NCBI GenBank assembly: GCA_937930695.1
Contig: CALHCB010000029.1
Location: 36,652-100,651, forward strand
Origin: an uncultured Acidimicrobiales bacterium
GTDB taxonomy: Bacteria; Actinomycetota; Acidimicrobiia; Acidimicrobiales; SZUA-35
Length of the DNA stretch: 64,000 bases
Direction of reading: 5' to 3'
Shown: piece by piece, positions 1 to 64,000 of the stretch
Numbering within the stretch: position 1 is the first letter of the stretch
Layout: every line of letters begins with the position of its first letter
Translations under genes and position numbers: made by a program
Notes under the pieces: model-generated
Told to the model about the DNA's origin: nothing
The model's input: only the letters and a program-made list of their open reading frames with translations
Databases searched by the model: none

Positions 1-252
1 ACAGCGCAGCTTCGGCTCCTTGTCGTTGATCCCCTGGTGCGAGGTCAGGGCCTTGGGAATCGGCTTGTCAGTGAGGTCATCGACTTTGCCCGTTCCGCCG
101 GGTATCAACGCATTGTGCTTTGGACCAATGATGTTCTGGTGGCCGCTCGGCGCATCTATGAGCGAGCGGGATTTGAGCTCGTCGACGCAGCCCCTCACCA
201 CAGCTTTGGGCACGACCTCATCGGCCAGAACTGGGAACTTCGCCTGACCTAG
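1..252 (+). CDS. GNAT family N-acetyltransferase (3' part; 5' end outside window)
   Basis: Frame +1 is open from base 1. Translation ..[46 protein letters not shown].. shows GNAT motif A (R-G-Q-G-L-G). Stop at 250-252. Confidence 0.7.
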
Positions 253-490
253 GCGGCAGGTACTCACGTCCCCCGGACGTACTGCTGGTGCTGCTCGCTA
301 GCCTTTCCCGAATGGATCGACACATCGCTCCCTCTACCGGCGGGGCAACATCCTGAGTTTCGACCCGCCGCTCGGCCGGGGTGGTCCACAGCACATTCCG
401 CGGCCAGAATCGGCCTTTCTCGGTGACGCAGCGCCGTGGGCCCATCTTTCAGAGCAGCGTCGGCGGCCTTCTCTCGATCAGATCCTCGAT

Positions 491-1042
491 GTGATCGGCC
501 CCGCTGAGACCGATGCACCGCCGGCCGTCGTTGTCGATGGCAAGCCGCCGTCCGCCGTCCTTGTCCCGCTGAACGACGGGCCCCGGGGCCCTGAGTTGCT
601 GTTCACCAGGCGTGCGTGGCACATGCGCAATCACACCGGCGAGGTCAGCTTCCCTGGGGGACGTCATGACCCAGAAGATCCGGACCTTGCGACGACTGCA
701 CTACGAGAGACCGAGGAAGAGGTCGGGGTCGATCGAGGACTTGTTCGCGTTGTCGGCGAGCTGACTCGCCTCACGACGGTGTCCTCTCCGGCCTTCATCG
801 TCCCGTACGTCGGAGTTCTCGATGAACGTCCAGACACCACGATCAACCCGGACGAGGTCGATGCGGTGTTGCACGTTCCGATCGCAGATCTGTTGGACCC
901 AGCGATTTACCGCCAGGAGATCTGGACCCGGAACGGTGCGCCGCTCGAAATCACGTTTTTCGAGCTTGTCGGCGACACGCTGTGGGGTGCGACGGCTCGC
1001 ATGGTGCGAGATCTGCTCGAACGGGTAACGACGCAGAGTTGA
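491..1042 (+). CDS. NUDIX hydrolase, CoA pyrophosphatase-like
   Basis: 183 aa. GTG 491 is the first start codon after the in-frame stop at 299-301. Nudix box GGRHDPEDPDLATTALRETEEEVGV. Confidence 0.8.
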   Translation: MIGPAETDAPPAVVVDGKPPSAVLVPLNDGPRGPELLFTRRAWHMRNHTGEVSFPGGRHDPEDPDLATTALRETEEEVGVDRGLVRVVGELTRLTTVSSPAFIVPYVGVLDERPDTTINPDEVDAVLHVPIADLLDPAIYRQEIWTRNGAPLEITFFELVGDTLWGATARMVRDLLERVTTQS

Positions 1043-1061
1043 CGGTGTTCTTGGCGGCCCG

Positions 1062-1865
1062 TCAGCCCTTGCGCCACACCGAGACGTGGGCGAGCGAATC
1101 ACCAGTGAACGGATTGCGATGCCAGTCCGCGAATCGATCCTCGAGATACATGCCAGCGAGTTGGGCCATCAGGTCGAGTTCGGACGGCCAAACGTAGCGA
1201 AACGCCCCGGTTTGAGTTCGAACCCGATCTCCGTCGATGTAGTAGTGATGCGACACCGAGATTTGGTTGACGGGATCGACGAATTCATCGAATCCGAGGT
1301 GTCGGGCTGACACATCGAACGGGCGAATTGTCTCGCCGGGTGGGAGCTGACTCAGCTGAGGAACGCCAGTTTCGATGACAAAGCGCCCGCCGGGTGCGAG
1401 GTGTGCCGACGCGTTTGCGAAGCAGGCCACCTGCTGTTCCTGGGACCGCAGGTTGCCAATGGTGTTGAAGACGAGAAAGACCAGTGAGGCGTCGGTGCAC
1501 ACCGTGGTCGCTGTCATGTCGCCGATCGTCACCTCGATGTTGGAAGCGCCTGGTTTCTTCCGAAGCTCCTCGACCATCGGTTCGGAGAAATCTATGCCAA
1601 CCACCGTCGTTCCCTTCTCGCTCAGAGGGAGGGCGATGCGGCCAGTACCGATAGCGAATTCGACGGCGATTCCGTCCCCAGCGAGCTCCGACAGGAACTC
1701 GACCGCTGGATTGACGGCCTCTGGTCCGAATCGATGGTCGGCTGCGTCGTCGTAGACAGCGGCGACGGAGGGCTTCAGGTGTTCGTCGGGCCAAGAGAAA
1801 TAGTCAGGGTCTGCCACCCGTGCACTGTGGCACGATTCTGACGTCCGACCCGTTGGTTTCCGCAA
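1062..1865 (-). CDS. class I SAM-dependent methyltransferase
   Basis: 267 aa. Gly-rich SAM motif VEFAIGTGRIALPL followed by VVGIDFSEPMVEEL. Start uncertain (TTG 1865 or GTG 1817). Confidence 0.75.
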   Translation of the reverse strand: MRKPTGRTSESCHSARVADPDYFSWPDEHLKPSVAAVYDDAADHRFGPEAVNPAVEFLSELAGDGIAVEFAIGTGRIALPLSEKGTTVVGIDFSEPMVEELRKKPGASNIEVTIGDMTATTVCTDASLVFLVFNTIGNLRSQEQQVACFANASAHLAPGGRFVIETGVPQLSQLPPGETIRPFDVSARHLGFDEFVDPVNQISVSHHYYIDGDRVRTQTGAFRYVWPSELDLMAQLAGMYLEDRFADWHRNPFTGDSLAHVSVWRKG

Positions 1866-1877
1866 CGGTGAGGGCGC

Positions 1878-2474
1878 TCAGGCCAGTGCTGCGCCGCCAA
1901 AGCTCACACCAAACCGGACGCACCAGATATCGACCTCGTTGTAGACACTGAGATCGACATCGGTCGGGATCTCGTAGTTCTGATCCCCGATGTTGCCCTT
2001 CAGATCGCCGAGGTCGATGAAGTCGTTCTCGTCGTTCGGATTGCGGAGGTAGACGTTGAGATCGGGTCCGTTGTCACCCGCGAAATTCTCGAACCGGAGG
2101 AACCGAGCTTCCGAACCGTCGTTGAGCACGAGGGCATCGCCAGAGGTTGGATGTTCCCGGGAGAAGAAGTCGCCGGAGAGAAGGGTGATGACCTGACCGG
2201 CCTCCCGCTCATCATCTTCGGGATTGCCCTCGGCGTCGGGCCCGGATGCTTCTTCGGCCTCCGTTGTTTCAGCGTTCGTGTCCAGATCTGTCGATGAGGA
2301 CTCATCTGAATCGGCGGCCGCGTCGTCGCTCGTGGCAAACGGGTCTGCCTCCGCCACTTCGTCGTCGATGAATGCCGTGTGGATTCCGAAGACTCCGAAA
2401 GCCAGGAAGCCGAGGAGGGCGAGACCAGCGACGCCGCCGATGGCGAGGGCTGGCTTGTTGCGAAGGATGTTCAT
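1878..2474 (-). CDS. membrane-anchored DM13 domain protein
   Basis: 198 aa. N-terminal hydrophobic helix ALAIGGVAGLALLGFLAFGVFGI, a D/E/S-rich spacer, then LLSGDFFSREHPTSGDALVL..ARFLRFENF..NGPDLNVYL, which reads like a DM13 domain. Confidence 0.7.
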   Translation of the reverse strand: MNILRNKPALAIGGVAGLALLGFLAFGVFGIHTAFIDDEVAEADPFATSDDAAADSDESSSTDLDTNAETTEAEEASGPDAEGNPEDDEREAGQVITLLSGDFFSREHPTSGDALVLNDGSEARFLRFENFAGDNGPDLNVYLRNPNDENDFIDLGDLKGNIGDQNYEIPTDVDLSVYNEVDIWCVRFGVSFGGAALA

Positions 2475-2573
2475 GTTCGAGTCAAACCTGCGGGCGGGGA
2501 CTCTTCGTTCCTAGAGTCCGGGGTGTTCTGTATTCGTTCACAAGTTGACCACAACGCTTCGAGGCCAAACGTC

Positions 2574-3794
2574 ATGGGCACAGCAAATCAGCATGCCGGA
2601 TCCAAGGGTGTTCGAACGATTCCTATCGAACGGGCGCGCCGGATCGCGTTGGCTGCGCAAGGTTTTACGGATCCTGCGCCGAAGGGTGATCCCACCGTGC
2701 GTCACTTCCGACGAGCGCTGGATCGAATGACGATCCTTCAGCTTGACTCGGTCAACGTCGTCGCCCGATCGCACTTTCTTCCAATGTTCGCTCGTCTCGG
2801 GGCGTATGACCGCGACAAGCTCGACGCGTGGCTGTGGAGCTCGAGAGAGAACTTTGAGTACTGGAGCCACGTCGCATCCATCACAAGTGTTGAGCATCAA
2901 CCGAACATCAGATTTCGAATGCAGAAAGCCCGCTGGAAGGGGCTTGCCAAGTTCGAAGAAGACCAACCGGGCTACGTCGATTCGATCGTGAGCGAGATCG
3001 CTGCCCGCGGACCGCTTTCGGTGAGTGATCTCTCCGATCCTGGAGATCGCAGTGGTCCGTGGTGGGGTTACTCGAAGGGGAAAATGGCGCTGGAGCTGTT
3101 GTATTCAACAGGCCGATTGATGATCGATTATCGAGACAAGAACTTCAAGACCGTCTACGACCTGCCCGAGCGTGTGCTTCCCTCAGAGATTGCGGCTCGC
3201 CCGGATCCCGATGATGCGGAGAGCTTCAAGGCGCTCCTGATGTTGGGGGCGAAGAGTCACGGCATCGGCACTGCGACCGATCTTGCTGACTATTTCCGTC
3301 TGAAGATGCCAGCGGTTCGCCCGCTCTTGAAGGAACTCGTTGCCGACGGTTCGCTTGAACTTGTTGAGGTACCTGGCTGGAACGACCCTGCCTATCTTCA
3401 TCCCGAGGCCAAGGTGCCTCGTTCGATCAATGCCAGCACCTTTCTGACACCATTCGACCCTGTGTGTTGGTTCCGACCTCGAGCCGAACGTCTCTTCGAC
3501 TTTCACTATCGAATCGAGATCTACGTGCCGGAACCCAAGAGGGTCTACGGCTACTACGTACTTCCGTTCCTGCACGGTGACCGACTCGTTGGTCGGGCTG
3601 ATCTGAAGGCTGATCGGAAGGCCGGCATGTTGTTGGCACGCGGCGTGTTTGGCGAGACACACGCCGACCCCGACGTGGTAGCCCCTGCGATGGCAAAGAA
3701 CTTGCACGAGATGGCAGCGTGGCTCGGTCTTGACGGTGTTGAGGTTGGCCGGAAGGGCGATCTCGCGACGGCGGTGAGGAGTGCGGCCGGCTAG
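2574..3794 (+). CDS. winged-helix DNA glycosylase-like protein (YcaQ/AlkZ family)
   Basis: The ORF runs 2379-3794, but its 5' part overlaps the DM13 gene on the other strand, so ATG 2574 is preferred. Segments IERARRIALAAQGF, QLDSVNVVARSH and YYVLPFLHGDRLVGRADLKADRKAG match my memory of the YcaQ family. Confidence 0.7.
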   Translation: MGTANQHAGSKGVRTIPIERARRIALAAQGFTDPAPKGDPTVRHFRRALDRMTILQLDSVNVVARSHFLPMFARLGAYDRDKLDAWLWSSRENFEYWSHVASITSVEHQPNIRFRMQKARWKGLAKFEEDQPGYVDSIVSEIAARGPLSVSDLSDPGDRSGPWWGYSKGKMALELLYSTGRLMIDYRDKNFKTVYDLPERVLPSEIAARPDPDDAESFKALLMLGAKSHGIGTATDLADYFRLKMPAVRPLLKELVADGSLELVEVPGWNDPAYLHPEAKVPRSINASTFLTPFDPVCWFRPRAERLFDFHYRIEIYVPEPKRVYGYYVLPFLHGDRLVGRADLKADRKAGMLLARGVFGETHADPDVVAPAMAKNLHEMAAWLGLDGVEVGRKGDLATAVRSAAG

Positions 3795-3815
3795 GCCTGC
3801 ACTAGGGTCCGAGCC

Positions 3816-4208
3816 ATGCCGACCCTTTCCTTCGATGGAGAAACGCACGACGAGATCGTCCAGAAGGTACGGCGCTACCTCGCATCGGTCGATGGCGAGA
3901 TTGCGGGTCCCCTTGGTATGGCCGATGTGGTGAATCAGTCCGCTGAGCTCACCAAGGACGCACTCCAGGTCCTCGCTCGGTCCTCTGGGCCGATGCAGGA
4001 AACCGAACTTGTGAAAGCGCTCACGACGATGGGGTACAAGGCGACCGAATCGACTCGCTCGGCGACGCTCTCTGGTCTCGACGCGATCGAGACGGCAACG
4101 GGCGGATCTGTCGTGCAGAACGTTGCTGAGCAAGGGGCCAAGGCTGTTTGGCAGATCAACTCGGCCATTGCGAAGCAGATCGTGAAGTCGGCGACCAAGC
4201 GCGACTGA
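3816..4208 (+). CDS. hypothetical protein
   Basis: 130 aa ORF filling the gap between convergent neighbours. Composition is protein-like and no motif was recognised. Confidence 0.5.
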   Translation: MPTLSFDGETHDEIVQKVRRYLASVDGEIAGPLGMADVVNQSAELTKDALQVLARSSGPMQETELVKALTTMGYKATESTRSATLSGLDAIETATGGSVVQNVAEQGAKAVWQINSAIAKQIVKSATKRD

Positions 4209-4231
4209 TCTGGGGATCTACCCGAGGAGTT

Positions 4232-5131
4232 CTAGAACGTCACGACGTCCGGCCGAATCTCGAGGTCGTCAATGGCCGCGTTCATCTGCCCCAGCGTCAG
4301 GGGGCGATCGGCCCCCACCGCAGCAGTGATGGCAGCCTCGGTCAGGTTTGTACCAAAGCTGCGCCCTTCGAAGCGTGGCGTTGTCGTGATCAGCTGTCGG
4401 ACACCACGGCCGGCAAGCCAGTCCACGTTCTCTTCGGTCGTCGTATTCGTGAGAACCGTCTTGCCATCAAGGTTTGCTGGTGCGTGCTTCCCGATGTAGA
4501 GAAAGTCGCCGCAAATCAAGTCGGCTTCCGCAAAGCGCTTTTCGTACTTTGGGACGTTGACGGTCTGACTCTCGCCTGTGGGATAGAACCATTTGAGTGG
4601 GAGCCGTCCTGCGACAGGAATCGTGAGCTTGGCCATGCGCTTCGCCGAACTCAGCCTTCGCATCGGGATGGGGAGTCCGAGGGCGAACATGAGGTCGCCG
4701 TAGATCACCGAGTCGCTCACTTCGTCGACGGCCTCCGCCATTCCCCACCGATCCAGTGCCATGTTGAGGAAGGCCTGTTTGAACCGCGGCTTCGCATCGA
4801 CGTCCCCAAAGTCCGCGAGATCAAAGACTCGACGCTCGAGTGTCTGCTTGAGTCCGCTGCCGTCGACGAGGGGAGTTTGGGTGACACCATCGATCAACTT
4901 GTCGGTCGAACGAAAGTGAAGTGCCTGTCCATCGACGTGGAATGCCATCTCCGTTCCACCGACCGCGAGGACGTCGACCAGACCGTCCAGCTCGCGCAGC
5001 AGGCGGTTGTACAGCTTCCAGTCGCCATCAACGCCGCGACGTTCTACTCGTACTTCGACGCCACCGAGTTCGATGGTTACAGCCTTGTCTCGCGTCGAGC
5101 TTCCCATGGAGACCGAAACGACATGCTTCAT
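4232..5131 (-). CDS. conserved protein of a family often annotated 'quinate 5-dehydrogenase' (function unverified)
   Basis: N-terminus MKHVVSVSMGSSTRDKAV.. is as I recall for that family. ATG 5131 is preceded by purine-rich AAGAGAGAG. The antisense ORF 4148-5149 has an implausible composition. Confidence 0.55.
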   Translation of the reverse strand: MKHVVSVSMGSSTRDKAVTIELGGVEVRVERRGVDGDWKLYNRLLRELDGLVDVLAVGGTEMAFHVDGQALHFRSTDKLIDGVTQTPLVDGSGLKQTLERRVFDLADFGDVDAKPRFKQAFLNMALDRWGMAEAVDEVSDSVIYGDLMFALGLPIPMRRLSSAKRMAKLTIPVAGRLPLKWFYPTGESQTVNVPKYEKRFAEADLICGDFLYIGKHAPANLDGKTVLTNTTTEENVDWLAGRGVRQLITTTPRFEGRSFGTNLTEAAITAAVGADRPLTLGQMNAAIDDLEIRPDVVTF

Positions 5132-5152
5132 TTGCACACTCTCTCTTAGCGA

Positions 5153-5180
5153 CGACGACCAGCTGCCAGCTGGATCGTCG
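5153..5180 (-). terminator. GC-rich hairpin between Hsp70-like gene A and the next gene (possible terminator or attenuator, no U-tract)
   Basis: Arms cgacgaccagc (5153-5163) and gctggatcgtcg (5169-5180) pair over 11 bp with one bulge; loop tgcca. Confidence 0.3.
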
Positions 5181-5207
5181 CCGAATTAGGCGCCCTCGTC
5201 GTGGCCC

Positions 5208-7931
5208 TTATTCGAGGGCCTCGATGGCCATGTCTTCGTAGTGCACATGGGCCAGTGACTCATCGAAGTTTTCAACGAAGAAGCCGATGTCTCCACGCAG
5301 GTGGTAGCCCTCGGTGTCGAGCGTGGTGAGTTCCTCACCGTTGAGCATGAAGATCATGGTGGCGCCGTCGAGTCGGATTCGCAGTTCGTCTTGCTCTCCG
5401 AACTCAGCCAGATTGGGGGCAGGGCCGGTTGCGATGTCTCGGAAGCCGAGCGAATCGTCGTGCGTGACGTGCCAGGTGGCTTCCCTGGGGTTGATCGTGA
5501 ACGAGTAGTAGTCGATGCCCTCGGCCCGGAACAGAAGGCCGTACCGGAAGCTGGCAGATTGGGTATCGGTGTGGTCGACTTCGACATTGGTAGTGACCTC
5601 CACATCGGCGAAGTTGACGCCACGAGGTGCGAGCACTCTGGCGCCCTCGCCACGAGCCTCGACGTGATAGAAGTCTGGTGGGTGGTAACCCCGGATGTAG
5701 TTCTCACCCTCTTCGATGGGCCAACCGCTGGTTGGATCACCAAAGTCATCGACGAGCAACCCGGTGCTGGCGAGCTCTTCCATGGCATCACTGTCTGCTG
5801 GCACTGCAGACTCGTCCTCACGGGTATCAATTTGGTCCGCAGCGCATCGGAAGCCGGCTTGGGCAATGAACGTTGCGCTTGTTGGGTCACCAACGAGCCG
5901 GTACGCCCCGTCGCGTACCAGCCCGTTGGCGCCACCCCGCAGAACTGCCGATCCGCCATCGACTGATTCGTAGGGGTCGTCGACCCACTCCCACACGTTG
6001 CCGACAAGGTCCGCAACGCCCTCAGGTGTGAAGGTCTCCGCTCTCGATCCAACTTCGTGTGTTGCTTCCCCGGTGAGGTCGACGCTCTCGGCGTCGCCTC
6101 CCCACGGGTAAAGACGCCCGGAACCGCCGCGAGCAGCTACCTCCCACTCAGACTCGGTGGGAAGTCGCTTGCCTTGACTGGTGCAGAAGGTGCGGGCGTC
6201 GTCGATGGTCACACCGGCGACGGGGCGGGTCTCCTCGCCCTCGGGCACCATGAGGCCAGGCCAGGCACTCGGAACGCTGACTTGGCCTTGTTCGACCAGT
6301 CTCCCGAAGGCCGCATTGGTGACCTCGAAGGCATCGACGTAGAAGGTGGTGATGTCGGCATCGCGAACGCCGGCGTGGTCCGCATCTGCAGGATCGACGC
6401 CAACGCTGTAGGTGCCGCCTCCGATTTCCACCATGTTCTCGCCTGAGGGGATCTCTGGGGCAACAAGGCCGCTGGCTCCACTCACGGCGAGGGGTCCATC
6501 GGACGCACTGGCGTTGACGTCGTCCGTCGTGATGACTTCGCCGTCTTCGGTGGCTCCGATGACCACGGGGTCAGCGGTTTCGTCGTCGGTCCCACCGCCT
6601 CGGGTCGCGAAGAAGATGCCGCCGAGCGCAATGAGTCCGACCGCAGCGACACCAGCAACGATTCGCATGTCGATGCCCGTTCGTTCCGCAGTGGGCGATG
6701 GCGCGGCTGGCGCGGGCATCGGCTGAACGGGAACCGCTGCAGCAGCAGGAGTAGCGGCAGCTGGGACCAAACGCTCGGGTGGAGCCGCTGGAGCGGCCGG
6801 TGGAACCGGAGCGGCGGCTACGGGTGGAACGGCTTGTGGCGGAGCAGCGGCCTCGGCTGGAGCGGCGCTGAGAAACGTGTCCGGTGAGTAGAGGGCGGCG
6901 CCTTCGGCCACCGAATACTTGGGGTCGGCATCGGCAGCAACGCGAAGGTCGAAGTTCTGTTCAAGCATTTCGCGGATGAGGGGAACACGAGACGATCCGC
7001 CAACCAAGAGAAGGTGACTGACCTCGGTGGCCTCGATACCCGCATTGCGAAGACAGCGACGAGTCGCGGCAATCGACTCTTCGATGCTGGGACGGATGAG
7101 CCCTTCAAATTCGGATCGGGTCACGATGACGGTGTCGGTCACACCAGGAAGCAGGACGGGGATTGCCGCCTCGTCCTCGACACTCAGAGCCTCTTTTGCA
7201 TCCCGGCATTCCCGTCGAAGCGCAGCATCGGCCGACGCGAAACCAGGCTGGCGGCTGGCCTCGGTGTATCGATCGCCCAAGTGGAGCTTGACCCGATAGA
7301 AGATCGCTTCGTCGAAGTCGATGCCGCCGAGATATTCGACGCCCTCGGGGCGACCGACGAGCTCGAAAGCATCGCCGCGCTTGCGAAGGATCGTGGCGTC
7401 GAAGGTGCCGCCCCCGAGGTCATAGATCGTGATGAGCGAACCGTCGTCGACTCGAGACTGGCTTGCATACCGAATGGCAGCCGCCAAGGGTTCGGGAACG
7501 AGCTCAACCGGGCCCACGTCGGCAGCATCGATGACGCGCTGGATCGCCTCCATCTTGTGATCGCCCCAGTTGGCGGGGTGGGTCAGCACGGTGCGGTCAG
7601 GGGCTGCCCCCTGGCGTTCGGCAACGAGGCCGACGACCCAACTGAGGAACGAACTCATCAGTTCCTCGACCGTGACCTCTTGTCCGCCAGCCCGGATGGA
7701 GCGAGCATCGCCGAGGCGTCGTTTGAATTCGCTGACGACGCGCTCTGGATCGCTCATGCCGCGGTGAGCTGCGGTTTCGCCGTGAACGTGCGATCCGTCT
7801 TCGCGAAGCAGCACCGCAGTTGGTACCGAGCCAGCTCGCGACCCGAGCGTGACGATCTCGACCTGACCCCCTCGATTCACTGCTGCCGCGGTGAATGTGG
7901 TGCCCAGGTCGATGCCCAGTTGATAGCTCAT
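5208..7931 (-). CDS. Hsp70-NBD-like ATPase / Pro-Ala linker / TM / FGE-sulfatase-like domain / unclassified C-terminal domain fusion protein (paralogue A)
   Basis: 907 aa. The NBD (aa 1-350, nt 6882-7931) has GIDLGTT, YDLGGGTFD and LLLVGGSSRVP. The P/A linker is aa 351-418. The TM is IVAGVAAVGLIALGGIFFA (nt 6606-6665). The FGE-like domain (nt 5841-6443) has RLPTESEWE, GNVWEWV, LRGG, GFRCA. The C-terminal domain is nt 5211-5759. A GGAGGG RBS lies 8 nt upstream of the ATG. Confidence 0.85.
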   Translation of the reverse strand: MSYQLGIDLGTTFTAAAVNRGGQVEIVTLGSRAGSVPTAVLLREDGSHVHGETAAHRGMSDPERVVSEFKRRLGDARSIRAGGQEVTVEELMSSFLSWVVGLVAERQGAAPDRTVLTHPANWGDHKMEAIQRVIDAADVGPVELVPEPLAAAIRYASQSRVDDGSLITIYDLGGGTFDATILRKRGDAFELVGRPEGVEYLGGIDFDEAIFYRVKLHLGDRYTEASRQPGFASADAALRRECRDAKEALSVEDEAAIPVLLPGVTDTVIVTRSEFEGLIRPSIEESIAATRRCLRNAGIEATEVSHLLLVGGSSRVPLIREMLEQNFDLRVAADADPKYSVAEGAALYSPDTFLSAAPAEAAAPPQAVPPVAAAPVPPAAPAAPPERLVPAAATPAAAAVPVQPMPAPAAPSPTAERTGIDMRIVAGVAAVGLIALGGIFFATRGGGTDDETADPVVIGATEDGEVITTDDVNASASDGPLAVSGASGLVAPEIPSGENMVEIGGGTYSVGVDPADADHAGVRDADITTFYVDAFEVTNAAFGRLVEQGQVSVPSAWPGLMVPEGEETRPVAGVTIDDARTFCTSQGKRLPTESEWEVAARGGSGRLYPWGGDAESVDLTGEATHEVGSRAETFTPEGVADLVGNVWEWVDDPYESVDGGSAVLRGGANGLVRDGAYRLVGDPTSATFIAQAGFRCAADQIDTREDESAVPADSDAMEELASTGLLVDDFGDPTSGWPIEEGENYIRGYHPPDFYHVEARGEGARVLAPRGVNFADVEVTTNVEVDHTDTQSASFRYGLLFRAEGIDYYSFTINPREATWHVTHDDSLGFRDIATGPAPNLAEFGEQDELRIRLDGATMIFMLNGEELTTLDTEGYHLRGDIGFFVENFDESLAHVHYEDMAIEALE

Positions 7932-7955
7932 GTGTCCCTCCAGAACTGATCTGGT

Positions 7956-10904
7956 TTAGCTCAGTTCCCTTACAAAGAAGTCGTCGAAATGAACGTGGGC
8001 CTTCGACTCATCGAAGGTTTCCACGTAGAAGCCGGAATCGCCACCACTTCCCGACTCAGCAGGAAGCCGGGTGAGCAGACGGCCGTTCACGACGAAGTCG
8101 AAGTTCGAGCCGTCCATGTCGACACGGAGTGTGTCTCTGGCGCCGAATCCCTTGATTGTCGGATCTCGTCCCTCGGTGATCGTGGAGACCGTGAGGACAC
8201 CGGAGCCGTCATCCTTTGCCTCCAGAACCGCCCATGTTCCCGTACGGGGAGACACGGTGAAGGCAAGGAAGCCCTCTTCGTTCGCTCGGACGGCGAGGCC
8301 GTACCGGAACAAGCCCTCATCGGTCCCGGTGTTGTCGACGAGCACGTTGGTCTCCACAGAGACGTCTTTGAAGTCGACGCCGCGGGTGGACAGCACCCAC
8401 TGGGCAGGTTGCGATGACTCGAGATGGAAGAAGTCCGGCGCGTGGTAGCCGCTGACCTGGGTGTCAATTTCGAGTTCCTGCCAGCCAGATGTCGGATCCG
8501 TGAAGTCATCTTCGAAGATAACTGCGCCGAGAGCGGCGGTCGTTCCGGTGCCGGTTTGGGTCTCGAGGACAGCAACGGCGCTGGAATCGAATTGCCCGCC
8601 AGGAACCGATGGGTCAACTTCAGCTGCAGCGCAGCGGAACCCAGCCGACGCAACGAGCGTTGGTGTGTCTGGATCGGCGACGAGCCGGAATGCCCCGTCC
8701 CGCACAAGTCCGTTGGCGCCACCTCGGAGAATGCGGCGACCCTCTTCGATTTCGGCATAGGGGTCACTCACCCACTCCCAAACGTTCCCCGAGAGGTCGA
8801 ATACGCCGCTTGCACTGACGTTGTCGGCGATCGAGCCGACCGGGTAGGTGCCGCTTGATGGAAGGGCGACGGCTGATGCATCGTCACCCCACGGAAACAG
8901 AGATCCGCCGAGTCCGCGAGCGGATGCTTCCCATTCTTGTTCGGTGGGAAGGCGCTTGTTCAGCGAAGCGCAATAGGTTTCGGCTGCCGCAACGTTGATG
9001 CCGTCGACGGGATTCTGCTCTTCGCCGGTCGGGACCTGACCTTGGGCCCAGTCTGCTGGTGCGGAGCTGCCAGTGGCAGCAACGAAGGCGCCGAACTGCT
9101 CGTTCGTGATCTCGTATTGATCGATGAAGAACGTGTTGACCTGGGCGACCGTGGCCGGGGCATAGTCGCCCTGTTGATTGAGGCCAAGCGGATAGGAGCC
9201 GGATTCGATTTCCACCATGCCTTCGGCACTGGCGAGGGCAAGTGTCGGTGCTTCGGTCGCCGATTCGGAACTGCCACCAGAAATCAGAAGACCGTCGCCA
9301 GAATCGGTGGCATTGCCATCATCGGAGCCAGCGACGATCTCTGCTGTTTCGCCGTCGTCTCCGCCGCGGGTGAAGGCGAAAACGCCTCCTCCGACGAGCA
9401 GAAGGCCGAGTCCGGCTGCAGCAAGAATGGGTACAAGGTTTCTCTTGGACTCAGCAGCGGGCTGGGTTGGGACGGCGTGCGCTGGTGCCGCAGGTTGGTG
9501 CGTGGCGACCGGCTGAGCGGGCGCTGGCTGGACCGGTGCTGGCTGGGCCGGTGCTGTCTGGGCCGGTGCTGGCTGGGCAGGGGGCGGCTCGGTCAGGCGA
9601 GGAGGTGGCGCCGCTGGTTGTGCCGGGGCCTGGGGAGCTGGTTGTGGCGGCGTCTGGGCCGCATGCTCAGCGGGCGGTTGTGCTGCAGGCGGGGCGAAGT
9701 TGATGGTTTGGGATGGAGGCGCTGCTGGCGCAGCAGTCGGCTGTGCCGGAGAAGTCGCGGCCGGCGGTTGGGTCGCAGGTGGCGGCGAAGCCGCCTCGTC
9801 AGGCGGAGCGACTGCGAGCCGGCCCGCAAGTGACTGGGCTGCGAGGGCGGCGCCTCGAGCAATGGGAAATTTCGGATCGGCGTCGAGCGCAACGGGGCGT
9901 CCGATTGTGGCGGCGACCTGTTGCTGGACCAAAGGAATGCGGGAGGAGCCTCCAACGAGCAGAACCGCAGCGACCTCGTGCATGCCGACGCCAGATCCAC
10001 TGATCGCTCGCTCGAGGGCGTGCAGCGATTCGTCGACTCGGTGACGGATCGACTCCTCAAACCGAGTTCTGGTGATTTCGACCTCGGTGTTGACCTGAGG
10101 AAGGAGCACCGGGATGGTGGCGACGTCGTCGTTGCTCAGCAATTCCTTGGCGCTGATGCAGTTCTTCCGTAGATTGGCCAGGGCCGGAAGCATGACCTCA
10201 TCGTTGATCGAGTCGGCGGGCCATTGGTCGCCCAACTCGGTGACGACATGGTTGATCACGGCCTGGTCGAAATCGATCCCACCGAGGTGCTCGACCCCGA
10301 CGCTGGCCCCGAGCAGCTCGAAGAGTCCACCCTGCTTGCGTAGGACTGCGGCATCGAAGGTCCCACCGCCAAGGTCATACACCGCGACAACAGAGCCATC
10401 GTCGATTCGTTCTCGACTGGCATAGGAGATGGCAGCGGCGTGCGGCTCAGAAAGAACGGCCGCGCCGTCCAGGTCTGCAAGTTGGAGAGCCTGTTCGAAC
10501 AATTCGAGCTTGTACGGGCCCCAGTTGGCGGGATGTGTGGCGGCAACGTATGTAGGCCCATTGCCCATTCGCCGAGTCGCTTCAGACACCACATGGCGGA
10601 GCATCTTGGCCATGAGGGCCTGGGCTGAATAGGGAGCGCCACCGATCATGATCGGCTGGGGGTCCCCGAGTCGACGTTTGAATTCGCGGGTGACGTGTGT
10701 CGGATCGGTCAATCCCCGTCGGTTGGCGGCATCGCCAACGATCTCGGTGCCGCTTCCAGGGAGGTAGACGGTGGTCGGAATGGAGTCGCCAATCGACCCC
10801 AGACTCAGCACTTCAGTTGAAGTCACTCCCGTTGGTCCGAGCTCGGCAATAACCGCGGCCGTATAACTCGTCCCTACGTCAATCCCGAGCGCGTACGTCG
10901 CCAC
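7956..10904 (-). CDS. Hsp70-NBD-like ATPase / Pro-Ala-Gln linker / TM / FGE-sulfatase-like domain / unclassified C-terminal domain fusion protein (paralogue B)
   Basis: The architecture is co-linear with paralogue A: GIDVGTS, YDLGGGTFD, LLVGGSSRIP. The TM is LVPILAAAGLGLLLVGGGVFAF (nt 9372-9437). The FGE-like domain (nt 8628-9224) has RLPTEQEWE, GNVWEWV, LRGG, GFRCA. The C-terminal domain is nt 7959-8522. The track ORF starts at GTG 10997, but GTG 10904 (VATYALGIDVG) aligns with the start of paralogue A. Confidence 0.85.
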   Translation of the reverse strand: MATYALGIDVGTSYTAAVIAELGPTGVTSTEVLSLGSIGDSIPTTVYLPGSGTEIVGDAANRRGLTDPTHVTREFKRRLGDPQPIMIGGAPYSAQALMAKMLRHVVSEATRRMGNGPTYVAATHPANWGPYKLELFEQALQLADLDGAAVLSEPHAAAISYASRERIDDGSVVAVYDLGGGTFDAAVLRKQGGLFELLGASVGVEHLGGIDFDQAVINHVVTELGDQWPADSINDEVMLPALANLRKNCISAKELLSNDDVATIPVLLPQVNTEVEITRTRFEESIRHRVDESLHALERAISGSGVGMHEVAAVLLVGGSSRIPLVQQQVAATIGRPVALDADPKFPIARGAALAAQSLAGRLAVAPPDEAASPPPATQPPAATSPAQPTAAPAAPPSQTINFAPPAAQPPAEHAAQTPPQPAPQAPAQPAAPPPRLTEPPPAQPAPAQTAPAQPAPVQPAPAQPVATHQPAAPAHAVPTQPAAESKRNLVPILAAAGLGLLLVGGGVFAFTRGGDDGETAEIVAGSDDGNATDSGDGLLISGGSSESATEAPTLALASAEGMVEIESGSYPLGLNQQGDYAPATVAQVNTFFIDQYEITNEQFGAFVAATGSSAPADWAQGQVPTGEEQNPVDGINVAAAETYCASLNKRLPTEQEWEASARGLGGSLFPWGDDASAVALPSSGTYPVGSIADNVSASGVFDLSGNVWEWVSDPYAEIEEGRRILRGGANGLVRDGAFRLVADPDTPTLVASAGFRCAAAEVDPSVPGGQFDSSAVAVLETQTGTGTTAALGAVIFEDDFTDPTSGWQELEIDTQVSGYHAPDFFHLESSQPAQWVLSTRGVDFKDVSVETNVLVDNTGTDEGLFRYGLAVRANEEGFLAFTVSPRTGTWAVLEAKDDGSGVLTVSTITEGRDPTIKGFGARDTLRVDMDGSNFDFVVNGRLLTRLPAESGSGGDSGFYVETFDESKAHVHFDDFFVRELS
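9511..9585. repeat. tandem 15-bp repeats (about 5 units, core GGCTGGGCCGGTGCT) inside the linker of paralogue B
   Basis: Units are ggctggaccggtgct (9526-9540), ggctgggccggtgct (9541-9555) and gtctgggccggtgct (9556-9570), with degenerate flanking units. They encode PAQPAPAQTAPAQPAPVQPAPAQP on the minus strand. Confidence 0.8.
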
Positions 10905-10989
10905 AGCGGATGGGCCCTCCCGTCCAGTCGAATTCCGGATCGTATGAGGTTGTAGCACTCGTGCGTGAATCGCGCACCGCGGTGACCAT

Positions 10990-11032
10990 CTCTTCACATT
11001 GTTGGCAAGGCGGACTCTTCACATTGTTGGCA
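10990..11032. repeat. two perfect 18-bp direct repeats CTCTTCACATTGTTGGCA (25-bp period) in the divergent intergenic region; candidate operator
   Basis: Copies at 10990-11007 and 11015-11032 were read directly. They are AT-richer than the flanks and lie between gene B (start about 10904) and the guaB3-like gene (start 11160). Confidence 0.8.
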
Positions 11033-11159
11033 GGCAGACAGGCGGTTGTCCGACGGGTGGCAGGGGGCAGAAGAAGCCTTTTCGATCTCAGGTCAATTGT
11101 CTGACCCCGGCGGGATTAGCCTGTCAAGCTTCCACAGCGACCGAGGAGACCTCGAGCAC

Positions 11160-12272
11160 ATGGCTGAGATCGACATTGGGTTGGGCAAGTCCGCCCGCCA
11201 AGGCATCACTCTTGACCAGGTGGCGCTCGTACCGAGTCGCCGCACTCGAGATCTCGACAAGGTGGACCTTTCATGGCAGATCGATGCGTACCGCGTCGAC
11301 CTTCCGTTTCTAACCTCTCCGATGGACTCTGTGACCACGCCGGAACGAGCTGGCGAGGTTGATGCCCTCGGCGGATTGGGCGTCCTGGACCTCGAAGGAG
11401 TCTGGGCCCGACACGAGGACCCCAGCGCGGCGCTTGCTGAAGTTGCCGAGATGGATGACGTCGAGATGGCACGAGCCCGGCTGCGTGCCCTGTATGACGC
11501 GCCGGTCAATCACGATCTGGTCACCGAGCGCATCAAGGCAATGCATGCGGCGGGGGCCTACGCCGCTGGTTCGGTCTCTCCAAAGCGGGTCGCGTCGATG
11601 GCCGACACTCTGCTGCGGGCCGAACTCGACCTTCTTGTCATCTCGGGCACGGTGATCTCCGCCGAACATGTCTCCGATGCGGATGACACGCTGAACCTCA
11701 AACAATTCGTTCGTGAACTCGAGACGCCCGTCATCGTTGGTGGTTGTGCGAGCTATCGAGCGGCCCTGCATCTCATGCGAACGGGTGCTGCCGGAGTCCT
11801 CGTTGGCATCGATGGTGGGCGATCGGCCACGACAGGAAGCGTGACGGGAATCGGTTCCCCTCTTGCGACGAGCATCGCTGACGTTCGTGCTGCCAGGATG
11901 CGTCACCTCGACGAGACCGGCGTTTACGTCCACGTCATTGCTGACGGTGGACTTCGGTCGGGCGGGGACATCGCAAAGGCGATCGCCTGTGGAGCTGATT
12001 CTGTGGTCTTGGGCTCGGCTCTGGCAGCGACCGACGGTGCCCCTGGGGGCGAGTGGCATTGGGGGCGAACGGCCTTTCATCCGACGCTGCCCCAAGGCGA
12101 CGTGGTTCGCCTTCCGTCGGCAGGCACCCTTGCCGAAGTCGTGAGCGGCCCGACCGAACGCACGGATGGTAAAGCCAATCTGTTTGGAGCTCTGCGCCAG
12201 TCCATGGCCGCACTCGGCTTCGAAACGGTGAAGGAACTACAAAGTGCGGAGCTGGTGATCACGGGTGGCTGA
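11160..12272 (+). CDS. guaB3: GuaB3-type IMP dehydrogenase-related protein
   Basis: [38 protein letters not shown].. closely resembles the mycobacterial GuaB3 N-terminus as I recall it. It lacks a CBS insert and its stop overlaps the guaA start. Confidence 0.8.
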
Positions 12273-13830
12273 CGGCACCGCATCTGCCCCCGAACAAGTT
12301 GTCCTCGTTGTCGATTTTGGGGCCCAATACGCCCAGCTGATCGCTCGACGGGTCCGCGAACTCAATGTCTATTCAGAAATCGTTTCGCACACGATCACTG
12401 CGCAAGAGATCGCGGAACGTAAGCCGTCTGCTCTCATTCTCTCGGGCGGACCCGCAAGTGTTCGAGTCGAGGGCGCGCCGCAACTCGATCCGGCGATCTA
12501 CGACCTGGGGATCCCGACCTTCGGCATTTGTTACGGGGCACAGCTCCTGGCCCAGCAGTTGGGCGGCGAGGTCAGTCGATACGACCAGGGCGAATACGGC
12601 CGCACGACCTTGCGACGGACCGATGGCGTGGAGTCAGTTCTGCTGCACGACGGAATCGATGCGGAACACACCGTGTGGATGAGTCACTTCGATGCCATCA
12701 CCGAACCGCCGACCGGGGCGACCGCGGTTGCTTCAACAGCAAACGCGCCGGTGGCGGCGTTCGAGGATGTTGTTCGACGAATCTACGGCGTGCAGCATCA
12801 CCCCGAGGTCGTGCATTCAGAGTTCGGTCAGGCGGTTCTCGAGCAGTTTCTGTGGCGCGAAGCTGCGATCGAACCGACCTGGACAATGGGGTCGATCATC
12901 GATTCTTCGATCGAGGCCATCCGCGCTCAGGTCGGCGATGGTCGAGCGATCTGCGGTTTGTCGGGCGGTGTTGACTCTGCTGTTGCCGCAGCGTTGGTCC
13001 ATCGGGCGATCGGCGATCGATTGACCTGTGTCTATGTCGATACCGGGTTGATGCGTCTGAATGAGTCTGACCAAGTGGTCGAGACGTTCGAGAAGCACCA
13101 AGGCATCGAGCTCATTCACGTCGACGCTGCGGCTCGGTTTTTCGAGCCATTGGCGGGCGTGACCGAACCGGAAGCCAAACGCAAGATCATTGGCGAGACG
13201 TTCATTCGGGTCTTCGAAGAGGCAAAAGCCGGTCTTGGCGACGCCGCCTTCCTCGTCCAGGGCACGCTGTATTCCGACGTGGTCGAGTCGGGTACCGGTG
13301 ACACGACAGCGACGATCAAGAGCCACCACAACGTTGGCGGTCTTCCCGACGACGTCGACTTCGAACTGGTTGAGCCGCTCCGCAACCTCTTCAAGGATGA
13401 GGTGCGTCGGGTGGGCTCAGAACTCGGACTTCCCGACGAGATCGTGTGGCGTCAACCCTTTCCCGGACCCGGTCTTGGTGTCCGGATCATCGGCTCGGTG
13501 ACGCCGGAGAAGGTCGCGATCCTTCAACACGCCGACGCCGTGGTGCGAGACGAGATCAACAAGGCAGGTCTGGAACGAGAGATCTTTCAGAGCTTCGCTG
13601 TGTTGGCCGACATTCGAACCGTTGGGGTGATGGGCGATGAGCGCACCTATGCCCATCCGATCATCATTCGTGCCGTCAATTCTGACGACGTGATGACGGC
13701 TGACTGGTCGCGGCTGCCTTACGATCTGCTCGAGACGATGTCGAACCGCATCATCAATGAGGTCGATGGGGTCAACCGCGTGGCCTATGACATCACGTCG
13801 AAGCCGCCGGGCACGATCGAGTGGGAGTAA
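12265..13830 (+). CDS. guaA: GMP synthase (glutamine-hydrolysing)
   Basis: GATase region [10 protein letters not shown] and HHPEV, ATP-PPase P-loop [10 protein letters not shown], and C-terminal KPPGTIEWE. Confidence 0.95.
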
Positions 13831-13849
13831 CAAACGGCGAGGGCGATTC

Positions 13850-16402
13850 CTAGAAGCTCGCGTTTGTCTCGACTTGACGCCAGCTCGCAGGAAGCGTGAA
13901 CCGCGCTGCCCCCGCTTGATCGGTGAGCAGATCAACGATCTGCTCCAAGCTCTTGGCCGGGGAGTAGTGCCAACCCTGGATCACGTTGAATCCAAGGCCT
14001 TTCGCCGTTTCCAGTTGTTGCATGGTCTCGACGCCCTCGGCGACGACGCCGAGATCGAGTTCGGCTGCGAGTGCCACGATCGCTTTTGCGATCGAGTGAT
14101 CCGATGACCCGTTTGTGAGATTGGCGATAAAGCTGCGATCGACTTTGACAATGGAGAGCGGCAGGTCACGTAGATGTGCGAGCGATGAATACCCGGTGCC
14201 AAAGTCGTCGAGGGCCAGGCGAATTCCAAGCGCTGAGATCTGATCCAGAGCGGCTAACGCTGGCGGCCCGGCCTCGAATGCTGCGCTTTCAGTTATCTCC
14301 ACGCAGATCGACGTGGGATCGACCCGGTGCTTCTTCATCACTTCGCCGAGCTCTTCTGCGAACCCCGTCTGCAGGATGCTCAGGCCAGAGAAGTTGCACG
14401 CAACCGTGAGACCCGGTGCGAGCGTGTTGAACACCGCTGCGGCTTGGCACGTCAGCTCGAAGGCCTGGCGGTCAAGCTCCCACACGAGCCCTGACCCGGA
14501 CGCGGCATCCACAAAGCCTTCGGGTCCCACGAGGGTGCCGTCGGCTGCGCGGCATCGGGCAAGCGACTCGAATCCGATCAGCTTGTTGTCATCGGCTGAG
14601 ACAAGAGGCTGGAAGTGCATGACAAGGCCGTCTTCGTCGAGAGCTCGGCGCAACATACGTCGCTGGTCTTCGGCGATGCCGACTTCGCGGGCCAACTCTT
14701 CGTCGAAGATCTCGACGCGATTCCGCCCCTTGGCTTTGGCGGAGTACAGCGCGACGTCCGCGGCTCTCAAGAGCGAGTCTTCCTCCAGCTCGGTGGGGCT
14801 CTGGATCGTGAGCCCGATCGATGCAGTCAGCACGAACTCGTGGTCTACGGTGCGGACCGGCCGGGTCAGCCGACGGCGAATTGCATTGGCAACTCGTAAC
14901 GCTTCCTCGGTGCTGGTGGTTTCGAACACAACGACAAACTCGTCGCCGCCGAGACGCACGACGAGGTCTTCGGGCTTGCGGCCCTGAGAGATGAGATCGG
15001 CGACACCGCGAATAACTGCATCGCCGGCGCGATGACCATGTGTGTCGTTGATCACCTTGAAGTTGTCGAGATCGATGAGGCAGCCAGCGATCAGCGTCGC
15101 AGCATCGTCGCTTCGACGATGTTGGCGGCGGAGGCGGCCGAGATGATCGTCGAGTTGTCGGCGATTGGCCAGACCAGTCAGCTGGTCGTGCAACGCCCGA
15201 GTTCGCATCTCGCGTTCGGCGCGACGAGCGGCAGTCACATCGTGCACGCCGATGGATGTGCCGATGGTCTTGTCATCGATTCCGATGACGGGTCTGCCAG
15301 AAAGCTCGAGATTTCGGTATTCGCCGTCAGCAACGACGACGACGTCTTCCTTGGTGATGATGGAGCCGGCAAGAAGGCGACGGATGGGATGACGTTTGCC
15401 TTCCAACAAGCGTGACTCCGCATCGCGGAACGCAATGTCCTCGGGCTTGAGCCCCGCAAGCGGGACGCTGCTGGAGAGTCCGAAAATCTGTCGGGCCGCC
15501 GAGTTCACGACGATGATTGACCCCACTGCGTCGGTGGCGATGATCCCGTCGTGAAGTTGCTCGACCATGGCCTTGGACACTCGCTCGGCGCGCTCCAAGG
15601 TCGATTCGAGTTCGAGGTCGTGGTCGCCGTTTCGGAGGGAGAGGACCATGCCGCCCACCTGGGGATCATTGGTCATGTCGCGGCCGGTGACTTCCAACCG
15701 AACATATTCACCAGCACCATTGAGAACTCGGCCGACGAATCTGTAGACGAGGTCCCGATTGGAGAGACCAACCATCGCCTCCGCAGCAGCATTGACATCT
15801 CCTGGGTGGAGAAGGTCGATGGCGCTTGTCCCGATGAGCTCGACGGGGCTTCTGCCCATTTGAATGGCAACCGCTTGATTGGCGTACCGAATGATCCACT
15901 CGTGGTCCATGACGATGACGGCATCGCGAAGGCTCTCGAGAACGTGGGCTTCCAGTGTCCCGTCACTCGCGCTCTGGTGAGCGACGGATGCGCACATCCT
16001 CGCCAGGCCATGGAAGATGTCAGGTTCCGTCGTACCGATCGGTCCGAAGACAGTCAGCGCACCCGCGGGGTCGCCATGCCGGTCAGAGATGGGAAAACTG
16101 ACGCTCTGCCCGTCGGCCTGATGGCCGGCGGCGCCGTTCATGATGGCGGATTCGGTGGGCGTGTAGGAGCGTGGTTGGAGGAGGTTCGAACCGATCGATC
16201 CGACGACTGATGCCCGGGCATCATCGAACACGATGACTTCAGCTTCTGCGTTCGTCAGACGACCAGCAATCCTGACGACTTCGATGACCGAAGGGTGTCC
16301 GGACAGCAGGGACATCAGGGAGTCCGAATCGCCCCCTCTGGACTTCATGGTGTACTCATCGGCCTGAGCGCCAGAAAGGTGACTGTTCGTCCGATGATTC
16401 AT
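13850..16402 (-). CDS. sensory (GAF-like/PAS-PAS)-GGDEF-EAL c-di-GMP turnover protein
   Basis: 850 aa. GGDEF signature RLGGDEFVV. EAL signatures ESLAR, EITES, DDFGTGYSS, KVDRSF, AEGVET and QGWHYSPA are all intact. Two PAS-like segments lie upstream. Confidence 0.9.
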   Translation of the reverse strand: MNHRTNSHLSGAQADEYTMKSRGGDSDSLMSLLSGHPSVIEVVRIAGRLTNAEAEVIVFDDARASVVGSIGSNLLQPRSYTPTESAIMNGAAGHQADGQSVSFPISDRHGDPAGALTVFGPIGTTEPDIFHGLARMCASVAHQSASDGTLEAHVLESLRDAVIVMDHEWIIRYANQAVAIQMGRSPVELIGTSAIDLLHPGDVNAAAEAMVGLSNRDLVYRFVGRVLNGAGEYVRLEVTGRDMTNDPQVGGMVLSLRNGDHDLELESTLERAERVSKAMVEQLHDGIIATDAVGSIIVVNSAARQIFGLSSSVPLAGLKPEDIAFRDAESRLLEGKRHPIRRLLAGSIITKEDVVVVADGEYRNLELSGRPVIGIDDKTIGTSIGVHDVTAARRAEREMRTRALHDQLTGLANRRQLDDHLGRLRRQHRRSDDAATLIAGCLIDLDNFKVINDTHGHRAGDAVIRGVADLISQGRKPEDLVVRLGGDEFVVVFETTSTEEALRVANAIRRRLTRPVRTVDHEFVLTASIGLTIQSPTELEEDSLLRAADVALYSAKAKGRNRVEIFDEELAREVGIAEDQRRMLRRALDEDGLVMHFQPLVSADDNKLIGFESLARCRAADGTLVGPEGFVDAASGSGLVWELDRQAFELTCQAAAVFNTLAPGLTVACNFSGLSILQTGFAEELGEVMKKHRVDPTSICVEITESAAFEAGPPALAALDQISALGIRLALDDFGTGYSSLAHLRDLPLSIVKVDRSFIANLTNGSSDHSIAKAIVALAAELDLGVVAEGVETMQQLETAKGLGFNVIQGWHYSPAKSLEQIVDLLTDQAGAARFTLPASWRQVETNASF

Positions 16403-16539
16403 TGCAGGAGATCAAGGAGAACGGGGAGGCATCGCGGAAATATGCCGCCCAGCTTGAAGTCATGCGCATGAGGAAGAAGTCGGCAAGAACAGCCGTTTTC
16501 TGAACTCTCAAAACCCAAGGTAGGGGGTCCCGGTTTGCG

Positions 16540-17460
16540 CTAGCGAGCGGCCGGACCGAGATACATGAGTCCGATGACCCACAGCGCCACAATGACGAGC
16601 ACCGCACCTGCAGCGGTAAAGCGGCGGCGGCTCTGACTCGCCCACTCTTCTTCGGCCATCGCCCGAACGTCTCCGTCCAGTCGCGACATTCGCAGTTCGC
16701 GCATGAGGAACGGTGTGGTGATGACCGCAGCGAGGGCAAGAAGTCCGACGAAGAACCATAAGAGAGCCGCGAGCCATATGGCGGGCGTTTGGCTCATGGC
16801 CCAACGATTACTTGCCCGACCAATTTGCCACCTGGCCAGGGGTGCCCCGCTTGGCATGTCAGCCCGGGATCGGGCGTTCGCGATGCAGTCCTCGGCCTCG
16901 TCAAACCACCCAAGGCCGGCGAAGCTTGCGCCGAGTTGCCACCAGCCGTCTGGCGAATCTGGTGCGAGACGAATTGTGTGCCTCGCCGCGTCGTCGGCGG
17001 CTCGGTAGTTGTTGTGGGCGAGATAGTGAGAACTGAGGGCCGACCAGCCAAGAGCTTGGGCTGGGTCATCGAGGTTGGATTCGGCGATCGTGGCGTCGTT
17101 CTGCTCGTTGAGGCGTGTCTTCAGTCTGCTGGCGGCGGCCCCTCCCGTCTTTCGCCACGGCCGGTTTGCCCCGGCAATGGTGAGAATGACGTCAGCCTCG
17201 AGATCGTCCGGGCGTAGACGTCGCAGCGATTCCGCCACGCGAAACGCCTCGCTCCAACGCCGTTGCTCCAGCAGTTCGAACGCTTCGATGCGAAGTGATT
17301 CGCCAGCCTGGGGTCGTTGCGGATGCTGCTGGTCCAGAACTGGAGCAGGTGGTTGCTCCATCTTCGGCACACGAGCGGAGCGTGTTGGAGCGGCTGAGGA
17401 GGCGACCTCGCCAGCGCGTTCGGCCAAAATGACGGGAGATTCGGTCGCTGACGACTTCAC
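16540..17460 (-). CDS. hypothetical membrane protein with TPR-like helical repeats
   Basis: 306 aa with helical repeat-like segments (WSEAFRVAESLRRLRPDD.., YRAADDAARHTIRLAPD.., WWQLGASFAGLGWFDEAEDC) and two C-terminal hydrophobic helices. Confidence 0.5.
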   Translation of the reverse strand: MKSSATESPVILAERAGEVASSAAPTRSARVPKMEQPPAPVLDQQHPQRPQAGESLRIEAFELLEQRRWSEAFRVAESLRRLRPDDLEADVILTIAGANRPWRKTGGAAASRLKTRLNEQNDATIAESNLDDPAQALGWSALSSHYLAHNNYRAADDAARHTIRLAPDSPDGWWQLGASFAGLGWFDEAEDCIANARSRADMPSGAPLARWQIGRASNRWAMSQTPAIWLAALLWFFVGLLALAAVITTPFLMRELRMSRLDGDVRAMAEEEWASQSRRRFTAAGAVLVIVALWVIGLMYLGPAAR

Positions 17461-17568
17461 CCGTTCCCATCGGTCGACTCATCCAGGATGTGAACCGGCC
17501 GATAGCGAACTGGTCGTCGTTCGCCTGTGGTGGATGGACCGTCAGGGTCGGGCACTAGGGTTGAATCG

Positions 17569-19833
17569 ATGGCGGATCCCGTGCCCGATGCAACTCCTCA
17601 GTCGTCAGAGGCTGCTGGCCTCGCTGGCTCTCCCCGGCTCTTTGAAGGCTTGAATCCTGACCAACTGGAGGCCGTGACACACACGGGTGGGCCGCTTCTG
17701 ATCGTGGCAGGGGCGGGTTCGGGAAAGACACGTGTCCTCACTCGTCGAATCGCCTGGCTGATCGACGAAGGTCATTCGCCTTTTGAGATCCTGGCCATCA
17801 CCTTCACCAACAAAGCGGCAATGGAGATGAAGAACCGGGTGCAGGCCTTGATCGGACCTGTCGCTCAGAAGATGTGGGTCTCGACCTTCCACTCGGCGTG
17901 TGTGCGAATTCTCCGTCGGGAAGCAACGGCACTGAACTATCCATCGAACTTCACGATCTATGACCAGGCAGATGCACAACGATTGATCGGGTATGTGCTT
18001 CGAGATCTCAATATTGATCCGAAGCGATTTCCGCCTCGTTCGATCCACAACATGATCAGTGCCGGGAAGAACGAAGGGCTGAGCCCCGAGCAATATGGCG
18101 ACGCGGCATCTGTGCCGCCACAAAAAAAGGCTGCCGAGGTCTATCACGAATATCAGCGACGCTTGGTTAAAGCTGGAGCGATGGACTTCGACGATCTGCT
18201 GCTCAATGCCACCACGCTGCTCCGAGAGAACCCTGCTGTCACCGAGACCTACCGCCGTCGCTTCCAGCACCTGCTCGTCGATGAGTATCAAGACACCAAC
18301 CCGGTGCAGAACGAGTTCGTGTTGAAATTGGCGGACCAGCATCGTCAGGTCACTGTTGTGGGCGACAACGACCAATCGGTCTACCGATTCCGCGGCGCCG
18401 ACATTCGCAACATCATGCAGTTCGAGGAAGCGTTTCCCGATACCACGGTGATCCTGCTCGAGCAGAACTATCGCTCGTCTCAGACTATTCTCGACGCGGC
18501 CAATGCGGTCATAACCAACAACTTCGGGCGGAAGCCCAAGAACCTCTGGACCGAGGCGGGACCCGGCGAGAAGATCGTCCGTTATCACGCCGACGACGAA
18601 GTGGACGAGAGTCAGTTCGTGGCCAACGAGTTGGCCAGACTCCACGACGGTGGTGACCACCGGTGGGGCGACATGGCGGTGTTCTATCGCACCAATGCGC
18701 AGAGCCGGGTGCTCGAGGAATACCTGATGCGGGTGGGGATTCCCTACAAGGTCATCGGCGGCACTCGGTTCTATGACCGCAAGGAGGTCAAGGATGCGGT
18801 TGCATATCTGAAGGCCGTGGCCAATCCGGCGGATGAGGTCTCACTCAAGCGAATTCTCAATACACCAAAGCGTGGTATCGGGGATACGTCGATCGCCAAG
18901 ATCGATGCCTTTGCCCAGGTACATGGCTACACGTTCTATCAAGCACTCGAACGGGCAGACGATGCCGGGGTTTCCGGCACGGCCGTCAAGGGAATTGCCT
19001 CATTCTTGTCGTTGCACCAGTCGTTCGAGTTGCAACTCAAGAAGGGCCCTGCTTCGACGCTCGAGGCGATTCTGCGAGACACCGGCTACGTCGCCGAACT
19101 GGAAGACCAGCGATCGGTCGAAGCCGAGAGTCGAGTCGAGAACCTCCAGGAACTCGTCGGTGTGTCGCGCCAGTTCGAAACAGTCGACGAGTTTCTCGAA
19201 CAGGTCAGCCTGGTCTCGGACGCAGATGCCGTCGACGATGAGGATGCCGCTGTCATCTTGATGACGCTTCACGCGGCCAAGGGCCTTGAGTTCCCCGTCG
19301 TGTTCGTCCTGGGTCTCGAGGATGGGATCTTCCCTCACATGCGAGCGCTCACCGATCCCGACGAACTCGAGGAAGAACGGCGGCTCTGCTATGTCGGTAT
19401 CACCCGAGCCGAGGAGCGGCTTTACCTCACCAACGCGTGGAGTCGGATGCTGTTCGGCCAGAGTCAGTACAACCCGCCGAGCCGCTTTCTGGATGAGATT
19501 CCTGAAGAACTCCTCACCGAGGCAGACGGAAGCCGAGGAAAGGGCCGCCGTCTGGCCGCGACGACGTTCGGGGGAAGTGGCACCTCATCGTCTCGCATCG
19601 GCGAATCCCGCAACCGGATGGTCGATTCAGCCCTGAAGCCCACAGGTCCTTCACTCTCCGGAGCGGAAGAGATTGGCCTCAAAACCGGTGATGATGTCCG
19701 CCACAACAAGTGGGGCGAAGGCGTGATCCTCGACATCCGCGGCAATGGGGACAAGGCCGAGGCTGTCGTTCGGTTCCCCGACATCGGCGAGAAGACACTC
19801 TTGCTTGCGTGGGCCCCACTCGAAAAAGTTTGA
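17569..19833 (+). CDS. pcrA: ATP-dependent DNA helicase PcrA/UvrD1
   Basis: Walker A AGAGSGKTRVLT, motif II DEYQDTN, VVGDNDQSVYRFRGA, LEQNYRS and a C-terminal KWGEGVILD tail. ATG 17569 preferred over GTG 17527. Confidence 0.9.
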   Translation: MADPVPDATPQSSEAAGLAGSPRLFEGLNPDQLEAVTHTGGPLLIVAGAGSGKTRVLTRRIAWLIDEGHSPFEILAITFTNKAAMEMKNRVQALIGPVAQKMWVSTFHSACVRILRREATALNYPSNFTIYDQADAQRLIGYVLRDLNIDPKRFPPRSIHNMISAGKNEGLSPEQYGDAASVPPQKKAAEVYHEYQRRLVKAGAMDFDDLLLNATTLLRENPAVTETYRRRFQHLLVDEYQDTNPVQNEFVLKLADQHRQVTVVGDNDQSVYRFRGADIRNIMQFEEAFPDTTVILLEQNYRSSQTILDAANAVITNNFGRKPKNLWTEAGPGEKIVRYHADDEVDESQFVANELARLHDGGDHRWGDMAVFYRTNAQSRVLEEYLMRVGIPYKVIGGTRFYDRKEVKDAVAYLKAVANPADEVSLKRILNTPKRGIGDTSIAKIDAFAQVHGYTFYQALERADDAGVSGTAVKGIASFLSLHQSFELQLKKGPASTLEAILRDTGYVAELEDQRSVEAESRVENLQELVGVSRQFETVDEFLEQVSLVSDADAVDDEDAAVILMTLHAAKGLEFPVVFVLGLEDGIFPHMRALTDPDELEEERRLCYVGITRAEERLYLTNAWSRMLFGQSQYNPPSRFLDEIPEELLTEADGSRGKGRRLAATTFGGSGTSSSRIGESRNRMVDSALKPTGPSLSGAEEIGLKTGDDVRHNKWGEGVILDIRGNGDKAEAVVRFPDIGEKTLLLAWAPLEKV

Positions 19834-19849
19834 CTACAGCAGCGGCCGT

Positions 19850-20695
19850 TTACAGCGATTTCTCGTGCTCTTGGGCCCAGTACGGCACGAAGCCGTCGGT
19901 TCCCGTTTCGAGGTAACGAGTATGGGAGACGATTCCCGCCTCGTTGCACCGCAGGATCTGGTAGCCCGGGGGATCAAGAATCAGAGAAATGGGGCCGCCT
20001 GGTTCCAGATCGAGATCGACGTGTTGCACCGTTGACAGGCCGACTTGGGCTGGCACGCCGCCGACACTCGACGAGATGGGCCGGTGAAAGTGTCCGGCCA
20101 CGACACGATCCACCTCGGCAAGCTCGCGGTCGGCCAGCACCGTCGCGAGTCGGTCGAGCCCCACGAATCCTGACCGATCCATCCACTCGATGCCGGTGAG
20201 GAACGGCGGATGGTGAGTGGCAAGAAGAGTCGACCCTTCGTGCTCCTTGCTCAGTACTGCGCGGAGCCACGATTCGCGCTCGTCGTCGAACTCGGCACCG
20301 GACTTGCCAGGAATGGTCGTATCGAGGCCGATGATGCGCACGTTGTCGACGACGGTCACCCAGCTCGCATGGTCACTGTCGGCCCAGGGAATGTGCCCGA
20401 ACGTTTCCTTCATTCGGGTGCGATCGTCGTGATTGCCGGGAATGGGGAGAAAGGGTGCTTGGAGGTCAGAGAGCAAACCAGCGAGCGTCTCGTATTCCGC
20501 CGCTGATCCCCAGTTGACGAGATCACCGGTGCCAAGCACCACATCGATCGTTGGCTGTTCGCCGTTTACCATGGCGACCGCCTGGGCAAGGCGCCCGTTG
20601 TTGTCGACGAACAGCTCTTCGTCTGTCTCGGGGTGGACAACATGTGTGTCGGTGAGCTGAGCGATGAGAACTGCGGGCACGTCTGATGTTGGCAC
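19850..20695 (-). CDS. metallophosphoesterase (CpdA/Rv0805-like phosphodiesterase)
   Basis: Motifs LTDTHV, GTGDLV, GNHD, THHPP and GHFH. The track ORF extends to 20911 across the upstream gene. GTG 20695 (or 20680) follows that gene's stop at 20700-20702. Confidence 0.75.
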   Translation of the reverse strand: MPTSDVPAVLIAQLTDTHVVHPETDEELFVDNNGRLAQAVAMVNGEQPTIDVVLGTGDLVNWGSAAEYETLAGLLSDLQAPFLPIPGNHDDRTRMKETFGHIPWADSDHASWVTVVDNVRIIGLDTTIPGKSGAEFDDERESWLRAVLSKEHEGSTLLATHHPPFLTGIEWMDRSGFVGLDRLATVLADRELAEVDRVVAGHFHRPISSSVGGVPAQVGLSTVQHVDLDLEPGGPISLILDPPGYQILRCNEAGIVSHTRYLETGTDGFVPYWAQEHEKSL

Positions 20696-20699
20696 GAAC

Positions 20700-21200
20700 T
20701 CAGCCTTCCACGGTGGTCGAGCTGCGATCAGCTGCGTTGATATCGATCGACAGAATCCCGTCTTGGTCGATCTCGACCGGATAACGAGGTAACCCTGTGC
20801 CGTCTGCGGGGAACAGTTCGCCCCCACATGGTTCGAGAAATTCCTCGGTCTCTGGCTGCCATTCGAGGGTGCAATTGCGAGCCGCGTCGAGCGGGCGAGC
20901 GGCAAAGGCAATCCAGCCGCTTTCCTCGTTGTCGCCGACGTGTTGAAGAATCACATCACGGTCTCGGCTGGCAACGTCGCTGAACAGTATGGGGCCCGTG
21001 TCTTCGACCGAGGCGGCAAGATCGTCGGTCGGACCTGCGACAAAGATGGCGCCTGCCCCAAGAAGTTCTCCCCCCGAGTCTTGGACAAGGTTTCCCTGAC
21101 GCAGGATGAGGAATGCGATGGCTGCGAAGCCTGCAAAGCCGGCAAACATCACAATGAAAGCCTGGCGACCTTGCCCCGAACCACCCTCAGCGACAGGCAT
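20700..21200 (-). CDS. hypothetical membrane-anchored protein
   Basis: 166 aa with an N-terminal helix FIVMFAGFAGFAAIAFLIL. No motif recognised. Confidence 0.5.
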   Translation of the reverse strand: MPVAEGGSGQGRQAFIVMFAGFAGFAAIAFLILRQGNLVQDSGGELLGAGAIFVAGPTDDLAASVEDTGPILFSDVASRDRDVILQHVGDNEESGWIAFAARPLDAARNCTLEWQPETEEFLEPCGGELFPADGTGLPRYPVEIDQDGILSIDINAADRSSTTVEG

Positions 21201-21305
21201 GGTTCATCCTCGTACCAAAATGAGTGGCGATCGAACTCGGTGTGTTGGTGGGCACGGCCCTAGTATCGCCTCGAACCAGTTGAGACCCACGAGCGGAGGC
21301 TACGG

Positions 21306-22445
21306 GTGGACCTACTCGAGTATCAAGGCAAGCAGTTTTTTGCGTCATACGGGATTCCCGTGTCAGACGGAGAAGCCTGTCAAGACGTCGACACAGCTGT
21401 CGCAGTAGCCGACCGTGTCGGCTACCCAGTCGTGGTGAAGGCGCAGGTGCATACCGGCGGCCGCGGCAAGGCTGGCGGCGTCAAGTTGGCAGAGAATGCA
21501 GATGAGTGCCGCGAGCACGCATCGAACATCCTCGGGCTCGACATCAAAGGCCACATCGTCGAGACGATTTGGATCGAGAACGCATCGGACATCGCTGAGG
21601 AGTACTACGCGAGTTTCACGCTCGATCGTTCGGCGAAGAAGCACCTCGGGATGTTGTCCGCAGAAGGCGGCGTCGAGATCGAGACGGTGGCTGAAGACAA
21701 TCCTGATGCCATCGCCAAGATCCATATCGATCCGGCCGAAGGACTCTCCGAGGAGGCCTGTCGCGCATGGGTCGAGGCCGCGAACCTCAATCCTGCGGCC
21801 AACGATGGAACGGTCGACATTCTTCTCAAGCTCTACACCGCCTACACCAAGGGTGATGCGGACTTGTGTGAGATCAATCCGCTCATCCTCAAGCCAACGG
21901 GCGAAGTCCACGCGCTTGATGCCAAGGTGAGCCTGGACGGCAGCGCCGTCTTCCGTCACGAGGAGTACGTGCAGTACGAGGCCACGCAGCCACGCGATGA
22001 ACGCGAAGAAGCTGCCCACGAAAAGGGCCTGCAGTATGTCGGGCTCGATGGATCAGTCGGCGTTATCGCCAACGGTGCAGGATTGGCAATGAGCACGGTC
22101 GACGTCATCAATCAGGTCGGTGGCGAACCAGCCAACTTCCTCGACATTGGTGGCGGCGCGAATGCGGACGTCATGGCTGGCGCACTCGAGGTCATCAACA
22201 ACGATCCGAAGGTGAAGTCAATCTTCATCAATATCTTCGGCGGCATCACCCGAGGTGAAGAAGTGGCCAACGGCATCATCGAAGCTATGGCTCGCGTCAA
22301 CATCGATTCGCCGATCGTGATTCGACTGGACGGAACAAATGCCGATGAGGGTCGAGCCATTCTCGAGCCCGCCCTCAACGACAAGTTGATGATGGAATCG
22401 ACCATGCTCGACGCGGCTCGCAAAGCCGTCGAGCTGGCGAGCTGA
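21306..22445 (+). CDS. sucC: succinyl-CoA synthetase beta subunit
   Basis: VDLLEYQGKQFFASYGIPV.., ATP-grasp region, C-terminal FINIFGGITR. GTG start. Confidence 0.95.
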   Translation: MDLLEYQGKQFFASYGIPVSDGEACQDVDTAVAVADRVGYPVVVKAQVHTGGRGKAGGVKLAENADECREHASNILGLDIKGHIVETIWIENASDIAEEYYASFTLDRSAKKHLGMLSAEGGVEIETVAEDNPDAIAKIHIDPAEGLSEEACRAWVEAANLNPAANDGTVDILLKLYTAYTKGDADLCEINPLILKPTGEVHALDAKVSLDGSAVFRHEEYVQYEATQPRDEREEAAHEKGLQYVGLDGSVGVIANGAGLAMSTVDVINQVGGEPANFLDIGGGANADVMAGALEVINNDPKVKSIFINIFGGITRGEEVANGIIEAMARVNIDSPIVIRLDGTNADEGRAILEPALNDKLMMESTMLDAARKAVELAS

Positions 22446-22456
22446 GGAGACGAATC

Positions 22457-23341
22457 ATGAGCATCTTTCTCGACGAGAACACCAAGGTCGTCTACCAGGG
22501 ACTGACCGGCTCGACCGGTCGGTACTACGGCAACTTGAACAAGGAGTACGGCACTCAGGTGGTCGCCGGAACTCATCCGAAGAAGGCCGGCACCGACGTC
22601 GACGGCATTCCGATCTTTGCATCGGTCGCCGAGGCGAAAGCCGAAACTGGCGCGACCGCATCGTGCATCTTCATTCCTGCTCCCGGAGTACGTGGAGCAG
22701 TTCTCGAAGCCGCCGAAGCTGGTCTTGAGCTAGTGGTCTGCATCACCGAGGGCGTTCCCGCTCACGATGAAGCTGAGTTCTTCAACATTCTGAAGCGAGA
22801 CTTTCCAGGAACGCGCTTGCTGGGACCCAACTGTCCCGGTCTGATCTCACCCGGAAAGGCCAACGTGGGAATCACGGCTGGTCATATCGCCAAGGCTGGC
22901 GGGCCAGTTGGCATCGTGAGCCGTTCGGGCACGCTGACCTATCAGGCGCTCTATGAACTGCAACAGCAGGACATCGGAGTGACAACCTGTGTTGGTATCG
23001 GTGGCGATCCGGTTCCGGGAACCAGCTTCATTGATTGCCTCGAGGCATTTGAGGCAGATCCAGACACCAAAGCCGTGATGATGATCGGCGAAATCGGTGG
23101 GTCGGCTGAAGAAGAAGCAGCCGACTACATCAAGAATCACATGAGCAAGCCGGTTGCCAGCTACGTCGCTGGCGTCACTGCGCCTCCTGGCAAGAAGATG
23201 GGCCACGCGGGCGCCATCGTGTCGGGCGGCAAGGGCACGGCGAAGGCCAAGATGGAAGCCCTCGAGGATGCCGGAGTCAAGGTTGGTCAGAACCCAACCG
23301 AGGCTGGCGAACTCATGGTGGAGATCGTCGCCAACCTGTAA
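22457..23341 (+). CDS. sucD: succinyl-CoA synthetase alpha subunit
   Basis: SRSGTLTYQ and phosphohistidine loop [15 protein letters not shown]. Confidence 0.95.
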
Positions 23342-23360
23342 TTCGATCGGGAGGATCCGG

Positions 23361-24437
23361 ATGGCGATGCTCGCTCTGGTCTCAGAGCGCATCGCCCCGG
23401 ATCGACCCCGGAACTGCTTCACTGTCCCGGTGCACAAAGCGGCGGCAGTCCTCGTTGGTATCTGTCTCCTCTGCGCTGCTTGTGTGACGGGTGAGCGCCC
23501 CGTTCTCACGGGCGAGATGCTCCCGTCAACAACGATGCCTGAGGACGAGCAAGGAGCACTCCCAGCGGCGAGTGAGACGACCACATCGGTTGCCGAGCCC
23601 ACGGTGAGCGAACAGGTTGCTCGAGAGGATGCTCGGGCCTTGGTAACACCAACTGGTGTCATCGTCCCAGTCCTCGAGGTGACCCCCGAAGAGTTTGTGA
23701 TCCGCACCCCATGCGGGGAGACGTCGTCGCTGACGCTTGGCACGCCAATCGCTGTCGCCCGGGTTGTGCTGGACCCCGGGCACGGTGGCGAGGAGAGTGG
23801 CGCGGTCGGGCCCAATGGGCTGCAAGAGAAGGATCTCAACCTGGAGATTGCGCAACGAGCAATGCGCAAGCTCGAAGAGCGCGGGATCTCCGTCGTTCTG
23901 GCTCGTACGGACGACTACCGGATTCCGCTTTCGACCAGAGCGGAGATCGGCAATCGACTCGGGGCCGAGGTCATGGTGTCCATCCATCACAACGCACCCA
24001 ACTGGCTCGATTCGAACATTCCAGGGAGCGAGATCTTCGTGCAGAGTGGATCCACTGAGTCGCGACGCCTCGGCGGCCTTCTCTACGAAGAGATCGTTGG
24101 GGCACTCCTGCAGTTCGACGTTGCGTGGACGACGAACGACGATGCGGGCGCTCTTGCCGTGCTGAACAGCGACGGAGAAGACGCTTACGGCATGATCCGC
24201 CGACCGGAAATGCCCGCTGTCCTGGCGGAGTTCGGCTACTTGTCAAACCCGGCGGAAGCCGACCTATTTCTCACTGATGAATATCGTGACGTCGCCGCCG
24301 AAGCGTTGGCAGCAGGGATCGAGCGATACCTGTTCACGGACGATCCTGGCTCTGGGTTCGTAGATGAGCCTCGAATCTTCACTCCAGATGGCAGTACGGG
24401 GGGTTCTGGCGGCTGCATTGACCCTCCTCTCGAATAG
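23361..24437 (+). CDS. N-acetylmuramoyl-L-alanine amidase (Amidase_3), probable lipoprotein
   Basis: ATG 23361 follows RBS gggagga. Lipobox-like ICLLCAAC. Catalytic region VVLDPGHGGEESGAVG..EKDLNL..SIHHNA. The track ORF 23154 start overlaps sucD. Confidence 0.85.
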   Translation: MAMLALVSERIAPDRPRNCFTVPVHKAAAVLVGICLLCAACVTGERPVLTGEMLPSTTMPEDEQGALPAASETTTSVAEPTVSEQVAREDARALVTPTGVIVPVLEVTPEEFVIRTPCGETSSLTLGTPIAVARVVLDPGHGGEESGAVGPNGLQEKDLNLEIAQRAMRKLEERGISVVLARTDDYRIPLSTRAEIGNRLGAEVMVSIHHNAPNWLDSNIPGSEIFVQSGSTESRRLGGLLYEEIVGALLQFDVAWTTNDDAGALAVLNSDGEDAYGMIRRPEMPAVLAEFGYLSNPAEADLFLTDEYRDVAAEALAAGIERYLFTDDPGSGFVDEPRIFTPDGSTGGSGGCIDPPLE

Positions 24438-24455
24438 ACAGATAACGTCGTCGAC

Positions 24456-26009
24456 GTGCGCGCCTTGCTGTCCGTCTATGACAAAACCGGAGTAGCAGAA
24501 TTCGCTGCTTCCCTCCACGAACTCGGAGTTGACCTCGTCTCCTCGGGAGGGACTGCCCGGGTGATCGCCAAGGCAGGGATTCCGGTCACTGACGTCGCAG
24601 ATTTCACAGGGTTCCCTGCCATGCTCGGTCACCGGGTCGTGACGTTGCACCCCAACGTGCACGGCGGAGTGCTTGCTGACCGCCGAGATCCTGCGCACGT
24701 ACGAGATCTCGAAGAGCACGGCATCGATTTGATCGACATTGTCGTGAGCAATCTCTACCCGTTCGGGGCCGACCCATCGTCATTCGACCACGCCGGTGAT
24801 TCCTCAGCGTCCTCAACCGACTTGATCGACATCGGCGGCCCGACGCTGATGCGGGCGGCCGCAAAGAACAACGAGTACGTCACCGTGCTTGTCGATCCGA
24901 CTGACTACCAGTCGGTGCTCGATGAGCTCAAGGCAGGGCGAACAACGACGCCGACGACCCGTCGCCGGCTGGCTCGGAAGGCCTTTGCGCATACCGCGGC
25001 GTACGACGCTGCGATCGTGCAGTGGTTCGATGCGGAGGAGCAGGTGCTTCATCCTGCGGAGACCCTTCCCCCAACCGTGCACCTTGCCCTCGAGCGCCGG
25101 GACGAGCTTCGCTACGGCGAGAACCCTCATCAGCGCGGTGCTCGCTATGGCGTCAAGAACCAGCCGAGCTGGTGGGACAGTGTGACCCAACACAGTGGAC
25201 TCGCTCTGAGTTACCTCAACATCTTTGATGCAGATGCCGCGTGGCGCCTGGTGCACGACCTGGGTGAAGACCCAGCGGCGGTGATCATCAAACACGCGAA
25301 TCCCTGTGGCGCAGCTGCCCACCTCGATCTCGCAGCGGCATACGCCAACGCCTTTGCCTGTGACCCTCGGTCCGCATTCGGAGGCATCGTTGCCCTCAAC
25401 CGAGTTGTTGACCTCGACACCGTTGCGGAGATCGAGGGTGCGGCCCAGGCCGACCTGATCATCGCTCCTGGATTCGCCGAGGGCGTCGTGGACCGCATCA
25501 TCGCGAAGCGAAAGACCACGCGGATTCTGCAGGCAACGCCCCCGCCAGCAGCTTCGTTGTCGATCCGCCAGCTGTCCGATAGCTACCTCGTGCAGGAGCC
25601 CCACCACTTCGGGTCACAACCGGCTGACTGGCAAGTGGTCTCAAAGGTGGAGCCCACCGCCGAACAGCTTCGGGACGCGGAGTTTGCGTGGCGAGTGTGT
25701 GGCCATGTCACGTCGAACGCCATCGTGCTCGCGAAGGACGGCACGTCGTGGGGCATCGGGGCAGGCCAGCAGAACCGAGTCGAGTCCGGCGAGATCGCAG
25801 CCGCGAAGGCAGATGGTCGCGCAGTAGGCGGGGCATGCGCCTCGGACGCCTTTTATCCATTCGCTGACGGAATCGATGCCGCTGCCGCGGCGGGCGCCGC
25901 CATTGTGATTCAGCCTGGTGGTTCGGTTCGCGACGAGGAGGTCATCGCCGCAGCAGATGGACACGGCCTGGCGATGGTGTTCACCGGAGAGCGTCAGTTT
26001 CTCCATTAA
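24456..26009 (+). CDS. purH: bifunctional AICAR formyltransferase / IMP cyclohydrolase
   Basis: RALLSVYDKTG.., GGTA..I.V.DV, ..IKHANPCG.., ending GERQFLH. Confidence 0.95.
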   Translation: MRALLSVYDKTGVAEFAASLHELGVDLVSSGGTARVIAKAGIPVTDVADFTGFPAMLGHRVVTLHPNVHGGVLADRRDPAHVRDLEEHGIDLIDIVVSNLYPFGADPSSFDHAGDSSASSTDLIDIGGPTLMRAAAKNNEYVTVLVDPTDYQSVLDELKAGRTTTPTTRRRLARKAFAHTAAYDAAIVQWFDAEEQVLHPAETLPPTVHLALERRDELRYGENPHQRGARYGVKNQPSWWDSVTQHSGLALSYLNIFDADAAWRLVHDLGEDPAAVIIKHANPCGAAAHLDLAAAYANAFACDPRSAFGGIVALNRVVDLDTVAEIEGAAQADLIIAPGFAEGVVDRIIAKRKTTRILQATPPPAASLSIRQLSDSYLVQEPHHFGSQPADWQVVSKVEPTAEQLRDAEFAWRVCGHVTSNAIVLAKDGTSWGIGAGQQNRVESGEIAAAKADGRAVGGACASDAFYPFADGIDAAAAAGAAIVIQPGGSVRDEEVIAAADGHGLAMVFTGERQFLH

Positions 26010-26033
26010 AGGGTTGCTCCCGTTGCTCCGGGG

Positions 26034-26768
26034 CTACGGCGCGTGATATCCGAATTGATCGATCAATCCGGCGCGACCAGTGTCCGTGAGTTGCAGGCCT
26101 CGGCGAGTCGCGCTCCGGAGGAACCAACGCTGTTCGATCATGATGTCGAGCAGCTGGGCTGGCACGCCGCCGGCAAGGTGCGTCTTGCGTTCGCTCCAGT
26201 CCAGGCATCGTCGAAGCGCCGGCCGACCTGAGATTGCCTTGGTCACGAAGCCCAGTTCAGAGAAGAGGTCTTCGCCAGAGCTCGTGAGGTGTGCCGCGGT
26301 GTCGATGTACTCGACCAGCCCCTTGTCCACGAGATGATCGGTCAAGCCGACTGCGACGGTTCCGGCAAGGTGGTCATAGCAACTTCGGGCATAGGCCAAG
26401 TCAGCCGGCACTTTTGATGATCGCTTGACTGGCTGCCCACCACCGAATTCAAAGACGGCCTCCAGCACGCTGGCGACCTCGGCATCCTTCATTCGGTAGT
26501 AACGGTGGCGCCCCTGCGCTTCCACGACGACGAGGCCGCCATCGAGAAGCTTCGAGAGATGCTCACTAGCCGTTGAGGCGGCTACACCGACATGGCGATG
26601 GAGTTCCGTGACGGTGTAGGCCCGGCCATCGAAGAGTGCATCGAGAAGCGCAACTCGGGTTGCGTCAGCCAGCAGCTGACCAAACTCGACAACGTTTTCA
26701 GTAGCCATTTCTTGATCGTAGGTCGACAACGTTTCGGCTATCGGCGAAATGTTGTCGTGCACACTCAC
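26034..26768 (-). CDS. ArsR-family winged-helix transcriptional regulator with C-terminal Cys-containing domain
   Basis: HTH region LLADATRVALLDALFDGRAYTVTELHRHVGVAASTASEHLSKLLDGGLV. C-terminal motifs SCYDHLAG and RCLDWSER. An alternative start is ATG 26705. Confidence 0.7.
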   Translation of the reverse strand: MSVHDNISPIAETLSTYDQEMATENVVEFGQLLADATRVALLDALFDGRAYTVTELHRHVGVAASTASEHLSKLLDGGLVVVEAQGRHRYYRMKDAEVASVLEAVFEFGGGQPVKRSSKVPADLAYARSCYDHLAGTVAVGLTDHLVDKGLVEYIDTAAHLTSSGEDLFSELGFVTKAISGRPALRRCLDWSERKTHLAGGVPAQLLDIMIEQRWFLRSATRRGLQLTDTGRAGLIDQFGYHAP

Positions 26769-26771
26769 TTC

Positions 26772-27659
26772 ATGAGTGCTGTCACCTTCTCATCCCGAAC
26801 TGATGTTGAGCATGTTCTCAGCTCAAGTGACTTCGAGCCGCCGCCTGGTCGCTCGACGGACGGATCGGTTGCCGGACTGCGGGCCGCGATGGCTCGGTTC
26901 AGTGGTGAGGCAGATCATACGCACCGGCGGGCCGCCGTGGAGTTGGCGGTGCGCCTCATTTCTGACTTCCCGTTCGCCCTCGATGCGGAGCGACGCACCC
27001 TGGATGTTCTGGCTTCAGGTGAACGTGTCGAAACGATGGCTGATCTCGCTTTTGTCGTGCCGACGGCAACGCTGGCGAACGCCCTACTTGCATCGTCGAA
27101 GCACCAAGACCCACTCACACTCGGTTCGATCCGTCGCGATGTCTTGGCAGTCGTTGAGGTTGTTGGCCGGCAGCTGGGTTCGAACGATGCGGCCGACGAC
27201 GCCGCAGATCGGCTTCGAGATCGTTTCCACGATCACCCGGCGGGACCGGTGGCTCCGATCTCCTTGCTCTATCAGAATCACGATGCGACCGCCGCCCTTC
27301 TTGGTGCCACGATTATCGCCAACCATCGGGGATGGCCACGACGGTGTTCGCTCGCTCGAACTGTCCGGGTTGCGATCCGTCCGACCACAGTCGGCGGGAC
27401 GGCTATCGCAGAAGGAGACGCGGTCTTGCTCGATTTGGAATCGACGGAGCTGGAGTTCGGTGCTGGTCCACACCAGTGTCCTGGTCAGCGTGTGGCAGAG
27501 CAGATTGTTCTCGGCGTCACGACCGCTCTCGAGCGCTCGCAGTATGGCGTTGTTCGCAGTCTTGTGGAATTCCACGACGATGGTCGACCGAGCCGCCTTC
27601 CGATGGAACCCGTGTCAACTGTCTTGCCGTATCGTGGGAGCCCACCTACAGTCGACTGA
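26772..27659 (+). CDS. short cytochrome P450-like protein
   Basis: 295 aa from ATG 26772. Cys-ligand loop FGAGPHQCPG, I-helix-like YQNHDATAALLG, and MARFSGEADHTHRR resembling the DPPxHxxxR region. Confidence 0.6.
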   Translation: MSAVTFSSRTDVEHVLSSSDFEPPPGRSTDGSVAGLRAAMARFSGEADHTHRRAAVELAVRLISDFPFALDAERRTLDVLASGERVETMADLAFVVPTATLANALLASSKHQDPLTLGSIRRDVLAVVEVVGRQLGSNDAADDAADRLRDRFHDHPAGPVAPISLLYQNHDATAALLGATIIANHRGWPRRCSLARTVRVAIRPTTVGGTAIAEGDAVLLDLESTELEFGAGPHQCPGQRVAEQIVLGVTTALERSQYGVVRSLVEFHDDGRPSRLPMEPVSTVLPYRGSPPTVD

Positions 27660-27766
27660 CAACACGGTCGTGGATGCGCGTTGCGTCTGCGGGTGTCGAC
27701 GTCTCGATGTAGCGAGACCGTCCACCGCCGGCACCGTGCAGGAACCAACGACATACGGAGGCCATC

Positions 27767-28630
27767 ATGGCTCGTATCGGTGACCTGCTGACTGCCACGC
27801 GGACAGTCAGCTTCGAGTTTTTTCCACCATCCACAATCGAGGGTGCCGTTCAGCTGAACTCGACCCTGAACGAACTTGCGGCGCTTCGGCCTGATTTCCT
27901 CAGCGTGACCTATGGCGCGGGCGGGTCGAGTCGAGAACGAACGTTGGACACTGTCCTTGCCATCGCTCGTGAACGCCAGACGACTGTCATGGCGCACTTG
28001 ACCTGCATTGGGCACACCGTTGCACAAGTCGACGCCATGCTCGACATCTATGCCACCAACGGCGTTGCGAACATTCTGGCCCTCGCAGGAGATGCACCCG
28101 ATGCGGAAACGTCAGCGACGGGGCACTTCCACTACGCCAGCGATCTGGTGCGACATCTGCGTCGAGATGGACGTTTCAGCATCGGAGTAGCCGCTCATCC
28201 GGAAGGCCATCCCAGATCTCGGTGCGTGCGGACCGACCGCCGGCTGCTTGCCGCGAAGTTGCAGGATGCCGACTTCGCTCTGACCCAGTTCTTTTTCGAT
28301 CCGGCCGACTATTTCTCGATGGTGGAAGACCTCGGGAAGCTGGGCTGTACCAAACCGATCATCCCCGGTGTGATCCCGATTCTCAACGCGGGACAGGTGA
28401 AGAAGTTCGCGACGATGGCCGGTGCGACGATCCCACCGTCGATCATCAAGCGAATCGCCGCGGTGCAAGATGATCCAGTAGCCGTCCGCTCGGTCGGGAC
28501 CGAGATCGCCGGTCAACTCTGCCGAGATCTGCTTGACGGTGGCGCGCCCGGTCTGCACATCTACACCTTGAATCAGGCGGTTGCGACGCTGGCTGTTTTT
28601 GATCAGGTCGTGACTCGAGCTGCGCTCTGA
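27767..28630 (+). CDS. metF: methylenetetrahydrofolate reductase
   Basis: SFEFFPP, SVTYGAGGS, HLTC, AAHPEGHP, and C-terminal GLHIYTLN. Confidence 0.9.
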   Translation: MARIGDLLTATRTVSFEFFPPSTIEGAVQLNSTLNELAALRPDFLSVTYGAGGSSRERTLDTVLAIARERQTTVMAHLTCIGHTVAQVDAMLDIYATNGVANILALAGDAPDAETSATGHFHYASDLVRHLRRDGRFSIGVAAHPEGHPRSRCVRTDRRLLAAKLQDADFALTQFFFDPADYFSMVEDLGKLGCTKPIIPGVIPILNAGQVKKFATMAGATIPPSIIKRIAAVQDDPVAVRSVGTEIAGQLCRDLLDGGAPGLHIYTLNQAVATLAVFDQVVTRAAL

Positions 28631-28649
28631 AGCCCGCCAAAACGACAAA

Positions 28650-28679
28650 GGCTCACTCACACCGAGGTGTGAGTGAGCC
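28650..28679. terminator. perfect 13-bp hairpin between convergent genes (bidirectional terminator candidate)
   Basis: ggctcactcacac (28650-28662), loop cgag, gtgtgagtgagcc (28667-28679). The upstream aaaacgacaaa supplies a U-rich tail for the minus-strand transcript. Confidence 0.65.
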
Positions 28680-28707
28680 CTTGCTCAGAAGTTGAAACCG
28701 GGTAGGA

Positions 28708-30516
28708 CTATTGACCGGTGAAGGGGTTGATCACACCAATGGCATTCTGGGTGCCATTGACTCCAGGCCAAGGCTGACCAGCGTTGGCTTCGGCCCGATA
28801 GTTGGCCAGGAAGCCTTCGTTGGTCAGCAGCACCGTGCCGGCGCTGTTGGTAACGGTGAGTGTGCCGATGATCTGCACAGCAGCGCCGTTGGCGTAGTCG
28901 GCCGGGTTGGTGGCAACCCGAGCTTCCTGGGGCACGCCAGCTTGAGGAACGGCTGTCTTGGCGACACCGTTGATCGTGACGTTGGTCCAGGTGAGGGTCA
29001 GCGGACCGCTTGAGGAGTTGTATGGCTCATAGCAACTCCGAGACTTCATGAAGAACTTAACGAAGTCAACAGCGGGTGTGGTTCCGTCACTGATTGTCGG
29101 CGGGGTGACAAACACCTCGCAGTTCGTCACTGTGACGGTCGCAGACGATGCTCCGATGCCGTTGGTGAGGGTGTAGCCGATCGTCATCTCGTCCCAGGCG
29201 TTGCCAGGCGTTGGCTGGAACGAAATCTGGTTGCCGTTGACGATCGTTGCCGCACCGCTCTGGACACCAAGCTCGTTTTGAGGCGCCGAGGTGATGGTCA
29301 GTGCTCCACCAGCAACAACGTCGTTGCCAGTCACGTCGATGACGACGGGAGTCGCGTTGCCTTTGGCGCTCACTGCTGAATCGCCGACCGCTGCGGGTGA
29401 GCCCGCGGCGTTGATGACGATCGACACCGTTGCGGTGTCCGCACCATCAGCGTTGGTCAGCGTGTAGACCAGCGTGTCGTTGGTCGCTCCAGCTGGGGTG
29501 TATTCGATGGTGTTCCCAACCACAACAGCGGTGCCGCTGGTGGGAGCAGTTGTGATGGTGATGGCTGAGCCGCTGAGGGTGTCATTCACCGTGACCGGAA
29601 TCACGACCTTGACGCCCGGATTGGTCGTGGCTGTGTCGTCATTGGCGACGGGAGGCGTGGGGGTCGTTGGGCCGGTTGGTGTTGAACCGTTGCTCGGGCA
29701 GCCACCATTCGCGGGGAACCGTCCGACGTACTCGGGGGCCTCGCTGAAGCCAATCATCACGTCGCCACGGGTGCGGTTTCCGCTGTCGATTTCACCGGAC
29801 CAGAAGTTGAGGCCGCCCTGGTCGGGACGACGATCAAGCAGGTTCGTGTAGATGAGATTGACGAAACCGACGCCGTTGAGCGAGCCGTACAGGGTGTCGA
29901 ATTCTGGTGATCCCGCAAAGGCGTCAGAGATGTCCTTGAGCGGCATGCCGTTGGCAGCCTGTGTCTTCCAGAACTCACGGCCTCCCGCATCAGGCTGACG
30001 CAGGAAGTAGGCACAGTAAAGACGGAAGACGGCGCTGTCGTCGTAACGAGCGAGCAGAGCCGTTCGGAACTCAGCACTCTCGCTGAATCCGATCATGACG
30101 CCGCCGCGGGTGCGGTTCGAGGCGTCGAGTTCTTCGATCCAGAAGGTTTCGCTCGCGGCTCGGGCACGACCGAGGACGTTGGTGTAGATGAGATCGACGA
30201 ACTGGGTGTTGCTCAAGGTGCCGTAGGTGTTCTGGAACTCAGTGCCACTGGCGAAGAACTCAGCGATGCTCGCGAGGTTGTGGCGGCTGCTGTTCAGCTC
30301 GCCGACCCAGAACTGGCGATCTGCATCGGGAGGCGTGCGAAGGAAGAACGCCTCGTAAAGGCGCGTGATCTGCGCGCTGGGGGAGTCGTCGGTGAGTGCT
30401 GCAGTCGTGCCGTCTTGGGTTGACGCGCCAGCTGGTGACACAGGCACGGTCGATAGTCCGAGTCCGATCAGCAACGTGAACACAGCAAATGTTCGGAAGA
30501 GTCGTTGGGGATTCAT
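28708..30516 (-). CDS. secreted protein: 2x DUF4214-like + 2x Ig/cadherin-like repeats + C-terminal domain
   Basis: Signal peptide MNPQRLFRTFAVFTLLIGLGLSTVPVSPAGAS from ATG 30516. DUF4214-like units (FVDLIYTNVLGR..FWIEEL..GFSESAEF and FVNLIYTNLLDR..FWSGEI..GFSEAPEY). Two repeats of the type A(N/G)DD/S..V.I.V..ND....ITIT..P..G.A. Confidence 0.75.
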   Translation of the reverse strand: MNPQRLFRTFAVFTLLIGLGLSTVPVSPAGASTQDGTTAALTDDSPSAQITRLYEAFFLRTPPDADRQFWVGELNSSRHNLASIAEFFASGTEFQNTYGTLSNTQFVDLIYTNVLGRARAASETFWIEELDASNRTRGGVMIGFSESAEFRTALLARYDDSAVFRLYCAYFLRQPDAGGREFWKTQAANGMPLKDISDAFAGSPEFDTLYGSLNGVGFVNLIYTNLLDRRPDQGGLNFWSGEIDSGNRTRGDVMIGFSEAPEYVGRFPANGGCPSNGSTPTGPTTPTPPVANDDTATTNPGVKVVIPVTVNDTLSGSAITITTAPTSGTAVVVGNTIEYTPAGATNDTLVYTLTNADGADTATVSIVINAAGSPAAVGDSAVSAKGNATPVVIDVTGNDVVAGGALTITSAPQNELGVQSGAATIVNGNQISFQPTPGNAWDEMTIGYTLTNGIGASSATVTVTNCEVFVTPPTISDGTTPAVDFVKFFMKSRSCYEPYNSSSGPLTLTWTNVTINGVAKTAVPQAGVPQEARVATNPADYANGAAVQIIGTLTVTNSAGTVLLTNEGFLANYRAEANAGQPWPGVNGTQNAIGVINPFTGQ

Positions 30517-30698
30517 GGCCGCGATCGTAGGTGCTCGCAGGCGCCAGGTGAGGGAACCGCGCACATCCGTCGCTTGCGTGTCCGCTCAACGCTCGAAACT
30601 TGCTTTCGGCTTTGCATCGACGTCGGTAGCGTGGCCCCGCGGACAAACCGGAGGGGGACCCGGCGAACCGACAACATTGAGCGACAGGGAGGGTGGAG

Positions 30699-32462
30699 AT
30701 GGCAACTGATCGCGCAGCGGAATCGTCGATTCTCCGCCGTGGATTGTCGTTGGTTCGCCGCCAAGTACGACTCCACCCTGGTCCGTTCGCCGTCTCGGTG
30801 GTCGGAGCGGCCACGTTCGCTCTCTTCACGGTCGGCGCCACCGTTGTATTGGGGCGTGTGATCGACGACCTCGTCACGCCGTCGTTCGACACGGACTCCG
30901 TCGACACCAGGGCGCTACGGAACATGGTGTTGATCGTCTTGGCGGTGACATCACTGAAGGTCGTTGGGGTCGTCTTGCGGCGGTACTTCGCCGGGATGAC
31001 AAGTGAACGGGTTCAGCGTTCGAATCGTCTCCATCTCGCCGATCAGTACCTCGACCTGCCGATGGAATGGCATCACGACCACCCAACCGGGGAATTGCTG
31101 GCGCATGCCGACAACGACACCGAGGTGTCCGCTGAGGTCTTGCATCCTCTGCCGTTCTCGCTCGGTGTTGCCTTTCTCGCGTTGTTTGCCGGTGCGAGCC
31201 TGCTGCTTGTCGATCCCGTTCTCGCTCTTGTTGCCTTCACGATCTTTCCGGCGTTGATCGTTTTGAACAACTACTACAGCAACCGAGTGAAGGATCCGGC
31301 GGCGCGGGTGCAGCACAGTGTTGGTCGCGTGTCGTCGATCGCTCACGAGAGTTTCGATGGCGCTCTCGTCGTCAAGACTCTGGGCCGGGAAAAGGATGAG
31401 GTCGAACGATTCTCTGATGCAGTTGATGAATTGCGGGTGAATCGGGTCGAGGTGGGCTTCACCCGGGCGATGTTCGAACCCATTCTCGACACGTTGCCGA
31501 ATGTTGGCATCGTGGTGGTGCTCGTTCTCGGTATCTATCGCGTCGACGCAGGGGCCATCCGCCCGGGGGAACTCGTGCAGATCGCCGCGCTCTTCAGCGT
31601 CTTGGCATTCCCGATGCGCGTCCTCGGGTTCTTCCTCGAAATGATGCCACCGTCGGTTGTCGCCCAGGCTCGTCTCGACGCTGTGTTTGCTGCCGAGGTC
31701 GAGCCTCAACCTGGGCTCGGGACGACCTTGTCTCCCGGGCCGCTTGAGATCGAGGCGGTCGGTGTTGGTCTGGCGTATGACTCCTTGACCGTGCTCGACA
31801 ACGTCTCCATCAGTGTCAAGCCAGGCGAGATCCTGGCGATCGTCGGTTCAACTGCCTCTGGGAAGTCGACGCTCGTTCATGCCCTCGCTGGATTACTCAA
31901 GCCGGATACAGGCTTGGTTCTCGTCAACGGAACCGACATCGAAGACCTTGATGCGGAGATTCGCACAAAGGCAATCTCGCTCGTCTTTCAGGAGTCGTTT
32001 CTCTTCGCCGATTCTCTGCGCAACAACATCGATCTCGATGGGACTGCGTCCGATGCAGAGGTCGCCGAGGCTGCAATGACTGCGAATGTCCACGACTACA
32101 TCGCGAGCCTCGATCAGGGGTACGGCACAGTGGTTGGCGAACGAGGCGTCACGTTGTCCGGTGGTCAACGTCAACGAGTCGCGCTCGCCCGAGCTCTTCT
32201 GAGGTCGCCACAAGTGCTCCTCCTTGACGACGCGACAAGTGCTGTCGATGCCGCGGTCGAACAGCAAATCTTGGCAGGGTTGCGGGCGACGCTTTCGATG
32301 ACGACCATCATCGTGGCGCAGCGCCTCTCGACCATCGAGTTGGCCGATCGGGTGCTCTACATCGCTGATCATGAAGTGGCGGGCATTGGAACTCACGCCG
32401 AGCTCTTGGCACTTCCGGGGTATCTCTCGCTGGTCACGGCGTATGAAGAGGCAGCGACGTGA
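30699..32462 (+). CDS. ABC exporter permease/ATPase subunit (degenerate-site partner)
   Basis: Six-TM region followed by an NBD: Walker A GSTASGKST, signature LSGGQRQR, Walker B LLLDDATS (Asp instead of the catalytic Glu). ATG 30699 follows agggagggtgg. Confidence 0.9.
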   Translation: MATDRAAESSILRRGLSLVRRQVRLHPGPFAVSVVGAATFALFTVGATVVLGRVIDDLVTPSFDTDSVDTRALRNMVLIVLAVTSLKVVGVVLRRYFAGMTSERVQRSNRLHLADQYLDLPMEWHHDHPTGELLAHADNDTEVSAEVLHPLPFSLGVAFLALFAGASLLLVDPVLALVAFTIFPALIVLNNYYSNRVKDPAARVQHSVGRVSSIAHESFDGALVVKTLGREKDEVERFSDAVDELRVNRVEVGFTRAMFEPILDTLPNVGIVVVLVLGIYRVDAGAIRPGELVQIAALFSVLAFPMRVLGFFLEMMPPSVVAQARLDAVFAAEVEPQPGLGTTLSPGPLEIEAVGVGLAYDSLTVLDNVSISVKPGEILAIVGSTASGKSTLVHALAGLLKPDTGLVLVNGTDIEDLDAEIRTKAISLVFQESFLFADSLRNNIDLDGTASDAEVAEAAMTANVHDYIASLDQGYGTVVGERGVTLSGGQRQRVALARALLRSPQVLLLDDATSAVDAAVEQQILAGLRATLSMTTIIVAQRLSTIELADRVLYIADHEVAGIGTHAELLALPGYLSLVTAYEEAAT

Positions 32463-34282
32463 CCATGGCAACAGACCCGCACTCCACGGAAACACCGGAC
32501 CTGGCTGAGGAAACCCAGTCTGAGGCAGCCCTGTCGGTACTGCGACGCGGCATCGAGAGAAGTCCAGAATTGCGGCGGGGCCTTGGCGCCACCGTTCTCA
32601 TGGGACTCATGGTTGCAGCCGGTCGTCTGATTATTCCGATTCTGATCGAGCGAACGCTCAATCGGATCAGCGTTGACGGCGACCAGGTGACCGTCGACAT
32701 TCCTGATGTGTGGCGATCAGCCGCCTTGGCATCGGTTGTCATTCTTGTCTCGGCGGTGGGTTCCTGGGTTGCCCAGCGCCGGTTGGTGTTCCGGGCCGAA
32801 GCGGCGATCGCAAACTTGCGTGTTGATGCGTTCACCAAGGTGCATCAGCTCTCCGTCGCTGACCACAACGAGACGCGGCGTGGTGTGTTGGTGGCCAGGG
32901 TGACGTCGGATGCTGACGCACTGGCTCGCTTCGCCCAATGGGGGTTGTTCGCGTGGGCGATCAACCCGACGCTGATTCTCGGGACGATCATGGTCCTTGG
33001 CTTTTACTCGTGGCAGCTTGCCATCATCGTGGTCCTCGCCTACTGCCCGGTGATTCCGGTTTTGCGGTTTCTCCAGAAGCGTCAACTCGCGGCATACGAC
33101 GAACTCAGGACCCGGGTCTCCGACATGCTGACCGGTTTCAGCGAGGCGGTGATGGGCGCAGCCGTGGTGCGGGCCTATGGCGTCGAGCGTCGAACTCGCA
33201 ATCGATTGTTGGGAGCGATAACCGCTCGTTACCAGGCCCGTTTGCGAGCGAATCGCTACATGGCAGGTGTCTTCGTTGTCGGGGACATCTTTGGTGCTGT
33301 GGCCTTCTCCGCCGTGCTCGTGGTTGGTCTTCGCTATCGAGGAGAGCTCGGGCTCAATGCCGGTGAGCTCACGGCGTGTCTGTTCCTGACCTCGCTGATC
33401 AATGGACCGGTCGGTGAGATCGGTGAAACCCTCGACCAGACACAAACTGCCATTGCGGGGTGGCGCAAGGTCTTGGATCTCCTTGATCGAGAAAGCGAAC
33501 TGATCGAGGCCGATCCGGGTCGAGACGTGCCAGGCGGAGCCGTCGCTATCGAGGCGAGCCACGTCCAGTTCGCGTATCGGGAGGGGCCACCTGTGCTCCT
33601 CGATGTCAGCATCGCGATCCCAGCGGGAGCCAATATCGCCGTCGTTGGGGAGACCGGCTCGGGAAAGACGACCTTTGCGAAGCTCCTCTGCCGATTGGCC
33701 GATCCGTTGTCTGGCGAGATTCGACTCAACGGGGTCGAGCTGCGCGACATGTCGGCTGATGCTCGCCACGAGACCGTGCGGATGGTTCCACAGGATGGCT
33801 TCTTGTTCGAGGCATCGGTGGGCGAGAACATTCGTTTCGGTCGACCAGAAGCCACCGACGCCGACATCCAAGATGCGGTGAATGAGCTGGCGCTTCAGCC
33901 CTGGCTGGCTCGATTGCCCCGTGGTCTCGACACCCAGGTCGGGGAACGAGGAGGTGCGCTGTCGGTCGGCGAACGCCAGCTTGTTGCCTTGATCCGAGCC
34001 GCGCTGGCCAACCCGGGTTTGCTGATTCTTGATGAGGCAACTTCATCGGTCGATCCCGAAACTGATCAGGCGCTGACTACGGCGATCCGCCGTCTTTCTG
34101 AGGGTCGGACCGTGGTCAGTATCGCTCATCGCTTGGCGACGGCAGAAGCGGCCGACGCGATTGTCGTCTTCGATGCGGGACAGATCGTGCAGTACGGCTC
34201 GCACGCAGAGTTGGTTGCCATCGACGGGATCTACAGCGATCTTCATCGAGCGTGGGAAGGCAATACACGCCGAGCCGCCTGA
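32459..34282 (+). CDS. ABC exporter permease/ATPase subunit (consensus-site partner)
   Basis: GTGA overlap with the upstream stop. Walker A GETGSGKTT, non-canonical signature LSVGERQ, Walker B LILDEATS. Confidence 0.9.
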   Translation: MTMATDPHSTETPDLAEETQSEAALSVLRRGIERSPELRRGLGATVLMGLMVAAGRLIIPILIERTLNRISVDGDQVTVDIPDVWRSAALASVVILVSAVGSWVAQRRLVFRAEAAIANLRVDAFTKVHQLSVADHNETRRGVLVARVTSDADALARFAQWGLFAWAINPTLILGTIMVLGFYSWQLAIIVVLAYCPVIPVLRFLQKRQLAAYDELRTRVSDMLTGFSEAVMGAAVVRAYGVERRTRNRLLGAITARYQARLRANRYMAGVFVVGDIFGAVAFSAVLVVGLRYRGELGLNAGELTACLFLTSLINGPVGEIGETLDQTQTAIAGWRKVLDLLDRESELIEADPGRDVPGGAVAIEASHVQFAYREGPPVLLDVSIAIPAGANIAVVGETGSGKTTFAKLLCRLADPLSGEIRLNGVELRDMSADARHETVRMVPQDGFLFEASVGENIRFGRPEATDADIQDAVNELALQPWLARLPRGLDTQVGERGGALSVGERQLVALIRAALANPGLLILDEATSSVDPETDQALTTAIRRLSEGRTVVSIAHRLATAEAADAIVVFDAGQIVQYGSHAELVAIDGIYSDLHRAWEGNTRRAA

Positions 34283-34358
34283 CTTGCTGGGTGAGTGCAC
34301 ACTCTGGTTACGCACCTGTTGTAGGTTCCCCTCACCGAAAGTAAGTGGAGGGAACATC

Positions 34359-34625
34359 ATGTCCAAAGCAATCCGAATGGCTATGGCCGCTGCGCTGCTG
34401 TCCTTGACGGCAACTGCGTGCGGAGGCGGCTATGACCGCGCCGACACAATCGACGAACTCGTTGACGAAGGTGGCGGCGCTATTGACCGCGATCAGGCCA
34501 CATGTATCGTCGACAAACTCGAAGCTGACATCGGCGAAGATCGTCTTGGTTCGAACGATGACCCGACTGCTGAAGAAGAGCAGATCATCATCGACGCAAC
34601 CTTCGAGTGCGTGCTCGGCGAGTAG
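34359..34625 (+). CDS. small acidic lipoprotein
   Basis: ATG 34359 follows gtggaggga. Signal peptide with lipobox MAMAAALLSLTATAC. 88 aa. Confidence 0.6.
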   Translation: MSKAIRMAMAAALLSLTATACGGGYDRADTIDELVDEGGGAIDRDQATCIVDKLEADIGEDRLGSNDDPTAEEEQIIIDATFECVLGE

Positions 34626-34653
34626 CCGCTGCTCATCAATCGGGGATGATCGG

Positions 34654-35292
34654 CTAGGGAGAAGAGTGCAGCAACTTGCGCTCGAGCCCATCGATGATCA
34701 GCTTCATGCCGAGTTCGAATTCGGCATCCCGGTCAACATGGCTTGCCGCTCTGGCGGAGAGCGGAAGTTCTGAACGTGGAAGCGTTCGTCTGAACGAATC
34801 GACCTCGGTGGCCGCATGGCCGCCGAGGTCGCTGTGTCTTGAGCCGATCTCGGTGAGTGCGTGGCCCGTCACGAAGCTCACGATTACCAGCAGCGTTCGA
34901 TTCGCTTCTTCTGGGCTGAACCCCACCGCAGTGAGCTCAGCCAGCGCTCGTTCGGCCACGGCCATCGAGGAAATGCTGACGATCGGGCGAGTCGCCATCA
35001 GGGTTGCCGCTCGTGGATGGCGCAGAAGAGCCTGGCGGAACGAGCGTGAGTACGTCCGGAGCCGCTCGGGCCACGGCACATCGAGCGGCCGGAGATCAAC
35101 CTCGCTGTAGATCCGGTCGCACGCCAAGTCCAAAAGACCGTCGGCATCAGAAGCTACACAGCGAACAACGTCGGTAGAACAACCGAGCTCGCTTGCAACT
35201 GCGGTCAGGGAAACCGCTCCGACACCCGCGGCGTCAAGCAACCGGAGCGCGGCCTCAGCGACACGTTCTGGGTTGATCGAGCCTTCGTTCAT
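34654..35292 (-). CDS. TetR family transcriptional regulator
   Basis: N-terminal HTH VAEAALRLLDAAGVGAVSLTAVASELGCSTDVVRCV. ATG 35292. Confidence 0.8.
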   Translation of the reverse strand: MNEGSINPERVAEAALRLLDAAGVGAVSLTAVASELGCSTDVVRCVASDADGLLDLACDRIYSEVDLRPLDVPWPERLRTYSRSFRQALLRHPRAATLMATRPIVSISSMAVAERALAELTAVGFSPEEANRTLLVIVSFVTGHALTEIGSRHSDLGGHAATEVDSFRRTLPRSELPLSARAASHVDRDAEFELGMKLIIDGLERKLLHSSP

Positions 35293-35471
35293 CGGTCCCT
35301 CTGCAACACTTGGCGGCGAGTTGCACCGCATCCGGTTTCACCCAGCTCCATGGTGGCGTAACTTCAGCCCGTTGTCGATGGGTCGCATCGGGCTCGGGTT
35401 CATTGCGGGGCCCGCGACTGGCTACGCTGCTCGCGTTGTAGCGATTGCCCGCTTTAGGAGCTGATGTAGAC

Positions 35472-36461
35472 GTGAGTAAGACCCCTGTACGTGTGACCGT
35501 GACCGGTGCCGCTGGCCAAATCGGATACAGCCTGCTGTTCCGTATCGCCTCAGGCGAGATGCTCGGCGCAGATCAGCCGGTGATTCTTCAGATGCTCGAG
35601 ATCACACCCGCGCTCGGCGCCCTTGAGGGCGTCGCCATGGAGCTCGACGACTGTGCGTTCCCGCTTCTTGCCGGCACGGTGCAGACCGACGATGCGAATG
35701 TTGCGTTCGGTGATGCTGACTACGCACTGCTCGTCGGTGCGATGCCTCGGAAGGCAGGGATGGAGCGAGCAGATCTGCTCTCGGCCAACGGAGGAATTTT
35801 CGGCCCGCAGGGTAAGGCGATCAACGAGAGCGCAAGCCGGGGGATCAAGGCGCTTGTCGTCGGAAATCCGGCAAACACCAACGCCCTGATCACCCTTTCC
35901 AACGCTCCCGACATTGATCCTCGCCAGATCCAGGCCATGACTCGTCTCGATCACAACCGAGCGATGAGCCAGTTGGCAGCCAAGACCGGTACGACGGTCA
36001 ACGACATCAAGAAGATGACGATCTGGGGCAACCACTCCTCAACGCAGTACCCCGACCTCTTCAACTGTGAGGTCAACGGCCAGAATGCCGCCGCCATGAT
36101 CGATGACCAGGCATGGCTTGAGAACGAGTTCATCCCGACAGTCGCCAAGCGCGGCGCCGCAATCATTGATGCTCGCGGAGCATCGTCAGCGGCATCGGCG
36201 GCCAACGCCGCGATCGATCACATGCGGGACTGGGCGCTCGGAACCGACGATGGCGACTGGGTTTCCATGTCGATGATTTCCGACGGTTCCTACGGCGCGC
36301 CGGAGGGCATCGTGACGTCCGTCCCGATGACCTGTAGTGGTGGCGAGTGCACCATCGTGCAAGGCGTGGAGATCAATGACTTCTCCCAAGCCCGGATGCA
36401 GGCCACTTGGGATGAGCTCGCCGAAGAGCGGGCCACCGTTGACGGACTCGGGTTGCTCTAG
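35472..36461 (+). CDS. mdh: malate dehydrogenase
   Basis: [45 protein letters not shown] 35472 lies 11 nt after aggag. Confidence 0.95.
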
Positions 36462-36492
36462 CCAACTGGGTTCGTTCAAGATCTAGCGATGC

Positions 36493-36530
36493 AACGCGGG
36501 TGTCCGATGACACCCGCGTTGTGTCGTTTT
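36493..36530 (+). terminator. rho-independent terminator downstream of mdh
   Basis: aacgcgggtgtc (36493-36504), loop cgat, gacacccgcgtt (36509-36520), then gtgtcgtttt. Confidence 0.8.
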
Positions 36531-36579
36531 GCTGACACTCGCGGCGGCCCGCTCGATTTAGGTTGTCTCTCCGCACACA

Positions 36580-37020
36580 TTGGGGGGCCACTTGAGTTTG
36601 ACGACCGACATCGATGCCATTGACAGTTTTTTCGAGGGCGATCGAGATGCGTTGTCCTCGTGGACCGACAATCTGCACGGATCTGAGTTCGATCCCGACG
36701 ATGTCTTCGCCGATCCTCGTCCTGTTGCGGCGGTCGGCGAGCCGCTCATGGTGCAGGAATCAGCCGATTTTGGTGGCGGGGCCGAACGTGCCGTCTCGTC
36801 CGACCACATCGCGGAGTTTGTGCGCCACGACGAGAGGGCGGCTGACCACGAGGATCTGTGGGACTTGACCTTCGACGATGAAAAGGAAGTCGATGTGCAC
36901 CCCGGCCTTTCGTTGAGTCACGATCCGATCGACGACTTCCAGGTTGAAGTTCCCGATGCTGGTGCGGTGCTCCACGACCTCGAATCCGGCCCCGGTTTCG
37001 AGGACTCTTGGGAGGCATGA
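36580..37020 (+). CDS. hypothetical highly acidic protein
   Basis: 146 aa with a TTG start, so the start is uncertain. D/E-rich. Third-position GC bias is consistent with coding. Confidence 0.4.
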   Translation: MGGHLSLTTDIDAIDSFFEGDRDALSSWTDNLHGSEFDPDDVFADPRPVAAVGEPLMVQESADFGGGAERAVSSDHIAEFVRHDERAADHEDLWDLTFDDEKEVDVHPGLSLSHDPIDDFQVEVPDAGAVLHDLESGPGFEDSWEA

Positions 37021-37112
37021 CAGACGTCACCTGAGCAGTGTCGGCCGCGAAACGGAGCGCCCGGCTCGTCGTTTCTAGGTTTGCCTCATCAACCAACGAT
37101 GAGGAGAACGCA

Positions 37113-37841
37113 ATGCCGAGCAACCGTGAAGTGAGCTACCGAGACGTCGACGGTGACGGAACGATCGATCGGGTCATCACCAGAGATCGCGACGGCGACG
37201 GAACCGTCGATGTCACCCGCACTGACTACGACAACGATGGCACCATCGATGATGTCGTACGCACGCCCCGAGACGGGCGCTCGGACAATGAGTCTCAGGA
37301 TGACGAGAGCACACTCGAAGACTTGCTCAACAAGTGGCTCAACGCCGAGGAGTTCGATCCCGAATCCTTGGACGGACCGCTGCGGGTGGGCGATGAGATC
37401 CGTGTTGTGTCCCCAGATGATGAAGGTGTTGTGGAACTCGATGAGTCCGCCGTTGCCACATCGAGCGACCTTCTGGGTCCTTGGGACCTCCCTGGGAAGA
37501 TTGATCTCGATCTAGACGGGGACACCATGCTCCACGATTCCTCAGAGGAGGCTGAGGAGCGTGCTGAAGCGGAGGCTGAGGCTCGCGAGGAGGCTGAAGA
37601 GGAAGAAGAGATTGATCCTGAATTCGGCGTGGGAGCGTATGCCTCTGACGATGCGGAAGATGCGGCTTGGATCGTCGTGGCCGACGAGAGCGAAGCTCCT
37701 GACGACTCCCTGGTGCATCCGCTAGAGAACGACGAGCTGTCGAAGTTCGACGAAGCAGCCGTCGCCCTCGAGATGGGTGCCGCTGATGAGTCCGATGTCT
37801 TCGAATCGCTCGACGCTGATCTCGAACTACTCGGCGAGTGA
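37113..37841 (+). CDS. acidic protein with three DxDGDGTxD (EF-hand-like Ca-binding loop) repeats
   Basis: ATG 37113 follows gaggag. DVDGDGTID / DRDGDGTVD / DYDNDGTID at nt 37143-37256. Later an E/A-rich tract EEAEERAEAEAEAREEAEEEEE. Confidence 0.55.
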   Translation: MPSNREVSYRDVDGDGTIDRVITRDRDGDGTVDVTRTDYDNDGTIDDVVRTPRDGRSDNESQDDESTLEDLLNKWLNAEEFDPESLDGPLRVGDEIRVVSPDDEGVVELDESAVATSSDLLGPWDLPGKIDLDLDGDTMLHDSSEEAEERAEAEAEAREEAEEEEEIDPEFGVGAYASDDAEDAAWIVVADESEAPDDSLVHPLENDELSKFDEAAVALEMGAADESDVFESLDADLELLGE

Positions 37842-37908
37842 AGCACCCCCAGTCAGTCGGTGCGGGTTCCGCGGTGCGGGACCCGCTCCGATCAGTTCGG
37901 CAGCTCGA

Positions 37909-38772
37909 TTACTTCAAGAACTTCGAGGTGGTGTTGTCGGCGAGAATCTTGCCACTGGTCTGATGCGTGGGGCAGTAGTACACGGTGTACTTCCGGTACT
38001 CCACGGTGTGCACGGTGTCCTTACACGAGCCGTGAGTGTTGCCGAGACACGCCTCTCCGGTCCGATTGTGCACCTTGGATGGTCGATCCTTGCTGGTGCC
38101 GATGTCATCCAATGTCCGCTCGTGGTCGGTGGCTCGCTGGACCGTCAGCAGCATCGCCGCGTGGAGCCGGTCCACTTGTTCGCCATCGAGCTTGGATGCG
38201 TTCGCGAACGGCGACAGTCCGGCTTCGAAGATGATCTCGTTGGTGAGCATCCGTCCGAGCCCCGCGATGACTCGCTGGGACCGAAGCACGCCGTGAATGC
38301 GCTTGGAGTGCTGGGCGAGGATGGCGCCGAATTCTTCTCGAGTCACCAGGTCTGCCTCTGGTCCAAGGCCGGTCAGTGGTTCCTGGCTCTCGATCTCGCC
38401 GAGGACCGCCCAAACTCCCGCCTTTCGCTCGGTCCCGGCCTCGGTGAGCAGCCATGCGTGTTCTTCGCCATCGGTGTCAAAGACCCACCGGGCGATGCCG
38501 TTGCGAGGCTTCTTGGATTGTTTGGCATCAGGTCGCAGGCGCCCGCCCTGCATCAGGTGCACGACGTGCACGATGCCATCATCGAATCGCAAGAGGAGAT
38601 ACTTGGCTCGTCGTTCGATCCCGATGACGGTGGCACCGACAGATTGATCTGCCGGTGGGTCGAATGTCTTGAGTCCTGCGAAGTTGATCAACTGAAACTT
38701 CATGAGTCGCGCCCCGGCAAGGGACTCGGTCATTCGCTCGGCGTGAGCCTGGACCTCGGGCATCTCGGGCAC
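37909..38772 (-). CDS. Fpg/Nei family DNA glycosylase
   Basis: With GTG 38772 the N-terminus is MPEMPEVQ, matching the canonical MPELPEV (catalytic Pro2/Glu3). An H2TH region is present, and the C-terminus has an atypical Cys/His finger (C..C..CPTH). Confidence 0.85.
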   Translation of the reverse strand: MPEMPEVQAHAERMTESLAGARLMKFQLINFAGLKTFDPPADQSVGATVIGIERRAKYLLLRFDDGIVHVVHLMQGGRLRPDAKQSKKPRNGIARWVFDTDGEEHAWLLTEAGTERKAGVWAVLGEIESQEPLTGLGPEADLVTREEFGAILAQHSKRIHGVLRSQRVIAGLGRMLTNEIIFEAGLSPFANASKLDGEQVDRLHAAMLLTVQRATDHERTLDDIGTSKDRPSKVHNRTGEACLGNTHGSCKDTVHTVEYRKYTVYYCPTHQTSGKILADNTTSKFLK

Positions 38773-38829
38773 GGCGAAACGTTACCGTCCCGCTCGACTG
38801 CCGTCTCCCTGGATCACAAGCTTGCGGGA

Positions 38830-39201
38830 CTACGAGAAGTCAGTCGCGGCTCGCAGATCGCCGAGGTGGTCACCCGCCATGCCGAGCGCCTTGCTGTTTC
38901 CCAGAAGAATTCGAACATCGCCACCGACTCGCAGGTCGCCGTCGAGAAACGCCCGTTGTGCACTCGATTGCCCGAGAGCGATCGCGACGGCAACCGATCG
39001 TTCCATCGTCAGCGTGAGTTCAGCATTGCTCGTGTCACGATGAAAACGAACGGGGCCGGGGCCGAGCTCGAGAACGTAGGACTCCTCAGCAGAGTCGGTG
39101 TCGAGAATCTTGAATGACACCACGACCTTGTCGGCCAAGGGTTCCATCGAGCGGATGGCCACGTTGGCGGCTTCGAGCCAATCGTCGGAGAGATACCGCA
39201 C
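38830..39201 (-). CDS. SCP2 sterol/lipid-binding domain protein
   Basis: 123 aa, VRYLSDDWLEAANVAI.., ..GDLRVGGDVRILLG.. is typical of actinobacterial SCP2-like proteins. The GTG start overlaps the upstream stop by 1 nt. Confidence 0.65.
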   Translation of the reverse strand: MRYLSDDWLEAANVAIRSMEPLADKVVVSFKILDTDSAEESYVLELGPGPVRFHRDTSNAELTLTMERSVAVAIALGQSSAQRAFLDGDLRVGGDVRILLGNSKALGMAGDHLGDLRAATDFS

Positions 39202-40796
39202 TAGCGACCACCTGCGGTCTTCAGAAGTTGGACCAGTTCGTTGCGAGTGGCGAGCTCAGCTTCGATCGGTTTGATGATCATCTCGTCGGCCAGGGTCTCT
39301 ACGGACGCAGCAGCTCGCTGGCGGGCCTTCGCCGCCGATCGTCGCGCTCCGAGCGATGCCAGTTGTCGGGCCACAATGGCGAGGATCCATCCGGCGAGCG
39401 CGCCGACGATGAGCAACCCGGTCGGGATCGGAATCCCTCGGTAGTCGGGGGTGGGGAGATCAGGCAGCTGGAGCCACGCAACGATGCCGATGGCGATGAG
39501 CCACAACAAACCGACGACGGCGGCGAACGCGAGAACCATCTGCACGGCGCCGATGACCGACCACCATCGCGGCGACCGCCCTCGATGGTCTCGGACTGCG
39601 TCGCCGACGGCCTGATCGAGTTCGTCAGCCAACCTGTCCGCTGGCGGCATCGCTGCAGCCCGAACGAGGGTGGGCCAGGGCTCTGCCATTGAAGACGTTG
39701 CGGCGTCAGCGACGTTTCGAATCGCGGCTTCAGCTCGAGCCTTTTGCGCCCCGCTTGGCTCAGGCAGAGACGAGCGACCAGCCGTGCCTTGCTCGAGGTG
39801 GAGCTTGCGAAGTGGATGCGGTCGGAGCTTTCCGATCCACCGGGTGAACGGCCAGCCGGTGGCGGCTGCAGCATCTCGACGGTGGGCTCGTTGCACCGCG
39901 TCCGAAACCGTTTCGACGCCTGCCGCTCCGGCGAGATCATCCGAGAGTTTGGCTCGAAGTTTGGAGCTGATCTCGTTTCCGGTGGCATCGCCCGTTTGGG
40001 CGAGGAGATCACTGGCTGCGGTAGCGACATCGGCAGTCAGCCGCTGGACGACGGCATCCTGGCGTTCGACGGCTTCTCGCAACACCTCTTGGAGCTCATC
40101 AAGGCCCTCTCCTGTGGTCGCCGAAAGAGGGACGACTCGACCGTTGTCGATTCCATCGGCGGCGAGAAGACGCTGGAGGTCTGCTACACACGCTTGTCGG
40201 TCGCGTTCGTTGAGGCCGTCGATCTTGTTCAGGACAACGACCATCACTGCGCCGTGACCGTGGAGCAGTCTCAGATAGTTGTGAAGGGCGGCGTCGGCGT
40301 ACTTCTCAGCGTCGGTGACCCAGATCATTACGTCGGCCTGCTCAGCGATTCGCTCCATCTCCAGGCGGTTCTCGACCCGGACAGAATCGTGGTCTGGCAC
40401 GTCGAGGACGACGAGGCCGGCCAAGTCGTTGTCGTTCCCCACCAAGTGGCGGTTCTGCACCTCGAGCCAGTCGAGCAAGCCGGAGGCGTCATCTGTTCCC
40501 CAGACACACGCCATCGTTGAGGAGGTCGTTGGACGTCGGACACCCGTGGTCGCAACGTCGCTTCCGACGAGTGCGTTTGTCAGCGAAGACTTGCCGGCTC
40601 CCGTGGCTCCGAGCATGGCGGCCAACGTGTGTTCGGTGCCGTGGCGGAGACGCTCGTTGGCCTTCTCGACGACGTGCTGACCGAAGGCGACAGTGTCACC
40701 ATCAAGTCGATCTGACGCCCGATCGATGGCTGATTGGAGCGCATCGAGCCTAGTCGGAAGGTCGGCATCTTGATCGCGTTTCTTGCGGCCGATCAT
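39201..40796 (-). CDS. membrane GTPase (dynamin/YfjP-like), paralogue 1
   Basis: G1 GATGAGKSS, G3-like LDVPDHDS, G4 LNKID, G5 SAT. A C-terminal hydrophobic hairpin (VIGAVQMVLAFAAVVGLLWLIAIGIVAWL and TGLLIVGALAGWILAIVA). ATG 40796 lies 13 nt after the upstream stop. Confidence 0.8.
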   Translation of the reverse strand: MIGRKKRDQDADLPTRLDALQSAIDRASDRLDGDTVAFGQHVVEKANERLRHGTEHTLAAMLGATGAGKSSLTNALVGSDVATTGVRRPTTSSTMACVWGTDDASGLLDWLEVQNRHLVGNDNDLAGLVVLDVPDHDSVRVENRLEMERIAEQADVMIWVTDAEKYADAALHNYLRLLHGHGAVMVVVLNKIDGLNERDRQACVADLQRLLAADGIDNGRVVPLSATTGEGLDELQEVLREAVERQDAVVQRLTADVATAASDLLAQTGDATGNEISSKLRAKLSDDLAGAAGVETVSDAVQRAHRRDAAAATGWPFTRWIGKLRPHPLRKLHLEQGTAGRSSLPEPSGAQKARAEAAIRNVADAATSSMAEPWPTLVRAAAMPPADRLADELDQAVGDAVRDHRGRSPRWWSVIGAVQMVLAFAAVVGLLWLIAIGIVAWLQLPDLPTPDYRGIPIPTGLLIVGALAGWILAIVARQLASLGARRSAAKARQRAAASVETLADEMIIKPIEAELATRNELVQLLKTAGGR

Positions 40797-40809
40797 CGCT
40801 CTGTCCGAC

Positions 40810-42510
40810 TCACGCCAGCTGGGCCTTGTCGAACGCCTCGATGGCAGCGCCCAGTTCGTCGGTCGCTCCAGGATCAGCGACCGCAGCCCACAGACGGCTG
40901 CGAAAGCGATTGGCATCCAGTTCAAAGGCTGCGCCAACGCGGACGAGCAGCTGGCGTCGGGCCTCGGCGGCAAGGTCGCGAACTGCTTGCTCTCCGAAGA
41001 GAGCATTCAAGAGAGTCTGAGACAGCGCTGCGGTTCCGGACGCGACTGCGACTTCTCCGCCCGTGACACCTCCGGTTTGAGCGAACAGGACGATCATCAG
41101 CGCAACGCCGATCCCGTTGACGCCAAAGGCCAGCACTCTCGCCGTGGTGCGTTTGCCGGCACCTCGTTCTCGCACGAGGTCAAGTACGTCGTCTTGCCAC
41201 TTGCGAATCTCGCTACCGAGGCTGGTTCGCAATGCTTCGGATGCCTTCTCAAGCGCTCGATCATCGTCGAGAACCTGGACGCCTCCGGGGAGCTCCCGCC
41301 AGCTCTCGACGACCCGAAGAGCCGCGCCATCGGCGTGGTCGAGAAGAATCTGTTCGAGCGTTGAGGTGATCTCGCCCTGGACTTCGGTCGTGGCTGCAGT
41401 TCGGCCCCGGATGAAGCCACCAATGCGATCTCGGATGCGACTGATGCGGCTCTGAACGGCTCGCATCAGTTCGGCAGTGCCAATTAGCTCCTGCCAGCGA
41501 TCGAGTACTTCGCTGCGCAGGAGTGCACCTTCTGCGATGTCGCGTTCGATGTTCGACTGGGCAACTCGATAGGTCTCTTCCATCGCCAACCGAAGTGCGT
41601 CGGTGGCTTCGTCCTGCCGCTGGCTCGCAGCCAGCACGGTCCGTGCCCGCTCAGGAACGCTTGCGAGCGCACCCTGGAGTGTGCTGCGAACGATGGCAGC
41701 TCGTTGCTCGGCATCGCTGGCGAGCCCATCCAACATGGTGCGCAGCTCGGCAATGGAAGGTTCAGCGAGCTGGCCATCGTCGTCGAGTTGAGTTTGTTCG
41801 ATGGAAAAGATACGCACGTCGCCGAGTTCGCCCTCAACCAGCATGCCTTGGAGATGCGGCACGATTTCGGCGGTTGCTCCCGGTGGAACTCGGTTGATGA
41901 TGACGGCGAGTTCGGTCCCTCGTTCGCGGGCCCTACGCAAGAAATCCCATGGCACCGCATCGGCGTAACGAACCGCGGTCGTGACGAAGAGCCACAAATC
42001 AGCGGCCGCCAACAACTGGGTTGCCAGGTCTCGATTCGCCTCTTCGATGGAGTCGATGTCTGGGGCATCGATCATGGCCAACCCGGGTCGGAGGGATTCG
42101 ATTGGCCGGATGCGCAGGGTCGCTCCTGTTGCGTCACCCCGGTCTCCGGTGACGCGTGCGAGGTCTGGCAGCACGTCGGCGGCCAAGAACCACGACTCAT
42201 CGTCGGGATGGCAGATGAGCACGGGAGCTCGGGTTGTTGGCCGCAAGACCCCGGACGGCGAGACCTCGGCCCGAGCGATCGAGTTGGTGATCGTCGACTT
42301 GCCAGAACCTGTCGAGCCTCCGATCACCGCAAGCAATGGCGCGTCGAGCCGTTGCAGCCGCGGCAGAAGGTAATCTCCGATCTGATCTCGGAGTTCGGTG
42401 CGCTGGCCGCGGAGCTCGGAGATTCCCGAGAGATCAAGCGTCAAGGTTGCGCCGTTGAGGGCACCGCTGAGCCCTTTGAGGGCCGCCACCATCTGGTCGA
42501 GCTCCGACAT
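40810..42510 (-). CDS. membrane GTPase (dynamin/YfjP-like), paralogue 2 with degenerate G4
   Basis: G1 GGSTGSGKST, G3-like IDAPDIDS. The G4 position reads INRVP (no NKxD Asp). C-terminal hydrophobic segment LAFGVNGIGVALMIVLFAQ. ATG 42510. Confidence 0.8.
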   Translation of the reverse strand: MSELDQMVAALKGLSGALNGATLTLDLSGISELRGQRTELRDQIGDYLLPRLQRLDAPLLAVIGGSTGSGKSTITNSIARAEVSPSGVLRPTTRAPVLICHPDDESWFLAADVLPDLARVTGDRGDATGATLRIRPIESLRPGLAMIDAPDIDSIEEANRDLATQLLAAADLWLFVTTAVRYADAVPWDFLRRARERGTELAVIINRVPPGATAEIVPHLQGMLVEGELGDVRIFSIEQTQLDDDGQLAEPSIAELRTMLDGLASDAEQRAAIVRSTLQGALASVPERARTVLAASQRQDEATDALRLAMEETYRVAQSNIERDIAEGALLRSEVLDRWQELIGTAELMRAVQSRISRIRDRIGGFIRGRTAATTEVQGEITSTLEQILLDHADGAALRVVESWRELPGGVQVLDDDRALEKASEALRTSLGSEIRKWQDDVLDLVRERGAGKRTTARVLAFGVNGIGVALMIVLFAQTGGVTGGEVAVASGTAALSQTLLNALFGEQAVRDLAAEARRQLLVRVGAAFELDANRFRSRLWAAVADPGATDELGAAIEAFDKAQLA

Positions 42511-42614
42511 CGTGATCAGGGTAGGACCGGTTCGGGGTCGCCAGGTCGATGCGACACTGCAGTGGGGTCGCTCGTTTCGCCTCCAACTCAGCCCTTCGAG
42601 GCCGATGGAGAACA

Positions 42615-43817
42615 ATGGTCACGCGTTCATCTGGCCGGGGCGGTGATCCCGGGGTGGTTCCTGGGGGTAGCTCGACGGTCCCTGGACGCGAATGGATTGT
42701 TCGGTGGCTCGTGGCCGTTGCTCTTGTCTCGATTGGGCTCGATGCGCTGTTGTCCGACTCGGTATTGGCTGGTGACCCCCGGCTCTTCAACATCCGGGCG
42801 GATGCTCTTCTCGAGGGCCAGTGGCCCTATTTCCAGGCCGAGTTTGAACACCTTCCGATCATGATTCCGTACATTCTCGGTGGCCGGCTTCTGACATCGG
42901 TGATGCCTGGCGGCAGCCCAGCGTTGGCGTACTGCCTCATTGGGCTCGTTCTGTTGGCGGTGACATCGTTGATCGTTCCCCAGGACAAGCTGTTGCGTTG
43001 GATGATGGTGGCGACGCCGATGGCCCCTATTGCACTCTTTCGTTTGGATGCCCTTCCCGTAGCGGTTTGTATGGCGGCCCTGGCGGGATTTCTTGGGAAG
43101 GCAAGCGATCGGGAGGTATCCCTGTGGTCGATCATTGGCGGGCTCGCGAAGGGTTGGCCCATCGTGACAGCTCCTCTCTTGTGGCGACGCGGCAGTCGCC
43201 GCAGTGCCACCGCCATGGTGACCTCGGTGTTGGGGGTCGTGCTGGTGCTGTCCTTCACCCCCGGGTTTCAGTCGGGACGGGACTTTGATGGTGTGCACAC
43301 CGAGACGCTCCCGGGTTCGTGGTTTCTCCTTCGGCGGAGCATGGCCAACGAACCGCTTGAACTGATCGAAGCGGCGTGGTCGATCTACGTCGCTGTTCCA
43401 CGGTTTGCCGTCATCGTGCAGGTCTTGGTCGCGATGTGTTTGCTCGCCGTTGCGTTCGTGAAATGGTTGCAACCCCTCGATTCCCAGGGACAAGTAGCTA
43501 TTGCAGGATCGGTGGTGGCAGCGGTGTTGATCGCAAGCCCGTTGTTGTCGAGTCAGTTCGTCTTTTGGCTTGCCCCGTTCGTTGTTCTCGCTGGCCGGAC
43601 TCGCTCTGTCGTTCTCTACACCGCGATCGGAGCTGTCACGCTGCTGCTGCTCGCACACTGGCGTCTCGATGAAGTCTGGTGGTCGGCTCTAGCTCTTCTC
43701 CGAGTCGGCGGCATCGCTGGTCTCAGCGTTTTGCTTGCGCTCGATGCAAGTACGGTCTCGGGCGATGGAGATCACCGCCCAACACGAACGCTGGCAGGAT
43801 CCGGACGGTCAGCCTGA
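42615..43817 (+). CDS. polytopic membrane protein, possibly a GT-C-type (DUF2029/GT87-like) glycosyltransferase
   Basis: About 10 hydrophobic segments. The assignment to GT-C is by general resemblance only. ATG 42615 follows ggag. Confidence 0.45.
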   Translation: MVTRSSGRGGDPGVVPGGSSTVPGREWIVRWLVAVALVSIGLDALLSDSVLAGDPRLFNIRADALLEGQWPYFQAEFEHLPIMIPYILGGRLLTSVMPGGSPALAYCLIGLVLLAVTSLIVPQDKLLRWMMVATPMAPIALFRLDALPVAVCMAALAGFLGKASDREVSLWSIIGGLAKGWPIVTAPLLWRRGSRRSATAMVTSVLGVVLVLSFTPGFQSGRDFDGVHTETLPGSWFLLRRSMANEPLELIEAAWSIYVAVPRFAVIVQVLVAMCLLAVAFVKWLQPLDSQGQVAIAGSVVAAVLIASPLLSSQFVFWLAPFVVLAGRTRSVVLYTAIGAVTLLLLAHWRLDEVWWSALALLRVGGIAGLSVLLALDASTVSGDGDHRPTRTLAGSGRSA

Positions 43818-44427
43818 ATGGGCTGAAGGTCACCGGCTGGAGTTGTTCGCCGCCGAATCGGGCGATGGCCCCCTGGCCGTCGTGGCCGAGTTGCGGCGAC
43901 TTCCGAACGCTCGCAAGGCGCATGCCCGCGCTGCAGTTCTTGAAGCCGGTAAGGCATCGATCGGGCTGACAGAGACCGATATCCCTGCTCCCACAATCGG
44001 CTGGGAAGTTCGCAGCTCTGGGATATGGGCGGAGTTCGTGTGCGAGACCCCGCTCGACCACTGGAGTTATGGCCTTGAGGCATTTGCTCTCGAAGTCGAT
44101 GGCCCAAGAGATCTGATCGATCTCGGCGTCGGTCATCGAGTCCCCCTCGGATGGGAGCTCGAGTTTGAGGCGGCAGGCCCTGCGACCTGGATCGCTGACG
44201 GGTGCTATATCCAAGCCGGACGTGGACACGGACTGCTGTTGTCTGCGGATGGTGAGCGCGAGATCGAAACGAAGGCTCGTCGTTGGCACTGGTGGGGGAT
44301 CGGGGAACCCTTCGTCGGCGAGTCCGATGGTGCAGGTGAGGGGCTCGCAGAGATCTGGCTGCCCGACCCGACCGAACAGTTCGTCCTGTCCGGCACCGGT
44401 CTGAGCGTTGGACGAGGTCCGTGGTGA
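43765..44427 (+). CDS. hypothetical protein
   Basis: 220 aa from ATG 43765. The stop overlaps the GTG start of the channel gene by 7 nt. No motif recognised. Confidence 0.45.
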   Translation: MEITAQHERWQDPDGQPEWAEGHRLELFAAESGDGPLAVVAELRRLPNARKAHARAAVLEAGKASIGLTETDIPAPTIGWEVRSSGIWAEFVCETPLDHWSYGLEAFALEVDGPRDLIDLGVGHRVPLGWELEFEAAGPATWIADGCYIQAGRGHGLLLSADGEREIETKARRWHWWGIGEPFVGESDGAGEGLAEIWLPDPTEQFVLSGTGLSVGRGPW

Positions 44428-45527
44428 TTGAAGTACTCGCGATCTTCGCCGGCGTGTTGCTCGTCGTCAGCGTCCTGTGCGACATGGTCAACACACTGGT
44501 GTCCACCAACACGTCGTCGTGGAAGTGGTGGCTCTCGCGACGAGTCACGATCTTCACTTGGCGCGTGATCCGCTTCATCGCTCTTCGAATGCCGGACGGG
44601 GCAGTTCGCGAACGCCTGCTCTCCACGTACGCACCCGTGCTCGTGCTCGGACTGTTGATCACGTGGGTGACGCAACAGATCATCGGGTTCGGCTTGATCT
44701 GGTGGGGGCTCGGCAACGTTTCAGGAGTCGAGACACTGGCCGACTCTCTCTACTACTCCGGCGTAGTTTTCTTTACGGTTGGGTTTGGAGAAGTTGTGCC
44801 GTCGGGGACGGTGCCGAGATTCGGTGCGCTCATCGAAGCGTTCTCCGGCGTGCTCACCACGGCCCTCGTTATCGGCTATCTGCCGGCCCTGTACTCCGCC
44901 TACAGCGAGCGTGAACAGAAGATCATGACGCTCGACGATGGCGGCAACGGACGAATCACACCGACGAATCTCGTGATGGCTTGGGCTCCGACCGGCGACC
45001 CCGATGACTTGGTGTCGCGCTTTGCCAGTTGGGAAGACTGGACCGCCAACGTTCTGGAAACCCACACGACGTTTCCGATGCTCCAGCTTTTCCGATCTCA
45101 CCATGCTGGACAGAACTGGATCACCGCACTTGGGCTTGTCTCCGACGCGGCATTGCACTGCGAGTTGATCGTGGGTGCCCGGCGACGAGCCCCCTACTTC
45201 ATGCTGCGCCGCGCCATCCGACTGTTCGGTGAGTTGACCGAGGACGTGGATCTGTCGAGGTATCGGGCGGATTTCGATGCGACCTACGGCTCGAGCGAAC
45301 AGTTTCGTGAGCTCTACGACGCGCTCGAGGCGCATGGATTCGAGCTCATTCCTTTCGAGGAAGGAAGGCTGGCCACACTTGAACTTCGACGTACGTTTGA
45401 CGCACCACTGGAGTACTTGATCGATGCTCGACTCGCGCCCCGAGGTTTCTGGGGTCATGAGGTCGCTACCGCTGCGGCCGGGCTCGCGTCGGCCGACGAC
45501 GCGTCGTTGACCAAGCGAGTTGACTAG
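44421..45527 (+). CDS. potassium-channel family protein with uncharacterised cytosolic C-terminal domain
   Basis: Pore helix and selectivity filter LYYSGVVFFTVGFGEV, flanked by TM helices. About 190 aa of C-terminal region without an RCK/TrkA glycine motif. Confidence 0.75.
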   Translation: MVIEVLAIFAGVLLVVSVLCDMVNTLVSTNTSSWKWWLSRRVTIFTWRVIRFIALRMPDGAVRERLLSTYAPVLVLGLLITWVTQQIIGFGLIWWGLGNVSGVETLADSLYYSGVVFFTVGFGEVVPSGTVPRFGALIEAFSGVLTTALVIGYLPALYSAYSEREQKIMTLDDGGNGRITPTNLVMAWAPTGDPDDLVSRFASWEDWTANVLETHTTFPMLQLFRSHHAGQNWITALGLVSDAALHCELIVGARRRAPYFMLRRAIRLFGELTEDVDLSRYRADFDATYGSSEQFRELYDALEAHGFELIPFEEGRLATLELRRTFDAPLEYLIDARLAPRGFWGHEVATAAAGLASADDASLTKRVD

Positions 45528-46456
45528 GCCGAGATGTCGCTTGGCGCCTGAGCGTTGGTGTGGTCCGGTTTGTCTTCTGCAAATTTGACCACGAGAAGGG
45601 TGAGGGCGGCGGCGACTGCTGCGAGCAGAACACCCGTACCGAGCGCGCTGGCCTCTGGCCACTCAAGGGTCGTGCCGCTGATGACTTCTTCTGCCTCGTC
45701 GCTCACAACCCCAACCCCGTTGGGCCACGGCCAAAGCACACGAATCGATCCGATCATCAAACCAAGAAGTCCCGCAAGCACTGTTTGTTCGTGTCGATCG
45801 AGTAGCCAGTTCAGGAACGACGAGAACAATGCGAGCCCGATGACCGCACCGACGAGAAAGACAGCTAGCTCAACGATTGAGCCGCCAAGAACCGCGGCGT
45901 ACATGCCCATCATCAACATGATGAACGAGCCGGAGACTCCGGGAAGGATCATGGCGCAGATGGCGATGGCGCCAGTGACGAGAAAGAACGGCAGCGCAGG
46001 TTCGAGAATCGCGCCAGCCTGAAAGCCGAGAAGAACAAAGGCGGCGATGGCGACGGCCACAATCGTGGCGAATCGCATGGGATCTCTTGTCGTGATGTTC
46101 TGCCACACGATCACGCAACTCGCGGCGACAAGACCACAGAACACTGCGGCGATGTTCTCTGCTTCTTCCACAAGCAACGTTTCCATCGGGTGACGAAGCA
46201 GTGCAAAGGCGACGATCACGCCCGTTCCAAGCGGGATCAAGAAGAGCCAGTCGATTTCCTTGATGGTGGTGACGCCGCCCGATACGTCGCCGGTGACGAA
46301 CTGCTTGAGGGCGTGGGCACCGGATCGAACGTTGGCAATGAGCCCCTTGTAGATCCCGAAGATGAGGGCGACGGTTCCGCCCGAGACTCCCGGGACGATG
46401 TCCGCTGCTCCCATACAGAAGCCGCGTAGCGCTTGCATGGCGATCCGTTGGATCAT
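45524..46456 (-). CDS. DUF368 family membrane protein (polyprenyl-phosphate transporter PopT-like)
   Basis: GAADIVPGVSGGTVALIFGIY and a second ILPGVSGSFIMLMMG motif. Start ATG 46456 (the track start is 46510). Confidence 0.8.
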   Translation of the reverse strand: MIQRIAMQALRGFCMGAADIVPGVSGGTVALIFGIYKGLIANVRSGAHALKQFVTGDVSGGVTTIKEIDWLFLIPLGTGVIVAFALLRHPMETLLVEEAENIAAVFCGLVAASCVIVWQNITTRDPMRFATIVAVAIAAFVLLGFQAGAILEPALPFFLVTGAIAICAMILPGVSGSFIMLMMGMYAAVLGGSIVELAVFLVGAVIGLALFSSFLNWLLDRHEQTVLAGLLGLMIGSIRVLWPWPNGVGVVSDEAEEVISGTTLEWPEASALGTGVLLAAVAAALTLLVVKFAEDKPDHTNAQAPSDISA

Positions 46457-46564
46457 CGAATCAAGACTCCTGCTTCGGCCGCTCTCGCGAGTTGCTGCTT
46501 CGACATGCAACTCCTGTCGGCACCGTGGCTGCGTGGTTGAGCAGGTGACGTTATCGCGCAGGCC

Positions 46565-47305
46565 CTACGCCCCGACCAGCGGGAAGAGAACCTCAGGCAG
46601 TTGTTGGAAACCCGGTCGGGCAAAGAAGTAGCCCTGGAAGAGTTCGATGCCTTCACCAAAGAGCCAGTCGAATTCAGGTTGTGTTTCCACTCCCTCGGCA
46701 ATGATGTCAATGCCGAGGTCCTCACACGTTCGCTGCACGCCGCGGACGATGGCTTGGCGCGGTCCGCTGGTTTGGATGGCGCTGATCAATTCCCTGTCGA
46801 GCTTGATGGCATCCGGTTGAAACTCGGCGAGCAGATTCAGGCCGGCGTATCCGGCCCCAAAGTCGTCGATGGCGAATTGGACGCCTGCACTTCGCGATTC
46901 ATTCGCGATCGCAACGAAGAGCGAGATGTCGTGAATGATTTCGCTCTCGGTGATTTCTATGGTGATGGCTTCCGCCCCGAGCCGGACGTCCGCGGCAGCG
47001 GCAATGGTCGAGGCGATGGAGTCGGGCGACATCTCGAGCCCTCGCGGCATGAGATTGAGGTTGAGGTGCAGGTCGGTCGGTTGGCCGAGCGTGCTCGCGA
47101 GTCGTATGGCATCTGCTCGAAGCTGCTCATCAACTTCGTAGATGAAGGGTGCCTCGAGGGGCTCGAGAACCGAGAACGCCGATTCGCCATTTGGGCCGCG
47201 AACAAGTGCTTCTTGGGACACGATGAGGGCGCGGCGGATATCGACAATGGGTTGGAATGCAAAGCTGTAGGCCAACGCTCGAGGGTCGTTCTGACGCTCG
47301 ATCAC
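46565..47305 (-). CDS. stand-alone EAL domain c-di-GMP phosphodiesterase (catalytic signature intact)
   Basis: QEALVR, LNLNL, EITES, DDFGAGYAG, KLDREL, AEGVET and FQGYFFARP are all present. The GTG start overlaps the upstream TGA (GTGA at 47302-47305). Confidence 0.85.
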   Translation of the reverse strand: MIERQNDPRALAYSFAFQPIVDIRRALIVSQEALVRGPNGESAFSVLEPLEAPFIYEVDEQLRADAIRLASTLGQPTDLHLNLNLMPRGLEMSPDSIASTIAAAADVRLGAEAITIEITESEIIHDISLFVAIANESRSAGVQFAIDDFGAGYAGLNLLAEFQPDAIKLDRELISAIQTSGPRQAIVRGVQRTCEDLGIDIIAEGVETQPEFDWLFGEGIELFQGYFFARPGFQQLPEVLFPLVGA

Positions 47306-48513
47306 GTGAGTTCCCGAGCGGGAATGAACACTTCTGACGCCAACTGTTCGAATTGGGGTTCAGCGAACAACGCACCCTGGAAGAGGTGGACTCCTTCGCT
47401 GCGGAACCAATCGACCTCGGCCTGGTCTCGGATTTGCTTCGCCACGACGTCGATGCCGAGGTCCTCCGCGGTCTGCAAGATGCCTCTGACGATGGCTTGA
47501 CGCGCCCCGTTCGTCTCGATGTGTCGGACGAGACCCTCATTGAGGGCTACGCCGTCCGGCTTGTACGTATCGATCAGGTAGTGGCCGGATCTTCCAGCAC
47601 CGAAGTTGTCGATGGAGATTCGCATGCCAAATGCCCGCTGTTGTTGGAGCACTGAGGCAAACCATTGCGGATCGTCGAGCAGCTGGTCATGGTCGAGTTC
47701 GAGCGTGAGACGGTCGGGACGAAAGCCGTACCGTTCTGCTGCATCGACGGTGGCCTGCATTGTTCGTTCGGCGTCGTCGCAGCGATACACCGCGTAGTTC
47801 AATGTCAGCCCGGTGGAAAGGCCGAGTCGCGCCGCGAGGCCCATCGCCATCGTGTGGGATTCCATTTGTAGCTGGGTCCGGGCTGCTGGATCGTCGCGTT
47901 GGACGGTCGTTGGCAGTTTGGTTGTCTTGTCGAGCTCGATGGCTTCATGGGAAGTCACCCGCTCATCATCCAAGTCGATGATCGGCTGGAACGCATACGA
48001 CACCGGAGGTCGCTCGGTCGGGAGCGAATTCGTTGGTTGGGGACTAGAGACCGATGGCTGATCGTCAATGGGTTGGGTAGCGACCCGAGATCTCCACCGA
48101 CCGCTGTTGAAGGCTTTGAGCAGCTTCTTTGTCCGCCCAGGATTGAGATCGTCGAAGCAGCCTTGACCTTGGAAGAAATCGTTCAGACCGTCAATCGAGG
48201 CCAGTTCTTCTGCGGACACCTGGGCATAGCCCATGCTCCAGTCACTGAAGTCCCGGCGGGGGATAGGTTCGCGGATGATCGTGACGACGCTGGTGTGACG
48301 GTCATCGCGAGCGATGTGCTCAAAGAGAGCGTCGACGGCATCCCCGTCGCCTTCGAGCACCTGGAGAAAGCTGCCCTCCACGAAGAGAAGCATGCCGGTG
48401 ATGTCGAGCGAAGCGTTCTTCTCTCGGGCCAGCGCAAGGAGAGCGACGAGGTCCTTTGACGACATCTCCCTTGTTGCTGCGCTGCTATAGATCAAATGGA
48501 CAAGCCCGGACAT
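47302..48513 (-). CDS. BLUF photoreceptor domain fused to a degenerate EAL domain
   Basis: BLUF signatures: LIYSS (Tyr), FLQVLEG (Gln), DWSMGY (Trp/Met). EAL-like domain with substitutions: EAIEL, ELDH, DNFGAGRSG, ALNEG, AKQIR. Confidence 0.85.
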   Translation of the reverse strand: MSGLVHLIYSSAATREMSSKDLVALLALAREKNASLDITGMLLFVEGSFLQVLEGDGDAVDALFEHIARDDRHTSVVTIIREPIPRRDFSDWSMGYAQVSAEELASIDGLNDFFQGQGCFDDLNPGRTKKLLKAFNSGRWRSRVATQPIDDQPSVSSPQPTNSLPTERPPVSYAFQPIIDLDDERVTSHEAIELDKTTKLPTTVQRDDPAARTQLQMESHTMAMGLAARLGLSTGLTLNYAVYRCDDAERTMQATVDAAERYGFRPDRLTLELDHDQLLDDPQWFASVLQQQRAFGMRISIDNFGAGRSGHYLIDTYKPDGVALNEGLVRHIETNGARQAIVRGILQTAEDLGIDVVAKQIRDQAEVDWFRSEGVHLFQGALFAEPQFEQLASEVFIPARELT

Positions 48514-48635
48514 GCGGTCAGCTCCTGATTCGGTGGAGTGTGGACATGTCAGCCCACGAAGCTTGTTTCGGCGCGCCCGGAGAAGTTCTTGAGGGTTCTT
48601 CCAGGTGCATGTCGAAGCAAAGCTGGCGTGGGACG

Positions 48636-48674
48636 CGAAACGGGCCCCCGGTTGTTTCCCGAGGGCCCGTTTCG
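48636..48674 (-). terminator. GC-rich hairpin downstream of sdhB (terminator candidate without U-tract)
   Basis: cgaaacgggccc (48636-48647) pairs perfectly with gggcccgtttcg (48663-48674). Three more pairs form inside, leaving a 7-nt loop. Confidence 0.4.
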
Positions 48675-48706
48675 AAGATTGAGATGGTGCTGGGTACGCG
48701 GCGTCG

Positions 48707-49480
48707 CTATCGCTGCCCGGCGAGCTTGCGGTTGGTTCGCTTCGACTTGATGTAGTCGCGGTTCATGTACGCGATGAAATCGATGCTGATTTCCTTGGGG
48801 CACGCTTCGGAGCACTCACCGTGGTTGGTGCAGCTTCCGAAGAACTGTTCCATGGTCTCCACCATTTCTTCGGTCCGCTTGTAACGCTCAGGCTGGCCCT
48901 GAGGCAGCGAGTTCAGATGCCAAAGCTTCGCCGAGGTGAAGAGCTGACCTGCTGAGTTCGGGCAGGCTGCGACACAGGCTCCACAGCCGATGCAGGCCGC
49001 AGCGTCCATGGCTGAATCGGCTGCCTCTTTCGGGATGGGCGTGTCGTTCGCATCGCCCGCTGTTCCGGTGGGAGCGGTGATGAATCCGCCTGCTTCGATG
49101 ATGGCATCGAGCGGGGAACGATCGACCACGAGGTCTTTGACGACGGGGAACGCTGCTGCTCGCCACGGTTCGATGGCGATGGTGTCGCCGTCGGAGAACT
49201 TCCGCATATGCAGCTGGCAGGTCGCAGTGCCTTTTTCTTGGCCGTGGGCTCGGCCATTGATCATGACGCCACACGTTCCGCAAATGCCTTCGCGGCAGTC
49301 GTGCGGGAACTCGATGGGAACGTTGCCCTGCTCGATGAGACCCTCGTTGACAACGTCGAGCATCTCGAGGAAGGAGGCATCATCTGGGATGTTGCGTGCT
49401 TCGTAGGTTTCGAAGCGACCCGGAGCAGTCGGCCCATCTTGGCGCCAAATCTGCAGGGTGAGGTTGAGGTGGTTGCTCAC
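48707..49480 (-). CDS. sdhB: succinate dehydrogenase iron-sulfur subunit
   Basis: Cluster motifs CREGICGTCG, CIGCGACVAACP and CTNHGECSEACP. Confidence 0.95.
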   Translation of the reverse strand: MSNHLNLTLQIWRQDGPTAPGRFETYEARNIPDDASFLEMLDVVNEGLIEQGNVPIEFPHDCREGICGTCGVMINGRAHGQEKGTATCQLHMRKFSDGDTIAIEPWRAAAFPVVKDLVVDRSPLDAIIEAGGFITAPTGTAGDANDTPIPKEAADSAMDAAACIGCGACVAACPNSAGQLFTSAKLWHLNSLPQGQPERYKRTEEMVETMEQFFGSCTNHGECSEACPKEISIDFIAYMNRDYIKSKRTNRKLAGQR

Positions 49481-49493
49481 GTAAGGCTCTTTC

Positions 49494-51410
49494 TCACTTA
49501 TAGGAACGCTGGGTCAGCTTGACGTTTTCGAAGATCAGCTCTTCGGCGTGCTTGGTCTGGGGCGTGTCGGCATCGTGCCATTCCCAGGCCGAAACGTGGG
49601 CGAAGTCATCGTCGTTTCGAAGCGCTTCGCCTTCGGGGGTTTGTGACTCTGCTCTGAAGTGGCCGCCGCAAGATTCTTCGCGATCAAGTGCATCGCGTGC
49701 CATCAGTTCGGCGAGTTCGAAGAAGTCGGCGACTCGGCCAGCCTTTTCGAGCGAGCTGTTCAGCGTGTCGGAGTTGCCGAGAACCCGGAGGTCCTTCCAG
49801 AACTCCTCGCGCAGGGCCCGGATCTCTGAAACAGCCTTTTCCAGACCGTTCTGATCGCGCTCCATGCCGATGTAGTTCCATACGAGCTTGCCCAACTCGC
49901 GGTGGAAGTAGTCGGGGGACTGCGTGCCGTTGATCGACAAGAAGGTGTTGATCTGATCGCGGACGCCCTGCTCAGCCTCCTGGAAGACCGGGTCGTCCGT
50001 CGAAACGGGGTCGGTTCCCAGCTTGCCGGCGAGTGAATCACCGATTGTGTAGGGCAGCACGAAGTAACCGTCTGCAAGACCCTGCATGAGGGCGGAGGCT
50101 CCCAAGCGGTTTGCCCCGTGGTCAGAGAAGTTGGCCTCGCCGCAGGCGTACAGGCCGGGGACGTTGGTCATCAGGTTGTAGTCGACCCACAGCCCGCCCA
50201 TCGTGTAGTGCGTCGCGGGGAAGATGCGCATTGGCATCTCGCGGGGATCTTCACCCGTGATGCGCTCGTACATCTCGAACAGGTTCGAATAGCGCTCCCA
50301 CACCTTGTCGAGGCCATCACGGTCGATGGCGGCGGCGAAATCGAGATAGACGCCGTTCTTCAACGGGCCGACACCCAGACCTTGGTCAACGACGGTCTTG
50401 GCGTTGCGGGAAGCGACGTCTCGTGGAACCAGGTTGCCGAAGGCCGGGTACTTCTCTTCGAGGTAGTAGTAGCGGTCTGCTTCAGGAATGTCGCGGGCTC
50501 GACGCTGCTCGTCTGGATCTCGGGGAACCCAGATTCGACCGTCGTTTCGGAGCGACTCTGACATCAACGTCAGCTTCGACTGGAACTCGTCCGCTGCCGG
50601 AATGCACGTCGGATGAATTTGGGTGTAGCAGGGGTTGGCGAAGTAGGCGCCCTTGCGGTGGGCTCGCCACGCGGCGCTCACGTTGCAGGTCATCGCGTTC
50701 GTGCTCAGGTAGAACACATTGCCGTAGCCGCCGGTGGCGAGCACGACAGCATGACCCGAATGCGAGGTGATCTCACCGGTGAGCAGGTTGCGGCACACGA
50801 TGCCGGCCGCTTCGCCGTCTTTCATGACGAGATCGAGCATTTCCATTCGAGTGTGGAGCTTGACCTTGCCGGCGTGAACCTGGCCCATCATCTGCTGGTA
50901 TGCGCCGAGTAGGAGTTGCTGGCCGGTCTGGCCCCGGGCATAGAAGGTTCGGCTGACCTGGGCGCCACCGAAGGATCGGTTGGCGAGAAGGCCGCCGTAC
51001 TCGCGAGCGAATGGGACGCCCTGAGCAGCCATTTGGTCGATGATGTCGACAGACACCTGCGCCAGGCGATAGGTGTTTGCCTCTCGTCCCCGGTAGTCGC
51101 CACCCTTGATCGTGTCGTAGAAGAGGCGGTAGATGCTGTCACCATCGTTGCGGTAGTTCTTCGCACCGTTGATGCCGCCCTGGGCCGCAATCGAGTGAGC
51201 TCGGCGTGGCGAATCGTGGAAGGTGAAGGCTTCAACCTCATACCCCAGCTCGGCCAGCGTGGCCGCTGCTGATGAGCCAGCGAGACCGGTGCCGACAACC
51301 AGCACCTTGAACTTTCGCTTGTTTGCCGGGTTGACCAGCTTGATGTCGAACTTGTGCTTGTCCCACTTCTCGGCGAGGGGACCTTCAGGAATTTTGGAAT
51401 CTAGAACCAT
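49494..51410 (-). CDS. sdhA: succinate dehydrogenase flavoprotein subunit
   Basis: FAD fold [14 protein letters not shown] and covalent-FAD His context [15 protein letters not shown] 51410 is preceded by GAGGAGAG. Confidence 0.95.
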
Positions 51411-51435
51411 GTCGTTCTCTCCTCGTTCTTCCCGC

Positions 51436-52239
51436 TCAGCCTTCGCTGGCGCTGATTTCGGGCTCGCCCGGCTCAACCGCTCCAGCGAGGATGGCGATCG
51501 GGAAGCTCAGATTGGCAATCAGAATGGCACCCGCAAGACCACCAGCGACCAATCGGCGCAGATTGTTCCAGCGAGGGTTGTTGAGTCCGAGACTCTGGAA
51601 CATGCTCCATGCGCCGTGGAAGAGGTGCACGGCGAGAGCGATGTTCGCCACGATGTAGATGAGGGCAACCCACCAACGGGCGAGGCTGTACGCCAAGTTG
51701 TTGTGGACTTCGCCGCGCTCCCAGTCCGGGCTGATAGCGCTGATGCCCCAGGTGAGGTCGGCCAGGTGGAAGACGAGGTACAGGGCGATGATGATTCCGG
51801 TGACTCGGGTCGTCCGTGAAGCGAAGTTTGCTGCAAGCCAGTCCTGCTTGGACTGGTAGCGGCTGCTCGACGACAAGTTCATTCGGGTCAAGGTGTACGC
51901 CGAGTGAATGTGGAGCCCGAAGGCACCGATCAATCCGATCCGCAGGAACCACAAGAGATAGGTCCTCGGGAACAGGGGAACGAGGAGTTCCCGAAGGAAC
52001 TCGCCGTAGAGATCGATATCCCACACAGCTTCGCCGTTGTGTTCGACCGCGCCGAGGTACAACTTCAAGTTGCCGATCGCATGAAAGACGACGAAGCCGA
52101 TGAGCATGAGCCCGGTAAGGGCCATCACCCACTTCTTGCCGACAGCGGTCTGATAAAGGTTGAGAGGGAACGGAAGTTCCTTCGCCTTTTTTCGAATTGG
52201 GTTCGAAGCAGATTTCTGATGAACCGTTGGTGCGGCCAC
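51436..52239 (-). CDS. sdhC: succinate dehydrogenase cytochrome b (b558-type) membrane subunit
   Basis: Five hydrophobic helices with conserved His residues ([29 protein letters not shown]). C-A-B gene order as in the mycobacterial Sdh1 operon. GGAGG RBS. Confidence 0.85.
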
Positions 52240-52326
52240 GCCTGGCCTCCTGGGCGTTAGAGCATCAATTTGCAGGCCGAAACCTACTCCCTTACTACGC
52301 CAGACGACTAGTTCACTCGCGGTTCT

Positions 52327-54546
52327 TCACACGGTCGCGCGGTTTAGGGTTTCTGAAGGTGGGATGACGACGGTCTGATAGCGGTTGGTTGCTGACCATT
52401 CTCGGGCTCGAAGTTCGAGGTCAATTGTGAGCAGTCCGTTGAGCGGCGGGACCTCAAACGAGAAGGTTCCAACGAGCTGGCAGCCGTCTTGTGGAACGTC
52501 GCCTCTCCAGTTCGTTGCCGATTCCCATGATCCACAGCGAGCGATTGCAGTGACCAAAACATCTTCGAGCGCGACATCAAGATCACTCACCGCGTGAACG
52601 TCGAACCGCAGCTGCTCGCCAGCCGTGGTGATCTGGGGCGGAACGTCGGTAACCACGATCACCGGTCGACACGCGTCGGTGAGTGCGTCGTAGGCCGGCT
52701 TGCGGATGCGGTCGTGGGTCAACACGCCGAATCCACCTTCGGGCTCGGCGTCGGCGAGCGCAACAACACAGAACCCACCTGTGGGTCGGTACTTCAGCCG
52801 ACGAAGCGTTTCGATGTGTCGGCGAATGAGGTCTGCCTGGTACGCCTGAGTCGCGTGTGCCCAGGCCATTCCGTCTGCGTAGGCCCGGCGAGGGAGATAG
52901 CGCTCGAAGGCGCCCGCTTGGGCACGAGGCCACGTTGGCGCATCTTCATCCCACCACCCGGGCGTCACCGATTGCGCCCCGAATCCGCCGAGGAACGTGC
53001 CGAGACGGGGCCACGATCGAAGAATCTCTGCAAGGTCTTCTGGAGAGCCGTTGTGCCAACCGAGCCAGAGGTGTGGATCAGAACCCGAAACGTCGGTGAG
53101 CATCGGGAGGCTTCCCGATCTGGCGATCACGGTTCGGCTTGAGTCCGCGGCCCGCAGTTCTCGCCGAATGATCGGATCGAGGACGGACCGATTCCAACTC
53201 GGGAGGAGGTGTCGGCCAAGGCTGGCGCCGAACGAAGGAAGGGGGTTGTCAGCCGGGGTTGGTTCCGGCAGCGGTTGGCCGTTTGGCTCGTCGTGGGCAC
53301 ACCACACCGCAACCGACGGGTGATGGCCAATGAGGTCAACCGCCTCGCGGGCGGTGGCGCGAGCGGCCTTGCGAGAGCTGGTGGCGTACCCGCCGACGAG
53401 GGGCAGGTCTTGCCAGATGAGCAAACCCAGCCGGTCGGCTTCGGCATACAACTCAGGCGGGGCGATGTGGCCATGAATTCGAATCAGATCGAGTCCACTG
53501 GCTCGGATAGCAGCGAGGTCGTCATGAATCTTCTGCTTGTCCACCTCGGCGAGGAATCGGCTCTGGGGGCCAAGACTGATCCCCTTGACGAACAGTCGTT
53601 GGCCGTTCACCTTCCAATTGAAATTGTCTGCAGAGACTGATCGAAGGCCGGTGCGCCAGTGTCGACGGTCGGAATGACGCCGGTCAGAGTTTCTTGATGT
53701 GCTGGGGCCTTTCGGGGTGATGGGCGAAGAGTCATCGTCTGAGCGTTGGGCAGGCGAAGGTTCCGCAGCTGCCTCGCGTAGGACGATCGAAATGTCGTAG
53801 AGGGGTTGGTCACCGCGCGAGGCCGGCCACCAAAGTTCGGGTTCGTCGACCGTCGTTTCCCATTCGATTCGGTTCTCGCCGTGGGCGACCTCGAAGGTCG
53901 CCGTCCCACCGGCAACAGCCCGGCCTGCTGGTCCGGCTACCGACGTCACGATTTCGATGTCGCCAGCAACAGAAGCGTCGATGACGACTCGATGCCGGAG
54001 CCTTGCTGACTCTGCAGTTGCGGCCTCACAGACCAGACGAGCGTGTTGAATCGCGACGGGCCCCGTCGTCTCGAGTCGGATGGGCCGCCAGATTCCACCA
54101 GGGCACCCGTCGGGCGCCAAGGGGCCTGCCTGCAACGATCCGGTGAATGATTGTTTGGAGCGCCCGGCATTCTGCGCCGATGCGGTCACCTCGATGGACA
54201 GGACATGGTCGGTGCCGCACTCCCGGAGGTTCTCCGTGACGTCGAACCGGTGGGGAACGAAGTACCCCGAGGTTGATCCGACGTAGCGGCCGTTCAGCCA
54301 CACGTCGCTCTGGGCAATCACTCCGTCGAGGCACAGCCATGTTCTGTCTGGGCCGTCGGCCACCTCGTGGGAAAAGGTTCGCCGGTAGAGCACGGGACCT
54401 TCTGTGTTGGCCAGGTCGTGGTGGGAACCCCAGTGGCCGGGCACCGTGACGCGCGCCCAGGTGCTGTCGTCTAGATCTGGATCAGCGCCGGTCCGTATCA
54501 GCTCCTGATCCACGATGGCTGCTGCCCACTGCCCTCCGAGATCCAC
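52327..54546 (-). CDS. glycoside hydrolase family 2 protein (beta-mannosidase-like)
   Basis: 739 aa. N-terminal sugar-binding region (W.RVTVPGHW, VWLNGRYVG) and a TIM barrel (IRIHGH, WCAHDEPN). Contains a low-complexity insert. Confidence 0.75.
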   Translation of the reverse strand: MDLGGQWAAAIVDQELIRTGADPDLDDSTWARVTVPGHWGSHHDLANTEGPVLYRRTFSHEVADGPDRTWLCLDGVIAQSDVWLNGRYVGSTSGYFVPHRFDVTENLRECGTDHVLSIEVTASAQNAGRSKQSFTGSLQAGPLAPDGCPGGIWRPIRLETTGPVAIQHARLVCEAATAESARLRHRVVIDASVAGDIEIVTSVAGPAGRAVAGGTATFEVAHGENRIEWETTVDEPELWWPASRGDQPLYDISIVLREAAAEPSPAQRSDDDSSPITPKGPSTSRNSDRRHSDRRHWRTGLRSVSADNFNWKVNGQRLFVKGISLGPQSRFLAEVDKQKIHDDLAAIRASGLDLIRIHGHIAPPELYAEADRLGLLIWQDLPLVGGYATSSRKAARATAREAVDLIGHHPSVAVWCAHDEPNGQPLPEPTPADNPLPSFGASLGRHLLPSWNRSVLDPIIRRELRAADSSRTVIARSGSLPMLTDVSGSDPHLWLGWHNGSPEDLAEILRSWPRLGTFLGGFGAQSVTPGWWDEDAPTWPRAQAGAFERYLPRRAYADGMAWAHATQAYQADLIRRHIETLRRLKYRPTGGFCVVALADAEPEGGFGVLTHDRIRKPAYDALTDACRPVIVVTDVPPQITTAGEQLRFDVHAVSDLDVALEDVLVTAIARCGSWESATNWRGDVPQDGCQLVGTFSFEVPPLNGLLTIDLELRAREWSATNRYQTVVIPPSETLNRATV

Positions 54547-54664
54547 GACTGGAGCCTAGGACGTCTGTCCTCCCTGTGAGGGTGCGGCGTGTTGAACAGT
54601 GCGGTTCGCTTGTGTCCGATCGCCCGATGGAATGTCGGGGTGGCGTCAGGGCTAGGGTCGCGGT

Positions 54665-56083
54665 GTGGACGATCGACCAGACACTCTTGGCGGACTCCGA
54701 AGCTCGGGATGGGAATCCCGCAGCGTCAAAGACGAGATTCGGCAACACGCCATCGCCCGAATTCGTGCTGGCGAGCCCTTGTTCCCTTCGGTGCTCGGCT
54801 ACGAGGAGACGGTCATTCCCCAGCTCGAGCACGCGGTGCTGGCTGGGCACGACGTCGTGCTTCTCGGCGAACGAGGCCAGGCCAAGACGCGAATCATCCG
54901 AGGACTGACCGAGCTTCTCGACGAGTGGATGCCGATCGTTGCCGGATCGGAGATCAATGACGATCCGTACAATCCGATCTCGCGGCACGCCAAGGATGCG
55001 ATCGCCGAGCACGGCGACGACACCCCGATTTCCTGGGTTCATCGAGACGATCGATTCGGCGAGAAGTTGGCAACCCCCGACACCTCGATTGCTGACCTGA
55101 TCGGTGAAGTTGATCCGATCAAGGTGGCAGAGGGTCGGTATCTGTCCGACGAACTCACGCTGCATTACGGCTTGGTTCCACGCACCAACCGCGGCGTTTT
55201 TGCCATCAACGAGCTTCCCGACTTGGCGGAGCGCATCCAGGTCGGATTGCTGAACGTGCTCGAAGAACGCGACGTGCAGGTGCGCGGCTACAAGGTACGA
55301 CTACCGCTCGACGTGATGTTGGTCGCGTCGGCGAACCCTGAGGATTACACCAACCGCGGCCGGATGATCACGCCGCTGAAGGACCGGTTCGGCGCCCAGA
55401 TCCGCACCCACTACCCGCTCGAGGTGTCGACGGAAATCGCCATCGCCGAACAGGAGGCCGACATTCCTGGTCTCGACTCGTCCAGCGACGCGGAGATGCC
55501 GGTGGTCATTCCGGCGTTCATGAAAGAACTCATCGCGGTCTTCTCTCATGTGGCCCGCGGTAGCTCCCATATCAATCAGCGATCCGGAGTCTCAGTTCGG
55601 CTGACAGTCTCCAACCTCGAGACGTTGGCAGCCGCCGCCATCCGGCGCGCCCTCCTCCTCGGTGAAGAGACTGCTGTCCCTCGGGTCTGTGATCTCGATG
55701 CGCTCATCGCATCGACCGCCGGCAAGATCGAGATCGAAGCTCTCGATGAAGATCGAGACGGTGAGGTCATCGACCATCTGATGCGATCTGCTGTGCTCAC
55801 AGCGTTCAAGGACATGGTCTCGAGCGAAGGCGTGCGCCAAGTTGCTGAAGCCTTCGATGAGGACACAGTTGTCAATACCGGGGCCGATGTCCGGGTGAGC
55901 GACTACACCGCGCTGCTCGCAACCGAACCGTCGTTCGCTGGCCCCGTGGCTGAATTGCTCGGCGACGACGACTCGCCAGCATCTGTGGCATCGGCAATCG
56001 AGTTCATTCTCGAGGGTCTGCACCTGTCCAAGCGGCTGAATAAGGACGCCGTTGGTTCACGGGCTGCGTACCGAGGCCGCTAG
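54665..56083 (+). CDS. ChlI/Mg-chelatase-like AAA+ ATPase (Rv0958-like)
   Basis: Walker A LLGERGQAKT, Walker B-like GVFAINELPDL, and LVASANPEDYTNRGRMITPLKDRF. GTG start. Confidence 0.8.
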   Translation: MDDRPDTLGGLRSSGWESRSVKDEIRQHAIARIRAGEPLFPSVLGYEETVIPQLEHAVLAGHDVVLLGERGQAKTRIIRGLTELLDEWMPIVAGSEINDDPYNPISRHAKDAIAEHGDDTPISWVHRDDRFGEKLATPDTSIADLIGEVDPIKVAEGRYLSDELTLHYGLVPRTNRGVFAINELPDLAERIQVGLLNVLEERDVQVRGYKVRLPLDVMLVASANPEDYTNRGRMITPLKDRFGAQIRTHYPLEVSTEIAIAEQEADIPGLDSSSDAEMPVVIPAFMKELIAVFSHVARGSSHINQRSGVSVRLTVSNLETLAAAAIRRALLLGEETAVPRVCDLDALIASTAGKIEIEALDEDRDGEVIDHLMRSAVLTAFKDMVSSEGVRQVAEAFDEDTVVNTGADVRVSDYTALLATEPSFAGPVAELLGDDDSPASVASAIEFILEGLHLSKRLNKDAVGSRAAYRGR

Positions 56084-56100
56084 GACGCTTCTGACATCCG

Positions 56101-57057
56101 TTACTTGTAGCGGCTCAGTCGGTCCAGAAGGAGGGCGTAAAAGCCCTCTGCATCCACCTCTCGAATCCATCGACAATTGGGTTCGTCCTTTGTCACGCCC
56201 CACCAGTCGACCGATGTTTGACCCATGGTCTTCTCCGAGGCGATCTCAACCTCGACGGCGCAGTCCTTGCCGTCGTACAGCGTTGGGTCGAGGAGGTAGG
56301 CGATCACGTTCGGGTCGTGCAGTGGCCCGCCCAGCGTGCCGTACTTCTCCTCGTCGAATCGTTCATAGAAGGTGACCATCTCTGCACAGGCGGTGCCGAC
56401 CGGGGTGCCCAAGTCAGCCAGAGCAGCAATCCACTCTTTGGTCATCAGTGCCCGATGCGTGACATCGAGGCTGTGAGCGACAATCGGTACGCCCGAGGTG
56501 AACACGACGTGTGCAGCGTGAGGATCGACGTAGATGTTGAACTCGGCCGTTGGTGTGATGTTGCCGCCCTCCCAATAGGCCCCACCCATCAGCACGATCT
56601 CTCGGATGTGAGGCACGATCGCGGGTTGTTTGACCATGGCCATCGCAATGTTGGTGAGTGGGCCAACAGGGCAGAGTGTGATCCCGTCGGGCCCTGCAGC
56701 GAGCAGGCTGGTGATGATGAAGTCGACGGCATGTTGCTCCTGCACCGCCATCGTGGGCTCGGGAAGCTCCGGTCCGTCGAGTCCGGTCTTGCCATGCACG
56801 TGCTCGGCGGTGACGAGGTTGCGCACCATCGGGCGACTGCAACCGGAATAGACCGGTGTCTCTGGCAAATCGGCAAGCTCGCACAGCATGCGGGTGTTGC
56901 GAAGCGTGAGCGCAAGCGGGACGTTGCCAGCCACGGCCGTGATGCCGACGACGTCGAGTTCGGGCGATGCCAATGCTGCCAGAATGGCGATCGCGTCGTC
57001 TTGACCAGGGTCGGTGTCGATGATGATGGGACGAGGCGAAGAATCAGAAGGTGTCAC
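56101..57057 (-). CDS. nucleoside hydrolase (IUNH family)
   Basis: N-terminal Ca-binding signature IIIDTDPGQDDAIAIL. Confidence 0.9.
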   Translation of the reverse strand: MTPSDSSPRPIIIDTDPGQDDAIAILAALASPELDVVGITAVAGNVPLALTLRNTRMLCELADLPETPVYSGCSRPMVRNLVTAEHVHGKTGLDGPELPEPTMAVQEQHAVDFIITSLLAAGPDGITLCPVGPLTNIAMAMVKQPAIVPHIREIVLMGGAYWEGGNITPTAEFNIYVDPHAAHVVFTSGVPIVAHSLDVTHRALMTKEWIAALADLGTPVGTACAEMVTFYERFDEEKYGTLGGPLHDPNVIAYLLDPTLYDGKDCAVEVEIASEKTMGQTSVDWWGVTKDEPNCRWIREVDAEGFYALLLDRLSRYK

Positions 57058-57207
57058 GTTTGGAGGCTAGGTCGCGACGCTTGCTGGGACACGTGATTCA
57101 GAGGGCGGTCGCGCATCCACAGAGTGGACACACACGCCGAGTTGAGTCCTCGTTGAAGTACGATCCCGCAGCGATTGAGCACGTTGGCAGCGGGCGAACG
57201 AGGGGCC

Positions 57208-57852
57208 ATGAGCAATCCGGACATCTTCATAAGTTTGGCGTACACGCTGTATGTGATCGCACCGGCTATTCGGGATGAGCTGTGGCTGCGGGCCGCCCTT
57301 TTGGTGAACAGTTTTGCCTTCGTTGTCTGGGGTTTGTGGATCGATACTTCGCCGGTTGTTGTGGCCAACGCACTCTTCGGTTTGGTGAGCCTCCGCCAAC
57401 TTCACCGTGCCTGGCAGGAACGTCGGCCCGTCCATTTGAGCGAAGACGCCGAGGCGATCTACATCTCGCTCTTTGATCGTATGGGTCGTCGCGAATTTGC
57501 TCAGCTGTGGCAAATTGGCCACGAGTCAGCGAACCCGGGTGTCATCACGACGCTTGGTGAACCGGTCCGTGAGCTCTGGGTCGTGATCGAAGGCACGGCC
57601 AATGTGGAGTTGATCTCCGGTCAACGGCTGGAGCGTTCTGGGCCAACACTGATTGGGGAGGTCACCGCACTGTCTGGTCGAGCCGCCGCTACAGCGACGG
57701 TGACGATCGACCATGGGCGACTCAGATACTGGTCCCGGAGCGATCTTGACGCCTTGTTCGCGGCGAAACCGAACGTCGAGGCCCACATGCTCCGGGGCCT
57801 GTCCAAGTTGTTGGCTGCACGGATGACCGATGCCGACAAAAGCCGTCGATGA
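57208..57852 (+). CDS. three-TM protein with C-terminal cyclic-nucleotide-binding domain
   Basis: Hydrophobic segments IFISLAYTLYVIAPAI, AALLVNSFAFVVWGLWI and VVVANALFGLVSL. The cNMP-binding fold has the phosphate-binding cassette IGEVTALSGRAAATATV. Confidence 0.7.
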   Translation: MSNPDIFISLAYTLYVIAPAIRDELWLRAALLVNSFAFVVWGLWIDTSPVVVANALFGLVSLRQLHRAWQERRPVHLSEDAEAIYISLFDRMGRREFAQLWQIGHESANPGVITTLGEPVRELWVVIEGTANVELISGQRLERSGPTLIGEVTALSGRAAATATVTIDHGRLRYWSRSDLDALFAAKPNVEAHMLRGLSKLLAARMTDADKSRR

Positions 57853-57868
57853 ATCCGCACTCCTTGGC

Positions 57869-58996
57869 CTAGTGGAAGAGCGAGAACCGATCGGCCGCGG
57901 GCTTGACGTCGCGGTTCTTGTCGACGATGCCCGGACGAATGGTGTCGCCGTGCTCCCAATGCCAGCCGTCGATCGGACTGCTTTGCCACCATGCCGCGGC
58001 GCCGCGAGCCGAAGCGAGTTCCATCGCAGCGGTGAGACCGTCCGATCGTTCGACCTCATCATCACTTGCCGCGACGGCACCGAGGTCGGCGCTCACGATC
58101 AGCGTTCGTTGGCCAGCGAGCGCTTGGGCGCGGGACAGTGATTCGTCGTGGGCTTCATCGAGGGGGACATCGGCCCGCGACCATGCGCCGTCACCGTCGA
58201 CCTCCACAGGCTGGCGAAGATGAACGAGCACTGCGTCATACGCATCGCGGAGTGGCTCGGCCGTATCCGACGGGAATCCGGGCACGACGAGGTCGCCGTC
58301 GGTGGTAGCCCGCTCGACGGTTCTCCAGGTGACCTCGTTGAGCCACGACGCATGCGGTGTTGCTTTGACGTTGTCGCGCTCGGCATGAAATTGGCGGGCA
58401 GTCAGGGAGAGCGCGATGGGAGCGCTGCCGCGAAGAAGTCGGACGGCTTCGGCTTCGGCCTTGAGGACGTCGAGCACGGCCTGGCCAGCGTCGGACGAAT
58501 CGGCGCGACCTGGCGGAGCGACTCCGAGGAGTTCACCTCGCAACGCACGGCGAATGGGTTCTCGTTGCGCAATCCAGCCGTTCGCCAGATCGCCGAAATT
58601 CTCCCCGATGAAGTCGACGTACCTCGGCCAGAGCAACCCGCGAGCTCGTCGGTCAGCAAACCCTCCTTCGTCGTCTGCGAACCAGCCAGGAAGTGCTCCG
58701 TCGAGAAGGCAGATCCACGGCCGGAGATCGCGATTGACCATTTCCTCGAGGAGGTGGCGGAGCTGCTCGAGTTCGAGGTGGGCTCGCTCTCGTTCCGTTG
58801 GTTGAAGGCGAGCCCAGTCCGCGTTGATCGCAACCTCTCGCACCCCCAGCGCTTTGAGAAGATCGAGATCCTCGACCGTGAAGCCGGGAAGGGCAGATGC
58901 CTGCGGCGCCTTGCCTCGCTCGATCCAGCGATGCCAGTCGTCTCGTCCACTGACGCCGGAGAGCTCGGCTGAGGTCACGAGTGCACCTAGTTGCAT
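57869..58996 (-). CDS. GH1-like (family 1 glycosyl hydrolase-like) protein with non-canonical catalytic motifs
   Basis: 376 aa from ATG 58996 (MQLGALV..). Overall GH1-like segments are present (INADWARLQP). The NEP position reads AQREP and the ENG position reads VSADLG. Confidence 0.6.
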   Translation of the reverse strand: MQLGALVTSAELSGVSGRDDWHRWIERGKAPQASALPGFTVEDLDLLKALGVREVAINADWARLQPTERERAHLELEQLRHLLEEMVNRDLRPWICLLDGALPGWFADDEGGFADRRARGLLWPRYVDFIGENFGDLANGWIAQREPIRRALRGELLGVAPPGRADSSDAGQAVLDVLKAEAEAVRLLRGSAPIALSLTARQFHAERDNVKATPHASWLNEVTWRTVERATTDGDLVVPGFPSDTAEPLRDAYDAVLVHLRQPVEVDGDGAWSRADVPLDEAHDESLSRAQALAGQRTLIVSADLGAVAASDDEVERSDGLTAAMELASARGAAAWWQSSPIDGWHWEHGDTIRPGIVDKNRDVKPAADRFSLFH

Positions 58997-59134
58997 GTGC
59001 CGACGATACGCAATCGACCACGACAGCAGGCGGTCGCGTTGTGCCAGGCGTGCCGCCCTGCCGCTGGGGTCTTGTCGACCTGCTTTCGACGCAGGTACTC
59101 GCGGTCGAGTAGCAACGATGGTTCGGCAAGCGGA

Positions 59135-61495
59135 ATGATGGAGGAGTCTGTGGGACTCGATGGTGTTCGCGTACTTGAGATCGGCGAGATGGTTGCCGCT
59201 CCGTATGCGGCAAAATTGTTGGCAGACGAAGGTGCCGAGGTCATCAAGGTAGAGCCACCGACTGGTGATCGAGCTCGATCGGTCGGGCCGTTTCGAGACA
59301 ACCCAGATCCGAACGAAAGCGGGCTGTTCGTTGGGCTGAATACGAACAAGTCGAGTGTGGTGCTCGACCTCGATGTGGCAGCCGGCGTTGCTCGCCTTGC
59401 GGAACTCGTGGCAGAGGCAGACATCGTCCTTCACGATATGAGCCCTGCCAGGGCCGCGTCGGTCGGCCTCGATCCAGAGGTGGTGTTGGTCGCGCGACCC
59501 GAACTCGTGATGTGCGCCGTGACTCCGTTCGGATCGAGTGGCCCGCAGGCCGAGTGGCGAGGAGATGAGATCTGCGTCGCCAACGCCGGAGGTTGGGCGT
59601 GGCTCAGTCCCGGAGCACTTCGAGACGCCGAACAGGCGCCGTTGAAGGCGGCGGGGCACGTTTCCAACATGCAGGGTGGGTTGGCGGCGGCGATGGTGGC
59701 GCTGGCAGCATTCGACCACGCGGAACGGACAGGTCGAGGTGAGTTCATCGATATGTCCGTTCAGGCACACGTTGCTTCGATGCTCGAGACCGCGCTGCCA
59801 CTCTGGACCTATAGCGGTGAGATCCAAGATCGATTCAAACCTCGCATCCGAAACCCGTGGTTCATCGTGAATGCGTCGGATGGTCTGATCTTCCTCGTGA
59901 CCGTTGAGGCTGATCAATGGCAGCGTCTGGTCGAGATGATGGGCTCCCCGGCGTGGGCGCTCGATGAGAAGTTCGCGGACTTCCCGGATCGAATGCTGCA
60001 CGGCGATGAGTTGCGGCGAAACATCGAAGCCTGGACCTCTCAACACACGGTTGAAGCGCTGTTTCACGAGGGACAATCTCGGAGAGTCTGTTTCGCGCCG
60101 GTGTTCAGGATGGCTGACCTGGAAGGCCAAGAGCATCTTCAAGATCGAGGGTTCTTTCATTCGCTCGATCAGACATCTGGAACCTCGGTGACACACATGG
60201 GATCAGGAGCCCATGTCACCCCGAGTAGTTGGCGATTGATGTCGGGCGCCCCCGAGCTCGCACCTCAGAACGATGTGAAGTTCTCGCCTCGAACGTCGTC
60301 GCCTCGCCCCTTCGCTGATGCCGTCGATCGAGCCAAGCCGTTGGCCGGGGTCACGGTCGTTGATTTTTCTTGGGTATGGGCCGGACCGTTCTGCACGCTT
60401 CAGCTCGCCCACCTCGGGGCGGACGTCATCAAGGTGGAGTCATCAAAGCGGCCGGGTTTGGGACGTCGGCTTCCGATCTATGTGCCGGGGTTGCCGGAGA
60501 CACTGAACAGCTGCGGCTATTTCAACCAGTGGGACCAGGGAAAGCGCAGTGCGGACATCGATCTTTCTTCGCCCGATGGACTGGCCCAGGTCCAAGAACT
60601 CATTCGGACCGCAGACGTTGTCGTTGACAATTTCGCCACGGGTGTGATGCACCGCATGGGTTTGGGTGACGACGTCCTGAGATCGCTCAATCCGAACGTG
60701 ATCATCGCGTCGATCACGGGCTTCGGGCACTCCGGACCGCTTCGGGATTACATGGGCTATGGGCCGACGACAGCGCCGTTGTCGGGCTTGACGTCCCTGA
60801 CCGGCTATGACGATGGCGAACCGCGTGAGGTCGGGATCAGCTTCGGCGATCCCGCGGCTGGTCTGACGGCTGCACACGCGATCGTGTCGGCCATCGTCTC
60901 GAGGCGCCGCACCGGAGTCGCCCCTCGAGTCGATGTTTCCCTCTGGGAGGCAACCGCAGTCAATGCGGTCTACGGATGGATGGCCCATGCCTTGGGCGCA
61001 GAGCCCGACAAGCCAATGGGGAACCGTGACCCAGTCTCGGTGCCCCATGGTTGTTATCGCGCCGCCGGTGAGGATGCCTGGGTCTCGATCGCGTGTGGAA
61101 CCGATGCTGAATGGGAGCGGTTGGCGGACATGATTGATCCGGCGCTCGTCTCCGATGATCGCTTCACCTCAGCTGCAAGCCGCAAGCACAATGAGAACGA
61201 ACTCGACGCGGTGATCACAGAATGGACGCGCCAGCGTGATCGATGGGACGTGACCAAGCAGCTTCAGGCTGCCGGTGTCGGGGCATACCCTTCGCTCGAT
61301 GCGCGAGACCTCGTGGACAACGAGCAGCTGGTCGCTCGTCAGTTCTTCGCCGCGCTGGAACACCCCGAAGTGGGCGCCCGCGTGCATGCCGGGGCCCCGT
61401 GGTTGATGCGGAACAGCTCAGCAGCGGTCGAGCGACCGGCACCGCTGATCGGACAGCACACCCAAGAAGTGCTGGATCTTCTCGCTAGTCGTTGA
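59135..61495 (+). CDS. tandem-domain family III CoA-transferase (two CaiB/BaiF modules)
   Basis: Two module N-termini: GVRVLEIGEMVAAPYAAKLLADEGAEVIKVE and GVTVVDFSWVWAGPFCTLQLAHLGADVIKVE. ATG 59135 preferred over TTG 58991. Confidence 0.85.
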   Translation: MMEESVGLDGVRVLEIGEMVAAPYAAKLLADEGAEVIKVEPPTGDRARSVGPFRDNPDPNESGLFVGLNTNKSSVVLDLDVAAGVARLAELVAEADIVLHDMSPARAASVGLDPEVVLVARPELVMCAVTPFGSSGPQAEWRGDEICVANAGGWAWLSPGALRDAEQAPLKAAGHVSNMQGGLAAAMVALAAFDHAERTGRGEFIDMSVQAHVASMLETALPLWTYSGEIQDRFKPRIRNPWFIVNASDGLIFLVTVEADQWQRLVEMMGSPAWALDEKFADFPDRMLHGDELRRNIEAWTSQHTVEALFHEGQSRRVCFAPVFRMADLEGQEHLQDRGFFHSLDQTSGTSVTHMGSGAHVTPSSWRLMSGAPELAPQNDVKFSPRTSSPRPFADAVDRAKPLAGVTVVDFSWVWAGPFCTLQLAHLGADVIKVESSKRPGLGRRLPIYVPGLPETLNSCGYFNQWDQGKRSADIDLSSPDGLAQVQELIRTADVVVDNFATGVMHRMGLGDDVLRSLNPNVIIASITGFGHSGPLRDYMGYGPTTAPLSGLTSLTGYDDGEPREVGISFGDPAAGLTAAHAIVSAIVSRRRTGVAPRVDVSLWEATAVNAVYGWMAHALGAEPDKPMGNRDPVSVPHGCYRAAGEDAWVSIACGTDAEWERLADMIDPALVSDDRFTSAASRKHNENELDAVITEWTRQRDRWDVTKQLQAAGVGAYPSLDARDLVDNEQLVARQFFAALEHPEVGARVHAGAPWLMRNSSAAVERPAPLIGQHTQEVLDLLASR

Positions 61496-62129
61496 TCCCG
61501 AGCGCTTGACGGATTGCGACAATCGTCGGAGCTGGGTCGTTCTCCATCAGCAGGCTTGGTATCCCGAGGTTGCGAGCGCCCTCCACGTTGTGGGCCATGT
61601 CGTCAACGAAGAGTGCATCGCCCGGTTCGAGCTCGAATGCATCAAGGGTGATTGTGAAGAACTCAGGATCAGGCTTGCGGTGACCGATCAAGGCCGAGTT
61701 GACGATTGCTCCAACGAGGCCGGTCTCGAGGTAGCGGCGAGCCAGAATCTCCTGCCCGGACGCAAAGTTGTTCGTGGTGAGAATCACCATGACTTCATGT
61801 TCTCGCAGCTCTTCAAGCAGTTCGATCATCTCCGGGCGATCTTCCCCGTCGAAGAATGATGTCGTCGTTGGGTCGAAGAGACGACCAGCCCCTGGCGCTT
61901 TTTCGTCGAGGAAGTCTCGGAGGTCGTCGTCATCGATCTCGCCGCGTTCTGCTTGTTTGAAAATCGAGTTGTCGTCGTTCATGTATTGAGCGAGACCGCC
62001 GAACGCCATGGCGACGTCCTCTCGGCTGAAGCCAAGTTGTTTGGCCGCGGTGCTCATCATTTCCAACATCGGAACCGTGATGGTCCCAGCCCAATCAATC
62101 AGCAATACCTCGGCGGTCGAATCAGTCAC
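61485..62129 (-). CDS. HAD-superfamily hydrolase
   Basis: Motif I LLIDWAGTI (D-x-A-G-T, second Asp absent), motif III HRKPDPEFF, motif IV LFVDDMAHN. The start (GTG 62129) is uncertain. The track ORF extends to 62768, antisense to the cyclase gene. Confidence 0.65.
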   Translation of the reverse strand: MTDSTAEVLLIDWAGTITVPMLEMMSTAAKQLGFSREDVAMAFGGLAQYMNDDNSIFKQAERGEIDDDDLRDFLDEKAPGAGRLFDPTTTSFFDGEDRPEMIELLEELREHEVMVILTTNNFASGQEILARRYLETGLVGAIVNSALIGHRKPDPEFFTITLDAFELEPGDALFVDDMAHNVEGARNLGIPSLLMENDPAPTIVAIRQALGIND

Positions 62130-62225
62130 GATGATGACGATAGATCCGTCAGCGAGCTGACGGTTGGCGCGAATCGTGGGCACGGCGTCCTTGTCGTGGG
62201 CAGCAGGGGTCGGCACACTCGGCCC

Positions 62226-62876
62226 ATGGCAACTCACATCGACCTGAGCCACGTGATTACCAATGGCATGGTGACCTACCCAGGGCTTCCGGCGCCGGTG
62301 GTCGCCGATCACCTCACGCGAGAGGCCGCAGAAGAGATCTACGGGCCAGGCATCACGTTCCAGATTGGCCTTGTCACGATGTGTACGAATACGGGCACGT
62401 ATCTCGATGTCCCGTTTCATCGGTATGCCGATGGCCACGATCTCACCGGCCTTGATCTGGCCAGGGTGGCAGGCGTTCCGGGTCACAAAATCGTTGCTCG
62501 AGAGACTCGGGCGATCGACCTTGCGAGCGTCGACCTCTCGGGTGCTGCGGGCACCGCGGTGCTCATCGAGACCGGTCACGCTGTGCACTTCGCCAAGCCG
62601 GCCTATTTGGAGAATCATCCTGCGCTGACCGCATCGGCGGCCGAGCGTCTCGTCGAGGCGGGAGTTGCGTGTGTCGGCATCGACAGTCTGAACATCGATG
62701 CCACCGAGGGCGGAGAGCGGCCGGTGCATTCCATTCTGCTCGCTGCCGGTATTCCCATCGTCGAACACCTCACCGGGCTCGAACAGGTTCCAGAAACTGG
62801 CTTTCGATTTACTGCGGTTCCTCCAAAGATCGAAGGATGTGGGACCTTTACGGTGCGAGCGTTCGCCACCGTGTGA
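62226..62876 (+). CDS. cyclase family protein (kynurenine formamidase-like fold)
   Basis: MATHIDLSHVI.. and NTGTYLDVPFH in place of the HxGTHxDAPxH metal motif. ATG 62226. Confidence 0.75.
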   Translation: MATHIDLSHVITNGMVTYPGLPAPVVADHLTREAAEEIYGPGITFQIGLVTMCTNTGTYLDVPFHRYADGHDLTGLDLARVAGVPGHKIVARETRAIDLASVDLSGAAGTAVLIETGHAVHFAKPAYLENHPALTASAAERLVEAGVACVGIDSLNIDATEGGERPVHSILLAAGIPIVEHLTGLEQVPETGFRFTAVPPKIEGCGTFTVRAFATV

Positions 62877-62921
62877 CCGCCGCTACTAGGGCTCACGGAA
62901 GGCCGTGGGATACGGTGCAGC

Positions 62922-64000
62922 ATGGTTGGTTCACGGTTCCGCTACTCGCAATGGGATGGAACGCAGAAGGGGTTCGAACTTGATGCGTTCGATGTCCTCG
63001 CGGAACTAACCGACGATCTTCTCTATCACGGCGACCCAATGGCGGCCTTGCGTCGCCTGATGCAAGACGGCTTCGAAGATCGCAATGGCGAACAGATCGA
63101 AGGGCTTCGCGACATTCTGGAACGCTTGCGACAGGAGCGGCAGGAACGCCTCGATAACCATGATCTTGGTGGCGTCTACGATGAAATTTCTGAGGCGCTC
63201 GATGCCCTCGTCGACAAAGAGCGTCAGGGGCTCGACGATCGCAATGCGCTTGCCGACATGCAGGCGGGCGATCCTGGAGCGAACGAAGCCGACAAGCGCA
63301 ACGCTGAGTTGGCCAAAGAGACCACTGCCAACAAGCAGATGGAACTCCAGATGCTTCCCGACGACTTGGCGGGCAAGGTCCGGGCGCTGCAGAACTACGA
63401 GTTCGAATCGGCCGAGGCACAGGCTGCATTCGACGAGCTGGTCGACCAGCTCCGCAACGAGTTGGTGAACCAGCAGTTCCAGCACATGACTGGGGCGATG
63501 GAGGACATGTCTCCCGAGGACCTGGCTCGGATGAAAGACATGATGGCCGAGCTCAACAAGATGCTCGAGAGCCGGGCCGAGGGAATCGACCCGGACGAAG
63601 AACAGTCGAAATTCGAAGAGTTCATGGAGAAGTTCGGAGATTTCTTTCCGGGTGAACCCCAGAACTTGGACGAACTCCTCGAGTCGATGGCTCAGCAGAT
63701 GGCAGCGATGCAAGCCCTCATGAACTCCATGTCGCCCGAGCAGCGTCAGCAGTTGATGGATTTGTCGAACCAGCTGATGGAAGACATGGACCTCAACTTT
63801 GAGATGAGCCGTCTCGGTCAGAATCTCCAACAGATGTTCCCCGATGCGGGGTGGGAGCGGAGCTATGACTTCGAGGGGTTCGATCCTCTCGGAATGGCTG
63901 ACGCATCACAGATGCTCCAAGAGCTTGGACAGCTCGACAACCTCGAACAGTTTCTGCAGTCACCTTCCTCGCCATCGGCGCTCGCCGAAGTCGATCTCGA
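62922..64000 (+). CDS. VWA-domain protein, N-terminal part (Rv0959-like partner of the AAA+ ATPase; 3' end outside window)
   Basis: Not in the ORF track because no stop falls in the window. My own translation from ATG 62922 is MVGSRFRYSQWDGTQKGFELDAFDVLAELTDDLLYHGDPMAALRRLMQDGF.., followed by long coiled-coil-like M/Q/E-rich sequence. It is open to base 64000. Confidence 0.7.
   Translation, partial: MVGSRFRYSQWDGTQKGFELDAFDVLAELTDDLLYHGDPMAALRRLMQDGFEDRNGEQIEGLRDILERLRQERQERLDNHDLGGVYDEISEALDALVDKERQGLDDRNALADMQAGDPGANEADKRNAELAKETTANKQMELQMLPDDLAGKVRALQNYEFESAEAQAAFDELVDQLRNELVNQQFQHMTGAMEDMSPEDLARMKDMMAELNKMLESRAEGIDPDEEQSKFEEFMEKFGDFFPGEPQNLDELLESMAQQMAAMQALMNSMSPEQRQQLMDLSNQLMEDMDLNFEMSRLGQNLQQMFPDAGWERSYDFEGFDPLGMADASQMLQELGQLDNLEQFLQSPSSPSALAEVDL

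Follow-up and report, generated by a model that had tools for sequence, protein, structure and literature searches.

EAL activity depends on dimerization, and in BlrP1, an antiparallel homodimer, the BLUF domain with its capping helices lies against the opposite protomer's EAL domain, on which BLUF acts through the compound helix. In the PapB-PapA system of Rhodopseudomonas palustris, a BLUF protein regulates a separate EAL enzyme with which it forms a complex (reviewed in PMC8846402); PapB has no other identifiable domain besides BLUF, and the C-terminal helices of its BLUF domain are implicated in the heteromeric regulation of PapA. Degenerate homologs of the E. coli protein BluF usually adjoin a BluR-like gene (Tschowri et al. 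2012). An earlier note on the locus described here compared it with BlrP1 and BluF, which leaves out PapB-PapA, a third characterized paradigm (PMC8846402) and the closest functional precedent for the 2 genes that we call A and B. We think it reasonably probable that these genes encode a self-contained blue-light module, a heteromer in which the BLUF protein A regulates its partner phosphodiesterase, protein B, in trans.

Both open reading frames, and the overlap that joins them, are found where the earlier note had placed them on the minus strand of a 64,000-nucleotide stretch from an uncultured Acidimicrobiales bacterium, hereafter the window (Table 1). The 4-nt overlap was the sole basis on which the earlier note proposed translational coupling; the overlap is real, and the coupling itself is best called presumptive. 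An alternative TTG start for B lies about 30 nt 3' of the GTG. Across 20 lineages the A-B junction is a 4-nt ATGA or GTGA overlap in 9 and a 10-nt overlap in one, with gaps of 2 to 40 nt in the rest. The hairpin just past the sdhB stop is likely a terminator that sets the A-B pair apart from the sdh genes, and positions 48600-48710 of the minus strand, which contain it, fold with −47.8 kcal/mol (z = −4.3 against shuffled sequences). A consensus promoter and terminator scan of 46300-48900 returned no match, having missed this hairpin because it has no U-tract. Rfam returned no match at the gathering threshold anywhere in the window, and hence no c-di-GMP riboswitch.

Table 1. Features of the A-B locus, in window coordinates.
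Feature	Coordinates	Strand	Basis
Hairpin just past sdhB stop, 15 bp, G+C-rich, likely terminator	48637..48673	−	RNA fold
AGGAG Shine-Dalgarno-like sequence, 8 nt 5' of A's ATG	48522..48526	−	Read from sequence
Gene A, BLUF photoreceptor fused to catalytically degenerate EAL, 403 aa	47302..48513	−	ORF; Pfam BLUF and EAL
BLUF domain of A, aa 4-95, with Tyr9, Gln51, Trp92, Met94, Asn33	48229..48504	−	Pfam PF04940, E 3.5e-30
BLUF C-terminal capping-helix/linker motif of A, aa 109-141, presumed output surface	48091..48189	−	Alignments A1 and A3; model
Degenerate EAL domain of A, aa 171-399	47317..48003	−	Signature EAILNEHDNANKRQ; class-specific residues; modeled barrel
GTGA overlap, A stop (TGA)/B start (GTG)	47302..47305	−	Sequence
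Gene B, stand-alone EAL protein, 246 aa, all catalytic, metal- and substrate-binding motifs intact	46565..47305	−	Pfam EAL; signature EALRNEEDDKDEEQ

Protein A covers the BLUF profile PF04940 end to end (positions 1-92 of 92), matches BLUF structures in the PDB at 1e-13, and carries a Pfam EAL domain at residues 171-386 (E 4e-32). The intact BLUF signature reported in the earlier note holds, with Tyr9, Gln51, Trp92, and Met94 all present in A. Among 121 family sequences the last 3 of these are invariant and the Tyr is found in 120, the remaining one having a gap; Asn33 is invariant as well (alignment A3). The BLUF domain of A is predicted to bind flavin and to be photochemically competent. It is followed by the capping-helix/linker motif G-x-N-D-F-F ... 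G-R-T-K-K-L-L-K-A-F-N-S-G-R-W-R, which is invariant or nearly so in alignments A1 and A3, and which AF2 models as helices 111-122 and 127-136, at low confidence in the monomer. The AF2 monomer as a whole scores a pLDDT of 83.3 and a pTM of 0.77. The best solved relative of A is BlrP1 (3gfx, E 5e-46, residues 4-392), which is also the top Foldseek match of the model (E 3e-31), and the placement of the domains in the monomer model departs from 3gfx (rmsd 20 Å). The EAL barrel itself, with block-mean pLDDT mostly between 84 and 98, superposes on the stand-alone V. cholerae EAL protein VcEAL (PDB 6ij2) at an rmsd of 2.1 Å, and by this model the EAL fold of A is intact. A cluster look-up grouped the 403-aa protein with YqaE/Pmp3 proteins of 51-52 aa, which we take to be a database artifact.

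The 2 EAL domains differ sharply in their catalytic residues. At 14 signature positions B reads EALRNEEDDKDEEQ, the canonical pattern also seen in BlrP1, and A reads EAILNEHDNANKRQ; the catalytic core of A is E-N-E-D-N-A-K versus E-N-E-D-D-K-E for an active EAL domain. The second Asp of DDFG is Asn in A, the Lys and Asp of KxD are Ala and Asn, and the Glu of EGVE is Lys, so that the complete catalytic set (EAL Glu, Asn, ExxE Glu, the DDFG Asps, KxD Lys, EGVE Glu) is found in B and is broken in A. Every motif change from B to A listed in the earlier note is real (EALVR to EAIEL, EITES to ELDHD, DDFGAG to DNFGAG, KLD to ALN, and AEGVET to AKQIRD), and the contrast it drew between a dead A and an intact B stands: A is without residues required for catalysis, and B keeps them all. 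Mutagenesis of RocR and TBD1265 reportedly showed that EAL catalysis requires the KxD Lys and the EGVE Glu as well as the second Asp of DDFG (Rao 2008; Tchigvintsev 2010). Having lost both the catalytic Lys and the second metal site, A is predicted to be unable to hydrolyze c-di-GMP.

Protein B has an EAL domain only (Pfam E 2.5e-45), and its best solved relatives are a stand-alone Vibrio cholerae EAL protein (6ifq, 6.7e-51) followed by BlrP1 (1.2e-48). With its catalytic set complete, B would be the phosphodiesterase of the pair. Its counterparts in the lineages of alphaproteobacterial type that were sampled, L121 (Thioclava sp. FR2) and L122, have Gln in place of the first ExxE Glu, and that of L121 also has Ser where the Asn that binds metal should be, so B may not work well as an enzyme in every lineage.

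The 2 proteins are also tied together by their distribution. The earlier note had offered conservation of the pair as neighbors in related genomes as a test of its reading, and the pair is indeed conserved: an EAL-only gene lies directly downstream on the same strand in 20/20 distinct degenerate BLUF-EAL lineages with enough downstream sequence, against 0/7 intact fused BLUF-EAL genes (Fisher p = 1.1e-6). Beyond the Acidimicrobiia window, the paired lineages include genomes labeled Sphaerotilus, Ca. Thiodiazotropha, Thioclava, and Nodosilinea. Only A and B are conserved among the 18 pair loci compared, with varying flanks. BLUF proteins with a dead EAL domain of A's type form at least 90 sequence clusters at 90% identity, whose labels span Betaproteobacteria (Sphaerotilus), Gammaproteobacteria (Ca. 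Thiodiazotropha), Alphaproteobacteria (Thioclava), Cyanobacteria (Nodosilinea, Spirulina), and Planctomycetota (Schlesneria), besides the Acidimicrobiia of the window. A genome-contig scan with a single protein returned distant relatives only, either split loci with a short BLUF gene and an EAL gene (L001-L005) or unrelated EAL proteins, none of which bears directly on the pair. In the literature searched, where subscription papers were thinly covered and absence is not proof, we found no description of a BLUF-degenerate-EAL protein paired with an EAL protein. The co-inheritance of the pair across several phyla suggests that light-controlled breakdown of c-di-GMP has a two-protein variant so far undescribed.

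This strict pairing contradicts the published rule linking degenerate BLUF-EAL proteins to a BluR-like repressor, and the A-type family is a large exception to that generalization (Tschowri et al. 2012). If A were nonetheless a BluF-like, light-dependent anti-repressor or protein regulator of some non-EAL target elsewhere, then B would merely be co-expressed with it. E. coli BluF, itself a degenerate BLUF-EAL protein, can work purely by protein-protein contact, and some family members are named "blue light- and temperature-responsive anti-repressor" by JGI. However, tblastn with E. coli BluR recovered no BluR/MerR homolog in the 64-kb window or at 17 pair loci (best E 0.46), BluF lies nearest to BlrP1 and far from the degenerate clade and is degenerate at other positions, and linkage to an EAL gene in 20/20 lineages would go unexplained. 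We consider this reading very improbable. All A-type sensor proteins are now annotated as either "diguanylate phosphodiesterase" or "anti-repressor", and the strict pairing implies that neither label is correct for them.

The EAL domains of A and B in the window share 34% identity (E 8e-40) along with the sequence strings quoted in the earlier note, which called them clear paralogs. Homology is borne out by these values, but a recent or local duplication is not, since the 2 domains were sisters in 0/200 bootstrap trees, and a tandem EAL duplication as the origin of the pair is ruled out on the same count. The degenerate EAL domains form one clade with 93.5% bootstrap support, and by these trees they are an old and separate lineage. 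These are neighbor-joining trees on corrected p-distances, with weakly supported deep nodes, and support is only 51% for placing the dead clade as sister to the intact fused one; the BLUF-domain tree gives 0% support for any class and leaves the classes unresolved. Pairwise distances of A and B correlate over 14 pairs (r = 0.76, Mantel p = 2e-4), a correlation also expected from plain co-inheritance without contact.

If both proteins were ordinary active phosphodiesterases, adjacent only because a gene had been duplicated, significant Pfam EAL matches for A and B alike are what we would expect to see. This is scarcely credible given that A has lost the KxD Lys together with the EGVE Glu and the second Asp of DDFG, that the 2 EAL domains are never sisters in the tree, and that degeneracy tracks the presence of a partner perfectly.

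The dead domain also appears to have been kept for a function. Its dN/dS ranges from 0.09 to 0.33, much like the 0.07-0.39 of BLUF and the 0.08-0.32 of B, values by which the degenerate EAL domain is under purifying selection and belongs to a functional lineage. Across the degenerate class the KxD Lys is replaced by Ala or Ser in 90% of members and kept in none, and the EGVE Glu has become Lys or Arg in 98%. Changes are equally regular in the compound helix, where the Tyr equivalent to BlrP1 Y308 is Arg or His in 94% (Arg in A) and the position of BlrP1 T315 is Glu or Asp in 99% (a new Asp in A); partner B and all active classes retain Tyr and Ala at these 2 positions. Judged from the alignments, the degeneracy of A-type EAL domains is patterned rather than random, and the compound helix at the dimer interface is remodeled.

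From the geometry of BlrP1, the conserved BLUF output motif, and these class-specific changes in the dimer-interface helix, we infer that A and B heterodimerize, probably into an asymmetric pairing of an EAL with a pseudo-EAL domain. Control of c-di-GMP degradation by blue light would then be divided over 2 polypeptides, produced together through tight or overlapping translation and afterwards assembled, with a BlrP1-like antiparallel EAL/pseudo-EAL dimer as the likeliest geometry. In this scenario the dead EAL domain of A would supply the scaffold for dimerization and allostery on which an EAL enzyme depends, and would add no unregulated activity. When the single BLUF domain of A is set against B on the BlrP1 template, light-induced changes would reach the metal site of B via the compound helix and the dimer interface, and light would presumably raise the activity of B.

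An alternative is that B forms the canonical homodimer onto which the BLUF domain and capping helices of A dock, as in PapB, to give a heterotetramer, with the dead EAL domain serving in self-association, stability, or localization. The most numerous relatives in our data, about 50 of the fetched loci, are split short-BLUF + EAL loci, whose EAL domains the EAL tree does not resolve as a clade of their own, and the motif GRxKKLLxAFxxGRWR in the capping helices shows equal conservation across the 3 classes (degenerate fused, intact fused, and split). PapB-PapA has itself been described as a heterotetramer. Protein B differs from other active EAL domains at only 2 partner-specific positions, so that it bears no reciprocal interface signature, and this too favors docking. 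Docking would, however, leave unexplained both the purifying selection on a dead domain of 230 residues and its class-specific remodeling exactly at the dimer-interface compound helix, and we regard it as unlikely.

The pattern of losses in A would also fit another use for its EAL domain. These losses fall mainly at the second metal site and at the catalytic Lys, and the substrate side is largely retained: Gln176 and Glu190 are kept in at least 90% of the degenerate class and Gln379 is invariant, the retained substrate contacts being the FQPI Gln, the EAL Glu, the QG Gln, and mostly the Asn. With several substrate contacts retained, a c-di-GMP-binding role may exist, and inactive EAL domains commonly serve as c-di-GMP sensors. 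If the dead domain were a receptor like those of LapD and FimX, A might join light and c-di-GMP signals for some other target, and B would only set the local pool. Against this, the EALxR Arg is Trp or Cys in about 40% of degenerate members and Leu in the window protein, and there is no conserved third gene that could be the target; we find this reading improbable.

Returning to the heteromer of A and B, a stronger version can be put forward tentatively, in the knowledge that it could well be wrong. The pair may be an obligate, natural, and widespread pseudoenzyme-enzyme EAL heterodimer, in which a BlrP1-like symmetric dimer has been subfunctionalized into one protomer that is sensor and dead scaffold and another that is active site only, with one BLUF domain per active site acting in trans, and with the compound-helix Arg/His and the new acidic residue enforcing heterodimers over homodimers. 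If the heteromer model is true, fused active proteins, split BLUF + EAL pairs, and fused dead proteins with an EAL partner would form a comparative series suited to the study of EAL dimer-interface signaling and of the persistence of pseudo-EAL domains. The A-B pair would also offer c-di-GMP optogenetics a blue-light phosphodiesterase that is split by nature and perhaps low in background.

Set beside the known systems, A has the same domain order as BlrP1 of Klebsiella pneumoniae, which is its best solved match over its whole length. BlrP1 is a symmetric dimer whose own EAL domain is active, whereas the A-B pair splits sensing and activity over 2 genes and the EAL domain of A is degenerate; BlrP1 also has no capping motif in the GRxKKLL..GRWR form found in A. 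Like E. coli BluF (YcgF), A is a degenerate EAL domain fused to BLUF. The partner of BluF, however, is a MerR-like repressor encoded next door; the window and the 17 pair loci searched gave no such neighbor, and the A-B loci, with their unconserved flanks, do not show the arrangement of BluR gene and ycgZ-ymgAB-like target unit. In BluF the KxD Lys is retained and the EGVE Glu is replaced by Met, in contrast to the A-type clade, which is without the Lys and mostly has Lys or Arg at the Glu, and the distance from BluF to BlrP1 is 0.95 compared with a mean of 1.74 to that clade. LapD and FimX likewise retain an EAL fold without catalysis and re-use its dimerization region for signaling, but neither is a photoreceptor or has an active EAL paralog as its partner.

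As in PapB-PapA, the sensor and the EAL enzyme are separate polypeptides encoded by adjacent genes, here in 20/20 lineages, and the split layout of that system, a short BLUF gene followed by an EAL-only gene, is abundant in sister loci that share the capping-helix motif of A. Unlike PapB, which is compared here by its description only, A carries a full-length, conserved, dead EAL domain with a remodeled interface helix.

Gene A of the window encodes a BLUF domain (residues 4-95, Pfam E 3.5e-30) followed by an EAL domain (residues 171-386, E 4e-32), and the GTG start of gene B, whose sole Pfam match is EAL (E 2.5e-45), overlaps the TGA stop of A in a GTGA junction. The nearest solved structure for A is BlrP1 (3gfx; E 5e-46 over residues 4-392); for B, the stand-alone Vibrio cholerae EAL 6ifq (6.7e-51) and BlrP1 (1.2e-48) come closest. 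Scored at 14 signature positions (E-A-L-x-R, N, E-x-x-E, D-D, K-x-D, E-G-V-E and Q), the residues of B are EALRNEEDDKDEEQ, the same as in BlrP1, and those of A are EAILNEHDNANKRQ, without the second Asp of DDFG, without the Lys and Asp of KxD, and with Lys for the Glu of EGVE. Mutagenesis of RocR and TBD1265, drawn on by Tschowri et al. 2012, reportedly showed that the residues lost in A form the second metal site and hold the hydrolytic water in place, roles that Lys323 and Asp302/303 fill in BlrP1. The earlier note had described the A-B layout, the overlap, the motif losses in A and the intact B, and every detail was borne out by the ORFs, Pfam matches and signature reading; the strings it quoted as shared by the two EAL domains do occur in their alignment (34% identity, E 8e-40), and the BLUF photocycle residues it held to be intact are all there (Tyr9, Gln51, Trp92 and Met94). 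An exact-sequence look-up placed the 403-aa protein A in a 90%-identity cluster with 48-52-aa YqaE/Pmp3 membrane proteins of Anaerolineae, which looks like an artefact of how the collection was clustered or indexed.

Coordinates of features in the window and of two variant partner genes at related loci
Feature	Position	Strand	Source	Details
Gene A	47302-48513	-	window	ORF, 403 aa, ATG start; BLUF + EAL
Gene B	46565-47305	-	window	ORF, 246 aa, GTG start; EAL only
Hairpin	48637-48673	-	window	15-bp perfect G+C-rich stem, directly after sdhB stop
VCA0040-like undecaprenyl-phosphate-translocase-like gene	45524-46510	-	window	converges with 44421-45527(+)
K+-channel-like protein	44421-45527	+	window	Ion_trans_2, E 9e-9
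Another EAL ORF	13850-16411	-	window	~850 aa; EAL E 8.5e-19 (family HMM), residues ~598-819
L121 partner	5185-5907		Thioclava sp. FR2, CP195191	Gln for first Glu of ExxE (QITESE); Ser for metal-binding Asn
L122 partner	5188-5907		alphaproteobacterial-type	Gln for first Glu of ExxE (QITESE)

Within the window (61.1% G+C), sdhA and sdhB lie upstream of the pair on the same strand. SdhA shares 81-87% identity with proteins from MAGs labelled Acidimicrobiales, Acidimicrobiia or Actinomycetota, which places the host among uncultured Acidimicrobiia. The 111-nt stretch holding the hairpin after sdhB folds at -47.8 kcal/mol (z = -4.3); it has no U-tract and was missed by a consensus terminator scan, and is likely a factor-independent terminator of the sdh operon. 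The A-B pair, with AGGAG 8 nt 5' of the ATG of A, is probably transcribed separately, on its own transcript. Downstream of the pair is a VCA0040-like membrane protein gene, whose end overlaps that of the converging K+-channel-like gene by 4 nt. Translation of the VCA0040-like gene probably begins downstream of the listed TTG (46510): AGGAG stands before an ATG near 46456, and the Pfam match starts at residue 33. An Rfam search of the window returned no match. The additional EAL ORF probably encodes a multidomain c-di-GMP protein, so this genome has further c-di-GMP turnover genes.

A protein search with A found at least 120 relatives, all BLUF+EAL among the matches listed. At seven core catalytic positions the 120 listed relatives split cleanly into 30 fully intact and 90 degenerate; the KxD Lys is kept in none of the 90, and the EGVE Glu is Lys or Arg in almost all of them. 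That A and B are two ordinary enzymes is less likely. Genomic context for the degenerate class came from exact look-up of its members; 80 metagenome loci were also reached through the family alignment, and all loci were classified with HMMs built from the family into three architectures. Architecture (i) is a fused, intact BLUF-EAL gene with no other EAL gene nearby, at 7 distinct loci, counted only with at least 800 nt downstream (L044, L046, L048, L049, L053, L059 and L060). Architecture (ii) is a degenerate BLUF-EAL gene with an EAL-only gene next downstream on its strand, in 20 distinct lineages (the window, L028, L032, L035, L036, L038-L040, L042, L043, L045, L050-L052, L067, L121, L122, L124, L127 and L128) with source labels including Sphaerotilus, Ca. 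Thiodiazotropha, Nodosilinea and Thioclava; degenerate-class proteins from the search also carried the labels Spirulina and Schlesneria. Architecture (iii) is split, a BLUF gene of ~150 aa preceding an intact EAL-only gene at ~50 loci, among them Rubrivivax and Azohydromonas genomes (L001-L005).

Conservation of the two genes as neighbours, one of the points on which the earlier note had staked its proposal, holds throughout: a downstream EAL-only partner is present in 20/20 degenerate lineages versus 0/7 intact fused loci (Fisher p = 1.1e-6). The stop of A and the start of B overlap by 4 nt in 9 of the 20 and by 10 nt in one, and are 2-40 nt apart in the rest. Neighbouring genes vary by lineage, and when 18 pair loci were compared all against all only A and B were conserved, the remaining clusters being shadow ORFs opposite one or the other. 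Judged on motifs only, 17 of the 20 lineages have a canonical partner signature; the exceptions are L067, with EVL for EAL, and L121 and L122, with substituted catalytic residues. The partner at these last two loci may, from its sequence, be a weak or inactive enzyme, and both have a PAS_7-HisKA-HATPase-REC hybrid histidine kinase gene after the pair, so in that branch the module may act in another way.

Some loci are irregular. L069 (2626-3833) has a split layout, a 143-aa BLUF ORF and an overlapping EAL ORF, with an EAL domain that nests within the intact fused clade, as if a fused gene had recently split in two or carried a frameshift or an assembly error. L066 (1328-2679) carries two tandem short BLUF genes and then an EAL gene, and at L098 (3092-3957) the EAL gene beside a short BLUF gene is split into two ORFs, either because it is a frameshifted pseudogene or through an error in sequencing. 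Some short BLUF relatives are unpaired, since L091 (281-1386) holds two BLUF ORFs and no EAL, and L085, L089 and L093 carry near-identical 152-aa BLUF genes with no adjoining EAL gene in the 0.6-4 kb downstream.

In a neighbour-joining tree of 174 EAL domains (200 bootstraps, simple corrected distances, deep nodes weak), the degenerate EAL domains form a single clade with 93.5% support, and in 51% of replicates its sister is the intact fused clade. A sister relationship to the partner clade was recovered in 0% of bootstraps. The BLUF-domain tree did not resolve the classes. The degenerate EAL evolves faster, at a mean outgroup distance of 1.63 versus 1.19-1.21 for the partner and intact fused domains, and among moderately diverged pairs its dN/dS is 0.09-0.33, beside 0.07-0.39 for BLUF and 0.08-0.32 for B. 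Pairwise distances of A and B correlate over 14 pairs (r = 0.76, Mantel p = 2e-4), which is what joint inheritance of the two genes would produce. An AF2 model of A (pLDDT 83.3, pTM 0.77) is confident in BLUF and the EAL barrel, weak in the capping helices (111-136) and disordered at residues 143-165; the barrel superposes on VcEAL 6ij2 at 2.1 A, and the top full-length Foldseek match is BlrP1. A role for this retained fold as a c-di-GMP receptor is a less likely reading.

At class-specific positions, defined by agreement of at least 85% among the partner, intact fused and split classes and a departure from it in the degenerate class, the latter has Gln or His for the second Glu of ExxE, His or Asn for the second Asp of DDFG (Asp is kept in a quarter of members), Ala or Ser for the Lys and Asn or Ser for the Asp of KxD, Lys or Arg for the Glu of EGVE and His or Tyr for the next Gly. 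Other such changes fall in the compound helix, around which the EAL dimer interface of BlrP1 is centred: at the position of BlrP1 Y308, Tyr has given way to Arg in 77% and to His in 17% of the degenerate class, the T315-equivalent position is Glu or Asp in 99% versus Ala in the other classes, and the acidic residue that follows it in active classes is lost. The consistency of these changes argues that the interface element was remodelled, not decayed. All three architectures conserve the capping-helix motif G-R-A-K-K-L-L-x-A-F-x-x-G-R-W-R to the same degree, so the output surface of A is still constrained despite its dead EAL.

EAL enzymes require a dimer partner for a competent metal site, and we consider it somewhat probable that A regulates B within an EAL/pseudo-EAL heteromer. 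If A and B assemble as a BlrP1-like dimer, the sole BLUF domain would lie against the sole active site, and the inactivated protomer would be the one lacking a BLUF neighbour. Such a dimer would explain the strict link of degeneracy to partner presence, the retention of the dead domain under selection, the conserved output motif, the remodelled compound helix and the tight or overlapping translation, which would itself favour equimolar synthesis. Arg or His opposite the Tyr of the partner might make heterodimers more favourable than homodimers. In this heteromer A would bind flavin and touch B physically, B would be enzymatically active, and, by analogy with BlrP1 and PapB-PapA, light would activate it.

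Among known systems, E. coli BluF is closest to BlrP1 (distance 0.95) and well away from the degenerate clade (mean 1.74); unlike that class it retains the Lys of KxD, while Met replaces the EGVE Glu and Phe occupies the Y308 position. No BluR homologue was found in the whole window or at 17 pair loci (best E 0.46). The degenerate BLUF-EAL family is a large exception to the generalisation of Tschowri et al. 2012 that degenerate BluF homologues mostly have a BluR-like gene as neighbour, and an independent loss of catalysis. BluF-like action of A on another target is less likely. The searchable literature, mostly without subscription papers, yielded no description of an operon that joins a BLUF-degenerate-EAL gene to an EAL-only gene. 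Its ingredients are already known: BLUF, EAL and pseudo-EAL domains, and regulation in trans in PapB-PapA. With its breadth (at least 90 clusters, several phyla) and so clean a genetic rule, the pair merits experiments. BlrP1 serves as structural template for the A-B model, forming an antiparallel dimer in which each BLUF domain acts on the opposite chain (PMC8846402; Winkler et al. 2014). The precedent that the earlier note left out is PapB-PapA, where a BLUF protein controls an EAL-only enzyme on another chain, within a heteromeric complex, and the BLUF C-terminal helices are implicated (PMC8846402). PapB-like docking of A onto a homodimer of B, with which the capping-helix motif shared by all architectures would fit and which would leave the remodelled compound helix unexplained, seems unlikely beside the A-B heterodimer; the split layout of PapB-PapA is the same as that of architecture (iii).
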